A DNA stretch of 64,000 nt from an uncultured Clostridia bacterium (GTDB lineage Bacteria > Bacillota > Clostridia > Christensenellales > Aristaeellaceae), in the NCBI GenBank assembly GCA_934662505.1, contig CAKUKE010000008.1, positions 1,076 to 65,075 on the forward strand, read 5' to 3'. Positions 1 to 64,000 of this stretch are shown piece by piece. Below the pieces are notes generated by a model that was not told the origin of the DNA, searched no databases, and saw nothing but the letters and a program-made list of their open reading frames with translations. Within the stretch, counting starts at the first letter, position 1, and each line of letters starts with the position of its first letter. Made by a program: the position numbers and the translations under genes.

Positions 1-1291
1 TTTCCAGACGCACCAGCACCACTTTTTCGCCCTTCTTGCCATGGACGGCCGCATCCTCGGCGGTAAAGACGATGTGGCCGGCGGCGGCGCCGGGAGAGGC
101 GGCAATGCCCTTGCCGATGGGCTGGGCGGCCTTGAGCGCCTTGGCGTCGAAGGTGGGATGGAGCAGCATGTCCAGCGACTTGGCGTCAATCTGCATCAGC
201 GCTTCTTCCTCGGTGATCATGCCTTCGTCGATCAGGTCGCAGGCGATCTTGATGGCGGCGGCGGCGGTACGCTTGCCGTTACGGGTCTGCAGCATGTAGA
301 GCTTGCCGTGCTCCACGGTGAACTCCATGTCCTGCATGTCGTGATAGTGGTTTTCCAGCGTCTGACATACGTTGACAAACTGCTTGAAGGCTTCGGGGAA
401 CTTCTGCTCCATTTCGGTGATGGGCATGGGCGTACGCACGCCGGCCACCACGTCCTCGCCCTGCGCGTTGGTGAGGAATTCGCCGAACAGACCCTTGCTG
501 CCGGTGGCGGGGGAACGGGTGAAGGCCACGCCGGTGCCGCAGTCATCGCCCATGTTGCCGAAGGCCATCATCTGCACGTTGACGGCGGTGCCCCAGGAAT
601 AGGGAATGTCGTGATCCATGCGGTAGATGTTGGCACGGGGGTTGTCCCAGGAGCGGAATACGGCCTCGATGGCGGCAAAAAGCTGCTCCTTGGGGTCGGA
701 GGGGAAGTCGGTGCCCAGCTGCTTTTTATATTCGGCCTTGAACTGCTCGGCCAGCTCATGCAGATCTTCGGCGGTCAGTTCGGTATCAAAGGTGATGCCC
801 TTGGCTTCCTTCATGGCATCGATGAGCTTTTCAAAATACTTCTTGCCCACTTCCATGACCACGTCGGAGAACATCTGGATAAAGCGGCGATAGCAGTCCC
901 ACGCCCAGCGGGGGTTGCCGGATTTTTCGGCGATGACGCGCACCACGTCTTCGTTCAGACCCAGATTGAGGATGGTATCCATCATGCCGGGCATGGAGGC
1001 GCGGGCACCGGAGCGGACGGACACCAGCAGGGGGTTTTCCTGATCGCCGAACTTCTTGCCGGTGATCTCTTCCATCTTGCTGATGTAGGTCAGGATCTGC
1101 GCCTTGATCTCGTCATTGATTTTGCGGCCGTCCTCATAGTACTGGGTGCAGGCTTCAGTGGTAATGGTGAAGCCCTGAGGCACCGGCAGACCGATGTTGG
1201 TCATTTCCGCCAGATTGGCGCCCTTACCGCCCAGCAGCTCGCGCATGGAGGCGTTGCCTTCGGTGAACAGGTACACGTACTTTTTCGCCAT
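1..1291 (-). CDS. ppdK: pyruvate, phosphate dikinase, N-terminal ~430 aa (gene runs off the window start)
   Basis: Reverse-strand ATG at 1291-1289 reads MAKKYVYLFTEGNASMRELLGGKGANLAEMT..., the PPDK ATP-grasp N-terminus. GGAG lies ~10 nt upstream and the frame stays open to position 1. Listed + ORF 41..1300 is its antisense shadow. Confidence 0.93.
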   Translation of the reverse strand, partial: MAKKYVYLFTEGNASMRELLGGKGANLAEMTNIGLPVPQGFTITTEACTQYYEDGRKINDEIKAQILTYISKMEEITGKKFGDQENPLLVSVRSGARASMPGMMDTILNLGLNEDVVRVIAEKSGNPRWAWDCYRRFIQMFSDVVMEVGKKYFEKLIDAMKEAKGITFDTELTAEDLHELAEQFKAEYKKQLGTDFPSDPKEQLFAAIEAVFRSWDNPRANIYRMDHDIPYSWGTAVNVQMMAFGNMGDDCGTGVAFTRSPATGSKGLFGEFLTNAQGEDVVAGVRTPMPITEMEQKFPEAFKQFVNVCQTLENHYHDMQDMEFTVEHGKLYMLQTRNGKRTAAAAIKIACDLIDEGMITEEEALMQIDAKSLDMLLHPTFDAKALKAAQPIGKGIAASPGAAAGHIVFTAEDAAVHGKKGEKVVLVRLE

Positions 1292-1369
1292 GTGAGATAA
1301 ACTCCTTTCGGATAATGGAATAACAAGCGTACAGCCGTTCGGAAAAAATGGATTCTTTCCTATTAGTTT

Positions 1370-1398
1370 ATTATACAGGGAAATATAGGATTTGGCAA
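1370..1398 (-). promoter_or_regulatory. sigma-A type promoter for ppdK
   Basis: Minus strand reads TTGCCA (1398-1393), 17 nt spacer, TATAAT (1375-1370), about 80 nt upstream of the ppdK ATG. Confidence 0.5.
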
Positions 1399-1548
1399 GT
1401 GTTTTGCAGATAAAAGCAGGTATTCGGTCACAAAATCCGTATGATGAAGGGTTTTATACGGCGCCTGCTGCGTACGCTGTTTCCGCCCCTTCGGCAGAAA
1501 GAAAAACAGACGGCTGTACTTGCGCCCGGGAAGGGCAGGAGGAGACAA

Positions 1549-2055
1549 TCACCACACGGGCGGCTGCCAGAGGGTCACCTCACCCTTTTGCAGAGTCGCG
1601 GGCACGTCGATCAGGCGCTGATTGCGGCTGCCGCAGAATTTCAGCTCCAGCGAACGCTCCTTCTGGATGAAGGGACCGTCCACCAGCACGTCCGTTGCAG
1701 CCAGCAGCGCCATCTGATCCGGGTCGTTCCGCCGGGTCAGCTCTTCCCATGTATAGCCGGTATAGACCCACACGTTCAGCTGATGGGCATGCGCCGCGCG
1801 CGCCAGCGTCAGACAGGGCAGGGGCTGCTCCAGCGGGTCGCCGCCCGAGAGGGTGATGCCTGAAAGCAGGGGATTTTTCAGCATTTTGCCGATCAGGGCG
1901 TCCGTGTCTTCCTCATGCCCTCCGGAAAAGTCGTGGGTCTCCGGGTTGTGGCAGCCCGGGCAGTTGTGGCGGCATCCCTGGGTGAATACGGTAAAGCGCA
2001 GTCCCGGACCGTCCACGATGGAATCGTTGACCGTGCCTGCAATACGGATCATCAT
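1549..2055 (-). CDS. nrdG: anaerobic ribonucleoside-triphosphate reductase activating protein (radical SAM)
   Basis: 168 aa with CxxxCxxC cluster motif GCRHNCPGCHN. Sits directly downstream of nrdD on the same strand. Confidence 0.92.
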   Translation of the reverse strand: MMIRIAGTVNDSIVDGPGLRFTVFTQGCRHNCPGCHNPETHDFSGGHEEDTDALIGKMLKNPLLSGITLSGGDPLEQPLPCLTLARAAHAHQLNVWVYTGYTWEELTRRNDPDQMALLAATDVLVDGPFIQKERSLELKFCGSRNQRLIDVPATLQKGEVTLWQPPVW

Positions 2056-2132
2056 GGCATTTTCCTCCTGAAAAGGATGATATCACGAAGGCGCGCCGCG
2101 GAACGCCGTGCGCGCCTTCAGAACAGATGGTT

Positions 2133-4451
2133 TTACACGTTGTGCTTGACCCGGTCGTGCTCCTCGGCCCGCTTGGCATTGTTGAAGCGGTCCAGCGTGC
2201 CGACCAGATAGCCTGTGATGCGGCGGATACGCTCGAAGGGATGATCCTCCTCCTTACGGCCGCACAGCGGGCACTGATCCCCGATGATGCCGTTGTAGCC
2301 GCACACCGGATCCCGGTCTACCGGGTGGTTGATGGAGCCGTAGCCGATGCCCGTATCGTGCATGTGGCGCACGATCTTTTCGAAGGCTTCCAGATTCTGC
2401 AGCGGGTCGCCGTCCATTTCCACATAGGAAATATGGCCGGCGTTGGTCAGCGCATGGTAGGGCGCTTCGATGGAGATCTTGTCAAAGGCGCTGATGGGGT
2501 AGTACACCGGCACGTGGAAGGAGTTGGTGTAATAGTCCCGGTCGGTAACGCCCGGAATGATGCCGAACCGTTCCTTGTCCATGCGGACGAACCGTCCGGA
2601 CAGTCCTTCGGCAGGGGTGGCCAGCAGGGTATAGTTCATGCCGGTTTCCGCGGTCTTCTGATCCATGTAGCTGCGCATGTAGCCGATGATCTCCAGACCC
2701 AGATTCTGGCTTTCCTCGCTCTCGCCGTGGTGCTTGCCGCGCAGCGCCTTGAGCGCCTCGGCCAGCCCGATGAAGCCCACGGACAGGGTGCCGTGCTTGA
2801 GCACCTCGCCCACCTCGTCCGTCCAGCCCAGCTTTTCGCTGTCGATCCATACCCCCTGCCCCATCAGGAAGGGGAAATTATAGACCTTTTTGTGGGCGAC
2901 GATCTGATAGCGCTCATAAAGCTGATCGCATACCAGATCCATCATGTCCTTCAGGCTGTCAAAGAACAGATCCACATTGCCCGCCGCCTTGATGGCCAGC
3001 CGGGGCAGGTTGATGGAGGTGAAGGACAGATTGCCGCGGCGGGGGGCAATTTCCCGGGTGCGGTCATAGGCGTTGCCCATCACGCGGGTGCGGCAGCCCA
3101 TGTAGGCCACCTCGGTCTCCGGGTGACCGGGCTTGTAGTACTGCAGGTTGTAGGGCGCGTCGATAAAGGAAAAGTTGGGGAACAGCCGCTTGGCGCTGAC
3201 CCGCATGGCCAGCTTGAACAGGTCGTAGTTGGGATCGCCGGGGTTGTAATTGACCCCCTCCTTGACGCGGAAGATCTGAATGGGGAAAATGGGGGTCTCG
3301 CCCCGTCCCAGACCGGCGTCGGTGGCCAGAAGCACCTGCTGCATCACCAGACGGCCTTCGGGGGACGTGTCGGTGCCGTAGTTGATGGAGGAGAAGGGTA
3401 CCTGCGCGCCGGCACGGCTGTTCATGGTGTTCAGGTTGTGAATGAGCGCTTCCATGGCCTGATAGGTGGCACGGGTGGTTTCCTTCACCGCGTGCTCCTG
3501 CGCAAAGTCCAGCATGCGCGCGGCCAGTGCGTCGTCGCCCAGCTTATCCGTCAGCGCCCGCAGCAGGGCGCTGCGCGTGGACTCGCTTTCCTGCAAAGAG
3601 GGCTCGGCGCCTTCTTCTCTGGCGGCATTCAGCACGGCCCGGGCGTCTTCGTCGGCCAGGGTATCGCCGGTGAGCAGCTCCAGCGCCCGGGACAGGTTGT
3701 CCCGATACCGTTTGAGAAAGGTCTTGCGCACACCCTTGGCCATGCCGTAGTCAAAATCCACGATGCTCTGACCGCCGTGCTGATCGTTCTGGTTGGCCTG
3801 AATGGCGATGCAGGCCAGCGCGGAGTAGCTGGCGATGTCGTTGGGCTCGCGCAGCACGCCGTGACCGGTGGAAAAGCCGTTTTTGAACAGGGATTCCAGT
3901 TCAATCTGGCAGCAGGTGGTGGTCAGCGTCAGAAAGTCCAGATCATGAATGTGGATGTCGCCTTCCCGGTGCGCCTTGGCGTGCTTGGGGTTGAGCACGT
4001 ACATGTCGTAAAACTGCTTGGCGCCCTCGGAGCCGAACTTGAGCATGCTGCCCATGGCGGTGTCGCCGTTGATGTTGGCGTTTTCACGCTTGATGTCGCT
4101 GTCGGCGGCGTCCTTGAAGGTGATATCGGAGAAAGTCTTCATCAGCCGGGTATTCATTTCACGCACCCGGCTGCGCTCGGCGCGGTAGAGGATGTAGGAC
4201 TTGGCGGTGCGCACAAAGCCCTTTTCGATCAGCACCCGTTCCACCGTGTCCTGTACGTCCTCCACGGAGGGGGTGCTGCTGACGGCTTCGTTGTTTTCCA
4301 GCTCGCAGGTCACCTGATGCGCCAGTGCCTGCGCCGTTTCCTCGCCCTTGGCGCTGCCGGAGGCCTTCAGCGCCTTGAAGATCGCCTGACTGATCTTTTC
4401 TTCGTTGTAGGGCAACACCCGTCCGTCGCGTTTCTGAATGGTTTCGATCAT
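2133..4451 (-). CDS. nrdD: anaerobic ribonucleoside-triphosphate reductase (class III RNR)
   Basis: 772 aa with ATP-cone N-terminus (MIETIQKRDGRVLPYNEEKI...), C-terminal Zn ribbon CPLCG and glycyl-radical motif RRITGYLVG. Paired with nrdG. Confidence 0.96.
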   Translation of the reverse strand: MIETIQKRDGRVLPYNEEKISQAIFKALKASGSAKGEETAQALAHQVTCELENNEAVSSTPSVEDVQDTVERVLIEKGFVRTAKSYILYRAERSRVREMNTRLMKTFSDITFKDAADSDIKRENANINGDTAMGSMLKFGSEGAKQFYDMYVLNPKHAKAHREGDIHIHDLDFLTLTTTCCQIELESLFKNGFSTGHGVLREPNDIASYSALACIAIQANQNDQHGGQSIVDFDYGMAKGVRKTFLKRYRDNLSRALELLTGDTLADEDARAVLNAAREEGAEPSLQESESTRSALLRALTDKLGDDALAARMLDFAQEHAVKETTRATYQAMEALIHNLNTMNSRAGAQVPFSSINYGTDTSPEGRLVMQQVLLATDAGLGRGETPIFPIQIFRVKEGVNYNPGDPNYDLFKLAMRVSAKRLFPNFSFIDAPYNLQYYKPGHPETEVAYMGCRTRVMGNAYDRTREIAPRRGNLSFTSINLPRLAIKAAGNVDLFFDSLKDMMDLVCDQLYERYQIVAHKKVYNFPFLMGQGVWIDSEKLGWTDEVGEVLKHGTLSVGFIGLAEALKALRGKHHGESEESQNLGLEIIGYMRSYMDQKTAETGMNYTLLATPAEGLSGRFVRMDKERFGIIPGVTDRDYYTNSFHVPVYYPISAFDKISIEAPYHALTNAGHISYVEMDGDPLQNLEAFEKIVRHMHDTGIGYGSINHPVDRDPVCGYNGIIGDQCPLCGRKEEDHPFERIRRITGYLVGTLDRFNNAKRAEEHDRVKHNV

Positions 4452-4541
4452 GACAAAAAGCCTCCTAATGCTTTGTTGCAGTGCGTGCGTTTATTTTTTG
4501 CAGGGCGCAGGGCGCCGCCGTGTTCTCAATTGAAAACCGCC

Positions 4542-4557
4542 TCCCATTATATGGTGG
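4542..4557. promoter_or_regulatory. NrdR box 1 (overlaps the -10)
   Basis: tcccattatatggtgg matches the 16-bp NrdR palindrome acaCwAtATaTwGtgt in its core (CaTTATATgG). Confidence 0.6.
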
Positions 4558-4574
4558 ACGGCTGGAAAAGTCAA
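4546..4574 (-). promoter_or_regulatory. nrdDG promoter
   Basis: Minus strand reads TTGACT (4574-4569), 17 nt spacer, TATAAT (4551-4546), ~95 nt upstream of the nrdD ATG. Confidence 0.6.
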
Positions 4575-4589
4575 CACAATATATAGATG
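4574..4589. promoter_or_regulatory. NrdR box 2 (abuts the -35)
   Basis: acacaatatatagatg matches the NrdR box. Its centre is 32 bp from box 1, the known tandem-box spacing. nrdR itself is at 24552..25016. Confidence 0.65.
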
Positions 4590-4674
4590 TTTTTGCGGGA
4601 ATCCAGCAAGAATACTGTATACATTTCCGCTGGAAGGGGACGGGAAAGAGGCGGCCGTCCGCCTCTGCCCGGTC

Positions 4675-4968
4675 TCAGGGCAGCACGATGACCGGGTCTT
4701 TTTCTCTGGGACGGTAGATGGTGAACCGTCCGCCGATGCATTGCACGGGCGCCGCGCCGGTGCGGGCGCACAGCTGCTCGCAGGCGTCCCGGGCGGACAG
4801 GGGCGCCCCCTTCTGGAGGGAGCACTTGATGATCTCCCGGGCTTCCAGCGCGTTTTCCGCTTCCTGAACGGTATTGTCGGTCACACCATCCTTACCGATG
4901 AAGAGAATGGCGGGGAGGGTATTGCACATGGCGCGCAGATAGGCGCGCTGACGGCTGTTGATTTCCAT
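4675..4968 (-). CDS. yhbY: ribosome assembly RNA-binding protein YhbY (CRM domain)
   Basis: 97 aa with the typical YhbY pattern ...LRAMCNTLPAILFIGKDGVTDNTVQEAENALEAREIIK. Downstream of obg, as in many Firmicutes. Confidence 0.85.
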   Translation of the reverse strand: MEINSRQRAYLRAMCNTLPAILFIGKDGVTDNTVQEAENALEAREIIKCSLQKGAPLSARDACEQLCARTGAAPVQCIGGRFTIYRPREKDPVIVLP

Positions 4969-5207
4969 GACGGGTCTCCTTTACTTACATGATGCGAAGA
5001 ACAGGGACAAAATACGTTCCTGCGCCGGCGCAGCGGTGAAAGCGCTGCCGCCGAAGGGACAGGGGCGTATGCTCCGCACCGGCAGAGAGAGCACGCGTTC
5101 GGGCGCGTCCCTGCAGGGATGCAAAGGCGCGTTTGCCTACGCCGGCGCACACGCCTGCGCGGGGAATACGACGATCCCCGCACGGCAAAAACTCCTGAAC
5201 GGAGGGA

Positions 5208-6503
<1,296 letters not shown>

Positions 6504-6577
6504 TCATATAGTATACCACGGGGCGGGGCGGGTTTGCAATCCCCAAAACGGGAAAGCCCCGTTCCCCGGCGCAGGGG

Positions 6578-7021
6578 TCAGGCGCCGCCGCTCTTCCGCG
6601 CCAGCGCGTTGGTGTCCACCGTTTTGCGGTATACGACGAACCGCTGATAGAGAAACTCCGTGACAAAGTTGACCAGCATGGTCAGGGCAAGAATGAGGTA
6701 CTCGTTCCATTGCAGGCGGGTCAGCGCGTCGCCGCCCCAGGTGGACAGGGGGGTGAACACGGCGTAGTACAGCGCGACCAGCGCCATGCACTTTGGCACG
6801 TTGGCGTCGCTGCGAAAGGTGTAGCGGCGGTTGAAGGTAAAGTTCCACAGCACGGACAGGATCAGCGCGACTGCATAGGACAGCCAGTAGGGAAGGAAAA
6901 AAACACTGCTCAGCAGCGCGAAGGAGGCAATTTGAAGGATGCCTGCCGAGGCGGAAAACAGCGTGAATTTGACCACCTGGCCGAAGGAGGCGCCCCGGGG
7001 CGCGGGATTATTCTGAGACAT
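6578..7021 (-). CDS. GtrA family membrane protein
   Basis: 147 aa with four predicted TM segments and a GtrA-like signature (...LWNFTFNRRYTF...). Confidence 0.75.
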   Translation of the reverse strand: MSQNNPAPRGASFGQVVKFTLFSASAGILQIASFALLSSVFFLPYWLSYAVALILSVLWNFTFNRRYTFRSDANVPKCMALVALYYAVFTPLSTWGGDALTRLQWNEYLILALTMLVNFVTEFLYQRFVVYRKTVDTNALARKSGGA

Positions 7022-7067
7022 GGAAAAGCCCTCCTTTCGGGATTGGACGGAAGAGAGAAAAGGCGGC

Positions 7068-8279
7068 TCAGTCCAGATATTTCAGCCGCCGCACCGCATA
7101 GAGATAGAGCAGCATGGCGCTGGAGTACCCTTCGGAACAGTCGGTGGCCTGCCCGGTCAGAGGATCCAGCTCCTGTGTGAAGGCTTTGGCGTTTTCCCCC
7201 GCCAGCGCGGACACCCAACGGCGAAGCACGTGGTCATGATCCGCTTCCCGGTGGTAAAAATCCATCCACCGCTGGCAGCGCAGTGCGGTGAGCGCCTGAG
7301 AAAAGTAGCCCCAGCAGTTCTGCATGGCGTGGTTTTGAACGGCCGGGTCGTTCAGCGCCATGGAGGGAAAGGGAAAGGGGGTGAAAAAGGCGTCGGGGTC
7401 CCGCATGTGGCGGTCGTAGATCCGGTCGAAAAGGGACTGAGAAAGCACGTGCTCGCCGAAAACGTTGCTCACGGCGATGGAACGGAATCGGCGGAAATGG
7501 CCGGCTGCATCCCGATCGTAGAAAAACAGATCCTTCTCGTCAAAAAGCCGGTCCAGCATGGCCTGCTGCACGTTTTCCGCTTTCCGCGCCCATGCGGCGG
7601 CTTCCTCTCCGCGTCCCAGCAGCTGTGCCATGTCCCGCAGCGCCAGCCGGTCGCCGTAGAACACGGCGTTCATATCCGGCGCCAGCAGGGGCAGGGCGGG
7701 ACGGTCGGCGGGCAGCGCCCCCAGCGGGTCGGGACATAGAAGGGGAATGTCCTGCAGCCGGGCGCTGTTGTCGTGCCCGGTGTCAAACAGGCAAAACAGC
7801 TCGATCAGTCCGGTGTTTCGGGTCATGCGGTGGGCGCACAGCCATTCGTCCCAGCGGACGCACCCTGCATAGGCCTCCGCAAGGAACGCCCGGTCGCCCG
7901 TCAGTTCATACACTTCCAGACAGAGCCGGGCGAAGGCCACGCATTCCTGGATCTGGGTAAAGTTGACCGCCTGCATCCCGGGATAAGCCCGCTTTTCATC
8001 CAGCACGCAGAAGGGCAGACGACCGTCGGCACGCTGATTGCGCAGAAACAGCAGCATCTGGTTGCGGGCTACGCTGCGGGCAAGGGTGCTTTCGGGGTAC
8101 AGACGGGCGTAACACACCCCGTCGAAGGCATGCTCCAGCCACACGCCCGGATAGGTGTCGGAAATGAGCAGAACGGGACCGGGCTGACCCGGAAGGGTGC
8201 GGATGTGCCGTTTGGACAGACGCTGTTCGGCCAGACGGTACCTTTCCAGAATGCGCTGCCGGGACGGCAAGTCCGCCAT
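7068..8279 (-). CDS. putative six-hairpin (alpha/alpha)6 glycoside hydrolase, GH63/MGH1/trehalase-like
   Basis: 403 aa with motif LFDTGHDNS and overall resemblance to MGH1-like/GH63 glycosidases. Divergent from a GH29 fucosidase. Family call is from memory of motifs only. Confidence 0.5.
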   Translation of the reverse strand: MADLPSRQRILERYRLAEQRLSKRHIRTLPGQPGPVLLISDTYPGVWLEHAFDGVCYARLYPESTLARSVARNQMLLFLRNQRADGRLPFCVLDEKRAYPGMQAVNFTQIQECVAFARLCLEVYELTGDRAFLAEAYAGCVRWDEWLCAHRMTRNTGLIELFCLFDTGHDNSARLQDIPLLCPDPLGALPADRPALPLLAPDMNAVFYGDRLALRDMAQLLGRGEEAAAWARKAENVQQAMLDRLFDEKDLFFYDRDAAGHFRRFRSIAVSNVFGEHVLSQSLFDRIYDRHMRDPDAFFTPFPFPSMALNDPAVQNHAMQNCWGYFSQALTALRCQRWMDFYHREADHDHVLRRWVSALAGENAKAFTQELDPLTGQATDCSEGYSSAMLLYLYAVRRLKYLD

Positions 8280-8376
8280 GTGCGTTTCCTCCCCGCTGCG
8301 CCGGTGGCACGGCGCGTATCGGCTTCATTATAGGGGACGGGCGGGAGCGTGTCAAGCGAAAAGCGGGGAAACGCAG

Positions 8377-8405
8377 TTGACAGAAGCCGCCGGATTCTAT
8401 ACAAT
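8377..8405 (+). promoter_or_regulatory. promoter for the fucosidase gene
   Basis: TTGACA (8377-8382), 17 nt spacer, TACAAT (8400-8405), ~65 nt upstream of the ATG at 8472. Confidence 0.5.
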
Positions 8406-8471
8406 CAGAACAGGAACAGTCAGAACCGGCCTATTGCGTCACATCGTTCATAACGACAGGAGGAACATGCC

Positions 8472-9836
8472 ATGACGGAAGCGTTGAAGGAAGCCCTGCG
8501 GGGCGACGTGATGAACCACTCTGAAGCGGACGCCTATGTGCCGCCCCGTGAGGCGGCCGTGCGGGAGAGACTGGAATGGTTTCGGGATCAGAAGCTGGCG
8601 CTGATGGTACACTGGGGCGTGTACGCCCAGATGGGCATGTGCGAGAGCTGGCCGCTGTCCGACGGGGATGCGGACTGGGCGCGGCGGGACTACACCTGGG
8701 AAAAGGATCCGGCGCTTTTCCGCAGGCAGTACTTTGATATGAACCGTTCTTTCAATCCTCTCCGCTTTCAGCCGGAGGAATGGGCGGATTTTGCCAGAGA
8801 CGCGGGCATGCGCTACCTGATCTTTACCACCAAGCATCACGACGGCTTCTGCATGTATGATACCCAGTGCACCGACTACAAGGTAACGGGGGCGGATTGT
8901 CCCTTCCATACCCACCGCTACGCCAATATCGCCAGGCATCTGTTCGACGCGTTCCGCAGCCGGGGGTTGGGCATCGCCGCGTACTTTTCCAAGCCGGACT
9001 GGCACTGCCCCTGGTACTGGGCGCCCGGGTGCGAACTGCCGGTGGCGCACTGGCGCAATCCGACCTATGACCCGCGGCAGCGTCCCGACCTGTGGGAAAA
9101 ATTCATCGCCTTCACCCACCATCAGATGATGGAGATCGTCCGCGATCTGGGACCGGTGGATATCCTGTGGCTGGACGGCGGGCAGGTGGGACCGCGAAAC
9201 TGTCAGGACATCCGTCTGGGCGAACTGGCGGCGCGGGCGCGTCAGGTGAACCCCGGGCTGATCATTGCCGACCGTACCATCGGCGGCGAATATGAAAACT
9301 ACATCACCCCCGAGCAGCAGGTGCCCGACCATTACATCCCCGTGCCGTGGGAAAGCTGCATCACGGTCGGACATTCCTTTGCCTTCGGGTATGAGGACGA
9401 ATTAAAGCCCCTGCGTCAGCTGGTCAACCTGCTGGTCGACGTGGTAGGCAAGGGCGGCAACATGGCGCTGAACATCGGCGCGCAGCCGGACGGAAGACTG
9501 CCGCTGCGGGCACGGGAGCGGGCACTGGAGCTGGGCGCGTGGCTAAAAAAGAACGGGGAGGCGATCTACGCGACCCGCGCTCTGCCGCCTTATTTTGCGG
9601 GCGAGTGGTCCTTTACCCGCGGCAGGGAGGCCCGTTATGCGCTGTGGCGGCTGCCGGAGGGCAAGCGCCTGGGAAGCAGTGTTGTATTGCCCTTGTCCGG
9701 GGTGCGGGAGGCCGTGCTGCTGACGGAAGGGGTGCCCTGCCGGACGGAAGACAGGGGTGCGTTCGCCGTCGTCCACTTCCCGGAAGGGCTGCGGGACGCC
9801 TGCCCCGTCTGCCCCGCGCTGCGCATCAATCCGTAA
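8472..9836 (+). CDS. alpha-L-fucosidase (GH29)
   Basis: 454 aa with GH29 hallmarks ...LALMVHWGVYA...YLIFTTKHHDGFCMYDT.... AGGAGG RBS 8 nt upstream. Confidence 0.88.
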   Translation: MTEALKEALRGDVMNHSEADAYVPPREAAVRERLEWFRDQKLALMVHWGVYAQMGMCESWPLSDGDADWARRDYTWEKDPALFRRQYFDMNRSFNPLRFQPEEWADFARDAGMRYLIFTTKHHDGFCMYDTQCTDYKVTGADCPFHTHRYANIARHLFDAFRSRGLGIAAYFSKPDWHCPWYWAPGCELPVAHWRNPTYDPRQRPDLWEKFIAFTHHQMMEIVRDLGPVDILWLDGGQVGPRNCQDIRLGELAARARQVNPGLIIADRTIGGEYENYITPEQQVPDHYIPVPWESCITVGHSFAFGYEDELKPLRQLVNLLVDVVGKGGNMALNIGAQPDGRLPLRARERALELGAWLKKNGEAIYATRALPPYFAGEWSFTRGREARYALWRLPEGKRLGSSVVLPLSGVREAVLLTEGVPCRTEDRGAFAVVHFPEGLRDACPVCPALRINP

Positions 9837-10014
9837 AAGGCAAAGGGGTTCGGACAATCGCGAAACCGCGCGGAAAAGCATCGAAAAGGACGCGTTCGCT
9901 TTGGCGGACGCGTCCTTCTGCATGACCGAAAAAAAGAAAGTGAAAATGAAAGCCGGTAGCAGGCAACGGCCGTGCCGGTTTTACTGACCGGCGCGTTTCT
10001 CCGCGTTCCCTGCC

Positions 10015-10827
10015 TTACTGGATCCAGTCGGACGGGGTCACGCGCAGGGGCTCGCCGTGCTTGATGTCGGACAGGAGCATCAGCGACCGTTCCCCGTCCA
10101 CCAGATGTTTCCCCTGGTTTTCCATGGCCAGCACAAAGCAGATGCCCGCCACCGTGACGTCAAATTCGCCCATCAGGGATACCATGCCCGCGGCGGTGCC
10201 GCCGCCCCGCATGAAGTCGTCCACGATCAGCGCCCGCGTGCCGGGCTGCACCGCCCGCCGGGACAGGCTCATGGTCTCAATGCTTCCGTTTCCTGAAACG
10301 TAGCTGATGTTGACCGCGCTGCCTTCGTACACCTTGGTGGAGCGCCGGGCGATGATCAGCGGCACCTTGAGGAACCGTGCGGTCATCAGCGCCACGGGAA
10401 TGCCCTTGGTTTCCATGGTCAGCACAAAATCCGCCCGTACGCCGTAATAAGCGCTGGCGATCACCCGTCCCATGCCCGTGACCAGCTCGGGGTCGGCCAG
10501 CACGTCGGAAAAATACAGGTATCCTCCCGGCAGCACCCGGTCGGGCGTCATGAGCTTCTGGCAGATTTCTTCAATGAACGGCCGCTGGGAGCCGCCCACC
10601 TGATAGGGACGGTACCTGACGCCGCCCGCTGCGCCTGTGACCGTTTCCAGCCGCCCCATGTGGAACTGATCCATGGTTTTTTCCAGCAGCGCGATATCCT
10701 CGCTGATGGTGGACTTGGCCGTCTGGAACAGGTCGCAGAAATAGGACAGGGTGAAGATACGGTTGGGAGAACCGGTGAGCACCTGCGTGATGACCGCCAT
10801 GCGCTCGTTGCGCTTGATCTTTTCCAT
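10015..10827 (-). CDS. purR: pur operon repressor PurR (Bacillus type)
   Basis: 270 aa with N-terminal PurR wHTH (MEKIKRNERMAVITQVL...) and a C-terminal PRTase fold with ALIVDDFMRGGGT. Confidence 0.92.
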   Translation of the reverse strand: MEKIKRNERMAVITQVLTGSPNRIFTLSYFCDLFQTAKSTISEDIALLEKTMDQFHMGRLETVTGAAGGVRYRPYQVGGSQRPFIEEICQKLMTPDRVLPGGYLYFSDVLADPELVTGMGRVIASAYYGVRADFVLTMETKGIPVALMTARFLKVPLIIARRSTKVYEGSAVNISYVSGNGSIETMSLSRRAVQPGTRALIVDDFMRGGGTAAGMVSLMGEFDVTVAGICFVLAMENQGKHLVDGERSLMLLSDIKHGEPLRVTPSDWIQ

Positions 10828-11004
10828 GGAAAAAAGCCTCCTTGGGCATCGGTAAGGAACATTGTACCATTATAACACATCTTTCCGAATATTAAAAGGG
10901 GCATGGCAGAAAATTGTTCGCATTTTTTCACGGTATCAGGGTGCCCGGCATAGCATGAAGCAGGGCGCGCCTGCGCTCAAAAAAGCGGAGTGTGGTGGAA
11001 AACC

Positions 11005-11436
11005 GTGAAGCGCGGTGAGATATATTATGCCAATCTGGATCCGGTCATGGGCTCGGAACAGGGCGGGGTGCGGCCGGTGCTCATCATTCAGAACGATCTG
11101 GGCAACCGGTTCAGCCCGACGGTGATCGCCGTACCTCTGACCAGCCGTCAGGGGAAAGCGCCTCTGCGTACGCATGTGCCCGTTTCGCCGCCTGCGGGCG
11201 GACTGCAAAAGCCTTCGGTCATCCTGTGCGAACAGGTGCGGACGCTGGAGAAAAGCCGCCTTCGGCGCTATGTGGGTCGTCTGCGGCCGGAGAAAATGGC
11301 GCTGGTGGAACGGGCACTGGCCGTGGCCATGGGCGGCGCGATTGACAAAGAAGAAAAAGAACCGTACAATGAACGGGCGGCGGAAAACAGGGAAGAAGGC
11401 GGGGCAGCCGCTCCGCCGCCGGAGGCAGACGAATGA
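11005..11436 (+). CDS. mazF: MazF/PemK (EndoA-like) endoribonuclease toxin with an acidic ~30 aa C-terminal tail
   Basis: VKRGEIYYANLDPVMGSEQGGVRPVLIIQNDLGNRFSPTVIAVPLTS... is close to B. subtilis EndoA/NdoA. GTG at 11005 is preferred (GGTGG 6 nt upstream), and the listed ORF start 10990 is also possible. The stop overlaps the next ATG (ATGA). Confidence 0.88.
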   Translation: MKRGEIYYANLDPVMGSEQGGVRPVLIIQNDLGNRFSPTVIAVPLTSRQGKAPLRTHVPVSPPAGGLQKPSVILCEQVRTLEKSRLRRYVGRLRPEKMALVERALAVAMGGAIDKEEKEPYNERAAENREEGGAAAPPPEADE

Positions 11437-12788
11437 AAATGTTTACCGTGGCGCAGACGGCGTCCACCAATACGCTGATGAAAAACTGGCTGCGGGGGCA
11501 GCAGCCGCCGGCGGGGTGGCCAAAGCAGCCGCCTGTGCCCTGCGCGGTGCGCGCCGTCATGCAGACGGGCGGACGGGGACGGCTGGGTCGCAGCTTTATT
11601 TCCCCGCCCGGGGGCGTATATATGAGCCTGCTTTTGCCCTTTGACGGCGATCCGGGACAGGTGACGCCCCGGCTGGCGCTGGCGGTGTGCCGGGCGCTGG
11701 AGACCTTCGGCGTGACGGGCTGCGGCGTGAAATGGGTCAACGACGTATACCTCAGGGGAAAGAAGATCTGCGGGATCCTCTGCGAGGGCGCGGAGGGGTA
11801 TCTGGTGGCGGGCATCGGGGTCAACCTGTTCACTCCGCCGGAGGGGTATCCTGAGGGCGCCGGTCAGGCGGGGGCGGTGGATGCGTCGGGGCTGGAGGCG
11901 GAAAATGTGGCGGCGGAGATCTGCCGTCAGACGCTGAAGGTGCTGACCGATCCCGGCGCTGCAACGGAGTATACCGCCCGGCTGACGCTGATGGGACGGC
12001 AGGTGGTCTGCCGTACGGGAGAATGCGCGGTGACAGGACGGGTGACGGGCGTGGACGATGATTTCGGACTGATGCTGGATACGCCTTCGGGGCCGGTCGT
12101 TTTGCGCACCGGGGAGGTGACCCGGGTGCGCGCTGTGGAAAAGGCGGCGTTTTTTGACTTTGACGGCACCATGCGCCGCGGCGACAGCATCGTTCCCTTT
12201 CTCGGGCTTGCGCGCCGGAAAGGGTTCATGTCCCTGAAGGCGTACCTGACTGCCGGACGGTACGCGCTGAAGTATTATCTGACGAAAAGCTGCACCGCCG
12301 AGGAGACCAAGGAAAAGGCCCTTTCCTTCCTGCCGGGCATGGAAGCGGAGGAGCGCCGGGCGCTATGCGCGTCCTTTGCGGAGAAACTGACGGAGGAAGT
12401 ATATCCGGCGGCGCGCCGCGCGTGGGATCAGGCGGGGGAGGAAGGGTATCTGCGGGTGCTTTTGTCCGCGTCGCCCGACTGCTACATGCGCGATGTGGCG
12501 AAGGAACTTAAGGCCGATGCGCTGCTGTGCACACCGGTGGATGAGCAGGGACACATCAGCAGAAACTGCAAGGGAGAAGAAAAGGTGCGCCGGGCACTGG
12601 CATGGGCGGAGGAACGGGGCGTGGACATGCGCGCGAGCCGTGCCTACGGCGACAGCGGCAGTGATGCGCCCATCCTGCGCGCTGTGGGCGAGGGCTGGGC
12701 GGTCAATCCCAAACGAAAGCTGAAAAAGCAGGGGTTCCCCATCTGCATCTGGCGGCAGGAAAAAGGAAAAACGGACAAGGCAGAATAA
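11433..12788 (+). CDS. birA: fusion protein: group I biotin-protein ligase (BirA, no HTH) + HAD-IB family hydrolase
   Basis: 451 aa. Residues 1-~225 carry GRGRLGRSF and KWVNDV BirA motifs plus the C-terminal SH3-like domain. Residues ~230-451 carry HAD motifs FDFDGT and GDSGSDAP (HAD-IB/PSPase-like). Confidence 0.8.
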   Translation: MKMFTVAQTASTNTLMKNWLRGQQPPAGWPKQPPVPCAVRAVMQTGGRGRLGRSFISPPGGVYMSLLLPFDGDPGQVTPRLALAVCRALETFGVTGCGVKWVNDVYLRGKKICGILCEGAEGYLVAGIGVNLFTPPEGYPEGAGQAGAVDASGLEAENVAAEICRQTLKVLTDPGAATEYTARLTLMGRQVVCRTGECAVTGRVTGVDDDFGLMLDTPSGPVVLRTGEVTRVRAVEKAAFFDFDGTMRRGDSIVPFLGLARRKGFMSLKAYLTAGRYALKYYLTKSCTAEETKEKALSFLPGMEAEERRALCASFAEKLTEEVYPAARRAWDQAGEEGYLRVLLSASPDCYMRDVAKELKADALLCTPVDEQGHISRNCKGEEKVRRALAWAEERGVDMRASRAYGDSGSDAPILRAVGEGWAVNPKRKLKKQGFPICIWRQEKGKTDKAE

Positions 12789-12820
12789 AGCGCGGATAAA
12801 GCCGTCGTATCCGCGCATGA

Positions 12821-12854
12821 AAAAACGCTCCGCAATGTATGCGGGGCGTTTTTT
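12821..12854. terminator. bidirectional intrinsic terminator
   Basis: The hairpin acgctccgca/tgcggggcgt has an A-run on its 5' side and a T-run on its 3' side. It lies between the convergent birA-HAD (+) and ybaK-like (-) genes. Confidence 0.7.
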
Positions 12855-12918
12855 GGATGCCGGTCAGGCGGGAAAACGGAGAAAAAGGCTTTGCTCCGAA
12901 ACCGCCCTTGGAGGTTGT

Positions 12919-13458
12919 TTACACGTCGATCAAGGCGGGCGTGTGCCGCACATGGGGCAGGTACACCTCCGTCATGTCCCGGGTGGCCATGCGCAGATAG
13001 CCGGTGGTCGTCGTATCCGTACAGCCGAAAAATGGAAGCTGCACCACTTCGCGGTCGAGCACGAGGCGAACCGCGCCGGCAGGATCTGCAAGAAGTCCCA
13101 TCACGCCGGCTGCGCCGGGTACCGCGCCCAGCATGGCGAGCAGCTTTTCCGGCGGCGCGAAGGAGAGACGGGACACACCCAGCGCCCGGCTGATCGCCGC
13201 AGTGCGGAAGGGCTTGTCCCCCCGCGTGACGAACAGGAAAAAATCGGTCTGCTGACGGTTGCACAGAAACAGGGATTTTGCGACCTGCACCCGCAGCTTT
13301 TCGTCAATGACCCGGCAGTCCTCCATGGTGACGGCCGGGTCGTTCTCCACCCGGGAAAAGGGAATGCCCAGACGCACAAGCGTCTCATAGGCCTGCTGCT
13401 GGAGGGGGCTTGCAAAAACGGCGGGAGGCAGGGTCAAAACATCGCTGACCCGGATCAT
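12919..13458 (-). CDS. YbaK/ProX-type aminoacyl-tRNA editing (deacylase) domain protein
   Basis: 179 aa resembling prolyl-tRNA synthetase associated (YbaK/EbsC) domain proteins (...KSLFLCNRQQTDFFLFV...). Confidence 0.75.
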   Translation of the reverse strand: MIRVSDVLTLPPAVFASPLQQQAYETLVRLGIPFSRVENDPAVTMEDCRVIDEKLRVQVAKSLFLCNRQQTDFFLFVTRGDKPFRTAAISRALGVSRLSFAPPEKLLAMLGAVPGAAGVMGLLADPAGAVRLVLDREVVQLPFFGCTDTTTTGYLRMATRDMTEVYLPHVRHTPALIDV

Positions 13459-13461
13459 GGG

Positions 13462-14748
13462 TTACACCGCCTTTTCTGCGGTGACGGCGACGGTCAGGGT
13501 CTGCGCGCCGTCAATGGCGGCAAGGAGCCCCTCGGACAGGGGCAGATTGACCATTTCGCCGGGGGTCAGCACCCGTTTTTTCACACTGTAGACCGGTTGA
13601 CCGTCGGCATACAGGGAAAGGTACTGATCCTTATACACGCCGGCGGGACGGAACATGAGGCTTGCCTGCTTTTGCCCCGTGCGCAGCCGCTGGGGCACGG
13701 TGCCCCGTACGCCGAAGCCGTCCTGCACCGCGATCTCCCGCGCCGCGGGCGCCGTCTTTCCCAGCGCGAAGGCGGCGGCGGCTTCGCCGGCTTTCAGGCT
13801 TTCCGCGCTGACGAAGTCGACCAGATCATGGACATGCAGCACGTTTCCGCAGGCGAAAATGCCGGGAACGCTGGTCTGCAGCGCGTCGTCCACCACCGCG
13901 CCGCTGGTGACGGGAGACATCTGGACGCCGCACTGACGGGTCAGCTCGTTCTCGGGGATCAGGCCCACGGACAAAAGCAGGGTATCGCAGTCGAAATGAA
14001 TCTCCGTGCCGGGAACAGGCTGGCGCTTTTCATCCACCCGGGCGACCGTTACGCCGGTCAGCCGTTCCCGCCCCTGAATGTCCACCACCGTGTGGCTCAG
14101 GTACAGCGGGATCTGGTAATCGTTCAGGCACTGGACGATGTTGCGGTTCAGCCCCGAAGAATAGGGCATCAATTCTACGCAGGCCAGCACCTTGGCGCCC
14201 TGCAGGGTCATGCGGCGCGCCATGATCAGACCAATGTCGCCGCTGCCCAGAATGACCACCCGTCTGCCGGGCATGTAGCCCATGAGATTGACGAACTTCT
14301 GCGCCGTGCCCGCACTGTAAATGCCTGCGCAGCGGGTGCCGGGGGTGGCCAGCGCGCCCCGGGGGCGTTCCCGGCAGCCCATGGCCAGCACTACGGCCTT
14401 TGCGCGGTAGACCTCCAGCCCCCGCGCCCGACTGACCGCCGTGACCCGGCGATCCTGAGAAAGAGAAAGAACGGTGGTGCCCGTCCGGATGTCGATTGCC
14501 AGCTCCCGGGCCGTGTCGATGTCCCGCTGGGCATATTCCGGCCCCGTCAGTTCCTGTGAAAAGCGGTGAAGGCCGAAACCGTTATGAATGCACTGGCGCA
14601 GAATGCCGCCGGGCTGCTCCTCCCGCTCCAGCACGACCAGATTCTTTACGCCCGCTTTTCGGGCGGCAATTGCGGCGGCCAGCCCTGCGGGGCCTGCGCC
14701 TACGATCAATACGTCTACCAGCGTTTCCTGTATCATGGCGCGTTTCAC
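13462..14748 (-). CDS. NAD(P)/FAD-dependent oxidoreductase (partner subunit of the Clostridia-type glycerol-3-phosphate dehydrogenase cluster)
   Basis: 428 aa with two dinucleotide-binding motifs (VLIVGAGPAGLAAA and VVILGSGDIGL). Overlaps the upstream gene by 4 nt. Confidence 0.8.
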   Translation of the reverse strand: MKRAMIQETLVDVLIVGAGPAGLAAAIAARKAGVKNLVVLEREEQPGGILRQCIHNGFGLHRFSQELTGPEYAQRDIDTARELAIDIRTGTTVLSLSQDRRVTAVSRARGLEVYRAKAVVLAMGCRERPRGALATPGTRCAGIYSAGTAQKFVNLMGYMPGRRVVILGSGDIGLIMARRMTLQGAKVLACVELMPYSSGLNRNIVQCLNDYQIPLYLSHTVVDIQGRERLTGVTVARVDEKRQPVPGTEIHFDCDTLLLSVGLIPENELTRQCGVQMSPVTSGAVVDDALQTSVPGIFACGNVLHVHDLVDFVSAESLKAGEAAAAFALGKTAPAAREIAVQDGFGVRGTVPQRLRTGQKQASLMFRPAGVYKDQYLSLYADGQPVYSVKKRVLTPGEMVNLPLSEGLLAAIDGAQTLTVAVTAEKAV

Positions 14749-16193
14749 TCCTTTTCACCGTTCAGCCGGCCGGTGAGCAGCCTGCTTTCACCGCCGCATT
14801 TGGTGACCTCCAGCGGCGACATGCCCGTCTCGCGGCACAGCATTTCCAGCACCCGGGGAGAACAGAAACCGCCCTGACACCGTCCCATGCCGGCACGGGT
14901 GCGGCGCTTGACGCCGTCGATGGAGCGGGCGCCCACGGGGCGGTGAATGGCGTCCAGAATTTCCGCTTCGGTGATCTGCTCGCAGCGGCAGACGATGCTG
15001 CCGTAGGCAGGGTTTTCCCGGCAGGCCTGCGCTCTCTCTTCATCCGTCATGGCGGCGAAGGGCTTCAGCAGGGGGACGGGCGGCGCGACGTGCGCCTTCT
15101 CTTTCAGGCCGAGATAATCGGCGGCCATGGCGGCCAGATCCTCGCCGATGGCGGGTGCGGAGGACAAACCGGGACTTTCGATGCCTGCGGCCTCAAAAGC
15201 GCCTGCCGGCGCGCCGGGAACGGCGCCCACCAGAAAATCGCCTTTTTCTTCATGAGCGCGCACCCCGGCAAAGGTCGTAATGGTGTTGCGGGTGGAGACC
15301 TCCGGCCAGGTCAGGCGGCAGCGGCTGAGCACAAAGTCCAGACCGGCGCGGGTCGTCGCCGTGTCGGCCGGGTCGCTGATCTCCTCCGCCGAGGGACCCA
15401 GCAGGGTGTTGCCGTGGGCGGTGGGGGTCACCAGCACGCCCTTGCCCATTTTGCCGGGCACCTGAAACATGGTGCGGGTGAAGGGACAGCGGACGGTGGC
15501 GTCCATCAGGTAATACTCCCCGCGGCGGGGATGCAGGGTGATCTTTTCCGGCGACAGCATGGCGCGGATACGGTCGGCGCCCGCGCCTGCGCAGTTGACG
15601 ACCGCTTTCGCCGTGTAGACCCTGCCGCCTGCGGTGACCGTATAAACGCCGTTTTCGTGCGTTATGGCGGTGACGGGGGCGTTGAACACGAAGCGTACCC
15701 CGTTCTGCGCCGCGTGGTAGGCCATGGCCAGCGTCATTTCATAGGGACTGACCACCGCGCTGCTCTTGGCCCACAGCGCGCCGGCCACGGCGGGATTGAC
15801 CGCCGGCTCCAGTGTCCGCACCTGCGCGCCGTCCAGCAGTTCCAGATCGGCCACGCCGTTTGCCTGCCCCTGCGCGTAAAGGGTGTGCAGGGCGGGCAGG
15901 TCGTCCGGGTCATAGGCGCACACCAGCGCGCCGTTGCGGCGGTAGGGAACCCCCATTTCCGCCGCCCAGACGGGATACAGGGCGGCGCCCCGTACGTTAT
16001 AACGGGCTTTCAGGGTGCCGGGCACCGCGTCAAAGCCTGCGTGCACAATGCCGCTGTTGGCCTTGCTGGCGCCGACGGATACATCCTCGCCTGCTTCCAG
16101 CACGGCAAAATTTCCATGACGGGCGGATAGAACCCGGGCTACCGCGCAGCCCACAACGCCCGCGCCGATGATGACAACGTCCAGCATGATCAT
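14745..16193 (-). CDS. FAD-dependent glycerol-3-phosphate dehydrogenase/oxidase-like protein with BFD-like [2Fe-2S] domain
   Basis: 482 aa with DAO-family N-terminus VVIIGAGVVGCAVA and C-terminal CRCEQITEAEI...GMGRCQGGFC. Confidence 0.82.
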   Translation of the reverse strand: MIMLDVVIIGAGVVGCAVARVLSARHGNFAVLEAGEDVSVGASKANSGIVHAGFDAVPGTLKARYNVRGAALYPVWAAEMGVPYRRNGALVCAYDPDDLPALHTLYAQGQANGVADLELLDGAQVRTLEPAVNPAVAGALWAKSSAVVSPYEMTLAMAYHAAQNGVRFVFNAPVTAITHENGVYTVTAGGRVYTAKAVVNCAGAGADRIRAMLSPEKITLHPRRGEYYLMDATVRCPFTRTMFQVPGKMGKGVLVTPTAHGNTLLGPSAEEISDPADTATTRAGLDFVLSRCRLTWPEVSTRNTITTFAGVRAHEEKGDFLVGAVPGAPAGAFEAAGIESPGLSSAPAIGEDLAAMAADYLGLKEKAHVAPPVPLLKPFAAMTDEERAQACRENPAYGSIVCRCEQITEAEILDAIHRPVGARSIDGVKRRTRAGMGRCQGGFCSPRVLEMLCRETGMSPLEVTKCGGESRLLTGRLNGEKE

Positions 16194-16273
16194 GCCTCCA
16201 CCTTATGATTCCTGATGACATTATAGCATAACGGCGGGACCTGTGGCAACTGAAAATGCGGCAGGGGAGAGGA

Positions 16274-16304
16274 ACAAAAAACCGTGCAGACATTGTCTGC
16301 ACGG
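16274..16304 (-). terminator. intrinsic terminator of clpB
   Basis: 10-bp stem ccgtgcagac/gtctgcacgg followed on the minus strand by TTTTTTG. A second hairpin gtatgcggcg/cgccgcatac lies just after the clpB stop. Confidence 0.75.
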
Positions 16305-16347
16305 CGAAGGAAATCATTGTATGCGGCGGGACGCCGCATACAGGGGG

Positions 16348-18972
16348 TCAGGCCTCGCTGCCTGTGGAGACGGTGAAGTCGCCCGCAGGGTCGCTGTCCA
16401 CAATGAGAGTCTGCCCGGGCAGCACGTCGCCCGCAATGAGCCGACGCGCCACAGGGGTCTCGATCCTGCTCTGAATGACCCGCTTCATGGGACGGGCACC
16501 GTAGATGGGGTCGTAGCCCAGACTGAGCAGTTTGTCCTCGGCAGCCCTGGTCAGGCGCAGCGACAGCTGCTTGTCCCGCAGACGATCCCGCAGATGATCC
16601 AGCTGCAGAGAGGCGATCTGCCCGACCTGCGCACGGGTGAGAGGCATGAAGAAGATGGTGTCGTCGATCCGGTTGAGGAACTCGGGTCGGAACTGGGTGC
16701 GCAGCAGTTTCTGCACCCGATCCCGCGTATCCTGAGACAGATGGCCTTCTTCATCGATGCCCTCCAGAATCTGGGCGGAACCCAGGTTGCTGGTCATGAT
16801 GAGAATGGTGTTGCGGAAGTCGACCGTCCGACCCTGACTGTCGGTCACCCGACCGTCATCCAGGATCTGCAGCAGGATATTGAACACATCCGGGTGCGCT
16901 TTTTCCATTTCGTCAAAGAGCACCACGCTGTAGGGCTTGCGCCGTACGGCCTCGGTCAGCTGACCGCCTTCCTCGTAGCCCACGTATCCCGGAGGGGCGC
17001 CGATGAGACGACTGACGGAGAACTTCTCCATGTATTCGGTCATGTCAATGCGGATCAGGCTGCGTTCGTCGTCAAACAGGGTCTGCGCCAGCGTCTTGGC
17101 CAGCTCGGTTTTGCCGACGCCAGTGGGGCCGAGGAACAGGAAAGAACCGATGGGGCGGTTTTCATCCGCGACCCCTGCACGGGAGCGCAGGATGGCTTCG
17201 CTGACCTTTTCAACTGCTTCATCCTGCCCGATGACCCGCTTATGCAGCGTTTCCGGCATGCGGAGCAGTTTCTCCCGTTCGCCCTCCAGCAGCTTCTGCA
17301 CGGGAATACCTGTCCAGCGGGCGACGATGCGGGCGATTTCTTCATCCGTCACCTTGTCGTGGAGCAGGGTGTCGCCTTTTTCTTCCTGCTTTTCTTTCTT
17401 TTCCGCCTCCTCCAATTGCGCTTTCAGCTGAGGCAGACGGCCGTATTTCAACTCGGCGGCGTGGTTCAGGTCATATTTGCGCTCCGCCCGCTCGATCTCG
17501 CCGTTGACCTGCTCGATCTCCTCCCGGAGCTTGCGCACCCTGTCAATGTCCTGCTTTTCGTTTTCCCAGCGCGCCTGCATGGCGCTGAATTTTTCACGCA
17601 GGGAGGCAAGCTCGCTTTCCAGCGTCTTCAGCCGTTCCGCAGACAGGGGATCCGTTTCCTTTTTCAGGGAGACCTGCTCAATTTCACACTGCATGATGCG
17701 GCGGCGAATGTCATCCATTTCCGAGGGCATGGAGTCCATTTCGGTGCGGATCATGGCGCAGGCTTCGTCGACCAGATCGATGGCCTTGTCCGGCAGGAAA
17801 CGGTCGGTGATGTAGCGGTTGGACAGGGTGGCGGCGCAGATGAGCGCGCTGTCCTGAATTTTTACCCCGTGGAACACCTCGTAGCGTTCCTTCAGGCCGC
17901 GGAGGATGGAAATGGTGTCTTCCACCGTAGGCTCGTTGACCTGCACGGGCTGGAAGCGGCGCTCCAGCGCGGCGTCCTTTTCTACATATTTACGGTATTC
18001 ATCCAGCGTGGTGGCGCCGATGCAGTGCAGCTCGCCCCGCGCCAGCATGGGCTTGAGCAGGTTGCCTGCGTCCATGGCGCCTTCTGCCTTGCCCGCGCCG
18101 ACGATCAGGTGCATTTCATCGATAAACAGGATGATGCGGCCTTCGCTCTTTTTGATCTCCGCCAGCACCGCCTTGAGCCGTTCCTCAAATTCACCCCGGA
18201 ACTTGGCGCCTGCGATCAGCGAACCCATGTCCAGCGAGAAAACGGAGCGATCCTTCAAATTGTCGGGCACGTCGCCCCGGACGATCCGCTGCGCCAGCCC
18301 TTCCGCGATGGCCGTTTTGCCTACGCCGGGCTCACCGATGAGCACCGGGTTGTTTTTGGTCTTGCGGCTGAGGATGCGGATCACGTCGCGGATTTCGCTG
18401 TCGCGGCCGATGACGGGATCCATTTTTCCCTGACGTGCCTGCGCAACCAGATCGGTACCGTACTTGGCCAGCGCGTCGTAGGTGTCCTCCGGATTGTCGC
18501 TGGTGACCCGCGCTGCGCCGCGCACCTGAGAAAGTGCCTGCAGAAAACCGTCACGGGTGACGCCCAAACGGGCGAACAGGGGTTTCAGATCCCGATCCGC
18601 AGCGGCAAGCAGACCCAGGAACAGGTGCTCTACCGAAATGTACTCATCCTTCATCTGCCGGGCTTCCTCGGCAGCCTGCCGCAGTGCCTTGTCCATATCG
18701 GCGGACACGTACACCTTGCCCTCCTCACGGGCGGTCATGCGTACCTGCGGCAGCTTCTGCAGCAGGGTTTCGCAGGCGGACTTCAGCTCGTCCGACCGAA
18801 CCCCCATGCGCTGACAAAGCTGCGGGATGAGCCCGTTTTCCTCCTGCATCAGGGCGGCAAGAAGATGCACCTGCTCCAGTTGCTGGTGCCCGCGTTCCGC
18901 AGCCAGCGCCTGTGCGGCCTGAATGGCTTCCATGCTTTTTTGCGTGTAGGCGTTGTTGCTCATATCATTCAC
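16348..18972 (-). CDS. clpB: ATP-dependent chaperone/disaggregase ClpB
   Basis: 874 aa with Clp N domain, two AAA+ modules (GEPGVGKT and GPTGVGKT) separated by a long coiled-coil M-domain. Confidence 0.97.
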
Positions 18973-19001
18973 CTCGAATAGGAAGTTATCTTATTTCAGA
19001 A

Positions 19002-19020
19002 GGTCTGACTATCTTTGACC
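19002..19020 (-). promoter_or_regulatory. CtsR operator (heptad direct repeat)
   Basis: Minus strand reads GGTCAAA-GAT-AGTCAGA versus consensus RGTCAAA-NAN-RGTCAAA (one mismatch). It sits just downstream of the clpB -10. Confidence 0.6.
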
Positions 19021-19029
19021 TTCAAGTAT

Positions 19030-19057
19030 ATTTTAACACGTTTTCAGAGCGTGTCAA
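19030..19057 (-). promoter_or_regulatory. clpB sigma-A promoter
   Basis: Minus strand reads TTGACA (19057-19052), 16 nt spacer, TAAAAT (19035-19030). Confidence 0.6.
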
Positions 19058-19389
19058 GGGGGTGCAGAAAATATTTTTCCGAAAGGAAGGAAAAAATATC
19101 CGGCAGACATGGAAGAAAGGGGGAGACCCGAAAACAGCTGCGCCCGGATGTTTTCGGCTGCGCCCAGGCGCCTTTTTGAATAACCATATTGAAAAAAACT
19201 GTGGGCTGTTCCGCCGGATGAAGGGGCGTATCCATTTTATGAAGGGTCTGTCCGGTGCTTCTCCTGCGCCGGGCAGGCAGCGGGCACGTATTCATTCCAT
19301 GAAGAGCCTGTTGCCCGGTCAACTTTGCCGCTGTGGAAATGCCGCCTCACCCGTTTTGCAGAGAGCGTGCGGAAACCTGGTTGGAGACA

Positions 19390-19421
19390 GAAAAAAGGCG
19401 GAGCGCATGATGCGCTCCGCC
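19390..19421 (-). terminator. intrinsic terminator of nifJ/PFOR
   Basis: 11-bp stem ggcggagcgca/tgcgctccgcc with a 3-nt loop, followed on the minus strand by TTTTTT. Lies 20 nt after the PFOR stop. Confidence 0.85.
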
Positions 19422-19439
19422 CGGTGGGAACAGAGACAA

Positions 19440-22952
<3,513 letters not shown>

Positions 22953-23002
22953 CTATAGAGAGCGAAAATGCTTCCGTATTTCCGCTGCTTCTCCAAATCA
23001 AC

Positions 23003-23032
23003 ATTATACCTTTCATTGCCCCGTTCTGTCAA
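23003..23032 (-). promoter_or_regulatory. nifJ promoter
   Basis: Minus strand reads TTGACA (23032-23027), 18 nt spacer, TATAAT (23008-23003), ~70 nt upstream of the ATG. AAGGAGG RBS. Confidence 0.6.
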
Positions 23033-23159
23033 TGCGTCCGACGGCTTTTTTCGGGGGAGGGCTCCTGATGATGCGGCTTTTTTCAGGCGCTGCGCCGCGG
23101 AGAAGCGCTCTTTTCGGGGGCACGTCCCTTTCCAATGCGCAGGCGGGGGGCGCTGACGA

Positions 23160-23193
23160 TAAAAAGAGAGCCGAAGCGACCCGGCTTCGGCTC
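23160..23193 (-). terminator. intrinsic terminator, ~400 nt downstream of the BadF-type gene stop
   Basis: Perfect 10-bp stem gagccgaagc/gcttcggctc with a 6-nt loop, followed on the minus strand by TCTTTTT. Confidence 0.65.
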
Positions 23194-23589
23194 GTCTGTG
23201 CGCGGCAGGTAGACGGCGCGGCGCAAGGCGCGTCCCGCTTCTTTTGGTGGAACCGCTTTTCCCGCCGCGCTCCCCTGCGCAGGCAGAGGAAAACCCTCCT
23301 CTTTCAAGACAACGCCTGATATGCTTCCGCCGGCGGGCGGAGCGGCGTTCATTTGCATCCATGGAAGCGTTCCGCTGGCGGGCACCGGACAATACTGACC
23401 GTTTCACGTGCTGCCTTGCCTGCGCGTTTCCGCATGCGGGCGGGGAGAAAGCGGATGGCCATCGGCGTACCCCTGCGCGGAGAGCGCATTTCTCCGGGCG
23501 CGGGGGCACGATCGATGTTCAGAGCGGGCAGGGCGGCGGCACAAACGATACGTGCGCAGCCCGGAGCCTGCCTGCGACGCCGGGAAAGG

Positions 23590-24522
23590 TCAGCCGTTCC
23601 GCAGCCGCTCCAGCGCCCACTCTACGGCGCCGTCCGCCGCGTCCCGGTCGGGCAGTTTGATGCGGGCGTTGGGGTATTTTTCGCTCAGCATTTCCCGGAA
23701 ATACCATTGCTGCACCTTTCCCTTTAAGATGGTGGAGCCCCAGATGCCCACGGTGAAGACGTCCTCTTTCTGATAACCCAGACCATTTAAAAGATCCTGC
23801 AGCATGCGCATGTTCCACCAGGCGGCACAGCGCAAAATGGTGTTGGCGGTACGGTCGCCTGCCTGTGCGGCGGTGTTGAGCGCCTCGCCCAGCCCCACCG
23901 AGGGCCAGGGGGCGGAGGCCATTTTTTCGGACAGATCCACCAGCTGCTTGCGGGTCATTTTTCCCAGTTTTTTTTCAATTTCCTCCACCAGGCGCGTCCG
24001 TTCCCGGCAGCCGTCCAGATACCGGCTGTAATGGTGCAGCGCCCAGCCGTCCACATACCGCCCTGAGCCTTCGTCACCCATGATGCTGGCGGACAGCCCC
24101 GCCACCTGCATTTCCCGGCCGGCCTCGTTGCGGCCGAACACCACGCTGCCCGTGCCGGCAATGAGCAGCGCGCCCACACCGCCTGTGACGGTGTAGTGCG
24201 CCAGCTGGGCGTCATTGACGCACAGAATGGGGCAGTTCAGACCGGGCAGGGCGGCGTAGAGGCTGTGGACGATGTCCGCGTCCTCCGGGCTGTCGATGCC
24301 CGACGCGCCGCAGACTACGGACAGGCAGTCCTCCAGACGGCCGCCGAACAGCTGCAGGCAGGCTCTCACGTTTTCTTCGATCAGGCGGTAGGCGTTTTCA
24401 CGGGTCTGGCCGAAATGGCTGCTGGGGTGACCGGTATAGGCGGCCAGCACCCGCCCGTCCGGCGCGGCGGCCTTGAGCAGGCATTTGGTGCCGCCGTTGT
24501 CAATGCCGAGTACAAACTGCAT
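23590..24522 (-). CDS. BadF/BadG/BcrA/BcrD-type ATPase (N-acetylglucosamine kinase-like)
   Basis: 310 aa with ASKHA phosphate-1 motif LGIDNGGTK, then GTGS and GDEGSG motifs. Confidence 0.8.
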   Translation of the reverse strand: MQFVLGIDNGGTKCLLKAAAPDGRVLAAYTGHPSSHFGQTRENAYRLIEENVRACLQLFGGRLEDCLSVVCGASGIDSPEDADIVHSLYAALPGLNCPILCVNDAQLAHYTVTGGVGALLIAGTGSVVFGRNEAGREMQVAGLSASIMGDEGSGRYVDGWALHHYSRYLDGCRERTRLVEEIEKKLGKMTRKQLVDLSEKMASAPWPSVGLGEALNTAAQAGDRTANTILRCAAWWNMRMLQDLLNGLGYQKEDVFTVGIWGSTILKGKVQQWYFREMLSEKYPNARIKLPDRDAADGAVEWALERLRNG

Positions 24523-24551
24523 GAGGGTGTCCTTTCCGGCTGAAGCCGAGG

Positions 24552-25016
24552 TTATTTCGCGTCCCGGTCGCCGATGAGGCGGTTGAGCTCGCTCATGAAG
24601 GAGGGAATGTCCGTAAACTGGCGGTATACCGAGGCGAAGCGCACGTAAGCCACCTCATCCAGCTTGCGCAGGGCGGTCATCACCATTTCGCCGATCTGAC
24701 GAGTGGTGATCTCCTCCTGCAGATTGTTGTTGGCCCACTGTTCCACATCGGTGACGATCCGCTCGATCTCCGCGGCGGAGACGGGGCGCTTGTGGCAGGC
24801 GGCGATGATGCCGGAGCGCAGCTTTTTGGGGTCGAACAGCTCCCGGGAGTTGTCCTTTTTAATGACCAGCAGCTGCTGAGCCTCGATCTTTTCATAGGTG
24901 GTAAACCGTCGGCCGCAGCCGGCGCATTCCCGGCGGCGGCGGATGCTGTTGCCGTCGTCGGTGGGACGGCTGTCCACCACCCGGCTTTCCGTGCAGTTGC
25001 AGAACTGACATTTCAT
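24552..25016 (-). CDS. nrdR: transcriptional repressor NrdR
   Basis: MKCQFCNCTESRVVDSRPTDDGNSIRRRRECAGCGRRFTTYE... gives a Zn ribbon plus ATP-cone. I place the start at the internal ATG 25016 (canonical MKCxFC N-terminus) rather than the listed 25076. Confidence 0.95.
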   Translation of the reverse strand: MKCQFCNCTESRVVDSRPTDDGNSIRRRRECAGCGRRFTTYEKIEAQQLLVIKKDNSRELFDPKKLRSGIIAACHKRPVSAAEIERIVTDVEQWANNNLQEEITTRQIGEMVMTALRKLDEVAYVRFASVYRQFTDIPSFMSELNRLIGDRDAK

Positions 25017-25089
25017 GACGTTTCGCGCTCCTTTGTGTTTCCCTTCGGACAGCAAGAGTATACCGTGTTTTTCCACGTTTGTCCAGCGG

Positions 25090-25344
25090 TCACAGGTCGC
25101 ACAGGTCGTCTTTTTCCAGCTGCACCAGAATCACGTTTTCACCGATGCGCCGGATGCGCTGCCATGGAATGACGATGCCGTTTTTTTCGCCGCGCAGCAG
25201 GTTGATGAATTTGTTTTCGCCGGGCACGACGATGGCCTCCACGCATCCGCTCTGCACGCAGAATTCGATGTCCATCACCTTTCCCAGCACTTTCCCGTCC
25301 TCGATGGAGACCACATCCTTGGTGCGCAGTTCGGACAGGCTCAT
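25090..25344 (-). CDS. ylmC: YlmC/YmxH family sporulation protein (PRC barrel)
   Basis: 84 aa starting MSLSELRTKDVVSIEDGKVLGKVMDIEFCVQSGCVEAIVVPG.... This is the C-terminal part of listed ORF 25090..25728; the upstream extension looks like junk. Confidence 0.85.
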   Translation of the reverse strand: MSLSELRTKDVVSIEDGKVLGKVMDIEFCVQSGCVEAIVVPGENKFINLLRGEKNGIVIPWQRIRRIGENVILVQLEKDDLCDL

Positions 25345-25418
25345 CCGCACAATCCCCCTTTTCCCCGGCTTCTGCCACAAGTCTATGCGGCAAAAGCGCG
25401 AAACGTGCGGACGAAGGG

Positions 25419-26975
25419 TCAGTTGCCGGCGCTTTCGATGCCCCGGAGCAGGCAGGGCTCGCGCACGTCCCGGGCATAGGTGAACATTTTGCGGGTCATG
25501 ATGGCGCCGGTGCGGTAATACAGGCAAAGGAAAGGACAGTCCTTGGCGAACTGGGTCTGGATCTGCCGGAGGCAGTTTTCGTAATCCGTCTGGGAGGCGG
25601 ACTTGCGCAGCGTGGAGAACAGGCTGTCCATTTCCGTGGAACGGTAGCGGCTGTAATTGCCGGTGTTGCCCTTCATCAGCAGAAAACCGGGGTCGGGCAC
25701 CGCGTCCATCTGGAAGGCGGCCAGACACAGGTCAAAATTGCCGGAGGACAGCTTCTGGGAGGCCTCCGAAAAGGTGACGCTTTCCACCTTGATCTCAAAC
25801 CCTACCTGAGACAGCATGTCGGCGATCAGGTTGGCTGCGCCCACCCGGACGGAGTTGTCCTGCTCCTCGTAGACGCACAGGCGCAGGTGCAGGTTTTTCA
25901 TGGCGCCGCCGATGACCTTGTTGAGCACGCCGTTTTCATCGCCGTCCAGATCGGACCAGCCGCTCTCGGCCAGCAGCGCCCGCGCCTTGTCGGGGTCGTA
26001 GGAAAAAGAGGGGTCGTCCTGATACATCCATGTGCCCTGCGGCAGGGGGGTATCGGTGCGGACAGCCATGCCCTGATAGGCGTCGCTGACCAGACGATCC
26101 ACGTCGATGGCGTAGCGGATGGCCAGACGCACGTTTGCGTCGTCCAGAAACATGGCGGAGTTGTTGATCATCAGGGTCTCCAGCTGCTGGGTGCGGTAGG
26201 TCAGGCTGGCGCTGGTGGTGGAGCGGGAATACTGCCCTGCCGAGGAAGAACGGGTGATGACCGCGTCTACGCTGTTGTTTTCATACAGGCTGATCAGCGC
26301 CTGGTTGGTGGCGGAAAACACCACGTTCACCCGGCGGATGGCGGGAATCTGCTGCCACCAGCTGTCATTGGCGGAGAGGTAGAGAAAGTCCGCCGGTTCA
26401 AAACGACTCACCTGGTAGGGACCGGAGCCGGAGGGCGAAGCGTCCTGCAGCCGGGTCTGGGGCAGGATGGGAAAGGTCATGGCGTAGATGAAGCCGTAAT
26501 AGGGACGCGCCGCTTTGATGGTGACCGTCTGGGCATCCGCCGCCGACACGGAGGAAACGATGTATTTCAGGTTGGCGTACTGCCCCTTGCTTTCCTCCGC
26601 CAGACGGAGAATTTCCTCCAGCGTGGCCTTTACGTCGTAGGCGGTCACGGGCGTACCGTCGTGAAACAGGGCGTTCTCCCGCAGGTGGAAGGTCCATAGC
26701 CTGCCGTCCGAGGAGCTTTCCCAGCTTTCTGCCAGACAGGCCTCGGGACGGTAATCGTCGTCCAGCGAGACCAGCCCTTCGTAAATCAGCGCCGTGAGGG
26801 ACTGAAAATCCCGTTCTTCGGCATAGAGGGGGTTGAGCTGGGTGGTCTTGACGGAAATGACCCCCAGCGTCAGTTCGTCGTCAGCGGAGGACGCCAGCGC
26901 CGGAGAGGACAGAAACAGAAGCAGCGTCAGCGCCAGCGCCGCCGTCCGGGTAAAAGTGCTGCAGGTAGACCGCAT
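25419..26975 (-). CDS. ABC transporter substrate-binding protein, family 5 (peptide/nickel type), orphan
   Basis: 518 aa with a signal peptide (no lipobox Cys) and a family-5 SBP core (...LVSLDDDYRPEACLAESWESSSDGRLWTFHLRENALFHDGTPVTAYDV...). No permease or ATPase genes are adjacent. Confidence 0.85.
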   Translation of the reverse strand: MRSTCSTFTRTAALALTLLLFLSSPALASSADDELTLGVISVKTTQLNPLYAEERDFQSLTALIYEGLVSLDDDYRPEACLAESWESSSDGRLWTFHLRENALFHDGTPVTAYDVKATLEEILRLAEESKGQYANLKYIVSSVSAADAQTVTIKAARPYYGFIYAMTFPILPQTRLQDASPSGSGPYQVSRFEPADFLYLSANDSWWQQIPAIRRVNVVFSATNQALISLYENNSVDAVITRSSSAGQYSRSTTSASLTYRTQQLETLMINNSAMFLDDANVRLAIRYAIDVDRLVSDAYQGMAVRTDTPLPQGTWMYQDDPSFSYDPDKARALLAESGWSDLDGDENGVLNKVIGGAMKNLHLRLCVYEEQDNSVRVGAANLIADMLSQVGFEIKVESVTFSEASQKLSSGNFDLCLAAFQMDAVPDPGFLLMKGNTGNYSRYRSTEMDSLFSTLRKSASQTDYENCLRQIQTQFAKDCPFLCLYYRTGAIMTRKMFTYARDVREPCLLRGIESAGN

Positions 26976-27654
26976 AGGATGTCACCACCTTTTCTGCATA
27001 GGGACGGGTATCGTCCGTGGGGATTTCGGAAAGGGTCAGGGTTTTGCCGTCGGAGGAATACTTGTTCAGCCAGCTCTGCACGTTGCCTGCGCCCGCGTGG
27101 TAGCTGCACGCCACCAAAATAGGGTCGCCGTCAAACTTGCCGGAGAGGTAGTTAAGGTAGCGGCAGCCCAGACGGATGTTGGTTTCCGGGTCGAACAGGG
27201 CGTCGTCCGTGTAGTCCTTCAGCCCTGCTTTTTCCGCCATCCAGCTGCCGGTGTCGGGCATGAGCTGCATCAGCCCGCGGGCGCCCACACGGCTGACCGC
27301 ATCGGGGTCGTAGTGACTCTCCCGGTAGATGACGGCAGCCACGTAGGCGGGGTTGAGGTCGTATACCGCCGACCAGTAGGTGATCAGATCCCGGTATTTG
27401 ACGATGTGACGGTTCACCATGGTCTGGTATTCTTCCTGCGCCCGCTGCCTTTCGGCACGCAGGTCGCCCAGCTGCGCCGCGCCGCGGGCAAAGGAAAACG
27501 CGGACAGGGCGACGCCAAGCGCCAGAGAGCATAAAACAAGAACCTGCCACAGCGGCATGCCGCTGCGCCGGGCGCGCCGACGGCCGGCTCTGCGGTTGCG
27601 CTGAGCGGGGGCGGGGCGGTGCGGTTCAAACTGGGGGGCGGGATAATTGGACAA
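26881..27654 (-). CDS. lytic transglycosylase (SLT domain) with N-terminal membrane anchor
   Basis: Catalytic region ...VIYRESHYDPDAVSRVGARGLMQLMP...SYHAGAGNV. The preferred start is TTG at 27654 with GGAG 5 nt upstream. The listed start 27906 adds an implausible Arg/Pro-rich extension. Confidence 0.8.
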   Translation of the reverse strand: MSNYPAPQFEPHRPAPAQRNRRAGRRRARRSGMPLWQVLVLCSLALGVALSAFSFARGAAQLGDLRAERQRAQEEYQTMVNRHIVKYRDLITYWSAVYDLNPAYVAAVIYRESHYDPDAVSRVGARGLMQLMPDTGSWMAEKAGLKDYTDDALFDPETNIRLGCRYLNYLSGKFDGDPILVACSYHAGAGNVQSWLNKYSSDGKTLTLSEIPTDDTRPYAEKVVTSYAVYLQHFYPDGGAGADAASVSVLSGAGVLR

Positions 27655-27977
27655 AGCATGCTCCTTTCGGTCGGACGCGCCGACGCGTGGAATATTGACG
27701 GTTCCCTCCGGCGCGTATGCAAAGGGGGAAGCCCTTTGACCGGAAGGGGCAGCAGGGGGCGACGGTCTTTCCGTCCGCAGCTGTTCCCCGGGCGGGAATT
27801 TGCGCCGCCCGCAGGGTAAAACGCGCTTGGCGTTTTTGCCGGGCCGATACGCCGAGCGGGGAACTGCCGTCCGAAATAGGATGAGGTGGGCGCCGGGCGG
27901 CTTCAAAGATGCGTCGATACGTCCTGCGCTTCATCGGCGGGAATCCGTCGTTCAGAAAGGACGGACCCCGGGCGATC

Positions 27978-28592
27978 TCAGGGGATGGGACGCGCCGCGG
28001 CCCGCTCCGCCATCAGCGCCCGGTACAGTGCCAGCACTTTTTCGGCGCTTTGCGCGGGAGAGCCGTCCGTGCGGATGACCACCTGACTGCGCCGGGCCTT
28101 TTCAAGGGCGGGCATCTGGCTGCGGATGCGGCGCAGCGCTGCGCCGCGGGTCAGACGATCCCTTGCCATCAGGCGGCGCAGCTGCTCTTTCTGCGGCACG
28201 TAGGCGCACCATACCCGGTCGCACCACGCGTCCATGCCGCACTCATACAGAAGGGGCGCGGAAAGAAATACCACGCCTTCCCCGGTACCGTCGATCAGGC
28301 GGCGGCACTCGGCCAAAATGAGGGGGTGCAGGCAGGCGTTGAGACGGGTTTTCTTTTCCGGGTCGGCAAAAACCATTTCGCCAAGGGCGCGGCGGTTCAG
28401 CGCTTCACCGTCGAAGACCCCGTCTCCGAACGCCTCGCGCAGGGCAGGCAGCCCCTTTCCGCCCGGCGCGGTCAGGGCGCGGGACACCTCGTCCGCATCC
28501 ACGACGCGCGCGCCCGCACCGAGCAGCGCGTCCGTCAGGTTGGTCTTGCCGCAGGCAATGCCGCCCGTTATACCAACGATCAGCACGCTCAT
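27978..28592 (-). CDS. coaE: dephospho-CoA kinase
   Basis: 204 aa with P-loop GITGGIACGKT. Overlaps the polA stop by 4 nt (conserved polA-coaE synteny). Confidence 0.93.
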   Translation of the reverse strand: MSVLIVGITGGIACGKTNLTDALLGAGARVVDADEVSRALTAPGGKGLPALREAFGDGVFDGEALNRRALGEMVFADPEKKTRLNACLHPLILAECRRLIDGTGEGVVFLSAPLLYECGMDAWCDRVWCAYVPQKEQLRRLMARDRLTRGAALRRIRSQMPALEKARRSQVVIRTDGSPAQSAEKVLALYRALMAERAAARPIP

Positions 28593-31129
28593 TTTGTTTC
28601 ATACCAGCTTTCGCCCGAATGCACGTCCGTTTTCAGCGGCACCTGAAGGGCGGCCGCGCCTTCCATGCAGCGGCGCAGCAGCGCCTCAACCTGCGCCACT
28701 TCCTCCGGCGGACATTCCACGATCAATTCGTCGTGCACCTGCAGGATCAGCCGCGCGCTGAGCCCTTCGTCCCGCAGCGCCCGGTGCACACGCACCATGG
28801 ACAGCTTGATGATGTCCGCCGCCGTTCCCTGCACGGGGGTGTTCATGGCCGCCCGCTCGCCGAAGGAGCGGATGTTGGCGTTGGCGCTTTTCAGCTCCGT
28901 CAACTGTCTGCGGCGACCCATGAGGGTGACGGCGTAGCCGTCCCGGTAGCCCTTTTGAACGGTCATATCCATAAACGTCTTGACGCCCGGGTAACGGTCA
29001 AAATAGCGCTCAATGAACTGCGCCGCTTCCCGGCGGGAAATGCCCAGATTGCGGCTCAGCCCGAATTCGCTGATGCCGTATACCAGCCCGAAATTGACGG
29101 CCTTGGCGCTGCGGCGCATGTCGGCCGTTACCTGCTCCATGGGCACGCCGTATACTTCCGCCGCCGTGCGGGTATGTACGTCCTGCCCCAGCCGGAAGGC
29201 GTCCACCATGTTCGCGTCGCCGGACATGTGCGCCAGCACCCGCAGCTCGATTTGGCTGTAATCCGCGTCGGACAGCCGCCAGCCTGCCCGTGGAACGAAG
29301 GCGCGGCGTATTTCCCGCCCCAGCTCCGTCCGGACGGGAATGTTCTGCAGGTTGGGCTCGCTGGAGGAGATGCGGCCGGTGGCGGTGGCCGTCTGGTCAA
29401 AGGTGGTGTGCACCCGCCCGGACGGATCCGTTTTGCGCAGCAGCGCGTCCACATAGGTGCCCGTCAGCTTGACCAGCTGCCGGTAGGCAAGGATCTTTTC
29501 AATGGCGGGGTGGCTGTCCCGGAGGTTTTCAAGGGTATCGGCGTCGGTAGCGTAGCCCTTGGACGTTTTTTTGCCGTGGGGCAGCTTCAAATCCTCAAAA
29601 AGCACCCTGCCCAGCTGCTGCGGACTGTTCAGGTTGAAGCCGTGCGCCCCTGTCAGGTCGTAGATTTCCTGCTTGAGGGTCTCCGCCCGGGCATGCCATT
29701 CTTCTCCCAGACGGCGCAGTACGCCGGGGTCGATCTGAAACCCGGTTTTCTCCATGTCGAAAAGCACGTAGGACAGGGGAATTTCCACCTCGTAGAGCAG
29801 CCGATCCATGCCCAGCGCGGGGATCTCGTCTTTCTGGCGGGCGTACAGCCGCCAGACCCCCTGCGCGTCGTCCGAGGTCAGCGCGGAAAGGGCATAGGAC
29901 TTTTCCTGCGGGTTCAGCAGGTACGCGCCCAGCATGGTGTCAAAGGCCACCTGCGGGAGGGGGAGCCCCTGCCCGTCGCAGATATGCATCAGCCGTTTGC
30001 CGTCGTGCACGATCAACGGCCGCTCAGACAGCGGCGCCCGCAGAGCGGCAAGGGTCTCCGCCGCGTCCGGCCCGTCGTCCAGCATGTCCCGTCGGAAGGT
30101 CAGGCAGACAAAGCGCGTCTCCGTGCACAGGGACAGCCCTTCCTCCGTCAGGTGCAGGCACAGCGGCGCGTCGCCCGCCTCGCGGATGAAGCGGAGCGCG
30201 TCCTCCGCTCCGGTCAGGGACTCGGCGGGCAAAACGGGCGCTTCGGTTCCGGCGCTTTCCGGCGCGGCGTCCGAAAGCGCTTCCAGCCGCTGGATAATGG
30301 CGTTGAGCTGATAGCGGCGCAGAACGGGCACGCCGTCCGTCAATCCGGCAAGCCGGTAATTGGAGGGGGTCAGATCCATGGGAACGGTGGGACGGATGGT
30401 GGCCAGATCCTTGGAAAAGACGGCCTTGTCCGCGTTGCCGCGGATCTTTTCACCCAGCTTGCCCTTGATGTCCGCCCCATGAGCCAGCACGTTTTCCAGC
30501 GTGCCGTATTCGTTCAGCAGCTTGACCGCTGTTTTTTCGCCCACCCCCGGCACACCGGGGATGTTGTCGCTCTGATCGCCCATCAGCCCTTTCAGGTCGG
30601 TGATCTGAGAGGGGGTCACGCCGAAGGCGGCGCGCACGGCCGCCGGGTCGAACAGGGTGGCTTCGCTGATCCCTTTCCGGGTGAAAAGCACCTGCACCTG
30701 ATTGTCCACTAACTGCAGCGCGTCCCGGTCGCCGGTGAGCAGCATGGCGGTCAGATCCCGGCTTTCGGCGCAGCGGCGGGCAACGGTGCCCAGAATGTCG
30801 TCCGCCTCAAACCCCGCCAGAGAGAAGGCGGCGATGTGCATGGCGGAAAGAATTTCCCGCAGCACGGGAAACTGCATGCGCAACTCCTCCGGCGTGGGCC
30901 TGCGTCCGGCTTTGTAGTCGGCGTACATCTGATGGCGGAAGGTGGGCGCGTGCTCGTCGAAGGCGACGACGGCATAACGGGGCTCGTAGTCTCTGAACAC
31001 CTTGAGAAGCATGGACAAAAAACCGTGCACGGCGTTGGTGCACACCCCGTCCGCATCCATGGGCGGCAGGGCGTGGAAGGCACGGTGCATCAGACTGTTG
31101 CCGTCAACGGCCAGAAACAGATCCCGCAT
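28589..31129 (-). CDS. polA: DNA polymerase I
   Basis: 846 aa with a 5'-3' exonuclease N-terminus and polymerase motifs DYSQIELRVLAH, RRSAKAVNFGLVYG, QVHDEL. Confidence 0.97.
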   Translation of the reverse strand: MRDLFLAVDGNSLMHRAFHALPPMDADGVCTNAVHGFLSMLLKVFRDYEPRYAVVAFDEHAPTFRHQMYADYKAGRRPTPEELRMQFPVLREILSAMHIAAFSLAGFEADDILGTVARRCAESRDLTAMLLTGDRDALQLVDNQVQVLFTRKGISEATLFDPAAVRAAFGVTPSQITDLKGLMGDQSDNIPGVPGVGEKTAVKLLNEYGTLENVLAHGADIKGKLGEKIRGNADKAVFSKDLATIRPTVPMDLTPSNYRLAGLTDGVPVLRRYQLNAIIQRLEALSDAAPESAGTEAPVLPAESLTGAEDALRFIREAGDAPLCLHLTEEGLSLCTETRFVCLTFRRDMLDDGPDAAETLAALRAPLSERPLIVHDGKRLMHICDGQGLPLPQVAFDTMLGAYLLNPQEKSYALSALTSDDAQGVWRLYARQKDEIPALGMDRLLYEVEIPLSYVLFDMEKTGFQIDPGVLRRLGEEWHARAETLKQEIYDLTGAHGFNLNSPQQLGRVLFEDLKLPHGKKTSKGYATDADTLENLRDSHPAIEKILAYRQLVKLTGTYVDALLRKTDPSGRVHTTFDQTATATGRISSSEPNLQNIPVRTELGREIRRAFVPRAGWRLSDADYSQIELRVLAHMSGDANMVDAFRLGQDVHTRTAAEVYGVPMEQVTADMRRSAKAVNFGLVYGISEFGLSRNLGISRREAAQFIERYFDRYPGVKTFMDMTVQKGYRDGYAVTLMGRRRQLTELKSANANIRSFGERAAMNTPVQGTAADIIKLSMVRVHRALRDEGLSARLILQVHDELIVECPPEEVAQVEALLRRCMEGAAALQVPLKTDVHSGESWYETK

Positions 31130-31241
31130 GGCAAAATCACCTCCTTCCCATTATAACACAGGGGTCGGACGGGGTAAAGCAAAAAAAGGCGCACGCCCTT
31201 CCAGCATAAGGAGGGCATGCGCCGGAGAAGCGTTTGTGCAG

Positions 31242-32168
31242 TTACTGGCCGGGCAGGCGCACGGTGACGCCGGGAGCAAAGTCGTCCGGAGCCAGACAGG
31301 GGTTGGCGCGCAGCAGCTGTCCCACGGGCAGCCGGTAGGCCAGCGCCACGCTCTCCAGCGTGTCGCCCGTCTGCAGGGTGTAGGTGGGCGGAACGGGGCA
31401 GGGCTGGTTCTGCTCGGGGATGCACAGGGTATCGCCGCCCCGGATCGTATCCAGATTGGTGGTGGCGTTGGCGCGCTGGAGGGTGTAGTAGCTCAGATTG
31501 TACTTCAGCTGCAGGTCGGCGGCGGTCTGATCGTTCTGCACCACGGTGCGGCGGTTGGCCGGGCAGGCGTCTTCCGGCCGGGGACAGGCGTCAGGAGCCT
31601 GGGAAGCGCCGCCGGATGTGCCGCTGTTGCCGGTATCGCCGGTCGTGCCGCCGGATGTACTGCCGCTGCCGGTGCCGCCGGTCGTACCGCCGGATGTACC
31701 GCCGCTGCCGGTATCGCCGGTCGTGCCGCCGGATGTGCCGCTGTTGCCGGTGCCGCCGGTCGTGCCGCCGGATGTGCTGCCGCTGCCGGTATCGCCGGCC
31801 GTATCGCCGGATGTACTGCCGCTGCCGGTGCCGCCGGTCGTACCGCCGGATGTACCGCCGCTGCCGCCGGATGTACCGCCGGATGTACTGCCGCTGCCGG
31901 TATCGCCGGCCGTGCCGCCGGATGTGCTGCCGCTGCCGGTATCGCCGGCCGTGCCGCCGGATGTACCGCCGCTGCCGCCCTCGTCCCGGCGGGCGGGAAT
32001 GCACAGCACGTCGCCCACCATCAGCCGGGCGGGGGGATGATCGGGGTTCAGCGCGACCAGATCGCCCACGTCCACCTGAAATTTCTGGGCGATGGAGTAA
32101 TAGCTGTCGCCGCTGACCACGGTGTAGCGGGATGCGCAGGTGCGGGTCTCGTCCATAAAATGCGCCAC
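31242..32168 (-). CDS. LysM-domain protein with a central Gly/Ser/Thr-rich repeat linker
   Basis: 308 aa with one N-terminal LysM (YTVVSGDSYYSIAQKF...) and two C-terminal LysM-like units (YTLQTGDTLESVALAY...). These are separated by ~125 aa of (STSGGTxGDTGSG)n. Confidence 0.8.
   Translation of the reverse strand: MAHFMDETRTCASRYTVVSGDSYYSIAQKFQVDVGDLVALNPDHPPARLMVGDVLCIPARRDEGGSGGTSGGTAGDTGSGSTSGGTAGDTGSGSTSGGTSGGSGGTSGGTTGGTGSGSTSGDTAGDTGSGSTSGGTTGGTGNSGTSGGTTGDTGSGGTSGGTTGGTGSGSTSGGTTGDTGNSGTSGGASQAPDACPRPEDACPANRRTVVQNDQTAADLQLKYNLSYYTLQRANATTNLDTIRGGDTLCIPEQNQPCPVPPTYTLQTGDTLESVALAYRLPVGQLLRANPCLAPDDFAPGVTVRLPGQ
31606..31980. repeat. 39-bp in-frame tandem repeat (~9.5 copies) inside the LysM gene
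   Basis: The ccggatgt landmark recurs at 31612, 31651, 31690, 31729, 31768, 31807, 31846, (31867, 31879), 31918 and 31957. This gives a strict 39-bp period with one shortened unit. Confidence 0.9.
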
Positions 32169-32235
32169 TTCCTTTTCGCTTTTTTCATCAACAGCCTATG
32201 CGAAAAGGGGGCAAAGTGTGACAGATGCGGAAAAA

Positions 32236-32928
32236 TCAGCAGCCGCCCTGATGGATGCGCTCCATCCGCTGATCCAGTTCGGCGCACATGCGGGCGCAGT
32301 CCTGCAATTCAAGCACGGTCTTCTCCCGATCCGTCAGATCCTTTTTATAGGCGATCTTGTGCTCCAGACTGGCCCACCAGTCCATGGCAATGGTGCGCAG
32401 CTGCACCTCCACTTTCATTTTTCGCGTCTGGTTGTGCAGAAAAATGGGAATCTCCACGATCAGGTGCAGGCTGCGGTAACCGTTCTCCTTGGGCGTCTGA
32501 ATGTAGTCCTTGCGGGTGATGAGCGTCACGTCGTCCTGCCGCAGGAGCGCGTCGGCCAGCATGTAAATGTCGCTGGGAAAGGCGCAGATGACCCGAATGC
32601 CCGCGATGTCGTGCAGGCTGCGCTCGATGCTTTCCACCGTCAGGGGAATCCCCTTGCGCACCGCCTTGTCCACGATGCTCTCGGGGGTTTTGATGCGGGA
32701 CTTGATGGTCTCGATGGGGTTGCGGTCGTACAGAAGAGACAATTCCTCGTTGAGCACGTTGAACTTGGTCTCCACCTCCATCAGCGCGCAGCGGTAACAG
32801 GCCATCAGCTCCCGGTAGGGCTGGGCGTAGCTTTTGATCCATTCTTTTATTTCGCTCTGGGTGAGCCGCTCGGCCAGCGCCCGCTCCAGAGAAGGGCTTT
32901 CGCCCGGCAAAAAATCGGTTTTCTGCAT
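32236..32928 (-). CDS. small alarmone synthetase (RelP/RelQ-type GTP pyrophosphokinase)
   Basis: 230 aa from the internal ATG 32928 (GGAAGGAG RBS). Synthetase motifs DIAGIRVIC, ENGYRSLHLIV, VEVQLRT. Confidence 0.88.
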   Translation of the reverse strand: MQKTDFLPGESPSLERALAERLTQSEIKEWIKSYAQPYRELMACYRCALMEVETKFNVLNEELSLLYDRNPIETIKSRIKTPESIVDKAVRKGIPLTVESIERSLHDIAGIRVICAFPSDIYMLADALLRQDDVTLITRKDYIQTPKENGYRSLHLIVEIPIFLHNQTRKMKVEVQLRTIAMDWWASLEHKIAYKKDLTDREKTVLELQDCARMCAELDQRMERIHQGGC

Positions 32929-32941
32929 GCTGCTCCTTCCA

Positions 32942-34885
32942 TCAGCGGGGCGTATCCGGCCATGCGGGCGCAGGCGCGTTAAGCGCGTACAGGTGCTGCC
33001 AGGAACGCCAGAACAGGCAGTGGTCGAAATAACGCTCCAGATAGATTTCACGTTCAGAAAAACCATCCATCAGCGCCCGAAGCGCGGGGGAACCGTCGCC
33101 GCCCCGGGCCGTCTGCGCCGCCGCTTCGGCAAACCGGCAGGCCAGATCCGCATGATGCGCAAGCAGCCGCCAGCAGACGGTGCGGGCGCGGACGCTCTGC
33201 ACCCGATGGGCGCGCAGCACGGGGCGGAACGCCTCCGTCCACTCGCGTACGGTATCCAGCTTTTCTGCGACAGCCGGGTTGTAAAGAAGACCGCGGGCTT
33301 CATCTGCGCTGAGGGAGCCTTCAAAGTAAGCCGCAGGCATGCGCTGACTCAGACCGTCCAGATAGTCCCACACTTTCCGCCAGTCGGGACCGTAGGCGTG
33401 AGAAAAATAGTCTTCCGCCAGCGCATCAAAGGAGACGGAGGCGTCAAACAGGGTCTCGGCGTATACGTAGTAACAGAACCCGCTGGGAAAAAAGCTGCGT
33501 TGGGAACCGTCCTCCACGATGCCGCTGAGTCCGTGGCGCTTCAGCCCCCGGACGTCGTCATAAATCAGCCGGGCATGGCGCACCGCGCCGAAGTCCCGGT
33601 ACTGGGAGAACCAGAAGTGATATTCGTAGGCAAAGGCGTCCCCGGGGAAAATCTGCCGCCATGTGTCCAGATGCGCCAGACACGCCCCCATGTTTCTGGG
33701 CGGGCGTACCCGGTTGAGCACAAAGGGCTGCATGGCGCCGGGGTCGGCGGGCTGGGCATAGCCGCTCATATAGCTGCGCCCAAGGGGAGCAAACAGCATC
33801 GTGAACCGGGACGGGTTGCGCAGACGCGCCTCTCCGGGCGCCCACATGGTCTCATAGTACAGAATGAATACGATGCGGGTGGGCAGCTGGGCGCGGGTCA
33901 GCTCCTCGTCTATATCGTTGAGCAGCGTCACATACCAGTCGGATACCGACCGGGCGCGGCAGGCGGGGCATTCGCAGTGGTTCAGGTTGTCGTCGGCCAG
34001 CCAGACGTGGAGAAAATCGACGTTCTGATGACGGCGGGCGTAGTCGGTTACATAGCGCGCCACGATGCGCCGCCCCTCGCTGTTGGAAAAGCAGATGTTG
34101 GTGTTCAGCGCCACGCCGCCGTGGAAGCAGCGCCGGCCGTCTACCTGCGCGATGAAGGGACGCGCCGCCTCGGGCACATCCTCGTCGCCGGGCGTCCAGC
34201 CGCTGCTGCTGTCCAGCCCGAAGGGCTCCGCGGTCCAGCCGTGTCCCATGTCGTGAAAGCGCAGACCGCGGCGGGCGATTTCCGCCTCGCACTGCCGTTT
34301 CCATTGCAGCACGGTGGGCTTGTCCACCGGCTCGGGCGGGCGGCGGGTGTTCATGGCGTGGCTGTAGTATTCATCGTAATAATGGAACGGCACGTCAAAT
34401 TCCATCATGTAGGTGTTCAGACCGATCTTGGGCGAAAAATCGATGGTGTCCAGCATGGCCTGCTGGCTCTCGGCGCCTTCGTTGCACTGGCCGCGGAAGC
34501 GGTGGTCGGCCAGCTTGCGGAAGGAAACGGGGGGCAGTTCTGCCAGCACGGGCACATATTCGCCGTCCACTCCCGGAAAAAGGAAGCGGCAGCCGCACAG
34601 GCGCAGATAACGGTAGACCGCGATGAGCACCGCGCCAGGGTTGGTGCCGGCGATGACGCCGCCGCAGGCATCCGTGCGGATGACGATCAGGTCGTCCAGC
34701 GCAGGGTCGGCGGCTTCCCGGTCGTCGATGTGCAGATCCCGCGTCAGCCCTACGCGGAACCCCTCCCCCCCGGCGGCGACGGCTACGTCCCCTCCCTCCG
34801 GGAGCAGCATGCGCAGATATTTTTTCAGTTCGCTCGCCGCAAAATGAACGGCGGGGTGGTCGCTGACAGGGATGATGCGCAGCAT
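32942..34885 (-). CDS. DUF4838-like putative glycoside hydrolase
   Basis: 647 aa from ATG 34885 (AAGGAG RBS; MLRIIPVSDHPAVHFAASELKKYL...). Resembles DUF4838 / GH20-like catalytic-domain proteins; this family call is from memory. Confidence 0.5.
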   Translation of the reverse strand: MLRIIPVSDHPAVHFAASELKKYLRMLLPEGGDVAVAAGGEGFRVGLTRDLHIDDREAADPALDDLIVIRTDACGGVIAGTNPGAVLIAVYRYLRLCGCRFLFPGVDGEYVPVLAELPPVSFRKLADHRFRGQCNEGAESQQAMLDTIDFSPKIGLNTYMMEFDVPFHYYDEYYSHAMNTRRPPEPVDKPTVLQWKRQCEAEIARRGLRFHDMGHGWTAEPFGLDSSSGWTPGDEDVPEAARPFIAQVDGRRCFHGGVALNTNICFSNSEGRRIVARYVTDYARRHQNVDFLHVWLADDNLNHCECPACRARSVSDWYVTLLNDIDEELTRAQLPTRIVFILYYETMWAPGEARLRNPSRFTMLFAPLGRSYMSGYAQPADPGAMQPFVLNRVRPPRNMGACLAHLDTWRQIFPGDAFAYEYHFWFSQYRDFGAVRHARLIYDDVRGLKRHGLSGIVEDGSQRSFFPSGFCYYVYAETLFDASVSFDALAEDYFSHAYGPDWRKVWDYLDGLSQRMPAAYFEGSLSADEARGLLYNPAVAEKLDTVREWTEAFRPVLRAHRVQSVRARTVCWRLLAHHADLACRFAEAAAQTARGGDGSPALRALMDGFSEREIYLERYFDHCLFWRSWQHLYALNAPAPAWPDTPR

Positions 34886-35145
34886 AAAAATCTCCTTTTC
34901 CGCGGACGGAGGCGTCCGCCCCTTTGCTGATGCGGTTGTTGCAAACGCATTGAGTATAGGGGAAAACCGGGAAAAAGTCAACGTTTCGCCCGGATATGCC
35001 ATGAAAATGCCGTTTTTCCCCTCCGCCTTCTTGCACGGGGAAAAGGCGTATGCTATAATGAAGCGAAAACCTGCGGCGCAGAAAACGCGCGCTGCGGGCA
35101 AAGGTACGAGCGAAACCGGCAATAAGCGGAAAGAGGAGAAAAGCC

Positions 35146-36210
35146 ATGCGTGTAAGGCTGGAAAACCTGACCAAAAAATTTGGCGCCACGGTCGCGGTGG
35201 ATCACTTTAACGCCGTTCTGGAGGACGGCGAGCTGATCTCCCTGCTGGGGCCCTCCGGCTGCGGAAAATCGACCATACTCAACATGCTGTCGGGCATCAT
35301 TCCCGTGACGGAGGGAAAAATCTTCTTTGACGACGAGGACGTGACCGCCCTGCCGCCCGAACGCAGGGGAATCGGTCTGGTGTTTCAGAACTATGCGCTG
35401 TATCCCCATATGACGGTGCTGCAGAACATCTGCTTTCCGCTGGAAATTCAGAAAGTGCCCAAGGCCGAGCGGGTGGAGCGGGCGATGGATATGGCGCGCC
35501 TTGTGCACGTGGACGACCTGATCAACCGCCGCCCCAAGGAGCTCTCCGGCGGCCAGCAGCAGCGGGTGGCCATCGCCCGTGCGCTGGTGAAGGAACCCCG
35601 GCTTCTTCTGCTGGATGAACCCCTGTCCAACCTGGACGCCCGTCTGCGGCTGGAAATGCGGGAGGAGATCCGCCGCATCCAGCAGAAAACGCAGGTGACC
35701 ACCGTGTTCGTCACCCACGATCAGGAAGAGGCCATGTCCATTTCCGATCATATCGTGCTGATGAAAAAGGGCGTGTTCCAGCAGTACGACGCGCCCCAGC
35801 ATCTGTATGACCAGCCGGCCAACCAGTTTGTGGCGGATTTTCTGGGCAACCCGCCCATCAACCATATTCCCGGCGTCATTGCGAACGGCGCGCTGGCGGT
35901 GGACGGCGGCGCGACCATCGCCCACCCCCTGTGCGCAAAGGCGCCCGAGGGACAGAAGGTGGTCTTTGCCCTCCGGGCGGAAAGCGCCTTTATCCCTGAA
36001 AACGGCGAGGCGCCCGTGGCGGAATGCACCGTGAAGAGCACCTACACCATGGGCAAGGAAGAACTGGCCTACCTGACCGTGGGTGCGGCGGAGTTCCGGG
36101 CGTATCTGTCCGCCGAGGAGCACCTGAAACCCGGTCAGACGGTGCCCATCGCGCTGCGAAACCGCGGTGTGTTCCTCTTTGATGCGGAAACGGGGGCGCG
36201 CTATCAATGA
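35146..36210 (+). CDS. sugar ABC transporter ATP-binding protein (MalK/MsmX/UgpC type)
   Basis: 354 aa with Walker A GPSGCGKST, signature LSGGQQQRVA, Walker B LLLDEP and a C-terminal TOBE-like domain. Confidence 0.93.
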   Translation: MRVRLENLTKKFGATVAVDHFNAVLEDGELISLLGPSGCGKSTILNMLSGIIPVTEGKIFFDDEDVTALPPERRGIGLVFQNYALYPHMTVLQNICFPLEIQKVPKAERVERAMDMARLVHVDDLINRRPKELSGGQQQRVAIARALVKEPRLLLLDEPLSNLDARLRLEMREEIRRIQQKTQVTTVFVTHDQEEAMSISDHIVLMKKGVFQQYDAPQHLYDQPANQFVADFLGNPPINHIPGVIANGALAVDGGATIAHPLCAKAPEGQKVVFALRAESAFIPENGEAPVAECTVKSTYTMGKEELAYLTVGAAEFRAYLSAEEHLKPGQTVPIALRNRGVFLFDAETGARYQ

Positions 36211-37451
36211 CGGAAACAAGAAAACTGCCCAGAAGGCTGCGCCGGCAGAGTCAGGCGACCCTGTACGTGCACACCGCCCTGTTCGCCCTGATCACGCTGG
36301 CGCTGCTGGCCCTGGCGGTGTACGGCGTCATGGGACTGAAAAACGCCGTGGCGGCGGACGGTACGCCCCTCACATGGGAGCAGGCGGTGGACAATGCCGC
36401 CACCCAGACCCTTGCCCGCAACTACAAAAAGCTCTCCGCCGGGGACAAATTGCGCTATAACGCGCAGGATAACTGGGTCGCCCTGCTGGTGGTGGCCGTG
36501 CTGGCCGGCGTGTTTACCGGGGTGCTTCTGAAAATGGCGTGCAGCCGGGACGTGTCCAGAAAGCATACGGTGTGCGGCTATCTGGAAGCGCTGGACTACC
36601 TTCTGCCCTTTCTGTTCGGACTCGTGCTGTTCACGGTGTACCCCATTGTGAACGTGGTGACGCTGGCGTTCAAGGAAAAGTACAATTACATTTACGACAG
36701 CTTTGCCTCGGTGGGCATTGATAATTTCCGCAAGGTGCTGAACGACCGCAATTTTATCAACGCGCTGAAAAACACCGCCCAGTACGTGGTGTTCGTGGTG
36801 CCCATCTCTACCTGCCTGTCGCTTGCGGTGGCCAACCTGCTCAACCGCAAGCTGAAGTTTTCCGCACTGTTCCAGACGGCCTACTTCCTGCCCATGGTGA
36901 CGGCGGCTACGGCTACGGGTCTGGCGTGGAAGTTCATGTTTCAGGCGGACTACGGTCTGATCAACTACCTGCTGGGCTTCTTCGGCGTGGAGCCCATCCG
37001 CTGGCTGACCGCCAGCCGCTACAACATCTGGGCGCTGATCATCTACGGCATCTGGAACATCATGCCCTTCACCATCATCCTGCTGCTCTCCGGACTGCAG
37101 AATATCGACGAGACCTACTACACCGCCGCGCGGGTGGACGGTGCCAAGGGAAAGCGCATTTTCTTCCGCATCACGGTTCCCCTGCTGGCGCCCACCATTT
37201 CTCTGGTGCTGATCATCAACTCCATTTCCTCGGCCAAGGTGTTCAACGAGATTTTCCCCCTGTTCAACGGCAACCCCGGCGCCCATGAGAACCTGTACAC
37301 CATGGTGTATTACATTTACAACTACGCCTTCAACGCCGGCGGTTCGGTGGATATGGGACGGGCGGCCGCAGCGGCCATCATTCTGTTCTTCATCCTGCTT
37401 GTCTTTACCATGCTGCAGCTGCTGGTACAGCGCAAGTGGCAGTATCATTGA
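36207..37451 (+). CDS. carbohydrate ABC transporter permease (MalF-like, extended N-terminus)
   Basis: 414 aa, multi-TM, with an EAA-loop region ...YYTAARVDGAKGKRIFFRITVPLLAP.... Overlaps the ATPase stop by 4 nt. Confidence 0.9.
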   Translation: MTETRKLPRRLRRQSQATLYVHTALFALITLALLALAVYGVMGLKNAVAADGTPLTWEQAVDNAATQTLARNYKKLSAGDKLRYNAQDNWVALLVVAVLAGVFTGVLLKMACSRDVSRKHTVCGYLEALDYLLPFLFGLVLFTVYPIVNVVTLAFKEKYNYIYDSFASVGIDNFRKVLNDRNFINALKNTAQYVVFVVPISTCLSLAVANLLNRKLKFSALFQTAYFLPMVTAATATGLAWKFMFQADYGLINYLLGFFGVEPIRWLTASRYNIWALIIYGIWNIMPFTIILLLSGLQNIDETYYTAARVDGAKGKRIFFRITVPLLAPTISLVLIINSISSAKVFNEIFPLFNGNPGAHENLYTMVYYIYNYAFNAGGSVDMGRAAAAAIILFFILLVFTMLQLLVQRKWQYH

Positions 37452-37465
37452 GGGAGGTGGCCTGC

Positions 37466-38335
37466 ATGAGCGTACAACAGCCGTCCCTGAAGGAAAACGC
37501 GTGGCGCGACCGGGTGGCTCCCGGGATCATCCGCTTCATTCAGTATTTCCTTCTGACTGCGGGAGCCCTGCTGATGGTGTTCCCCTTCTACTGGATGTTT
37601 ACCACCGCCTTTAAGACCGACGCCCAGGCGGTGCTCTTCCCGCCCAAGTGGTGGCCGGATACCTGGCAGTACCAGAACTTCCAGCGCGCCTTTGACGAAG
37701 CACCCTTCGCCACCTATTTCCTCAACTCCATCATCATCACCGCCGCTTCCGTTTCGCTGACGGGCGTTGTGACCATTCTGGGGGCGTTCGCCTTTTCCAG
37801 ACTGCGCTTCCCCGGCAGAACGCTGGTGTTTTCCATGCTGCTGTCTCTGATGATGGTGCCCTTTGAAATGCTGGTCATCACCAACTACACCACCATTGCC
37901 AAGTTAGGGTGGATGGATACGAAGATTGCCATGGTGGTGCCCTTTATGAGCAGCATTTTCTACACCTATATCCTGCGGAATTTCTTCGACTCCATCCCCG
38001 ACAGCCTGTACTGGTCGGCACGGGTGGACGGTTCCAGCAACTGGCACTATCTGTGGCGGGTCATGGTGCCCATCGCCCGGCCTTCCCTGATGACCATTCT
38101 GCTGCTCAACGCGCTGTCCTCCTGGAACTCCTTCATGTGGCCCATGCTGGTGACCACCACCAAGGTGAACCGTACATTGACCCTCGGTCTGTACGTGTTT
38201 ACCAGCGAAGACGGCGCGGTACCCAACATGTACATGGCGGCGTCCACCATCGTGGTGCTGCCCGTCATTATTCTGTTCCTGTTCTGCCGGAAGCAGATCG
38301 TCAACGGCGTGGCGCGCGGCGGCATCAAGGGATAA
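37466..38335 (+). CDS. carbohydrate ABC transporter permease (MalG-like)
   Basis: 289 aa from ATG 37466 (GGGAGG RBS) with EAA loop ...LYWSARVDGSSNWHYLWRVMVPIARP.... Confidence 0.9.
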   Translation: MSVQQPSLKENAWRDRVAPGIIRFIQYFLLTAGALLMVFPFYWMFTTAFKTDAQAVLFPPKWWPDTWQYQNFQRAFDEAPFATYFLNSIIITAASVSLTGVVTILGAFAFSRLRFPGRTLVFSMLLSLMMVPFEMLVITNYTTIAKLGWMDTKIAMVVPFMSSIFYTYILRNFFDSIPDSLYWSARVDGSSNWHYLWRVMVPIARPSLMTILLLNALSSWNSFMWPMLVTTTKVNRTLTLGLYVFTSEDGAVPNMYMAASTIVVLPVIILFLFCRKQIVNGVARGGIKG

Positions 38336-38393
38336 AAAAGGCTGGCGGAAAAGCAAGGGAATACGGTGCGTGACAAGTTGAATGCATCAAAAC

Positions 38394-38423
38394 AAAAGCC
38401 GGGGCATACGCCCCGGCTTTTTT
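38394..38423. terminator. bidirectional intrinsic terminator
   Basis: gccggggc/gccccggc stem with a 4-nt loop, flanked by an A-run and a T-run. Lies between the convergent ABC operon (+) and alaS (-). Confidence 0.8.
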
Positions 38424-38628
38424 GCGTGATTGCTGGAGAAAGCGTTCTTTTTCCGCGTTTTTATTTTATGAAAGAAATACAGGCAAGCCGCTCTTTGACG
38501 GCACCTCCGGCAGCGCAAGTCTGGGCAGCAGACGGTCGACTGCGCTGTCGCCGCACTGCCGCCCGGCCTGCGCCGGAACGGTTTCCAGCTGCCCGGCGCT
38601 GCGGGTGCTGCGCTTCGGATGGAAGGGC

Positions 38629-40599
38629 TTACGCCTTGCGGCCGATGGTGGCTTTGATGCGGCGCACACCGGCAGAGGAGGATTCTTCCTTCTGGATCTT
38701 GAAGGAGACCAGATCGCCCGTGTTGGAGGCGTGGGGGCCGCCGCAGATCTCCTTGGAGTAGGGACCCATGGTGTACACCTTGACCCGGTCGCCGTACTTG
38801 CTTTCAAACAGACCCATGGCGCCCTGCGCCTTGGCTTCTGCCACGGTCATTTCCTCCAGCGTGACGGGCACCCTGGCCTCAATGGCCTCGTTGACCAGCT
38901 TTTCTACCTGCGCCAGCTCCTCGGGGGTCATTTTGCGGCCGAGGGTGAAGTCGAAACGGAGCCGCTCGGCGGTGATGTTGCTGCCCTTCTGGTGCACCTC
39001 GTCGCCCAGCACCTTGCGCAGGGCGGCTTGCAGCAGGTGAGTGGCGGTGTGCAGACAGGCGGTCTGCTCGCTGGCGTCCGCCAAACCGCCCTTGAAGCGC
39101 TGCTCCGCGCCTGCGTGGCTGGTCTCCTGATGCTGTTTGAAGCGCTGGGCAAAGTCGTCCGCGTCCACGGTCAGCCCCTTTTCGGCGGCCAGCTCGGTGG
39201 TCATCTCAATGGGGAAGCCGTAAGTGTCATACAGCTTGAAGGCGCTGCGGCCGTCCATGACGGACAGGGTGGCAAGACGCGCCTGCAGGGCGGCCTTGAG
39301 CCCTTCCCGGTCGCCGGCGTCCGCCGCTTCGATGATGGGCAGCATGTCGGGGGAGGGGCGGAGCTTTTTGCTCTGGGCGCTCTCCCGGGCGGCAGCCACC
39401 ATGTCGTCCGCGTTCAGCAGCCCCTCCAGCAGGTTGCGGGTGCTGCAGATGTTGTTGTAGAGCTTGTCAAATTCCTTTTCGCCCTGCTTGAGGGTGCGGG
39501 CAAAGCGGCCTTCCTCCAGCTTCAGCTGCTCCAGCACGAAGGCGCTGTTTTCGGTCAGTTCGGGGTATACGTCCTTGTACTGGTCGATGATGACCTTGGC
39601 GATCTCGCAGGTGAACCCTTCCTGCAGCCCCAGCTGCATGCCGTAGCGCACAGCGCGGCGGATGAGGCGGCGGAGAATGTAGCCCTGATCCACATTGGAG
39701 GGGCTGACGCCGCGGGGGTCGCCCAGAATGAAGGTGGAGGTGCGCATATGGTCGGCTACGATGCGGAAGGCCTTGGTGTTTTCGTCGTCGGGGGTGTACT
39801 TTTTGCCGGAGAGTTCTTCAATGCGCGCCAGAATGTTGGCGAACAGGTCGGTCTCGTACACGCTCTTTTTGCCCGTCAGCACGCAGATGGTGCGCTCCAG
39901 ACCCATGCCGGTGTCCACGTTTTTCTGCTGCAGAGGCAGGAAGGAGCCGTCCGCCTGCTTGTTATACTGCATGAACACATCGTTCCAGATCTCCAGATAC
40001 GCGCCGCATTTGCAGGCGGGGGAGCAGTTCGGTCCGCAGGGCTTTTTAACGATCATGAACATTTCGCTGTCGGGGCCGCAGGGACCGGTCACGCCGGCGG
40101 GACCCCACCAGTTGTGCTCCTTGGGCAGGTAGAAAATGTGGTCGTCCTTCACCCCGCAGGAGCGCCACAGCTCGGCGGCTTCCTCATCCCGGGGACAGTC
40201 CCCGTCGCCTGCGAACACGGTGAAGGCCAGCTTGTCCTTGTCGATGCCCAGCCACTTTTCACTGGTCAGAAATTCCCAGCTCCAGGGAATCATTTCCTTC
40301 TTGAAATAGTCGCCCAGGCTCCAGTTGCCCAGCATTTCAAAAAAGGTCAGGTGGCTCATGTCGCCCACGTCGTCGATGTCGCCGGTGCGGATGCACTTCT
40401 GCACGTCGGTCAGGCGGTGACCGGCGGGGTGCTTCTGACCCAGCAGGTAGGGCACCAGAGGATGCATGCCTGCGGTGGTAAACAGCACGGTGGGGTCGTT
40501 CTCCGGGATGACGGAGGCGGAGGGAATGACGGCGTGTCCCTTTTCCTTGAAGAATTGCAGGAACAGGGCGCGCAGCTCGTTGGCAGTCATGGATTTCAT
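38629..40599 (-). CDS. alaS: alanine--tRNA ligase, short form (catalytic + tRNA-recognition + editing domains, no C-Ala/DHHA1 domain)
   Basis: 656 aa from ATG 40599 (GGAAAGGAG RBS), starting MKSMTANELRALFLQFFKEKGH.... Has FTTAGM and WNDVFMQY motifs, plus editing-domain HTATHLLQ and CGGPH. The protein ends ~35 aa after CGGPH. Confidence 0.9.
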   Translation of the reverse strand: MKSMTANELRALFLQFFKEKGHAVIPSASVIPENDPTVLFTTAGMHPLVPYLLGQKHPAGHRLTDVQKCIRTGDIDDVGDMSHLTFFEMLGNWSLGDYFKKEMIPWSWEFLTSEKWLGIDKDKLAFTVFAGDGDCPRDEEAAELWRSCGVKDDHIFYLPKEHNWWGPAGVTGPCGPDSEMFMIVKKPCGPNCSPACKCGAYLEIWNDVFMQYNKQADGSFLPLQQKNVDTGMGLERTICVLTGKKSVYETDLFANILARIEELSGKKYTPDDENTKAFRIVADHMRTSTFILGDPRGVSPSNVDQGYILRRLIRRAVRYGMQLGLQEGFTCEIAKVIIDQYKDVYPELTENSAFVLEQLKLEEGRFARTLKQGEKEFDKLYNNICSTRNLLEGLLNADDMVAAARESAQSKKLRPSPDMLPIIEAADAGDREGLKAALQARLATLSVMDGRSAFKLYDTYGFPIEMTTELAAEKGLTVDADDFAQRFKQHQETSHAGAEQRFKGGLADASEQTACLHTATHLLQAALRKVLGDEVHQKGSNITAERLRFDFTLGRKMTPEELAQVEKLVNEAIEARVPVTLEEMTVAEAKAQGAMGLFESKYGDRVKVYTMGPYSKEICGGPHASNTGDLVSFKIQKEESSSAGVRRIKATIGRKA

Positions 40600-40619
40600 G
40601 CGGATTCTCCTTTCCATTC

Positions 40620-40877
40620 AAAAAAAGTGCGCCTGTCCGTTTTCGAAGACGAACAGACGCACATGCATTCGCGGTACCACTTCGATTGACGGCGGCTGAA
40701 AACCGCACGTCCACCTCAAGCCGGATAACGGGACGGCCCCGACCCGCCTTTTTGACCGGCGGGCAGCTTACCGGCGGCTGTTCTGCCCGCCTGACGCGCC
40801 GGCCTCGCACCTTCTGCCGGCTCGCTTGGCGCAGATACGGGCGTACTTTTCCGGATCTTCGCTTTGGTTATGCAATT
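40620..40877 (-). promoter_or_regulatory. T-box riboswitch leader (Ala specifier) of alaS
   Basis: The minus strand carries a GCGAAGA K-turn, an AAAAGUA loop side and an AGCGAG bulge. Candidate specifier GCC-G (40778-40776) sits next to the CCGG helix. The T-box sequence AAGUGGUACCGCG is followed by an 11-bp terminator stem and UUUUUUU (40626-40620). Confidence 0.85.
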
Positions 40878-40883
40878 GGGATT

Positions 40884-40912
40884 ATTATAGTCACCCCGGA
40901 AGCGATTGTCAA
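40884..40912 (-). promoter_or_regulatory. consensus sigma-A promoter of the alaS T-box leader
   Basis: Minus strand reads TTGACA (40912-40907), 17 nt spacer, TATAAT (40889-40884). Confidence 0.8.
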
Positions 40913-40924
40913 GGGCTGCGCGGG

Positions 40925-41863
40925 TCACAGCGGCCGAACCACCGTGCGGGCAGTCAGCGGCACCGCGTCCTCCGCGCTGCACAGCGCGGGGGCGTCCGTC
41001 ATGACGGCCGCGCAGGACAGGGCGACACCCTGCCGGAGCATGTCCATGGGGGACAGACCGTTTACCAGCCCGGCGCACAATCCGGCCAGCAGCGCGTCGC
41101 CGGCGCCGTAGACGCTGCGTACGGGCACCTCCGGCGGGGTGCAGATCCATGCGGAGCCGGGCAGGATCAGATACGCGTCCTCCGCGCCCCGGGACAGGCA
41201 GACGCAGCCCGTGCCGGTATCCGTCATCAGCCGCCGTACGGCGGTCAGCGTTTCCTGTGGGTTGGCGGGATCCAGACCGGTCAGCGCCCGGAATTCCTGA
41301 CGGTTGGGCTTGATCAGGTCGGGCCCGGCAGCAACGGCCGCCCGGAGCGCCTCCCCGTCGCAGTCCACCGCTACCCGGCAGCCGGGATGGGCGGCGCGCA
41401 CCCTGCGCAGCACGTCCCCATAAAAGGTAGAGGGCGCACCCTGCGGGAGGCTGCCCGTCAGCACGAGCAGGCGGCTGTCCGACGCTGCGTCGATCAGCGC
41501 CTGCGCCATGTGAGCAAGGAGCGGTTCGGGGAGGGGGCGGCTTTCTTCGTTGATCTCGACCGTGGCGCCGGAGCGGGCGTTTCGTATTTTCAGGTTGACC
41601 CGCAGGGAACCCGGCGCGTCGGTCAGCAGGGCGGGCACGCCGTGAGCCGCCGCTAAAAGGCGGACGGGGCTGCCGCTTTCGGGAAAGTCCGTGCTGACCA
41701 GCCGTACGGGTACGCCCAGCGCCCGCAGCGCCAGCGCCACGTTGATTCCCTTGCCCGCCGTATCCGCCCGCAGCACGCGCCCGCGGTTCGTTTTATCCGC
41801 CTGAAAATCGGGCAGCGCCAGCGTTTTATCCACGCAGGGGCTGAGGCATGCCACGGTAATCAT
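40925..41863 (-). CDS. PfkB-family sugar kinase (1-phosphofructokinase/tagatose-6-P kinase type)
   Basis: 312 aa with motifs GKGINVA and GAGDALLAG. Confidence 0.85.
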   Translation of the reverse strand: MITVACLSPCVDKTLALPDFQADKTNRGRVLRADTAGKGINVALALRALGVPVRLVSTDFPESGSPVRLLAAAHGVPALLTDAPGSLRVNLKIRNARSGATVEINEESRPLPEPLLAHMAQALIDAASDSRLLVLTGSLPQGAPSTFYGDVLRRVRAAHPGCRVAVDCDGEALRAAVAAGPDLIKPNRQEFRALTGLDPANPQETLTAVRRLMTDTGTGCVCLSRGAEDAYLILPGSAWICTPPEVPVRSVYGAGDALLAGLCAGLVNGLSPMDMLRQGVALSCAAVMTDAPALCSAEDAVPLTARTVVRPL

Positions 41864-41891
41864 GCAAAACGCCTCTTTCTGTGATGGCTTG

Positions 41892-42410
41892 TTATAGATG
41901 GAGCGGTTTTTTCAGCCGGCGCGCCAGCAGAAGCGCCAGCGCGGTTTTGGCCGCATCGCCGGGCAGGAAGGGAATGACGCAGGCGGACAGGCTGACTGCC
42001 AGCGTCTTGCCCGTCAGATGCACGAACCACGCGGTGCCGAGCGCATAGCAGGCGGCGATGCCCAGCACCATGAACAGCAGCATTTGCCACACGTTTTTGC
42101 CGCGCCCCAGACCACTGATGGCGACGCAGAGCAGATAGCCGATCAGGTATCCGCCGGTCGGCCCCAGCAGCGCGCCCGCGCCGCCCCGGAAGGAGGCAAA
42201 GACGGGGACGCCCGCCAGCCCCAGCAGCAGATAACAGCCGATGCTCAGGCACCCGGAGACGGGTCCCAGCAGCGCGCCGCAGAGCAGCACGGGCAGCAGC
42301 GCCAGATTGATGGGCACGGGGCCGATGGGGATGCTGATCCAGGAGCAGACTGCCGTCAGGGCGGCAAACAGGGCGCACAGCGCCAGATTCCGGGTTGAAA
42401 AGGTTTTCAT
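41892..42410 (-). CDS. bioY: biotin transporter BioY (ECF S-component)
   Basis: 172 aa with 5-6 TM segments and a typical BioY sequence ...PVPINLALLPVLLCGALLGP...GGYLIGY.... Confidence 0.9.
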   Translation of the reverse strand: MKTFSTRNLALCALFAALTAVCSWISIPIGPVPINLALLPVLLCGALLGPVSGCLSIGCYLLLGLAGVPVFASFRGGAGALLGPTGGYLIGYLLCVAISGLGRGKNVWQMLLFMVLGIAACYALGTAWFVHLTGKTLAVSLSACVIPFLPGDAAKTALALLLARRLKKPLHL

Positions 42411-42469
42411 GGACAGGCGACTCCTTTGGTATGGCTTCTGTGAATCAGAGCGCTAAGTAGTATACTATA

Positions 42470-42960
42470 ACCGAAAAAAGGGTGTCAAGAACAAATGACG
42501 CGCGGGAAGATTGCATAAAATCATTTCAAAAATATGACAAAAATCGATTCCTGTGAAAAATATGTTAATTCTTTTTCGCGGCTTTGCAAAAGGAACGGTT
42601 TAAAGTTATCCACAACGCAAATTGTGGATAACTTTGCCCTTTTCAGGCCACTTTTCCACTAAAGCAGCGGAAAATAAGGTATTTCCACACCTTTTTTGTG
42701 GATAACTCTGTGGATAATGTGGAAAAGTCCCTGAACGGTTCAAAAGGGACGGGAGACAAAATGTGCATGGAGGCGCGTCAAAAAAAGGCGAAGGACGGGG
42801 AAAAAACGAAGGGAACGGGAGGGAAAACGCAGAGAACGTGTCAAAAAAGCGAGAAAGGGGAAAGCCTGTTCGGTGGAAAAGTCTGTTGACAACCGGTCGG
42901 GGCGGCGGTGGATAACCCCTGCGGAAAAAGTTCAAACTTTTTTGACTTGACAGGGGGTTT
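42470..42960. other. candidate replication origin (oriC): AT-rich block plus DnaA-box cluster
   Basis: Perfect TTATCCACA/TGTGGATAA boxes lie at 42606-14, 42623-31, 42697-705 and 42709-17. Boxes with 1-2 mismatches lie at 42652-60, 42681-89, 42718-26, 42872-80 and 42907-15. Positions 42511-42600 are ~70% A+T by hand count, with AAAAATATG at 42528 and 42556. The site coincides with the coding-strand switch of the window. Confidence 0.65.
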
Positions 42961-43011
42961 GCTTCTGCATGCCGCGCATATATTCATGCGGAGGTGAACG
43001 CTGTGGGGAGG

Positions 43012-43758
43012 ATGCTCAAGGAGCGGGCGATCATTGCCGCCTGCGCGTTTGTTTTGCTGCTGGGTGTGTCGGCGGTGGCGCCCCGACCGGCGCTTCCTGC
43101 CCGTTCGCCCCGTCCGGTGGATGCTGCGGAACCGTCGGGACAGCTTCAGGGACGGGTGATCTGCGTGGATCCAGGGCACGGGGGTCAGGACGGCGGCGCC
43201 CGGGCGCGGGACAGCGGCACCTGGGAGCGGGAAATAAACCTGCAGGTGGCGCGCCGTCTCCGTCAGACGCTGGAGGAAGCGGGGGCGACGGTGGTGATGA
43301 CGCGGGAGGATGAAGGGGCACTGGCGGATGGAAAGCGGGAAGACCTGACGCTGCGCATGGAAAAGGCTGCGGCGGCGGGGGCGGATATGCTGCTGAGCAT
43401 CCACATGAATGAGTACCGTTCCCGCCGGGAGAGCGGCCCGCAGGTGTTTTATCGGGCGGGGCAGGAGGAAAGCCGGCTGCTGGCTGCCGTTTTGCAGGAG
43501 GCGCTCATTGAGGGTCTGGCGCCGGAAAAGCGGCGGGAAGCCATGGCAGGAGATTACTACGTGCTGTCTCTGGATATTCCCTCAGTGCTGGTGGAGTGCG
43601 GCTTTATCTCCAACAGTACGGAAGAAAAGAAACTGCTGAACGAAGATTATCAGGGAGAGATGGCGCGTAGCCTGACGCAGGGCGTGGAGCGGTATCTGGC
43701 GCTGGCCGCGGCGCGGGGAGAAAGCGGCAATTCAATGGAAGAAAAGGTGACGAAATAA
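43012..43758 (+). CDS. cwlD: N-acetylmuramoyl-L-alanine amidase, CwlD-like (germination-specific)
   Basis: 248 aa from ATG 43012 (GGGGAGG RBS). N-terminal TM, then Amidase_3 motifs VCVDPGHGGQDGG, LSIHMN, VLVECGFISN. Confidence 0.85.
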   Translation: MLKERAIIAACAFVLLLGVSAVAPRPALPARSPRPVDAAEPSGQLQGRVICVDPGHGGQDGGARARDSGTWEREINLQVARRLRQTLEEAGATVVMTREDEGALADGKREDLTLRMEKAAAAGADMLLSIHMNEYRSRRESGPQVFYRAGQEESRLLAAVLQEALIEGLAPEKRREAMAGDYYVLSLDIPSVLVECGFISNSTEEKKLLNEDYQGEMARSLTQGVERYLALAAARGESGNSMEEKVTK

Positions 43759-43832
43759 CGAAGCACACCGGGAAAGGGACGCTTGGGCGTGCAGCCTGAC
43801 GCAGGGCGAACGGCTTCGCGGTCAGGCGCTGT

Positions 43833-44075
43833 CCCCTTTGGGCAGACTGCGCGCGGCGTCTGTGCGCTGCTGTGCTTTCTGGATGCGCGGCGTTTTCGTG
43901 GACAGGATGCGCAGCCGTGTGTTGACAGGGGCATGCCCCCGGGGGATATGTTGCATTCGTCCTCGTCCGCGCCACCCGCTGCGCCGTTCGCAGATGTCCC
44001 CGGGGGATACGCTGCATCTGCGCGCCGCTGTGTTTTCGGGATGCGCGGCATTTCCGGGCATGCGGTGCGGCGCCT
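43833..44075. repeat. three degenerate direct repeats (~60-90 bp) with GC palindromes in a non-coding block
   Basis: gcggcgtctgtgcgctgctgtgctttctggatgcgcggcgttttcgtgg (43853-) matches gctgcatctgcgcgccgctgtgttttcgggatgcgcggcatttccggg (44010-) at ~80% identity. ccccgggggataYgYtgcat occurs at 43937 and 43998, and the palindrome ggggcatgcccc at 43928. Confidence 0.6.
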
Positions 44076-44399
44076 GCTCGTCTGCACCGGCTGCAAGGGG
44101 GCGGAACGGCAGCCGGAAAGGGGAAAAATCGCTGAATGATCTGAGCAGGGGAGGACACGGCCTCGGGACAGTCGGACAAAACGGCGGCGGAGACGGTGCA
44201 TACCCAGCCGTTTTTGGGCGGCGACCATGGAAAACGTTTGCACGACCCGCCGTGCCGGAGGGGCATTTCTCTGCGGCCGGCAGGCCGGGGCTTCAGGACG
44301 TGGGAAAAGGCGTTTTTTCGGAGCGCCTTTTTTAACGCGTGATTTTGGAACAAAAAAGGCCATTTCTGGTCTTTTTTGGTGTTCCCTTCTTTTTAAGGG

Positions 44400-44429
44400 T
44401 TGACAGCGGGGGAAGAACAACCGTATACT
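44400..44429 (+). promoter_or_regulatory. promoter of the HTH/sigma-like gene pair
   Basis: TTGACA (44400-05), 18 nt spacer, TATACT (44424-29), ~50 nt upstream of the ATG at 44481. Confidence 0.5.
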
Positions 44430-44480
44430 TGCGTCAGAAAACGGGAACAAAAGTTCGCATTTTGAAAGGAGAACGGGAAC

Positions 44481-44705
44481 ATGAAGAAAAATGTTTACCC
44501 CAGACTGCGGGCACAGATGGCGCTGCGGGGCTATTCTGTCAAAAGCCTGAGCGAGGCTTCCGGCATACGCTACCACACCCTGAGCAGGAAGATCAGGGGC
44601 GAATTTGATTTTACCCTGCGGGAAGCGGCGCAGCTGCAAAAAACGCTGGCCTTTGACGGGGCGCTGGAGACCCTGTTTGCCAGCGGGGAGGGGGCGCAGC
44701 GGTGA
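44481..44705 (+). CDS. small XRE/Cro-like helix-turn-helix protein
   Basis: 74 aa, MKKNVYPRLRAQMALRGYSVKSLSEASGIRYHTLSRKIRGEFDFTLREAAQLQKTL.... The HTH pattern is like phage/ICE Cro-type regulators. AAAGGAG RBS. Confidence 0.7.
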   Translation: MKKNVYPRLRAQMALRGYSVKSLSEASGIRYHTLSRKIRGEFDFTLREAAQLQKTLAFDGALETLFASGEGAQR

Positions 44706-45145
44706 CGGCGGAGGAAGCGCGGGCGTGGGCCTTTTCAGAGGAGGGGGTTCGACGGGGACGCGCCTATATGCAGGCGCCCCGTCAGGTGGAAAACCGTCTT
44801 TCCCTGCTCTATGCCCGGGCGGATGCGCTGCGGGAAGGCCGCGCCCGGGTCGGGGCAGGACGGACGCGGGAGGAGGAGATGCTTTGCGTGGAGCAGGAAA
44901 CGGAGGAGGCGCTGCATCTTTTATCCGCCATGCGCAGGGAGCGGGAGGCGCTGCTGGACGCCATGGCGGACAGGGAGGTGAGCCGGGCGCTGAAAATGTA
45001 TTATCTGGAGGGGGTGAGCGCCGTGGCGGCTGCCCGCCGGATGTATGTGGATGAGCGGAGCTTTTTCCGCCGCCTTCATCGCGGGTGCGGCATGGCGGCA
45101 CTGGCGCTGGCGCTCGGTTGCACGGACGGCAAAAAAATGGTATAA
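44702..45145 (+). CDS. sigma-70 region-4-like DNA-binding protein (DUF1492/ArpU/RinA-like phage-type regulator)
   Basis: 147 aa. GTG start overlaps the upstream stop (GTGA), with GGGGAGGGGG 8 nt upstream. The C-terminal ...LKMYYLEGVSAVAAARRMYVDERSFFRRLHRG resembles a sigma region 4 HTH. The family call is tentative. Confidence 0.55.
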   Translation: MTAEEARAWAFSEEGVRRGRAYMQAPRQVENRLSLLYARADALREGRARVGAGRTREEEMLCVEQETEEALHLLSAMRREREALLDAMADREVSRALKMYYLEGVSAVAAARRMYVDERSFFRRLHRGCGMAALALALGCTDGKKMV

Positions 45146-45146
45146 T

Positions 45147-45176
45147 AAAAGGCACCGATTTTTTTCGGCGCCTTTT
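45147..45176 (+). terminator. intrinsic terminator after the sigma-like gene
   Basis: Stem aaaaggcaccga/tcggcgcctttt (one mismatch) ending in a T-run, 2 nt after the stop. Confidence 0.55.
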
Positions 45177-45249
45177 CGGTGCGTCCGGAACAGGAAAACG
45201 GACGCCGGAGGGGCGCGGCGGAGAAGACGTATTTTCACAGTAAGGCAGG

Positions 45250-47247
45250 ATGATTATGGCACAGGCATATAATGCGGGCAGTATCAAGGTGCTGGAGGGT
45301 CTGGACGCCGTTCGGATGCGTCCGGGCATGTACATCGGCTCCACGGGCGCCCGTGGACTTCACCACCTGTTGTGGGAAATAGTGGATAACGCCATCGACG
45401 AGGCCATGGGCGGCTTTGCCACCGAGGTGGCGGTCACGCTGCATAAGGACGGGTCCGCCTCGGTGTGGGACAACGGCCGGGGCATGCCGGTGGACATGCA
45501 CCCCACCCTTGGCATTCCCGGGGTGGAGGTCATTTTTACAAAGCTGCATGCAGGCGGCAAGTTCGGCAACGACAACTATGCCTATTCCGGCGGTCTGCAC
45601 GGGGTGGGCGCCAGCGTGGTCAACGCCCTGTCCCGCTGGCTGACGGTGGATATTTTTATCAACTGGACCCATTACGCCATGCGGTTTGAAAGCGTGGATG
45701 ACCCGGCGGAGAAGGGCAAGGTGATCTCCGGGCACCCGGTGACGGGGCTTGAAAAGGTAGGCAACACCCGCAAACGGGGTACGCTGGTGCGCTTCATGCC
45801 GGACGATCGGGTGTTTGAGGACGTGCATTTCAACCATGAGACCGTGCGCAACCGGCTGCGGGAGCTGGCCTACCTGAACCGGGGGCTGAAGATCACGCTG
45901 GAGGACGAACGGGCGCGGGACGAAGAAAATCGCCGGCAGGAGTTTTATTACGAGGGCGGTATTTCCGATTATGTCCGTTTCCTGAACACGGGCAAAACGC
46001 CGCTGCACGATTCGGTCATCGAACTGCGCGGCCAGAAGGACGGGGTGGTATGCGACGCGGCGGTGCAGTACACCGACGGCTTTTCAGAATCGGTTTTCTC
46101 CTTTGTCAACAATATTCCCACCGGCGAGGGAGGCACCCATGAGGCGGGCTTCCGCGCCGCATGGACGCGGGTGTTCAACGACTATGCCCGCCGCATCGGC
46201 GTGCTGAAGGAAAAGGATAACAACCTGTCCGGCGAGGATTTCCGGGAAGGAATCACCGCCGTCATCACTACCATGGTGAAAAACCCCCAGTTTGAGGGGC
46301 AGACCAAGGGACGGCTGGGCAACACCGAGGTGCGGCCGGCGGTGGAAGCCATCGTGACACAGCAGCTGACGCTGTTTTTAGAGGATCTGAAAAACCAGGA
46401 GCTGGCGCAGAAAATCGTGGAAAAAGCGGTAAAGGCCGCCCGGGTGAGGGAGGCGACCCGCAAGGCCCGGGACGTGGCGCGCGTGAAAAACGATCTGGAG
46501 GCTGCGCCGCTGGTGGGCAAGCTGTCTGCCTGCACGGGACGGAAGGCCGTGGAAAACGAACTGTTCATCGTGGAGGGCGACTCCGCAGGCGGCAGCGCCA
46601 AGCAGGGGCGCGACCGTCGTTTTCAGGCCATCCTGCCGCTGCGGGGCAAGCCCCTCAACGTGGAGAAAAAACGGCTGGATCAGGTGCTGCTCAACGAAGA
46701 ATTCCGTTCCATCATCACGGCGCTGGGCACGGGCATCGGCGAGGATTTTGACCTGTCCAGCCTGAAATATCATAAAGTCATCATTCTGGCCGACGCAGAT
46801 CAGGACGGCGCCCACATCCGGGCCATTCTGCTCACGTTTTTCTACCGTTACATGCGGCCGCTGGTGGCCGAGGGACATGTGTTCATCGGCATGCCCCCCC
46901 TGTACGCCGTCAAGCGCAGCGGCGGGATCCAGTACGCCTACGACGATAAGGAACTGAAAAAGCTGACCGCCGGGCTGCGGGGCGGCTACACCGTCCAGCG
47001 GTATAAAGGTCTGGGTGAAATGAACCCGGAGCAGCTGTGGGAGACCACCATGGATCCCGCACACCGGAAACTGATGCAGGTGACGCTGGAGGATGCGGTG
47101 CAGGAAGAACAGATCATCACCGTGCTGATGGGCGACAAGGTGGAGCCTCGGCGGGAATACATTACCGAGCACGCCGAGTTCAACAAGGCGGATCATTTTG
47201 AAGGCACGCTGGAAAACAGCTATCAGATGTTTTCCGGCATGGATTGA
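45250..47247 (+). CDS. gyrB: DNA gyrase subunit B
   Basis: 665 aa with ...[20 protein letters not shown]..., [24 protein letters not shown] and PLRGK. The start could be the second ATG at 45256. Confidence 0.97.
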
Positions 47248-47282
47248 AAGGCGCAGGCGCTGAGCCGGGAGGATCAAAACAC

Positions 47283-49727
47283 ATGGCAAAGAAACCGCCG
47301 CAGGAACCTGCGGCAAATCAGGAGATTATCCAGTCCTCGCTGGAAGAGGTCATGCATCAGAGCATGATGCCCTACGCCGAGTACGTCATTCTGGAGCGGG
47401 CGCTCCCCCGGGTGGAGGACGGGCTCAAGCCCGTGCAGCGCCGTATCCTGTTCACCATGCAGGAACTGGGACTGGCGCCGGACAAGCCGCACCGCAAGTG
47501 CGCCCGCATCGTGGGCGACTGCCTTGGTAAATATCACCCCCACGGAGACACCAGCGTGTACGACGCGCTGGTGCGCATGGCGCAGCCCTATTCCATGCGG
47601 GGGCTGCTGGTGGACGGCCACGGCAATTTTGGCTCCATCGACGGCGACAGCGCCGCCGCCATGCGTTATACCGAAGCGCGCATGGCGCCGCTGGCGCTGG
47701 AAATGCTGCGGGATATCGACAAGGATACCGTGCCCTTCCGGCTGAACTTTGACGACACACTGAAAGAGCCCGACCTTCTGCCGGCACGTTTCCCCAACCT
47801 GCTGGTCAACGGCGCGTCGGGTATTGCGGTGGGGCTGGCGACCAACATTCCCCCTCACAACCTGCGGGAAGCGGTGCGGGCAACCTGCATGCAGATGGAG
47901 AACCCGGACGTATCGCTGGACGACCTGATGAAGGCCATGCCTGCGCCGGATTTTCCCACCGGCGGCGTGCTGCTGGACACCGCCGAGATCCGTACGGCCT
48001 ACGAAACGGGACGGGGCAAATTGACCCTGCGGGCGCGGGTGCATGTGGAGCAGGGCAGCGCGGGGCGCTCCCTTCTGTGCATCACCGAGGTGCCCTACGG
48101 GGTGTCCAAGGCGCAGATGCTGGAAAAGATCCTCAGGCTGTCCGTGGAGAAGAAGGGCGTTCTGACCGGGATATACGACATTCGGGACGAAAGCGACCGC
48201 ACGGGGATGCGGGCGGTCATTGAACTGAAAAAGGACGTCGACCCCCAGAAAATGCTCCGCTACCTGTACAAGTACAGCGATCTGCAGGTGACCTTCGGCG
48301 TGAATCTGGTGGCTGTGGCGGACGGCAAGCCCGTGCAGATGGGCGTCAAAAAGGCGCTGGATTATTACATCCGTCACCAGAAAACGGTGGTCACGCGCCG
48401 CACCCGGTATGAACTGGATCAGGCGCGGGCCCGGGCGCATGTGTTGGAAGGGCTGATTGTGGCCGTGGATAATCTGGACGAGGTCATCGCCCTGATCCGC
48501 GGCAGCAAAAACGGCAGGGAAGCCAAGCAGAAGCTGATGGCGCGCTTCGATTTCGACGATGTGCAGGCGCAGGCTATTCTGGATCTGCGATTGCAGCGCC
48601 TCACGGGGCTGGAGATCGAGACCCTCCGCCGGGAATATGCGGAGGTACTCCGGCTGATCGGTACGCTGGAGGGCATCCTCAAGAGCGAAAAGAAGCTGAC
48701 GGCCGTCATTGTCAGGGAAATGACCGAAATTGCGGAAAAATACGGCGATGAGCGCCGTACCCAGCTGGTGAGGGAAGACGAAGGCGAGGGCGAGGCGGAA
48801 CCGCTGGATGCGCCGGCGCCTGAGGACGCGGTGGTGGTCATGACCCGGAGCGGACTTTTGCGCCGGTACGCGCCCCGCGCCTATGAAAAGCTGGAACTGC
48901 CGGAAAATGTGGAGGAGTGGGCACGCTATACCTTCCGTACCCGGACGGATCATACCCTGCTCTTTTTCACCGACCTTGGCAACTGCTATCCGCTGAGCGT
49001 GGGTGCCTTGACCGAGCTGACCCGCCCGAAGGAGCGGGGGGTCAGCCTGCAGGGGGTGCTCAACGGGCTGGAAAAGGGCGAAAAGTGCGTGACGCTGATG
49101 GATGTGGCGCCGGGCGTGCTGAAGACCATGGGCGATTTTGTGTTCTATACGGAAAACGGCATGATCAAGCGCACCTCCGCTGCGGAGTATGATGTGCGCA
49201 GAGCGCGGGTGGCCGCGCTGACGCTGAAGGACGGCGACCGTCTTCTGAGCGTGGAGACCCTGCCCGACGGGGACGACCTGCTGATGATGACGCGGGGGGG
49301 CATGTGCATCCGCTTCCGGGCGGATACGGTGCCTGCTACGGGGCGGGTATCCGCCGGGGTGAAGGGCATTCGGCTGGACGGGGACGACCGGCTGCTGGCG
49401 GGCTGGACGATGAACAACCAGAGCCAGTTCGTGCTGTTTACCGACCGGGGCTATGCCAAGCGGCTGATGGGCGTGCTGTTTGATACGCAGGGGCGGGCAG
49501 GCAAGGGCGTCCGGTGCGTTTCCTTCAATAAAAATGGCGCCACGGGACAGACGCTGGCCTGCGCCTGTCGGGTGGACAGACCCTGCATGCTCACCGTGCT
49601 GCAGAACGGCGGCATGGCTACGCCCATGAGCACCGAGGATATCCCCTGTCAGAACCTTTCGGACAAGGGCAAGCCTGCGGTCATGGCCGTGCTGGACGAT
49701 ACGGTGGAAGAGATGATCCTGTCCTGA
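47283..49727 (+). CDS. gyrA: DNA gyrase subunit A
   Basis: 814 aa from ATG 47283 with ...[29 protein letters not shown]..., the active-site region [10 protein letters not shown], and C-terminal beta-pinwheel repeats. Confidence 0.97.
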
Positions 49728-49755
49728 AAAGGACGGAGTCGGGAAGAAGGAGACG

Positions 49756-51141
49756 GTGAGCTTGTACGACAGAAAACGGGTCTGGGCGCAGGATCGGGAG
49801 ATCCTCCGTCTGGCTGGACCGTGCATCATGGAAAACCTGTCCTCTACCATGGTAGGGTTTGTGGATGCGGCCATGATCGGCGCGCTGGGCGCGGAAGCGA
49901 CGGCGGCGGTGGGTGTAGTGGCACCCTTCACGTGGCTGATCGGCGGTGTGGTGTCCTCCATTGGGGTGGGCGGCACGGCGGTGGTGGCGCGTCTGATCGG
50001 CGGAAAAAATGACGGAGAAGCCCGCCGGGTGACGGGTCAGGTGTTTTGGATGGCGGCGGCGCTGAGCGCCCTGATGACGCTGCTGGTGGTTGTCTGTGCG
50101 CCGCTGATTCCTGCGGTGATGCAGGCGGACGGGGCGCTGCACAGGGACTGTGCCGCATACCTGCGCTGTCTGGCGCTGGGCTATATCCCGTGCTATACAG
50201 GCATGGTGATGGGCGCGCTGCTGCGGGGTGCGGGGGATACCCGTACGCCCATGGTGTCCGGGCTGCTGGCCAATGCCGTCAACGTGGTGCTGAATTTCTT
50301 CATGATTTATGAACCCCGCTTCATTGCCATCGGAGGCGGCAGCCTCTACGTATGGGGCGCGGGTCTGGGCGTGGAGGGCGCGGCGCTGGCCAGCGCGCTG
50401 GCCAATGCGTTCTCCGGGGTGTACATTCTGCTGCATATGCGGCGTAAAAAGACCCGGCTGCGGCTGGAAATTCCGCCGTTGAAGCGGGTGCAGGGCAGCG
50501 TATGGGCGCGGGTGCTGCGCATCGGTACGCCCGCCGCGCTGGAGCGGGTGGCGGTCAATCTGGGACAGATGCTGTTTGCCTCCATGATCTCCTCGCTGGG
50601 TGTGGCGGAAATCGCCGCCCACAGTCTGGCAATCGAAATTGAAGGGCTGGGCTATATGCCTGCCTATGGCTTCGGCGCGGCGGCGACCACACTGGTGGGG
50701 ATGCGGCTGGGCGAGGGCGACCGGGAGGGCGCCCGGTATGTGGGCAAACGGGCGGCCACGCTGGCGGTGCTGTTGCTCATTGCGGTGGGGGCGGGCACGT
50801 TTGTGTTTGCTCCGCAATTGATCGCGCTGTTCACGCCGGATGAAAGGGTGCGCGCCATCGGCGCGTCGCTCATCTGCATCTGCTCCTTTGAGCAGCCCTT
50901 CAACGCTCTGAACAACGTGCTTTCCGGCGCGCTGCGGGGCGCGGGGGATACCCGTATGCCGCTGGTGTATTCCTTTGTGAGCATGTGGCTGGTGCGCATT
51001 CTTCTTTCCTGGCTGCTGGGCATTTGTCTGGGCGGCGGTATCTATGTCGTCTGGTGGTGCATGGTGGCCGATCTGGGCGTGCGGGGCGCGCTGATGGCCT
51101 GGCGGTTCCATCAGGGAAAATGGGCGGATATTCGGGTCTGA
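49756..51141 (+). CDS. MATE family efflux transporter
   Basis: 461 aa with 12 TM segments and a MATE signature (...ILRLAGPCIMENLSSTMVGFVDAAMIG...). Lies only 28 nt after the gyrA stop. The start codon (GTG 49756 or TTG 49762) is uncertain. Confidence 0.9.
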   Translation: MSLYDRKRVWAQDREILRLAGPCIMENLSSTMVGFVDAAMIGALGAEATAAVGVVAPFTWLIGGVVSSIGVGGTAVVARLIGGKNDGEARRVTGQVFWMAAALSALMTLLVVVCAPLIPAVMQADGALHRDCAAYLRCLALGYIPCYTGMVMGALLRGAGDTRTPMVSGLLANAVNVVLNFFMIYEPRFIAIGGGSLYVWGAGLGVEGAALASALANAFSGVYILLHMRRKKTRLRLEIPPLKRVQGSVWARVLRIGTPAALERVAVNLGQMLFASMISSLGVAEIAAHSLAIEIEGLGYMPAYGFGAAATTLVGMRLGEGDREGARYVGKRAATLAVLLLIAVGAGTFVFAPQLIALFTPDERVRAIGASLICICSFEQPFNALNNVLSGALRGAGDTRMPLVYSFVSMWLVRILLSWLLGICLGGGIYVVWWCMVADLGVRGALMAWRFHQGKWADIRV

Positions 51142-51154
51142 GCACCTGCGGGCA

Positions 51155-51191
51155 GAAAAAAGCCGTGTCAGAAAATGACACGGCTTTTTTG
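51155..51191. terminator. bidirectional intrinsic terminator
   Basis: The perfect 10-bp stem agccgtgtca/tgacacggct has an A-run on its 5' side and a T-run on its 3' side. It lies between the convergent MATE (+) and mutY-GNAT (-) genes. Confidence 0.85.
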
Positions 51192-51227
51192 AATGGAAAA
51201 TGCATGGAAAAGGCGGGGCGGTGGCGG

Positions 51228-51385
51228 GCGTGCAGGGTCTTCCCGCCGATGGCGCGTCCCGCACCTGCGTTTCAAGGGGCGTTTCGCAGCGGGTGCGTGC
51301 AGGGTCTTCCTGCCGATGGCGTGTTTCGCACCTGCGTTTCAAGGGGTGTTCTGCGGCGGGCGCACAAGGTCTTCCTCTGCAAGAC
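51228..51385. repeat. 67-bp tandem direct repeat, ~2.3 copies
   Basis: Copy 1 (51228-51294) and copy 2 (51295-51361) differ at 9 of 67 positions, mostly C/T transitions. A partial copy 3 starts near 51360. Copies 2/3 overlap the last ~15 codons of the minus-strand mutY-GNAT gene. Confidence 0.85.
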
Positions 51386-52829
51386 CGGTTCGGGCGTTCA
51401 GCACCCGGATCCGTCCGGTTGGCTGGAAACCGGAGGCAATGTAAAGCCGCCGGGCAACCGCGTTGTCCTGCAAAACCGTGACCAGCGCGGGACGGGCAGG
51501 ATCCAGCCGGGCGGCTGCGACCGCCATGGCGGCGCGCCCCAGCCCCAGATGCTGAAAGGCGGGCAGCACGTACAGCTGGCACAATTCGTTTGCGGCAGGG
51601 TTCAGGTTCATCAGCCCGCATACTTCGCCGTGCAGGGACAGCGCGTACGATACGCCGCCGGATCGGAGATGGGCGCGAAGGGCGGCCTCCATATGGGCGG
51701 GGGTGTGCAGCGCCACAAAGGACGGGTCGCTGTGGCTGCGGTGGGCGGCCTGCCACGAAAGTGCCCAGGCGCGGGCAGCCGCCGGGAGATCGGTCACTGC
51801 GAGGGGGACGACCTGCGGGCAGAGCAGCGCCTCCGCCTGCTCCCGCGCGGCGCGGACGGCGGTGGGCATGGGCAATTCTGCCATTTCATCTGCCGTTACC
51901 CAGACGAAGCCCTCCGCCTGAAAGGGCGTGTCCACGGTGACGCGGCGCACCTCCATTTCCCAGATCAGGTGGGTGAACACGTGCCGGGCGCGGCACAGCG
52001 GCGTCCCTTCGCCGGGCAGCGGAAAGGGAAGTGATGCGCCTTTTTCCGCCATGGGATAAACCCAGAGATTTTTCAGCAGGTTTTCCGTGCGGCGGGTCAT
52101 CAATACCCGCCCCCGGCAGAAAATCAGATAGACGGTCTGCGCTACGGTGCGCGGCGGCGCCTTGCGGCTTTTAACGGGCAGAAGCTCCGCGTCGCCTGCC
52201 GCCTGCGCCTGACAGAACCCTCGGATGGGGCAGCGCCCGCAGGCAGGCGTGCCGGGCGTGCAGACCGTAGCGCCCAGATCCATCAGCGCCTGATTGAACT
52301 CACCGTTCCGCACGCCGGGCATGCACCCCAGCGCCAGCTCGTACAGCCGCCGCCGGACGGAGGGCGCGTCCACATTTTCCCGTACGCCGAACACCCGGGC
52401 AAACACCCGGGTCAGATTGCCGTCCATGGCGGGGACGGGCGCGTCGAAAGCGATGGAAGCCACCGCCGCCGCCGTGTAGGGGCCGATGCCCGGCAGGGTC
52501 GCCAGCGTTTCGGGCGACGAGGGGAAAACGCCTCCGAAGCGGCTGCACACTTCCCGGGCGCAGGCATGAAGGTTGCGTGCGCGGGAATAATAACCCAGCC
52601 CTTCCCACAATTTCATCACATCTTCCTCATCGGCGTCGGCCAGCGCCTGCACCGTGGGAAAACGGGTCATGAAGCGCCGGAAATAGTCTTCGACCGTTTC
52701 CGTTCGGGTCTGCTGCAGCATGATCTCGCTGACCCACACCCGGTAGGGGTCGCGGGTGCCGCGAAAAGCAAAGCGGCGCTTTTCCCGGTCATACCAGTCA
52801 AGCAGCGTCTGCGCCAGCGTCATGTCCAT
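51339..52829 (-). CDS. mutY: fusion protein: A/G-specific adenine DNA glycosylase MutY + C-terminal GNAT acetyltransferase domain
   Basis: 496 aa. The HhH-GPD region (...VSEIMLQQTRTETV...LPGIGPYTAAAV...), the 4Fe-4S loop CTPGTPACGRCPIRGFC and the NUDIX-like domain run to ~aa 345. A GNAT motif A (QLYVLPAFQHLGLGRAAM) and ...NAVARRLYIASGF follow. Confidence 0.85.
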   Translation of the reverse strand: MDMTLAQTLLDWYDREKRRFAFRGTRDPYRVWVSEIMLQQTRTETVEDYFRRFMTRFPTVQALADADEEDVMKLWEGLGYYSRARNLHACAREVCSRFGGVFPSSPETLATLPGIGPYTAAAVASIAFDAPVPAMDGNLTRVFARVFGVRENVDAPSVRRRLYELALGCMPGVRNGEFNQALMDLGATVCTPGTPACGRCPIRGFCQAQAAGDAELLPVKSRKAPPRTVAQTVYLIFCRGRVLMTRRTENLLKNLWVYPMAEKGASLPFPLPGEGTPLCRARHVFTHLIWEMEVRRVTVDTPFQAEGFVWVTADEMAELPMPTAVRAAREQAEALLCPQVVPLAVTDLPAAARAWALSWQAAHRSHSDPSFVALHTPAHMEAALRAHLRSGGVSYALSLHGEVCGLMNLNPAANELCQLYVLPAFQHLGLGRAAMAVAAARLDPARPALVTVLQDNAVARRLYIASGFQPTGRIRVLNARTGLAEEDLVRPPQNTP

Positions 52830-53040
52830 CCTCCCCTTTCCCGGTCAGTATAGCATATTTTCGGCAGGAAGGAAAGAAAAAGGGAAGGACGGCCCGGAGA
52901 AAAGGAAACGGTCAAAAATGAAAACAGATGAAATTATGTAAAAACAAAAGAAAATCAAAGAAAACATGAGTTCTGAAGGCAATAAACGGAATGTAACCGA
53001 AAATTCACATATAATTCACGGAATTTCAAGAATTTTCCAG

Positions 53041-53069
53041 TTGTGGAAAAAACCTAATTGTTATATACT
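53041..53069 (+). promoter_or_regulatory. groESL promoter
   Basis: TTGTGG (53041-46), 17 nt spacer, TATACT (53064-69), immediately upstream of CIRCE. Confidence 0.55.
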
Positions 53070-53082
53070 ATGCAAGGAAGAG

Positions 53083-53109
53083 TTAGCACTCATATGATAT
53101 GAGTGCTAA
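53083..53109. promoter_or_regulatory. CIRCE element (HrcA operator)
   Basis: TTAGCACTC-atatgatat-GAGTGCTAA is a perfect match to the CIRCE inverted repeat with a 9-nt spacer, 38 nt upstream of groES. Confidence 0.95.
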
Positions 53110-53128
53110 GAAAATCCCTTCAGCGTGA

Positions 53129-53431
<303 letters not shown>

Positions 53432-53450
53432 GCGCAGGCTTGCAGGTTGA

Positions 53451-55097
<1,647 letters not shown>

Positions 55098-55200
55098 GAA
55101 ATACCCCCAAACCTTGAAATGCCTGCGCTTTTGAAGACGCAAAAACGGGTTTTTACCAGATTTGTGCTCAAAGCTCAGGCGTCTGACAGAATAAACAAAA

Positions 55201-55235
55201 TCGGAACCTGCCCGCAAGGGCGGGTTCCGATTTTT
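55201..55235 (+). terminator. groESL intrinsic terminator
   Basis: 13-bp stem tcggaacctgccc/gggcgggttccga with a GCAA loop, then TTTTT. Confidence 0.85.
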
Positions 55236-55303
55236 AGGTCATCCGGCAGTGGGGTGATCGCGCAGGGGATCATGAGACAAAACGAGAATTCTTCAAAAAA
55301 CAT

Positions 55304-55392
55304 TTGAATTTTCCGCGAAAATCTGATAGAATGACTGTACAACGTGTGGCGTTTCTGCGTAAATCCGGTTGCAGAAACGCCGCACGTTTTTT
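55304..55392 (+). ncRNA. orphan promoter-terminator unit (candidate ~55-nt small RNA or leader element)
   Basis: TTGAAT (55304-09), 17 nt spacer, TAGAAT (55327-32). About 10 nt later comes a 15-bp stem (55344-58 / 55371-85, one G-U) with a 12-nt loop, then GTTTTTT. Confidence 0.3.
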
Positions 55393-55418
55393 GGCGGAAT
55401 GGGGGTGAAAACGGAAAC

Positions 55419-55466
55419 ATGAAGCATGAAAACTCCACAGGGAAATCGTGCGGCAGTTATGCGTAA
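55419..55466 (+). CDS. candidate 15-codon leader peptide (MKHENSTGKSCGSYA) upstream of the MATE gene
   Basis: ATG at 55419 with GGGGGTG ~11 nt upstream. Its TAA stop (55464-66) lies inside the 5' arm of the following terminator hairpin. No homology evidence. Confidence 0.25.
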   Translation: MKHENSTGKSCGSYA

Positions 55467-55497
55467 GTCCAGATTTGCGGGGCTTGCGCATTTTTTT
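55459..55497 (+). terminator. terminator-like hairpin in the MATE leader (candidate attenuator)
   Basis: 9-bp stem atgcgtaag/cttgcgcat (one G-U) with a 15-nt loop, followed by TTTTTT (55492-97). Lies 10 nt before the likely MATE start. Confidence 0.5.
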
Positions 55498-55507
55498 GAA
55501 AGAAAGG

Positions 55508-56923
55508 GTGGTTTTTACGGATAACGGACATCAGTTTCTGGGGACGGAGGGCGTCGGAAAGCTCATGCGGCAGTACGCTGTTCCCTGCATCATTTCGCTG
55601 CTGGTGGGCGCACTGTACAACATCGTCGATCAGATTTTCATCGCCAACGCCAGTTACCTCGGTTCCTACGGCAACGCGGCCAACACCGTGGTTTTTCCCC
55701 TGACCGTCGTGGCGCTGGCCATCGCCGTCATGGTGGGGGACGGGTGCTGCGCCTTTGTCAGCATGGCGCTGGGTCGACATGAAACGGACAGCGCCAGGCG
55801 CAGCGTCGGCAACGCCGTGGTGATGGTGACGGCGGGCAGCCTTGTGCTGACGGCGGTATACCTCGTTTTTGCGGACGGCATCATCGCCATGTTCGGCGGC
55901 ACCGTCAACGAAGAAACATTCCATCACTCTCAGGAGTATTTCTTCTATATCACGCTGGGGATTCCGTTCTATATGTTCGGACAGGCCATGAACCCCATCA
56001 TCCGTGCGGATGGAAACCCTAAATTCGCCATGATCTCCACGCTGGCAGGTGCTGCGATCAACATCATTCTTGATCCCATCTTCATCTTTATTTTTCCATG
56101 GGGCATGATGGGCGCGGCGGTGGCCACGGTCATCGGGCAGGCGGCGACCGCCGCGCTTGCCGTGTGGTATCTGCTGCATATGAAAACGGTCAGACCGGCG
56201 GCCGGCGACTATGCCCTGCGACGGCGCGTCTGCGGGCGGACGCTGACGCTGGGCATTACCAGCTTCCTTTCCCAGATCAGCCTTGTGGCGGCCATGGCGG
56301 CCATCAACAATATGCTTCGCAAGTACGGCGCGCTGGACGCTGTTTTCGGGCAGGCACAGTATGCCCAGATCCCCATGGCCGTGGTGGGCATCGTGATGAA
56401 GTTCTTTCAGATCGTCATTTCCATCGTGGTCGGCATGGCGGCGGGCTGCATTCCCGTTGTGGGCTATAACATGGGTGCGGAAAAGAAGGGACGCGTCCGG
56501 GAACTGTTCATCAGGCTGCTGACCGCCGAGGCGCTGGTGGGCGCGGCGGCGCTGGCGCTGGCAGAGGGCTTCCCCCGGCAGCTCATCGCCATTTTCGGCG
56601 CAGCCAATGAGAGCGCCTATTATACCGAATTCGCGGTCAGGGCGTTCCGTATCTATCTGTGCATGATGGTGCCGGCCTGCGTCAACAAGGCGTGCTTTAT
56701 CTTCTTGCAGGCGGTGGGCAGGGCGCTGCCCTCCACGCTTTTGTCCATGCTTCGGGAAGTGGTGTTCGGCGTGGGCTTCGCCCTGCTGCTGCCGGTGTTT
56801 TTCCGACTGGACGGGGTGCTGTATTCCATGCCGGTGTCGGACGTGCTGACCTTTGTCATTTCGGCGGTAATTATCGTAAGGACCTGCCGGGAGCTGAAAC
56901 ATGAAACGGCGCTGAGCGCCTGA
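55508..56923 (+). CDS. MATE family efflux transporter
   Basis: About 471 aa with the typical N-terminus ...NGHQFLGTEGVGKLMRQYAVPCIISLLVGALYNIVDQIFIAN.... The start is uncertain: GTG 55508 or TTG 55496. The listed start 55448 would put the terminator hairpin inside the CDS. Confidence 0.85.
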   Translation: MVFTDNGHQFLGTEGVGKLMRQYAVPCIISLLVGALYNIVDQIFIANASYLGSYGNAANTVVFPLTVVALAIAVMVGDGCCAFVSMALGRHETDSARRSVGNAVVMVTAGSLVLTAVYLVFADGIIAMFGGTVNEETFHHSQEYFFYITLGIPFYMFGQAMNPIIRADGNPKFAMISTLAGAAINIILDPIFIFIFPWGMMGAAVATVIGQAATAALAVWYLLHMKTVRPAAGDYALRRRVCGRTLTLGITSFLSQISLVAAMAAINNMLRKYGALDAVFGQAQYAQIPMAVVGIVMKFFQIVISIVVGMAAGCIPVVGYNMGAEKKGRVRELFIRLLTAEALVGAAALALAEGFPRQLIAIFGAANESAYYTEFAVRAFRIYLCMMVPACVNKACFIFLQAVGRALPSTLLSMLREVVFGVGFALLLPVFFRLDGVLYSMPVSDVLTFVISAVIIVRTCRELKHETALSA

Positions 56924-57097
56924 AAATGCCGTATATCCTGCCGCCGTACTGACCGGCAGGGTATGGGGCGGCTGTGAAAAAGGCGGGGCGCGCTGCGTGA
57001 GGGGAAGAACTGGGAAAACGGCGGGAGAAACGGCTTTGCGCCGGACAGGACGCGGGGACGGAAGGATACGCGCCCCGCAGTTTTTTGCCTGTGGGCG

Positions 57098-57126
57098 TTG
57101 ACAAACGCAGGCTGCGCCGATATAAT
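57098..57126 (+). promoter_or_regulatory. consensus sigma-A promoter of the hisS-aspS leader
   Basis: TTGACA (57098-103), 17 nt spacer, TATAAT (57121-26). Confidence 0.8.
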
Positions 57127-57360
57127 AATGCCATTCAGGCGATGAAGGGAAAACCGTCCGCGGGTACGCCCCCAGAGAGCGCGGTCACAGGCTGCAAGCC
57201 GCGCGGCGGAAGACGGACGCAGACATCCCGGAGCCTCCCGCGCAGGCGGGCGTATTCCGCGTTAAGGAGAAAAGAGCGGCGCGCTTTCGGGCGCGCAAGC
57301 AGGGTGGCACCGCGAAGACAAACCTTCGTCCCATGCGCAGGCATGGGGCGATTTTATTTT
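57127..57360 (+). promoter_or_regulatory. T-box riboswitch leader of hisS-aspS
   Basis: Carries a GCGAUGA K-turn and an AGAGAG bulge. The specifier region is GCA-GAC-A-UCCC (GAC 57222-24). The T-box sequence is AGGGUGGCACCGCG (57301-14), and the terminator stem cgtcccatgc/gcatggggcg is followed by AUUUUAUUUU. Confidence 0.88.
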
Positions 57361-57383
57361 ACCGCATGAAAGGACGATGAAAC

Positions 57384-58643
57384 ATGGAATTGCAGGCCCC
57401 CAAGGGTACCCGGGATATGCTGCCGCAGGACGCGTATCTCTGGCAGTATGTGGAGGATAAAATGCGCCGCCTGGCCGCGCTGTGGGGCTACAGGGAAGTG
57501 CGCACCCCCGTGTTTGAACACACGGAGGTGTTCCTGCGGGGCGTGGGCGACACCACTGACATTGTGCAGAAGGAAATGTACACCTTCAAGGACAAGGGAG
57601 ACCGCTCCATCACCCTTAAGCCCGAGGGTACGGCGGGTGCGGTGCGCGCCTTCATTGAAAACCGGCTGTACACTGACGCGCTGCCCTGCAAAATGTACTA
57701 CCTGAACGCCCCCATTTTCCGCTATGAAAATCCTCAGGCCGGACGGCTGCGGGAGCATCATCAGTTCGGCATGGAGTGCTTCGGCGGCAGGGAACCCACC
57801 GTGGAGGCGGAGCTGATCGGCGCGCTGATGACGCTGCTGGGCGAGCTGGGGCTGAAAAACCTGTCCGTCCATATCAATTCCATCGGCTGTCCAACATGCC
57901 GCCCCCGCTATCACGCGGCGCTGAAAGCGTATCTGGGCGACCGGCTGCATGAAATGTGCGGCAACTGCCAGCAGCGTTTTGAAAAAAATCCGCTGCGCAT
58001 TCTGGATTGCAAGGAAGAAAAATGCAAGCGCATCGTGGCGGACGCGCCCAGCATCCTGGACTGCCTGTGCGACGACTGCCGGGCGCATTTTGAACGGCTG
58101 CAGGCGCTGCTCACCAGCCGGAATATTCCCTTTGCGGTGGATCCTCACATCGTCCGGGGGCTGGACTACTATACCAAGACGGTGTTTGAGATCATCATGC
58201 AGTCGGGACGGGAAGGGCTCGCGCTGTGCGGCGGCGGACGCTACGACGGTCTGGTGGAGGAGCTGGGCGGCCCCGCCACGCCGGCGGCCGGTTTTGGCAT
58301 CGGGCTGGAACGGGTGCTGATGGAGCTGAAAAACGCCGGGCTGGAGCCGCCGGCGCCGCGGGTAACGGACGTGTTTGTGGCGGCGCTCTCCGACGGGGAT
58401 CGGCAGGAGGCCTTTGACCTGACGCAGGAGATGCGTCTGGCCGGGATCTGTGCGGACTGCGATCACGTGGGGCGCTCCCTCAAGGCGCAGTTCAAGTACG
58501 CGGGCAAAACGGCCGGGTACGTGGTGATGGTCGGCGGCGAGGAGGGCGCGCGGGGTCATGTGAAGGTGCGCGACCTGACGACGCGGGAGGAAACGGAAGT
58601 AGACAGGGACAAGGCATGCGACACGCTGAAAAACATGCTGTAA
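57384..58643 (+). CDS. hisS: histidine--tRNA ligase
   Basis: 419 aa starting MELQAPKGTRDMLPQDAYLWQYVEDKMRRLAALWGYREVRTPVFE..., with class II motifs and a C-terminal anticodon-binding domain. Confidence 0.96.
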   Translation: MELQAPKGTRDMLPQDAYLWQYVEDKMRRLAALWGYREVRTPVFEHTEVFLRGVGDTTDIVQKEMYTFKDKGDRSITLKPEGTAGAVRAFIENRLYTDALPCKMYYLNAPIFRYENPQAGRLREHHQFGMECFGGREPTVEAELIGALMTLLGELGLKNLSVHINSIGCPTCRPRYHAALKAYLGDRLHEMCGNCQQRFEKNPLRILDCKEEKCKRIVADAPSILDCLCDDCRAHFERLQALLTSRNIPFAVDPHIVRGLDYYTKTVFEIIMQSGREGLALCGGGRYDGLVEELGGPATPAAGFGIGLERVLMELKNAGLEPPAPRVTDVFVAALSDGDRQEAFDLTQEMRLAGICADCDHVGRSLKAQFKYAGKTAGYVVMVGGEEGARGHVKVRDLTTREETEVDRDKACDTLKNML

Positions 58644-58680
58644 CAACCGTACGGCACAGGATAAACGGGAGGATGAAAAC

Positions 58681-59970
58681 ATGGAGAGAAGTTTGATCGG
58701 CGAACTGAAGATCGGTCAGGTGAACCGGGTGCAGGGCTTTGTGGAGAACATCCGCAACAAGCGCACCATGGCGTTTCTGGTGCTGCGGGACTATTCCGGG
58801 CGGCTGCAGTTGACCGTGGAAAAGGAAAAGTATCCTGAACTGGCCGAGGTGGTGGACAAGCTGACGGTGGAAAGCGTCATTACCGCCGAGGGAATGGTGG
58901 TGGAAAACAGCTTCGTCAAGATGGGCGGCGTGGAAATGCTGCCCGAAAAGATGACCGTCGAATCGGTGGCCGAGCCCCTGCCCATCACCAAGGACGCGGC
59001 AATCGACAGCCGTCTGGACTATCGCTGGCTGGATCTGCGCAGCGACCGCAACACCCTGATCTTCAAGGCGCAGACCGTGCTGGTGGCCGCCATGCGCCAG
59101 TATCTGCTGGATCGGAAATTCCTGGAGATCCACACCCCCAAGCTGATTGCGACCGCCAGTGAAAGCGGCGCGGACGTGTTTGAACTGAAGTACTTTGACC
59201 GCAAGGCCTATCTGGCGCAGAGTCCCCAGTTCTACAAGCAGATGGCCATGGCTGCGGGCTTTGACCGTATTTTCGAGGTGGGCCCCGTCTTCCGCGCGGA
59301 AAAGAGCTACACCAACAAGCATGCCACCGAGTTCACCGGCTTTGACGTGGAGTTCAGCTACATCACTTCTTTCCGGGACGTGATGCATCTGGAGGCCGAA
59401 ATGCTGCAGGCCGCGCTGGCCGCCGTGAAGGAAAAGTACGGCGAGCAGATCAAGGCGCTCTACGGTCTGGAGACCGTGGTGCCCACCCTGCCCTTCCCCG
59501 AAATGAAGCTGGCGGACGTGTATAAGGAGCTGGAAGAACGCTACGGCTACACCTGCCCCGAATCCGAGAAAAACGACCTGACCACCGACGCCGAGCACCT
59601 GTGTGCCCGTCTGCCCATGGACAAATTCGGCCATGAATTCCTGTTTGTGACGGACTACGGTCCTGAAAAGCGGGCGTTCTATCACATGCGGGACGAGCAC
59701 GGCATGCCGATGGGCTACGATCTGATCTGGCGCGGCACGGAGATCACCACCGGCGCGCAGCGCGAGCACCGTTATGAGCAGCTCAAGGCGCAGGCCGAGG
59801 AAAAGGGTCTGGGCGAGGACGTGAAGTTCTACATGGAATTCTTCCGTTACGGCTGCCCGCCTCACGGCGGATTTGGTCTGGGCGTGGATCGGCTGACTAT
59901 GCTGCTGCTGGGCATCCCGATCAAGGAGGTCATGTTCCTCTTCCGCGGTCCCAACCGTCTCACGCCGTGA
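58681..59970 (+). CDS. aspS: aspartate--tRNA ligase, archaeal/eukaryotic type (type 2, ~430 aa; possibly non-discriminating)
   Basis: 429 aa with an OB-fold N-terminus, ...LAQSPQFYKQMAMAAGFDRIFEVGPVFRAEKSYTNKHATEF... and C-terminal ...FRGPNRLTP. It lacks the bacterial GAD insertion. It is not AsnRS-like (no SGQLY or RLLNRLYP). Confidence 0.85.
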   Translation: MERSLIGELKIGQVNRVQGFVENIRNKRTMAFLVLRDYSGRLQLTVEKEKYPELAEVVDKLTVESVITAEGMVVENSFVKMGGVEMLPEKMTVESVAEPLPITKDAAIDSRLDYRWLDLRSDRNTLIFKAQTVLVAAMRQYLLDRKFLEIHTPKLIATASESGADVFELKYFDRKAYLAQSPQFYKQMAMAAGFDRIFEVGPVFRAEKSYTNKHATEFTGFDVEFSYITSFRDVMHLEAEMLQAALAAVKEKYGEQIKALYGLETVVPTLPFPEMKLADVYKELEERYGYTCPESEKNDLTTDAEHLCARLPMDKFGHEFLFVTDYGPEKRAFYHMRDEHGMPMGYDLIWRGTEITTGAQREHRYEQLKAQAEEKGLGEDVKFYMEFFRYGCPPHGGFGLGVDRLTMLLLGIPIKEVMFLFRGPNRLTP

Positions 59971-60073
59971 CCGGCGCAGATGCAACCGTCAGGCGGCGGC
60001 TGTGTGCGCCGGAGAACCGTCTGTAAAAACGGGACGCGCCGGAGGGCGGCGGATCCGCAGCTTTCCTTCGTGC

Positions 60074-60108
60074 CGGCCGGCGGGTATTCCCGCCGGCCGC
60101 TGCTTTTT
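60074..60108 (+). terminator. hisS-aspS intrinsic terminator
   Basis: 11-bp GC stem cggccggcggg/cccgccggccg with a TATT loop, followed by ctgcTTTTT. Confidence 0.7.
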
Positions 60109-60203
60109 GAGCGGTTGCATTTCCGCCGTTTTTCGCCTGTTGCCAAACGGGGCATAATCTGCTATACTATTTACTGGAGACCTTTAAAGGAGGTGCATTT
60201 TCA

Positions 60204-60902
60204 GTGCCGCAGAAAAAGGAAGAACTTCCCATGAATGTGGATGTGGATTTGCAGAACGGCGGAACCATTACCTATGCCAACGAGGTGATCGCCATCATCG
60301 CGGGCGTGGCCGCCAACGAGGTGGAAGGCATCGCCGGCATGTGCGTCAGCAACGGTTTCGGCGACATCATCGGCCGCAATCGGAATGTGACCCGGGGCGT
60401 CAAGGTGGAGATCGGCAGCGAAGAAGCGTCGGTCGACCTGTATATTATTGTGGAATATGGCCAGCCCATCCAGAAGGTATCCCGCGAAGTGCAGGAGAAT
60501 GTGCGCAAGGCCATTGAAAGCATGACCGGGCTGCATGTGGTGCGGGTGGACGTGCATGTGCAGGGCGTCAGCTTCGAAAAGGAAAAAAAAGAAATGCAAA
60601 GCAGCCTGGCTGCGGCCAGCAAGCCAGTGCTGACTGCGCCGGAAGCGCCCGCCCGGGAGGAAAAAAAGCCGGAGCCGGCGCCTGCCGTGTCTCAGAAGGC
60701 GGAGGCGGCCGCAGCGCCTGACACGCAGGATAAGAAGGACGGCGCGGCGATGGAAGAAAAAATTCAGGCCACGCTGGACGCCGAGCTGGCGGACGAGGGC
60801 GTGACCACGGACGAGGAAGCGCTGGCCGACGAGCGGGCGTACGCCGATGAGGAGACCCTGGCCGAGCAGGACGCGCTGGACACGGACGGGAAAAAACAGT
60901 GA
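60204..60902 (+). CDS. Asp23/Gls24 family envelope stress protein with a long acidic C-terminal tail
   Basis: The Asp23 core is ...ITYANEVIAIIAGVAANEVEGIAGM...VDLYIIVEYGQPIQKVSREVQENVRKAIESMTG.... The start is either GTG 60204 (AAGGAGG ~10 nt upstream) or ATG 60231. Confidence 0.88.
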   Translation: MPQKKEELPMNVDVDLQNGGTITYANEVIAIIAGVAANEVEGIAGMCVSNGFGDIIGRNRNVTRGVKVEIGSEEASVDLYIIVEYGQPIQKVSREVQENVRKAIESMTGLHVVRVDVHVQGVSFEKEKKEMQSSLAAASKPVLTAPEAPAREEKKPEPAPAVSQKAEAAAAPDTQDKKDGAAMEEKIQATLDAELADEGVTTDEEALADERAYADEETLAEQDALDTDGKKQ

Positions 60903-60975
60903 CCCGGGAGCAGCGTTTCAGGCTGCTTGCGGCTGCAGAAGGCCGCACGGGTCATGCCGGAAGGACGGTCAAAAA

Positions 60976-61818
60976 ATGAAAGTAAAGTTTTTCAGCCGGG
61001 TGGCGCTGGGCGTGTGCGGTCTTTGGGCCGCGCTGCTGGGCGCATGCGTGGCGCTGGGCGGCATCGGCATTCTGCCGGTGCAGGTATCCGGTCTGACGGA
61101 GACGGCGCCGGTGTTTCTGGGGCTGTCCGTGGGGCAGTGGATCGTGGTGGGCGTCGGTGCCGTATCGGCGGCGCTGGGCGTGTATACCCTCCTGTTTCCC
61201 CGTAAGCTGCGCACCCGCCGCAAGGCGTTTGTGACCCAGAAAACGGAAAGCGGCGAACTGCGCATTTCCGTGCGGGCCATCGAAAATCTGGTGCAGCGGT
61301 GCGTCGATATGCACGAGGAGATCCGTCTGGTGGATATGGACATCGTTTCTGCGCGGCACGGGGTGGATGTGGACATGCGTATTTCGCTGGCCAGCAACGT
61401 CAGCATCCCGCTGGCGGTGGCGTCCCTGCAAAAGCAGATCCGCCAGTACCTGCTGGCGTCCTCGGGCATTGAGGTGAGCGACGTATCCGTTACGGTGGAG
61501 ACCACCGCCAACGGCGAAGCGCGCAGGGATACGCCCTACGCCGTGCCGGAGGAGGGCGTCGCGATGGCCGAGCCGCCCAGAAAAGAAAAAAAGGCTCTGC
61601 ACCAGCGGCTGTTCGGCCATGTAGAACAGCCTGCGACGGTGCCGGACGCGCCTGTGCCGGAAGAAGCGCATGCCGAAGAAACGGCGGAAGCTGCGGAAGC
61701 GGAAACGTGCGCAGCTGAAGCGGCGGAACCGTCCGCTGAGCGTGAAGCGTCTGCCGAAACGGAAGAAACGACGGCGGAAGAACCGTCGTCAGAGATGGGA
61801 GAAGATCGTCATGACTGA
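60976..61818 (+). CDS. alkaline shock response membrane anchor protein AmaP-like
   Basis: 280 aa from ATG 60976. Two N-terminal TM segments, then ...GELRISVRAIENLVQRCV.... Positioned after asp23 as in other Firmicutes. Confidence 0.75.
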   Translation: MKVKFFSRVALGVCGLWAALLGACVALGGIGILPVQVSGLTETAPVFLGLSVGQWIVVGVGAVSAALGVYTLLFPRKLRTRRKAFVTQKTESGELRISVRAIENLVQRCVDMHEEIRLVDMDIVSARHGVDVDMRISLASNVSIPLAVASLQKQIRQYLLASSGIEVSDVSVTVETTANGEARRDTPYAVPEEGVAMAEPPRKEKKALHQRLFGHVEQPATVPDAPVPEEAHAEETAEAAEAETCAAEAAEPSAEREASAETEETTAEEPSSEMGEDRHD

Positions 61819-62176
61819 CAGGCAAAAAGCGTTTTTGAAGAAAATGACCAAAGTGGGCACCCCCGAGTGCGCCATTTTCTGCGGCGCAGCGGCGCTGGTT
61901 TTTATGCTGCTGGTGTTTGCCTTCGGCTTCTGGCAGACGCTCCTGCTGGCGCTCATTGTGGCGCTGGGCGCGTTTGTCGGCGGCGTGCAGGATAAAAAGG
62001 CCTGGCTGCGGAACACGGTGAACAAGCTCTTTCCGCCCAAGAACGATAAGCCCTATAAGGCGGAGGACGCCCGGGTGAACCGGCAGTCCCGTCCGGACGA
62101 AGCGGCTGCGGGACAGGAAAGCGCTGCGTCTGCGGAAACAACGGAAGGAACCCCTGCGGAACACACGGAAGAATAA
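61811..62176 (+). CDS. DUF2273-like small membrane protein
   Basis: 121 aa from ATG 61811 (overlaps the amaP stop by 8 nt). Two TM segments and an acidic tail. Conserved asp23-amaP-DUF2273 gene order. Confidence 0.7.
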   Translation: MTDRQKAFLKKMTKVGTPECAIFCGAAALVFMLLVFAFGFWQTLLLALIVALGAFVGGVQDKKAWLRNTVNKLFPPKNDKPYKAEDARVNRQSRPDEAAAGQESAASAETTEGTPAEHTEE

Positions 62177-62229
62177 CCGACGCGCCCGCCTGCACGGCGG
62201 GCGCCGCCGGGTGTAAGGACGGAGAAAAC

Positions 62230-62637
62230 ATGGCTCGCAGACAGGCGCGCGCGGCCGCGATGCAGATGGTGTATGAAAACATGCTGGGCGGCGACGGCGG
62301 AGAGGATACGCTTCAGGGGCTGATCGGCTTTGAAGCGGACGAGGAGGACAGGGCGTATCTGGACAGCGTGGTGAACGGCGTGGCGCAGAATGCGTCCCGG
62401 CTGGATGAAACCATCTGCAAATATCTGAAGGACTGGTCGCTGGATCGGATCGCCCGGGTAGATCGCGCGGTGATGCGGCTGGCCATTTATGAGCTTATCC
62501 ACACGCCGGAGGTGCCGGGCAACGTGGTCATCAGCGAGGCGGTGGCGCTGGCGCAGAAGTACGGCACGCCTGAGGGCGGCCGCTTTGTCAACGGGGTGCT
62601 CAGCAGCGTGTTGAGGGACAGGGACGGTCAGGCATGA
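62230..62637 (+). CDS. nusB: transcription antitermination factor NusB
   Basis: 135 aa with ...RQARAAAMQMVYE...LDRIARVDRAVMRLAIYEL...ISEAVALAQKYG.... Confidence 0.95.
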   Translation: MARRQARAAAMQMVYENMLGGDGGEDTLQGLIGFEADEEDRAYLDSVVNGVAQNASRLDETICKYLKDWSLDRIARVDRAVMRLAIYELIHTPEVPGNVVISEAVALAQKYGTPEGGRFVNGVLSSVLRDRDGQA

Positions 62638-63587
62638 ACTGCGTCCTGGGGATCGACACCAGCTGCTACACCACTTCGGTGGCGCTGGCGCAGCCGGATC
62701 ATGTGGCGGCGAGCCGCCGCATGCTTTTACCTGTACCGGAAGGAGAACGCGGCCTGCGTCAAAGCGAGGCCGTGTTTGCGCATATAAAGCAGTTGCCCGA
62801 TCTGATGGACGAATTGTTTTCCACCTGCCCGGAGGCCCGGGTCACGGGGGTGTGCGTATCCGCCGCGCCCTGCGACGGGGAGGACAGCTACATGCCCGTC
62901 TTTCGGGCAGGGGTGTCGACGGCACGGTCGGTGGCAGCGGCGCTGCGGGTGCCGCTGTGGACGACCACCCATCAGCGGGGACATGTGCGCGCTGCGCTGG
63001 CGGAGACTGGGCTGACCCCGGGGCCGCTGCTCGCGGTGCATCTCTCCGGCGGCACGACGGATGTGCTGCAGGTGGCGGACGGCAGGATCGTAAAGCTCGG
63101 TTCATCGCTGGATCTGCACGCAGGCCAGCTGGTGGATCGGATCGGGGTCAGGTTGGGGCTGCCCTTTCCCTGCGGCCCCCATCTGGAAAAGCTGGCGGTG
63201 CAGGGAACGGCGCGGGGGCTTCTGCCGGTGAGCATGGCGGGAGTGGACTGTCACCTGTCCGGTGCGGAAACAAGGCTTCTTCAGGAACTGGCGCGGGGGC
63301 TTTCGCCGGAGGACGGCGCGGCGGAGGTGTATCATCTTCTCTGCCGCACGGTGCTGCGCATGCTGGATGCGGCGCGGGAAAAGACGGGCGTCAGCCGGGT
63401 GCTGCTGGCAGGCGGCGTGGCGTCTTCGTCCCTGTTCAGGCAGATGCTCCTGCAGCGCTGCCGTCAGCGGAAAATGGGATTGCAGCTGTTCTTTGGCAAG
63501 CCCGAATACTCGGGGGATAACGCCTGCGGCGTGGCCCTCATCGGCGCAGAAAAACAGATGGGGGGAACCGGCGGATGGCAGCTGTGA
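62634..63587 (+). CDS. TsaD/Kae1 (peptidase M22, ASKHA fold) family paralog of unknown role
   Basis: 317 aa with MNCVLGIDTSCYTTSVAL..., THQRGH (in place of HxEGH), LLAGGVASSSLFRQ and GDNACGVA. It lacks the canonical TsaD GGVVPE segment. Overlaps the nusB stop by 4 nt. Confidence 0.65.
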   Translation: MNCVLGIDTSCYTTSVALAQPDHVAASRRMLLPVPEGERGLRQSEAVFAHIKQLPDLMDELFSTCPEARVTGVCVSAAPCDGEDSYMPVFRAGVSTARSVAAALRVPLWTTTHQRGHVRAALAETGLTPGPLLAVHLSGGTTDVLQVADGRIVKLGSSLDLHAGQLVDRIGVRLGLPFPCGPHLEKLAVQGTARGLLPVSMAGVDCHLSGAETRLLQELARGLSPEDGAAEVYHLLCRTVLRMLDAAREKTGVSRVLLAGGVASSSLFRQMLLQRCRQRKMGLQLFFGKPEYSGDNACGVALIGAEKQMGGTGGWQL

Positions 63588-63589
63588 GA

Positions 63590-64000
63590 ATGGACGGAAA
63601 GGCGCTGGCGGAGAAGCTGGCGGAAGGTCAGAAAAAAAGAGTGGCGGCACTGACCGCGGCGGGGAAGACCGTTACGCTGGCCGTCGTGCTGGCGGGGGAC
63701 GACCCGGCCAGTCAGGTCTATGTGCGCAACAAGGAAAAGGCGTGCGCGGCGCTGGGCATCCGCTCCCGATCGGTGACCCTTCCCGCGGACGTGTCACAGG
63801 AGACGCTGGAGCGCACGCTGGACGAGGTGTGCCGGGATGATGAGGTGGACGGCGTGCTGCTGCAGCTGCCCCTGCCCGGCGGGCTGAACGAGCGGGCGGC
63901 GCTGGCGCACGTGACCCCCGAAAAAGACGTGGACGGGTTCCACCTGCTCAACGGCGGCGCGCTGCTGGCGGGGGAAAAGGGTACGGAGCCCTGCACGCCC
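63590..64000 (+). CDS. folD: bifunctional methylenetetrahydrofolate dehydrogenase/cyclohydrolase FolD, N-terminal 137 aa (runs off the window end)
   Basis: MDGKALAEKLAEGQKKRVAALTAAGKTVTLAVVLAGDDPASQVYVRNKEKAC...QLPLP...DVDGFH. The frame is open to 64000. A GTG at 63584 is an alternative start. Confidence 0.92.
   Translation, partial: MDGKALAEKLAEGQKKRVAALTAAGKTVTLAVVLAGDDPASQVYVRNKEKACAALGIRSRSVTLPADVSQETLERTLDEVCRDDEVDGVLLQLPLPGGLNERAALAHVTPEKDVDGFHLLNGGALLAGEKGTEPCTP

Follow-up and report, generated by a model that had tools for sequence, protein, structure and literature searches.

The closest described counterparts of the locus analysed here are the DnaA-box clusters (DBCs) of Bacillus subtilis. 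Six of these intergenic clusters lie outside oriC, where they are stably bound by DnaA; they regulate neighbouring genes, sda, ywlC and yydA among them, and together they restrain initiation (PMC3245932). The DBCs precede different genes in different species (PMC3245932). A second counterpart is the bipartite oriC of Firmicutes such as B. subtilis and C. difficile, in which fields of boxes are found upstream of dnaA and between dnaA and dnaN (PMC7561715). The basal unwinding system (BUS) is made up of one or more DnaA boxes, a short GC spacer, at least three DnaA-trios (5'-TAG-like) and an AT-rich DUE (PMC8287927). A more distant comparison is with the datA and DARS loci of E. coli.

In this work we describe a cluster of DnaA boxes in the spacer between bioY and cwlD of an uncultured Clostridia bacterium. 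We refer to the whole stretch of 64,000 nucleotides that was analysed as the window. The initial annotation of this DNA had put the cluster forward as a candidate oriC with an unusual architecture, and had named a non-origin cluster like the B. subtilis DBCs as the alternative. In our judgement the locus is probably a conserved non-origin DnaA-box cluster, situated in the regulatory spacer before cwlD, a sporulation gene, and shared by a clade of uncultured Clostridia from gut and rumen.

The locus and the DBCs have several features in common. Both are intergenic clusters of consensus boxes away from the origin, both lie in the promoter regions of their neighbours, and both precede different genes in different lineages. 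The DBC precedent also includes a link between sporulation and replication, via sda. There are differences too: the present cluster is tied to cwlD, a gene that has not been reported beside a DBC, and it has a fixed seven-box architecture with an invariant 29-nt triple box, found in many uncultured lineages. Among the papers of the library that was searched, none pairs cwlD with DnaA boxes.

With the bipartite oriC of the Firmicutes the locus shares a comparable number and quality of boxes, their occurrence in both orientations, and an adjacent AT-rich segment. It differs in having no dnaA or dnaN, no skew switch and no DnaA-trio or BUS, and its relatives lack the strand switch. The features of an oriC that we looked for at the site and did not find are a skew minimum, a basal unwinding system, dnaA-dnaN synteny (rnpA-rpmH-dnaA-dnaN) and a conserved divergent gene orientation. 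The E. coli datA and DARS loci are comparable in that they are non-origin DnaA-box clusters modulating DnaA activity. Unlike the cwlD cluster, where neither is evident, they rely on IHF or Fis sites and a specific box geometry, by which DnaA-ATP hydrolysis or nucleotide exchange is driven. They also come from a different phylum, and there is no sequence relationship past the box consensus.

Boxes and predicted promoter elements of the bioY–cwlD spacer

The features of the locus, in window coordinates, are as follows.

1-42410, minus strand: in-window part of a mostly minus-strand gene island, whose minus-strand genes have lagging-strand-type codon-site skew (gene calls and skew)
41892-42410, minus strand: bioY, the left neighbour in the window species only; relatives have a hypothetical gene of 177-209 aa plus dus (gene calls and comparison)
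42411-43002, no strand: bioY–cwlD intergenic spacer of 592 bp, within which the entire DnaA-box module lies (gene calls and family matches)
42459-42488, minus strand: predicted bioY promoter, strong and sigma-70-type, TTGACA-N18-TATACT with 11/12 matches; its -35 element corresponds, in the alignment, to a conserved TGTCAAG that relatives have at the module's left edge (promoter scan and alignment)
42511-42600, no strand: AT-rich stretch with an A+T content of about 72%, on the upstream side of the leftward promoter; relatives conserve it moderately, and the region has comparable stretches elsewhere (composition scan and alignment)
42606-42614, plus strand: DnaA box 1, perfect; inverted relative to the consensus TGTGGA(C/A)AA that relatives have at the same place (motif scan and alignment)
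42623-42631, minus strand: DnaA box 2, perfect; kept in relatives, column conservation 0.89 (motif scan and alignment)
42652-42660, plus strand: DnaA box 3, decayed to TTTTCCACT with 2 mismatches; a perfect TTATCCACA in relatives, conservation 0.97 (alignment)
42697-42726, minus strand: triple box (boxes 4-6), head-to-tail TGTGGATAA-CTC-TGTGGATAA-TGTGGAAAA, with starts 12 and 9 bp apart; identical in all relatives (motif scan and alignment)
42744-42868, no strand: purine-rich spacer, species-specific, which stands in for an AT-rich palindromic stretch of the relatives (alignment)
42884-42892, minus strand: relic of ancestral, promoter-proximal box 7, TGTTGACAA with 2 mismatches; aligns with TGTGGATAA of the relatives (alignment)
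42907-42915, minus strand: one-mismatch box GGTGGATAA near the cwlD promoter block, which appears to replace box 7 (alignment)
42924-42953, plus strand: block GAAAAAGTTCAAACTTTTTTGACTTGACAG directly 5' of cwlD, conservation 0.91; putative promoter or regulator site (alignment)
42977-42983, plus strand: conserved CATA -10-like element CATATAT, followed by a GGAGG ribosome-binding site at 42990-42994 (alignment)
43003-43758, plus strand: cwlD, germination-specific N-acetylmuramoyl-L-alanine amidase, the gene that the module travels with (TIGR02883, E = 1.6e-54)

All four perfect boxes that had been reported in the spacer (TTATCCACA or TGTGGATAA, at 42606 on the plus strand and at 42623, 42697 and 42709 on the minus strand) are present. 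A fifth at 62495, within nusB, is the only other one, as the initial annotation had also observed. The window total of 5 perfect boxes compares with 0.2 expected, and none of 100 shuffles reached 5. The imperfect boxes, of which at least five with one or two mismatches had been claimed, comprise two with one mismatch (42718 and 42907) and six with two (42552, 42652, 42681, 42872, 42884 and 42920). The one-mismatch box at 42907 is 23 bp nearer to the promoter than the decayed ancestral box 7. Between five aligned sequences of the species (the window and 4 strain contigs) there are no variants in the boxes; the same-species contigs L081-L090, at 97-99.9% identity, are too alike for footprinting.

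As expected of the box cluster of an oriC, four perfect and two one-mismatch boxes fall within 310 bp. Per 400 bp the spacer has a weighted box score of 22, where the background is 1.06; this is comparable to the scores of two control clusters upstream of dnaA (31 in L030 and 26 in L036). This density, which matches that of true origins, and the presence of an AT-rich flank are points in favour of the idea that the cluster is a chromosomal oriC uncoupled from dnaA, with the AT-rich segment at 42511-42600 as its unwinding element. The AT-richness itself is real: it reaches 72% over 90 bp at 42515, adjoining box 1, and the two copies of AAAAATATG that had been noted within it, 28 bp apart, are found at 42528 and 42556. 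The claim that this is the most AT-rich stretch of the window does not hold, since the mutY-groES promoter region at 52915 has 73% and the stretch ranks second. That other promoter regions are equally AT-rich counts against an oriC here. So does the scan of the window for BUS and DnaA-trio elements, which found no canonical arrangement of box, GC spacer, TAG-type trios and AT-rich segment. The matches of the trio scan were loose (NAN)3 ones only, overlapping a box or an A-tract. At the Bacillus control locus (L036) the canonical basal unwinding element is plainly present.

The anatomy of the spacer agrees with that of a DBC, in that an intergenic cluster with boxes under selection lies off the origin and between the predicted bioY promoter and the putative cwlD promoter block. 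In relatives, the edges of the module are formed by an inverted pair of CTTGACAGCAT elements, and the alignment gives the arrangement on the cwlD side as GCATA-N17-CATAC. The latter looks similar to the consensus of the forespore sigma-G/F promoters of B. subtilis.

Two further observations concern the content of the spacer. A small ORF at 42761-42883 (40 codons) was rejected as a gene, as the segment is unique to the window species and shows no conservation. Scans for Rfam families, tRNAs and terminators in the spacer returned nothing relevant.

Conservation of the module and its linkage to cwlD

The nearest CwlD homologues outside the species are 57-66% identical to that of the window. We examined homologues of 57-65% identity in seven lineages (L095/96, L097/98, L099, L131, L132, L135 and L136). 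In all seven a spacer of 630-700 bp precedes cwlD and carries matching boxes in matching relative positions: two or three boxes, a perfect inward-facing box, an identical triple box, and one more box some 100 bp ahead of the start codon. When metagenomes were scanned for the 29-nt triple box, 31 loci matched, and at least 20 of them have the order dus(-), hypothetical gene of 177-209 aa(-), cluster, cwlD(+). Altogether, the box layout about 100-400 bp upstream of cwlD is found in at least 17 non-redundant related lineages.

The footprint was taken from a set of 17 non-redundant modules with a mean pairwise identity of 0.53. Column conservation in this alignment is:

DnaA boxes 1-3 and the triple box: 0.87-0.99
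GAAAAAGTTCAAACTTTTTTGACTTGACAG(CATA) block directly 5' of cwlD: 0.91
Spacers: 0.53

The alignment shows that the positions and orientations of the boxes are under purifying selection, while the surrounding spacer DNA has been scrambled across lineages. The window species is itself somewhat divergent: box 1 is inverted, boxes 3 and 7 have decayed, and a purine-rich insert has taken the place of the palindromic stretch. Its dus-hyp neighbour has been swapped for bioY. As the comparison of gene orders shows, the module has stayed with cwlD though both of its flanks have been rearranged.

The gene neighbourhood in the window is suggestive of an origin in one further respect, as gyrB and gyrA begin 2.3 kb to the right of the cluster, just as first annotated. 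This proximity is one of the points that favour an oriC at the site. A different possibility is that the cluster is a functionless relic, the detached half of an ancestral bipartite origin (an oriC1-like field) that was left behind when dnaA-dnaN moved. We looked at the 27 closest species-level genomes by GyrB, which are uncultured Clostridia and Christensenella-like MAGs with GyrB identities from 83% downwards. In none of the 27 are dnaA-dnaN-recF found within 10 kb upstream of gyrB. That gyrBA and dnaA stand apart is therefore a trait of the clade rather than a local peculiarity, and it would fit a relic in so far as it implies that the origin region has been reshuffled in the clade. The decay and turnover of boxes in the window species (box 3, box 7 and the inverted box 1) could be read in the same way. 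Against this, a relic would have decayed, and the boxes are instead conserved at 0.87-0.99 against 0.53 for the spacers across 17 lineages. The cluster is linked to cwlD and not to gyrBA: a box cluster upstream of gyrB is absent from all 27 relatives. We find a relic hardly credible.

Replication asymmetry across the cluster

Whether forks start at the cluster can be read from nucleotide skew, provided that replication is separated from gene orientation. We used per-gene GC skew at four-fold degenerate codon sites, which achieves this separation. The region was extended to 90.4 kb, covering window coordinates -16.8 kb to +73.6 kb. For the left extension we used the ENA metagenome scaffold to which the window belongs, ERZ28614073 scaffold_75 (196,342 bp), in which the window is the reverse complement of positions 32221-96220 and the cluster is near position 53.6 kb. 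The 9.6 kb on the right were taken from a different contig of the species, identical to the window over the last 3 kb of the latter. The species is also represented by the MAG GCA_022768335.1. Coding-strand four-fold GC skew on the two sides of the cluster is:

Left, plus-strand genes: +0.233 (n=17)
Left, minus-strand genes: -0.092 (n=24)
Right, plus-strand genes: +0.239 (n=24)
Right, minus-strand genes: -0.04 (n=2)

The plus-strand genes to the left and right are indistinguishable (p=0.66), which argues against an origin between them. The minus-strand genes on the left differ from the plus-strand genes on the same side (p=5e-7) and from those on the right (p=3e-7). For the 60 genes of the 81-kb stage, weighted regression gives an R2 of 0.55 when skew is explained by strand and 0.04 when it is explained by an origin at 42.6 kb. 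Adding a codon-bias covariate to the strand regression raises the variance explained to 72%. Cumulative G-C rises monotonically over 90 kb, with a shallower slope in the minus-strand block and no minimum at the cluster. AT skew at four-fold sites is uninformative: R2 is at most 0.07 under either model, with a slight lean to the origin (0.06 against 0.02), A/T sites are too few, and the codon bias of highly expressed genes dominates.

As a positive control we pooled 21 dnaA-adjacent origin loci. Here the skew is +0.06 for minus-strand genes on the left, -0.01 for plus-strand genes on the right, and -0.17 for the lagging, minus-strand genes on the right. This pattern indicates that the test does detect real origins.

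The strand switch that had suggested an origin is genuine within the window, where 24 of 29 genes to the left are on the minus strand and 16 of 17 to the right are on the plus strand by our gene calls. The divergence of genes at the site is thus a further point in favour of an oriC. As a wider feature the switch does not stand. The minus-strand genes form an island of 44 kb, from window coordinate -1348 to 42410, with 24 minus-strand and 5 plus-strand genes. It ends about 1.3 kb past the left edge of the window, where 12 consecutive plus-strand genes follow, and to its right are at least 31 kb of plus-strand genes. The switch is therefore local, the edge of an island. Since the polarity of the skew is the same to the left and right of the cluster and plus-strand genes flank the island, the plus strand is leading on both sides: forks enter the cluster from the left and leave it on the right, and they do not begin at it. 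From this direction we infer that the true oriC lies leftward, upstream of window coordinate -16.8 kb.

A simple model of a single inversion was rejected, as there is no dus or hyp homologue anywhere in the 81 kb; no second box cluster or inverted partner was found at the left edge of the island. The reading of the cluster as the origin of a plasmid or ICE was rejected too, as there is no rep gene and the context is one of housekeeping genes.

The absence of dnaA, dnaN and recF from the window, claimed originally, is borne out by tblastn with Bacillus queries, which gave no match to the window, nor to the extended region over its first 81 kb. No match to these genes was found in loci L001-L130 either, and no DnaA- or DnaN-type Pfam domains were found among the genes called in the added 9 kb or in L131-L136.

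The relatives tell much the same story. In L135, the 20 kb around the module contain 20 genes, of which 19 share a strand, to the left and to the right alike, cwlD being the sole exception. The minus-strand genes to the left and right of the module do not differ in skew (p=0.49), and cumulative G-C has no extremum there. In L097, nine minus-strand genes (6 on the left, 3 on the right) share a slightly negative coding skew while the plus-strand genes average +0.08, and skew in L099 and L136 behaves similarly to that in L097 and L135. The right flank of the module is mostly minus-strand in both L097 and L136. The skew in L095, L131 and L132 is weak or noisy and does not discriminate. In five relatives that have the ancestral arrangement (L095, L097, L099, L131 and L132), the dus and hyp genes have a lagging-type skew relative to cwlD.

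We conclude that the site is not an origin because of the skew over 90 kb, the behaviour of the positive control and the comparative context. The oriC proposal fails the refuting tests that the initial annotation had itself set for it. An oriC at this position would require that at least 59 kb of the left flank had been rearranged very recently, and the module of L135, which has no strand switch, would still be unexplained. With no dnaA or dnaN nearby, no skew switch and no conserved strand switch, we regard the originally proposed oriC as very improbable. The evidence supports the alternative that had been offered beside it, a non-origin box cluster of the B. subtilis DBC kind, and sharpens it to a conserved module tied to cwlD.

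This result is of importance for predicting origins in MAGs. The locus has boxes at origin-grade density, its flank is AT-rich, genes switch strand locally and gyrBA is close by; yet it is not an origin, and it can serve as a counter-example. Orientation-controlled four-fold skew on one scaffold, together with a comparison of relatives, was enough to expose it.

Candidate roles of the module

Our preferred explanation, a conserved non-origin cluster before cwlD, suggests a mechanism. DnaA, probably as DnaA-ATP, would nucleate at both the perfect boxes and the head-to-tail triple box, and would then oligomerise across roughly 300 bp. The resulting complex would be placed between divergent promoters, that of cwlD on one side and that of the ancestral hypothetical-gene/dus operon, now bioY, on the other, and it would modulate transcription from both according to the level and activity of DnaA. 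In the manner of the B. subtilis DBCs, it would also keep DnaA off the true origin. It is probable that the cluster couples the expression of cwlD, the availability of DnaA, or both, to DnaA. Two observations suggest that it acts at the cwlD promoter: the module stays with cwlD despite rearrangements on both sides, and a box is kept or replaced beside the cwlD promoter block. Titration of DnaA is likely to be an additional or alternative role.

Several points weigh against this explanation. DnaA binding, transcriptional effects and titration are all inferred from the DNA. The boxes are flanked by a moderately conserved AT-rich stretch, as at an origin, and the AT skew leans slightly towards the origin model. 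Finally, the minus-strand island implies 24 long-standing head-on genes, which is unusual for a Firmicute; these include the genes for pyruvate:ferredoxin oxidoreductase and PPDK, as well as polA and clpB.

Another possibility is that the cluster mainly controls the availability or activity of DnaA, like DBC[yydA-yycS] or datA, and that its position beside cwlD is incidental. The boxes would then soak up or inactivate DnaA after initiation, with little effect on cwlD transcription. The distances are consistent with this, as most of the high-affinity boxes are at a distance of 270-390 bp on the upstream side of cwlD, well removed from its promoter, and the module has survived the replacement of its left neighbour. 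The triple box is also found in unrelated intergenic contexts on metagenome contigs (trmE | xanthine permease, GGDEF | gyrB-like, rsmH, HAD and M48 peptidase), which fits DBCs preceding different genes across species (PMC3245932). Yet titration alone needs no fixed neighbour, and the linkage to cwlD has held through two-sided rearrangements in every lineage examined. A box has also been kept or replaced about 10-35 bp upstream of the conserved cwlD promoter block. We consider a mainly DnaA-directed role rather unlikely.

A more specific form of the preferred cwlD-linked explanation is that the module is a replication–sporulation switch, in which DnaA on the seven boxes would gate two similar, divergent promoters, each composed of CTTGACAGCAT and a CATA-type -10 element, of cwlD and of the hypothetical-gene/dus operon. 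This composition is reminiscent of forespore sigma-F/G promoters. We rate such a switch as unlikely. If true, functions in cortex maturation would be expressed only at an appropriate replication or DnaA status of the forespore. cwlD would also be a new member of the DnaA regulon, with a logic like that of sda that is applied late in sporulation.

A conserved, putative DnaA-binding module on a sporulation gene is of interest for a large clade of uncultured gut and rumen Clostridia. As the module is attached to such a gene, the regulatory targets of DnaA in these bacteria may go further than the ones known in Bacillus. With its invariant 29 nt, the triple box provides a simple probe for finding further candidate DnaA sites in their genomes.

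Elements and rearrangements around the cwlD box module

In the relatives (L095-L136), the box module upstream of cwlD, a conserved non-origin cluster of DnaA boxes, has a CTTGACAGCAT element on each edge, the two forming an inverted pair around the box cluster; the window's counterpart on the cwlD side lies at 42924-42953. On that side of the module in the relatives, a near-invariant palindromic AAAAAGTTCAAACTTTTTT comes before these elements. The bracketing CTTGACAGCAT/AAAAAGTTCAAACTTTTTT elements could serve as a promoter or regulator site common to both divergent genes.

The rpiB...uvrC-NYN block that adjoins cwlD is inverted between the right flanks of relatives L097 and L135. Both L136 (alaS at 12966-14936) and the window (38629-40617) have alaS at a distance of about 2 kb from cwlD; the two differ in the side of cwlD on which it lies and in its relative orientation. 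The cwlD module forms a small patch of conserved synteny, flanked left and right by rearrangement breakpoints.

Recurrence of the triple box and isolated boxes elsewhere

The exact 29-nt triple box, TGTGGATAACTNTGTGGATAATGTGGAAA, three DnaA boxes arranged head to tail, is also found in other intergenic contexts on metagenome contigs (L100, L102, L105, L108-L111, L116, L122 and L124). These are the spacers between trmE and a xanthine permease gene and between GGDEF and gyrB-like genes, as well as sites beside rsmH, a HAD hydrolase gene and an M48 peptidase gene. Three of the contigs with the triple box (L102, L116 and L122) also have the additional box at -73 that the window carries. The triple box seems to serve these Clostridia as a reusable DnaA module of high affinity.

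One perfect DnaA box lies isolated within nusB (window 62495-62503) and is probably a chance occurrence or a weak site. The far-left flank, on a record that extends the window leftwards (L133), carries five one-mismatch boxes over about 5 kb (window coordinates -15641 to -10877), a density roughly twice the background; these are spaced more than 800 bp apart and form no cluster.

A head-on island in a leading region

Twenty-four minus-strand genes form an island of 44 kb that spans window 1-42410, reaches window coordinate -1348 on the leftward records L091 and L133, and is surrounded by a plus-strand leading region. Its minus-strand genes include those for pyruvate:ferredoxin oxidoreductase and PPDK, as well as polA, clpB, alaS, nrdD/G, obgE and nrdR. 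At codon sites these genes have a lagging-type GC skew (-0.09), so their head-on orientation looks long-standing rather than the product of a recent inversion. Such an arrangement is unusual in a Firmicute.

Synthetase genes, a gene-poor gap and tandem repeats

The remaining features of the window are as follows.

38629-40617, minus, alaS
57384-59970, hisS-aspS
43649-44266, minus, 205-aa ORF from public gene calls, overlapping the cwlD 3' end
31608-31977, tandem repeat, 39-nt unit in 9.6 copies (84% matches), within a minus-strand LysM-protein gene
51228-51360, tandem repeat, 67-nt unit in two copies, overlapping the first bases of the mutY 3' end (mutY 51339-52829)

No T-box leader reached the gathering score across the whole 64 kb, alaS and hisS-aspS included; nor did any other Rfam family, and the window holds no tRNA genes. 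The stretch of some 720 bp (43759-44480) that separates cwlD from a 74-aa HTH gene is without a confident gene, and the 205-aa ORF has no Pfam match. One contig from a strain of the same species (L082) carries alaS as two ORFs, of 539 and 122 aa, through either a frameshift or an error in assembly.
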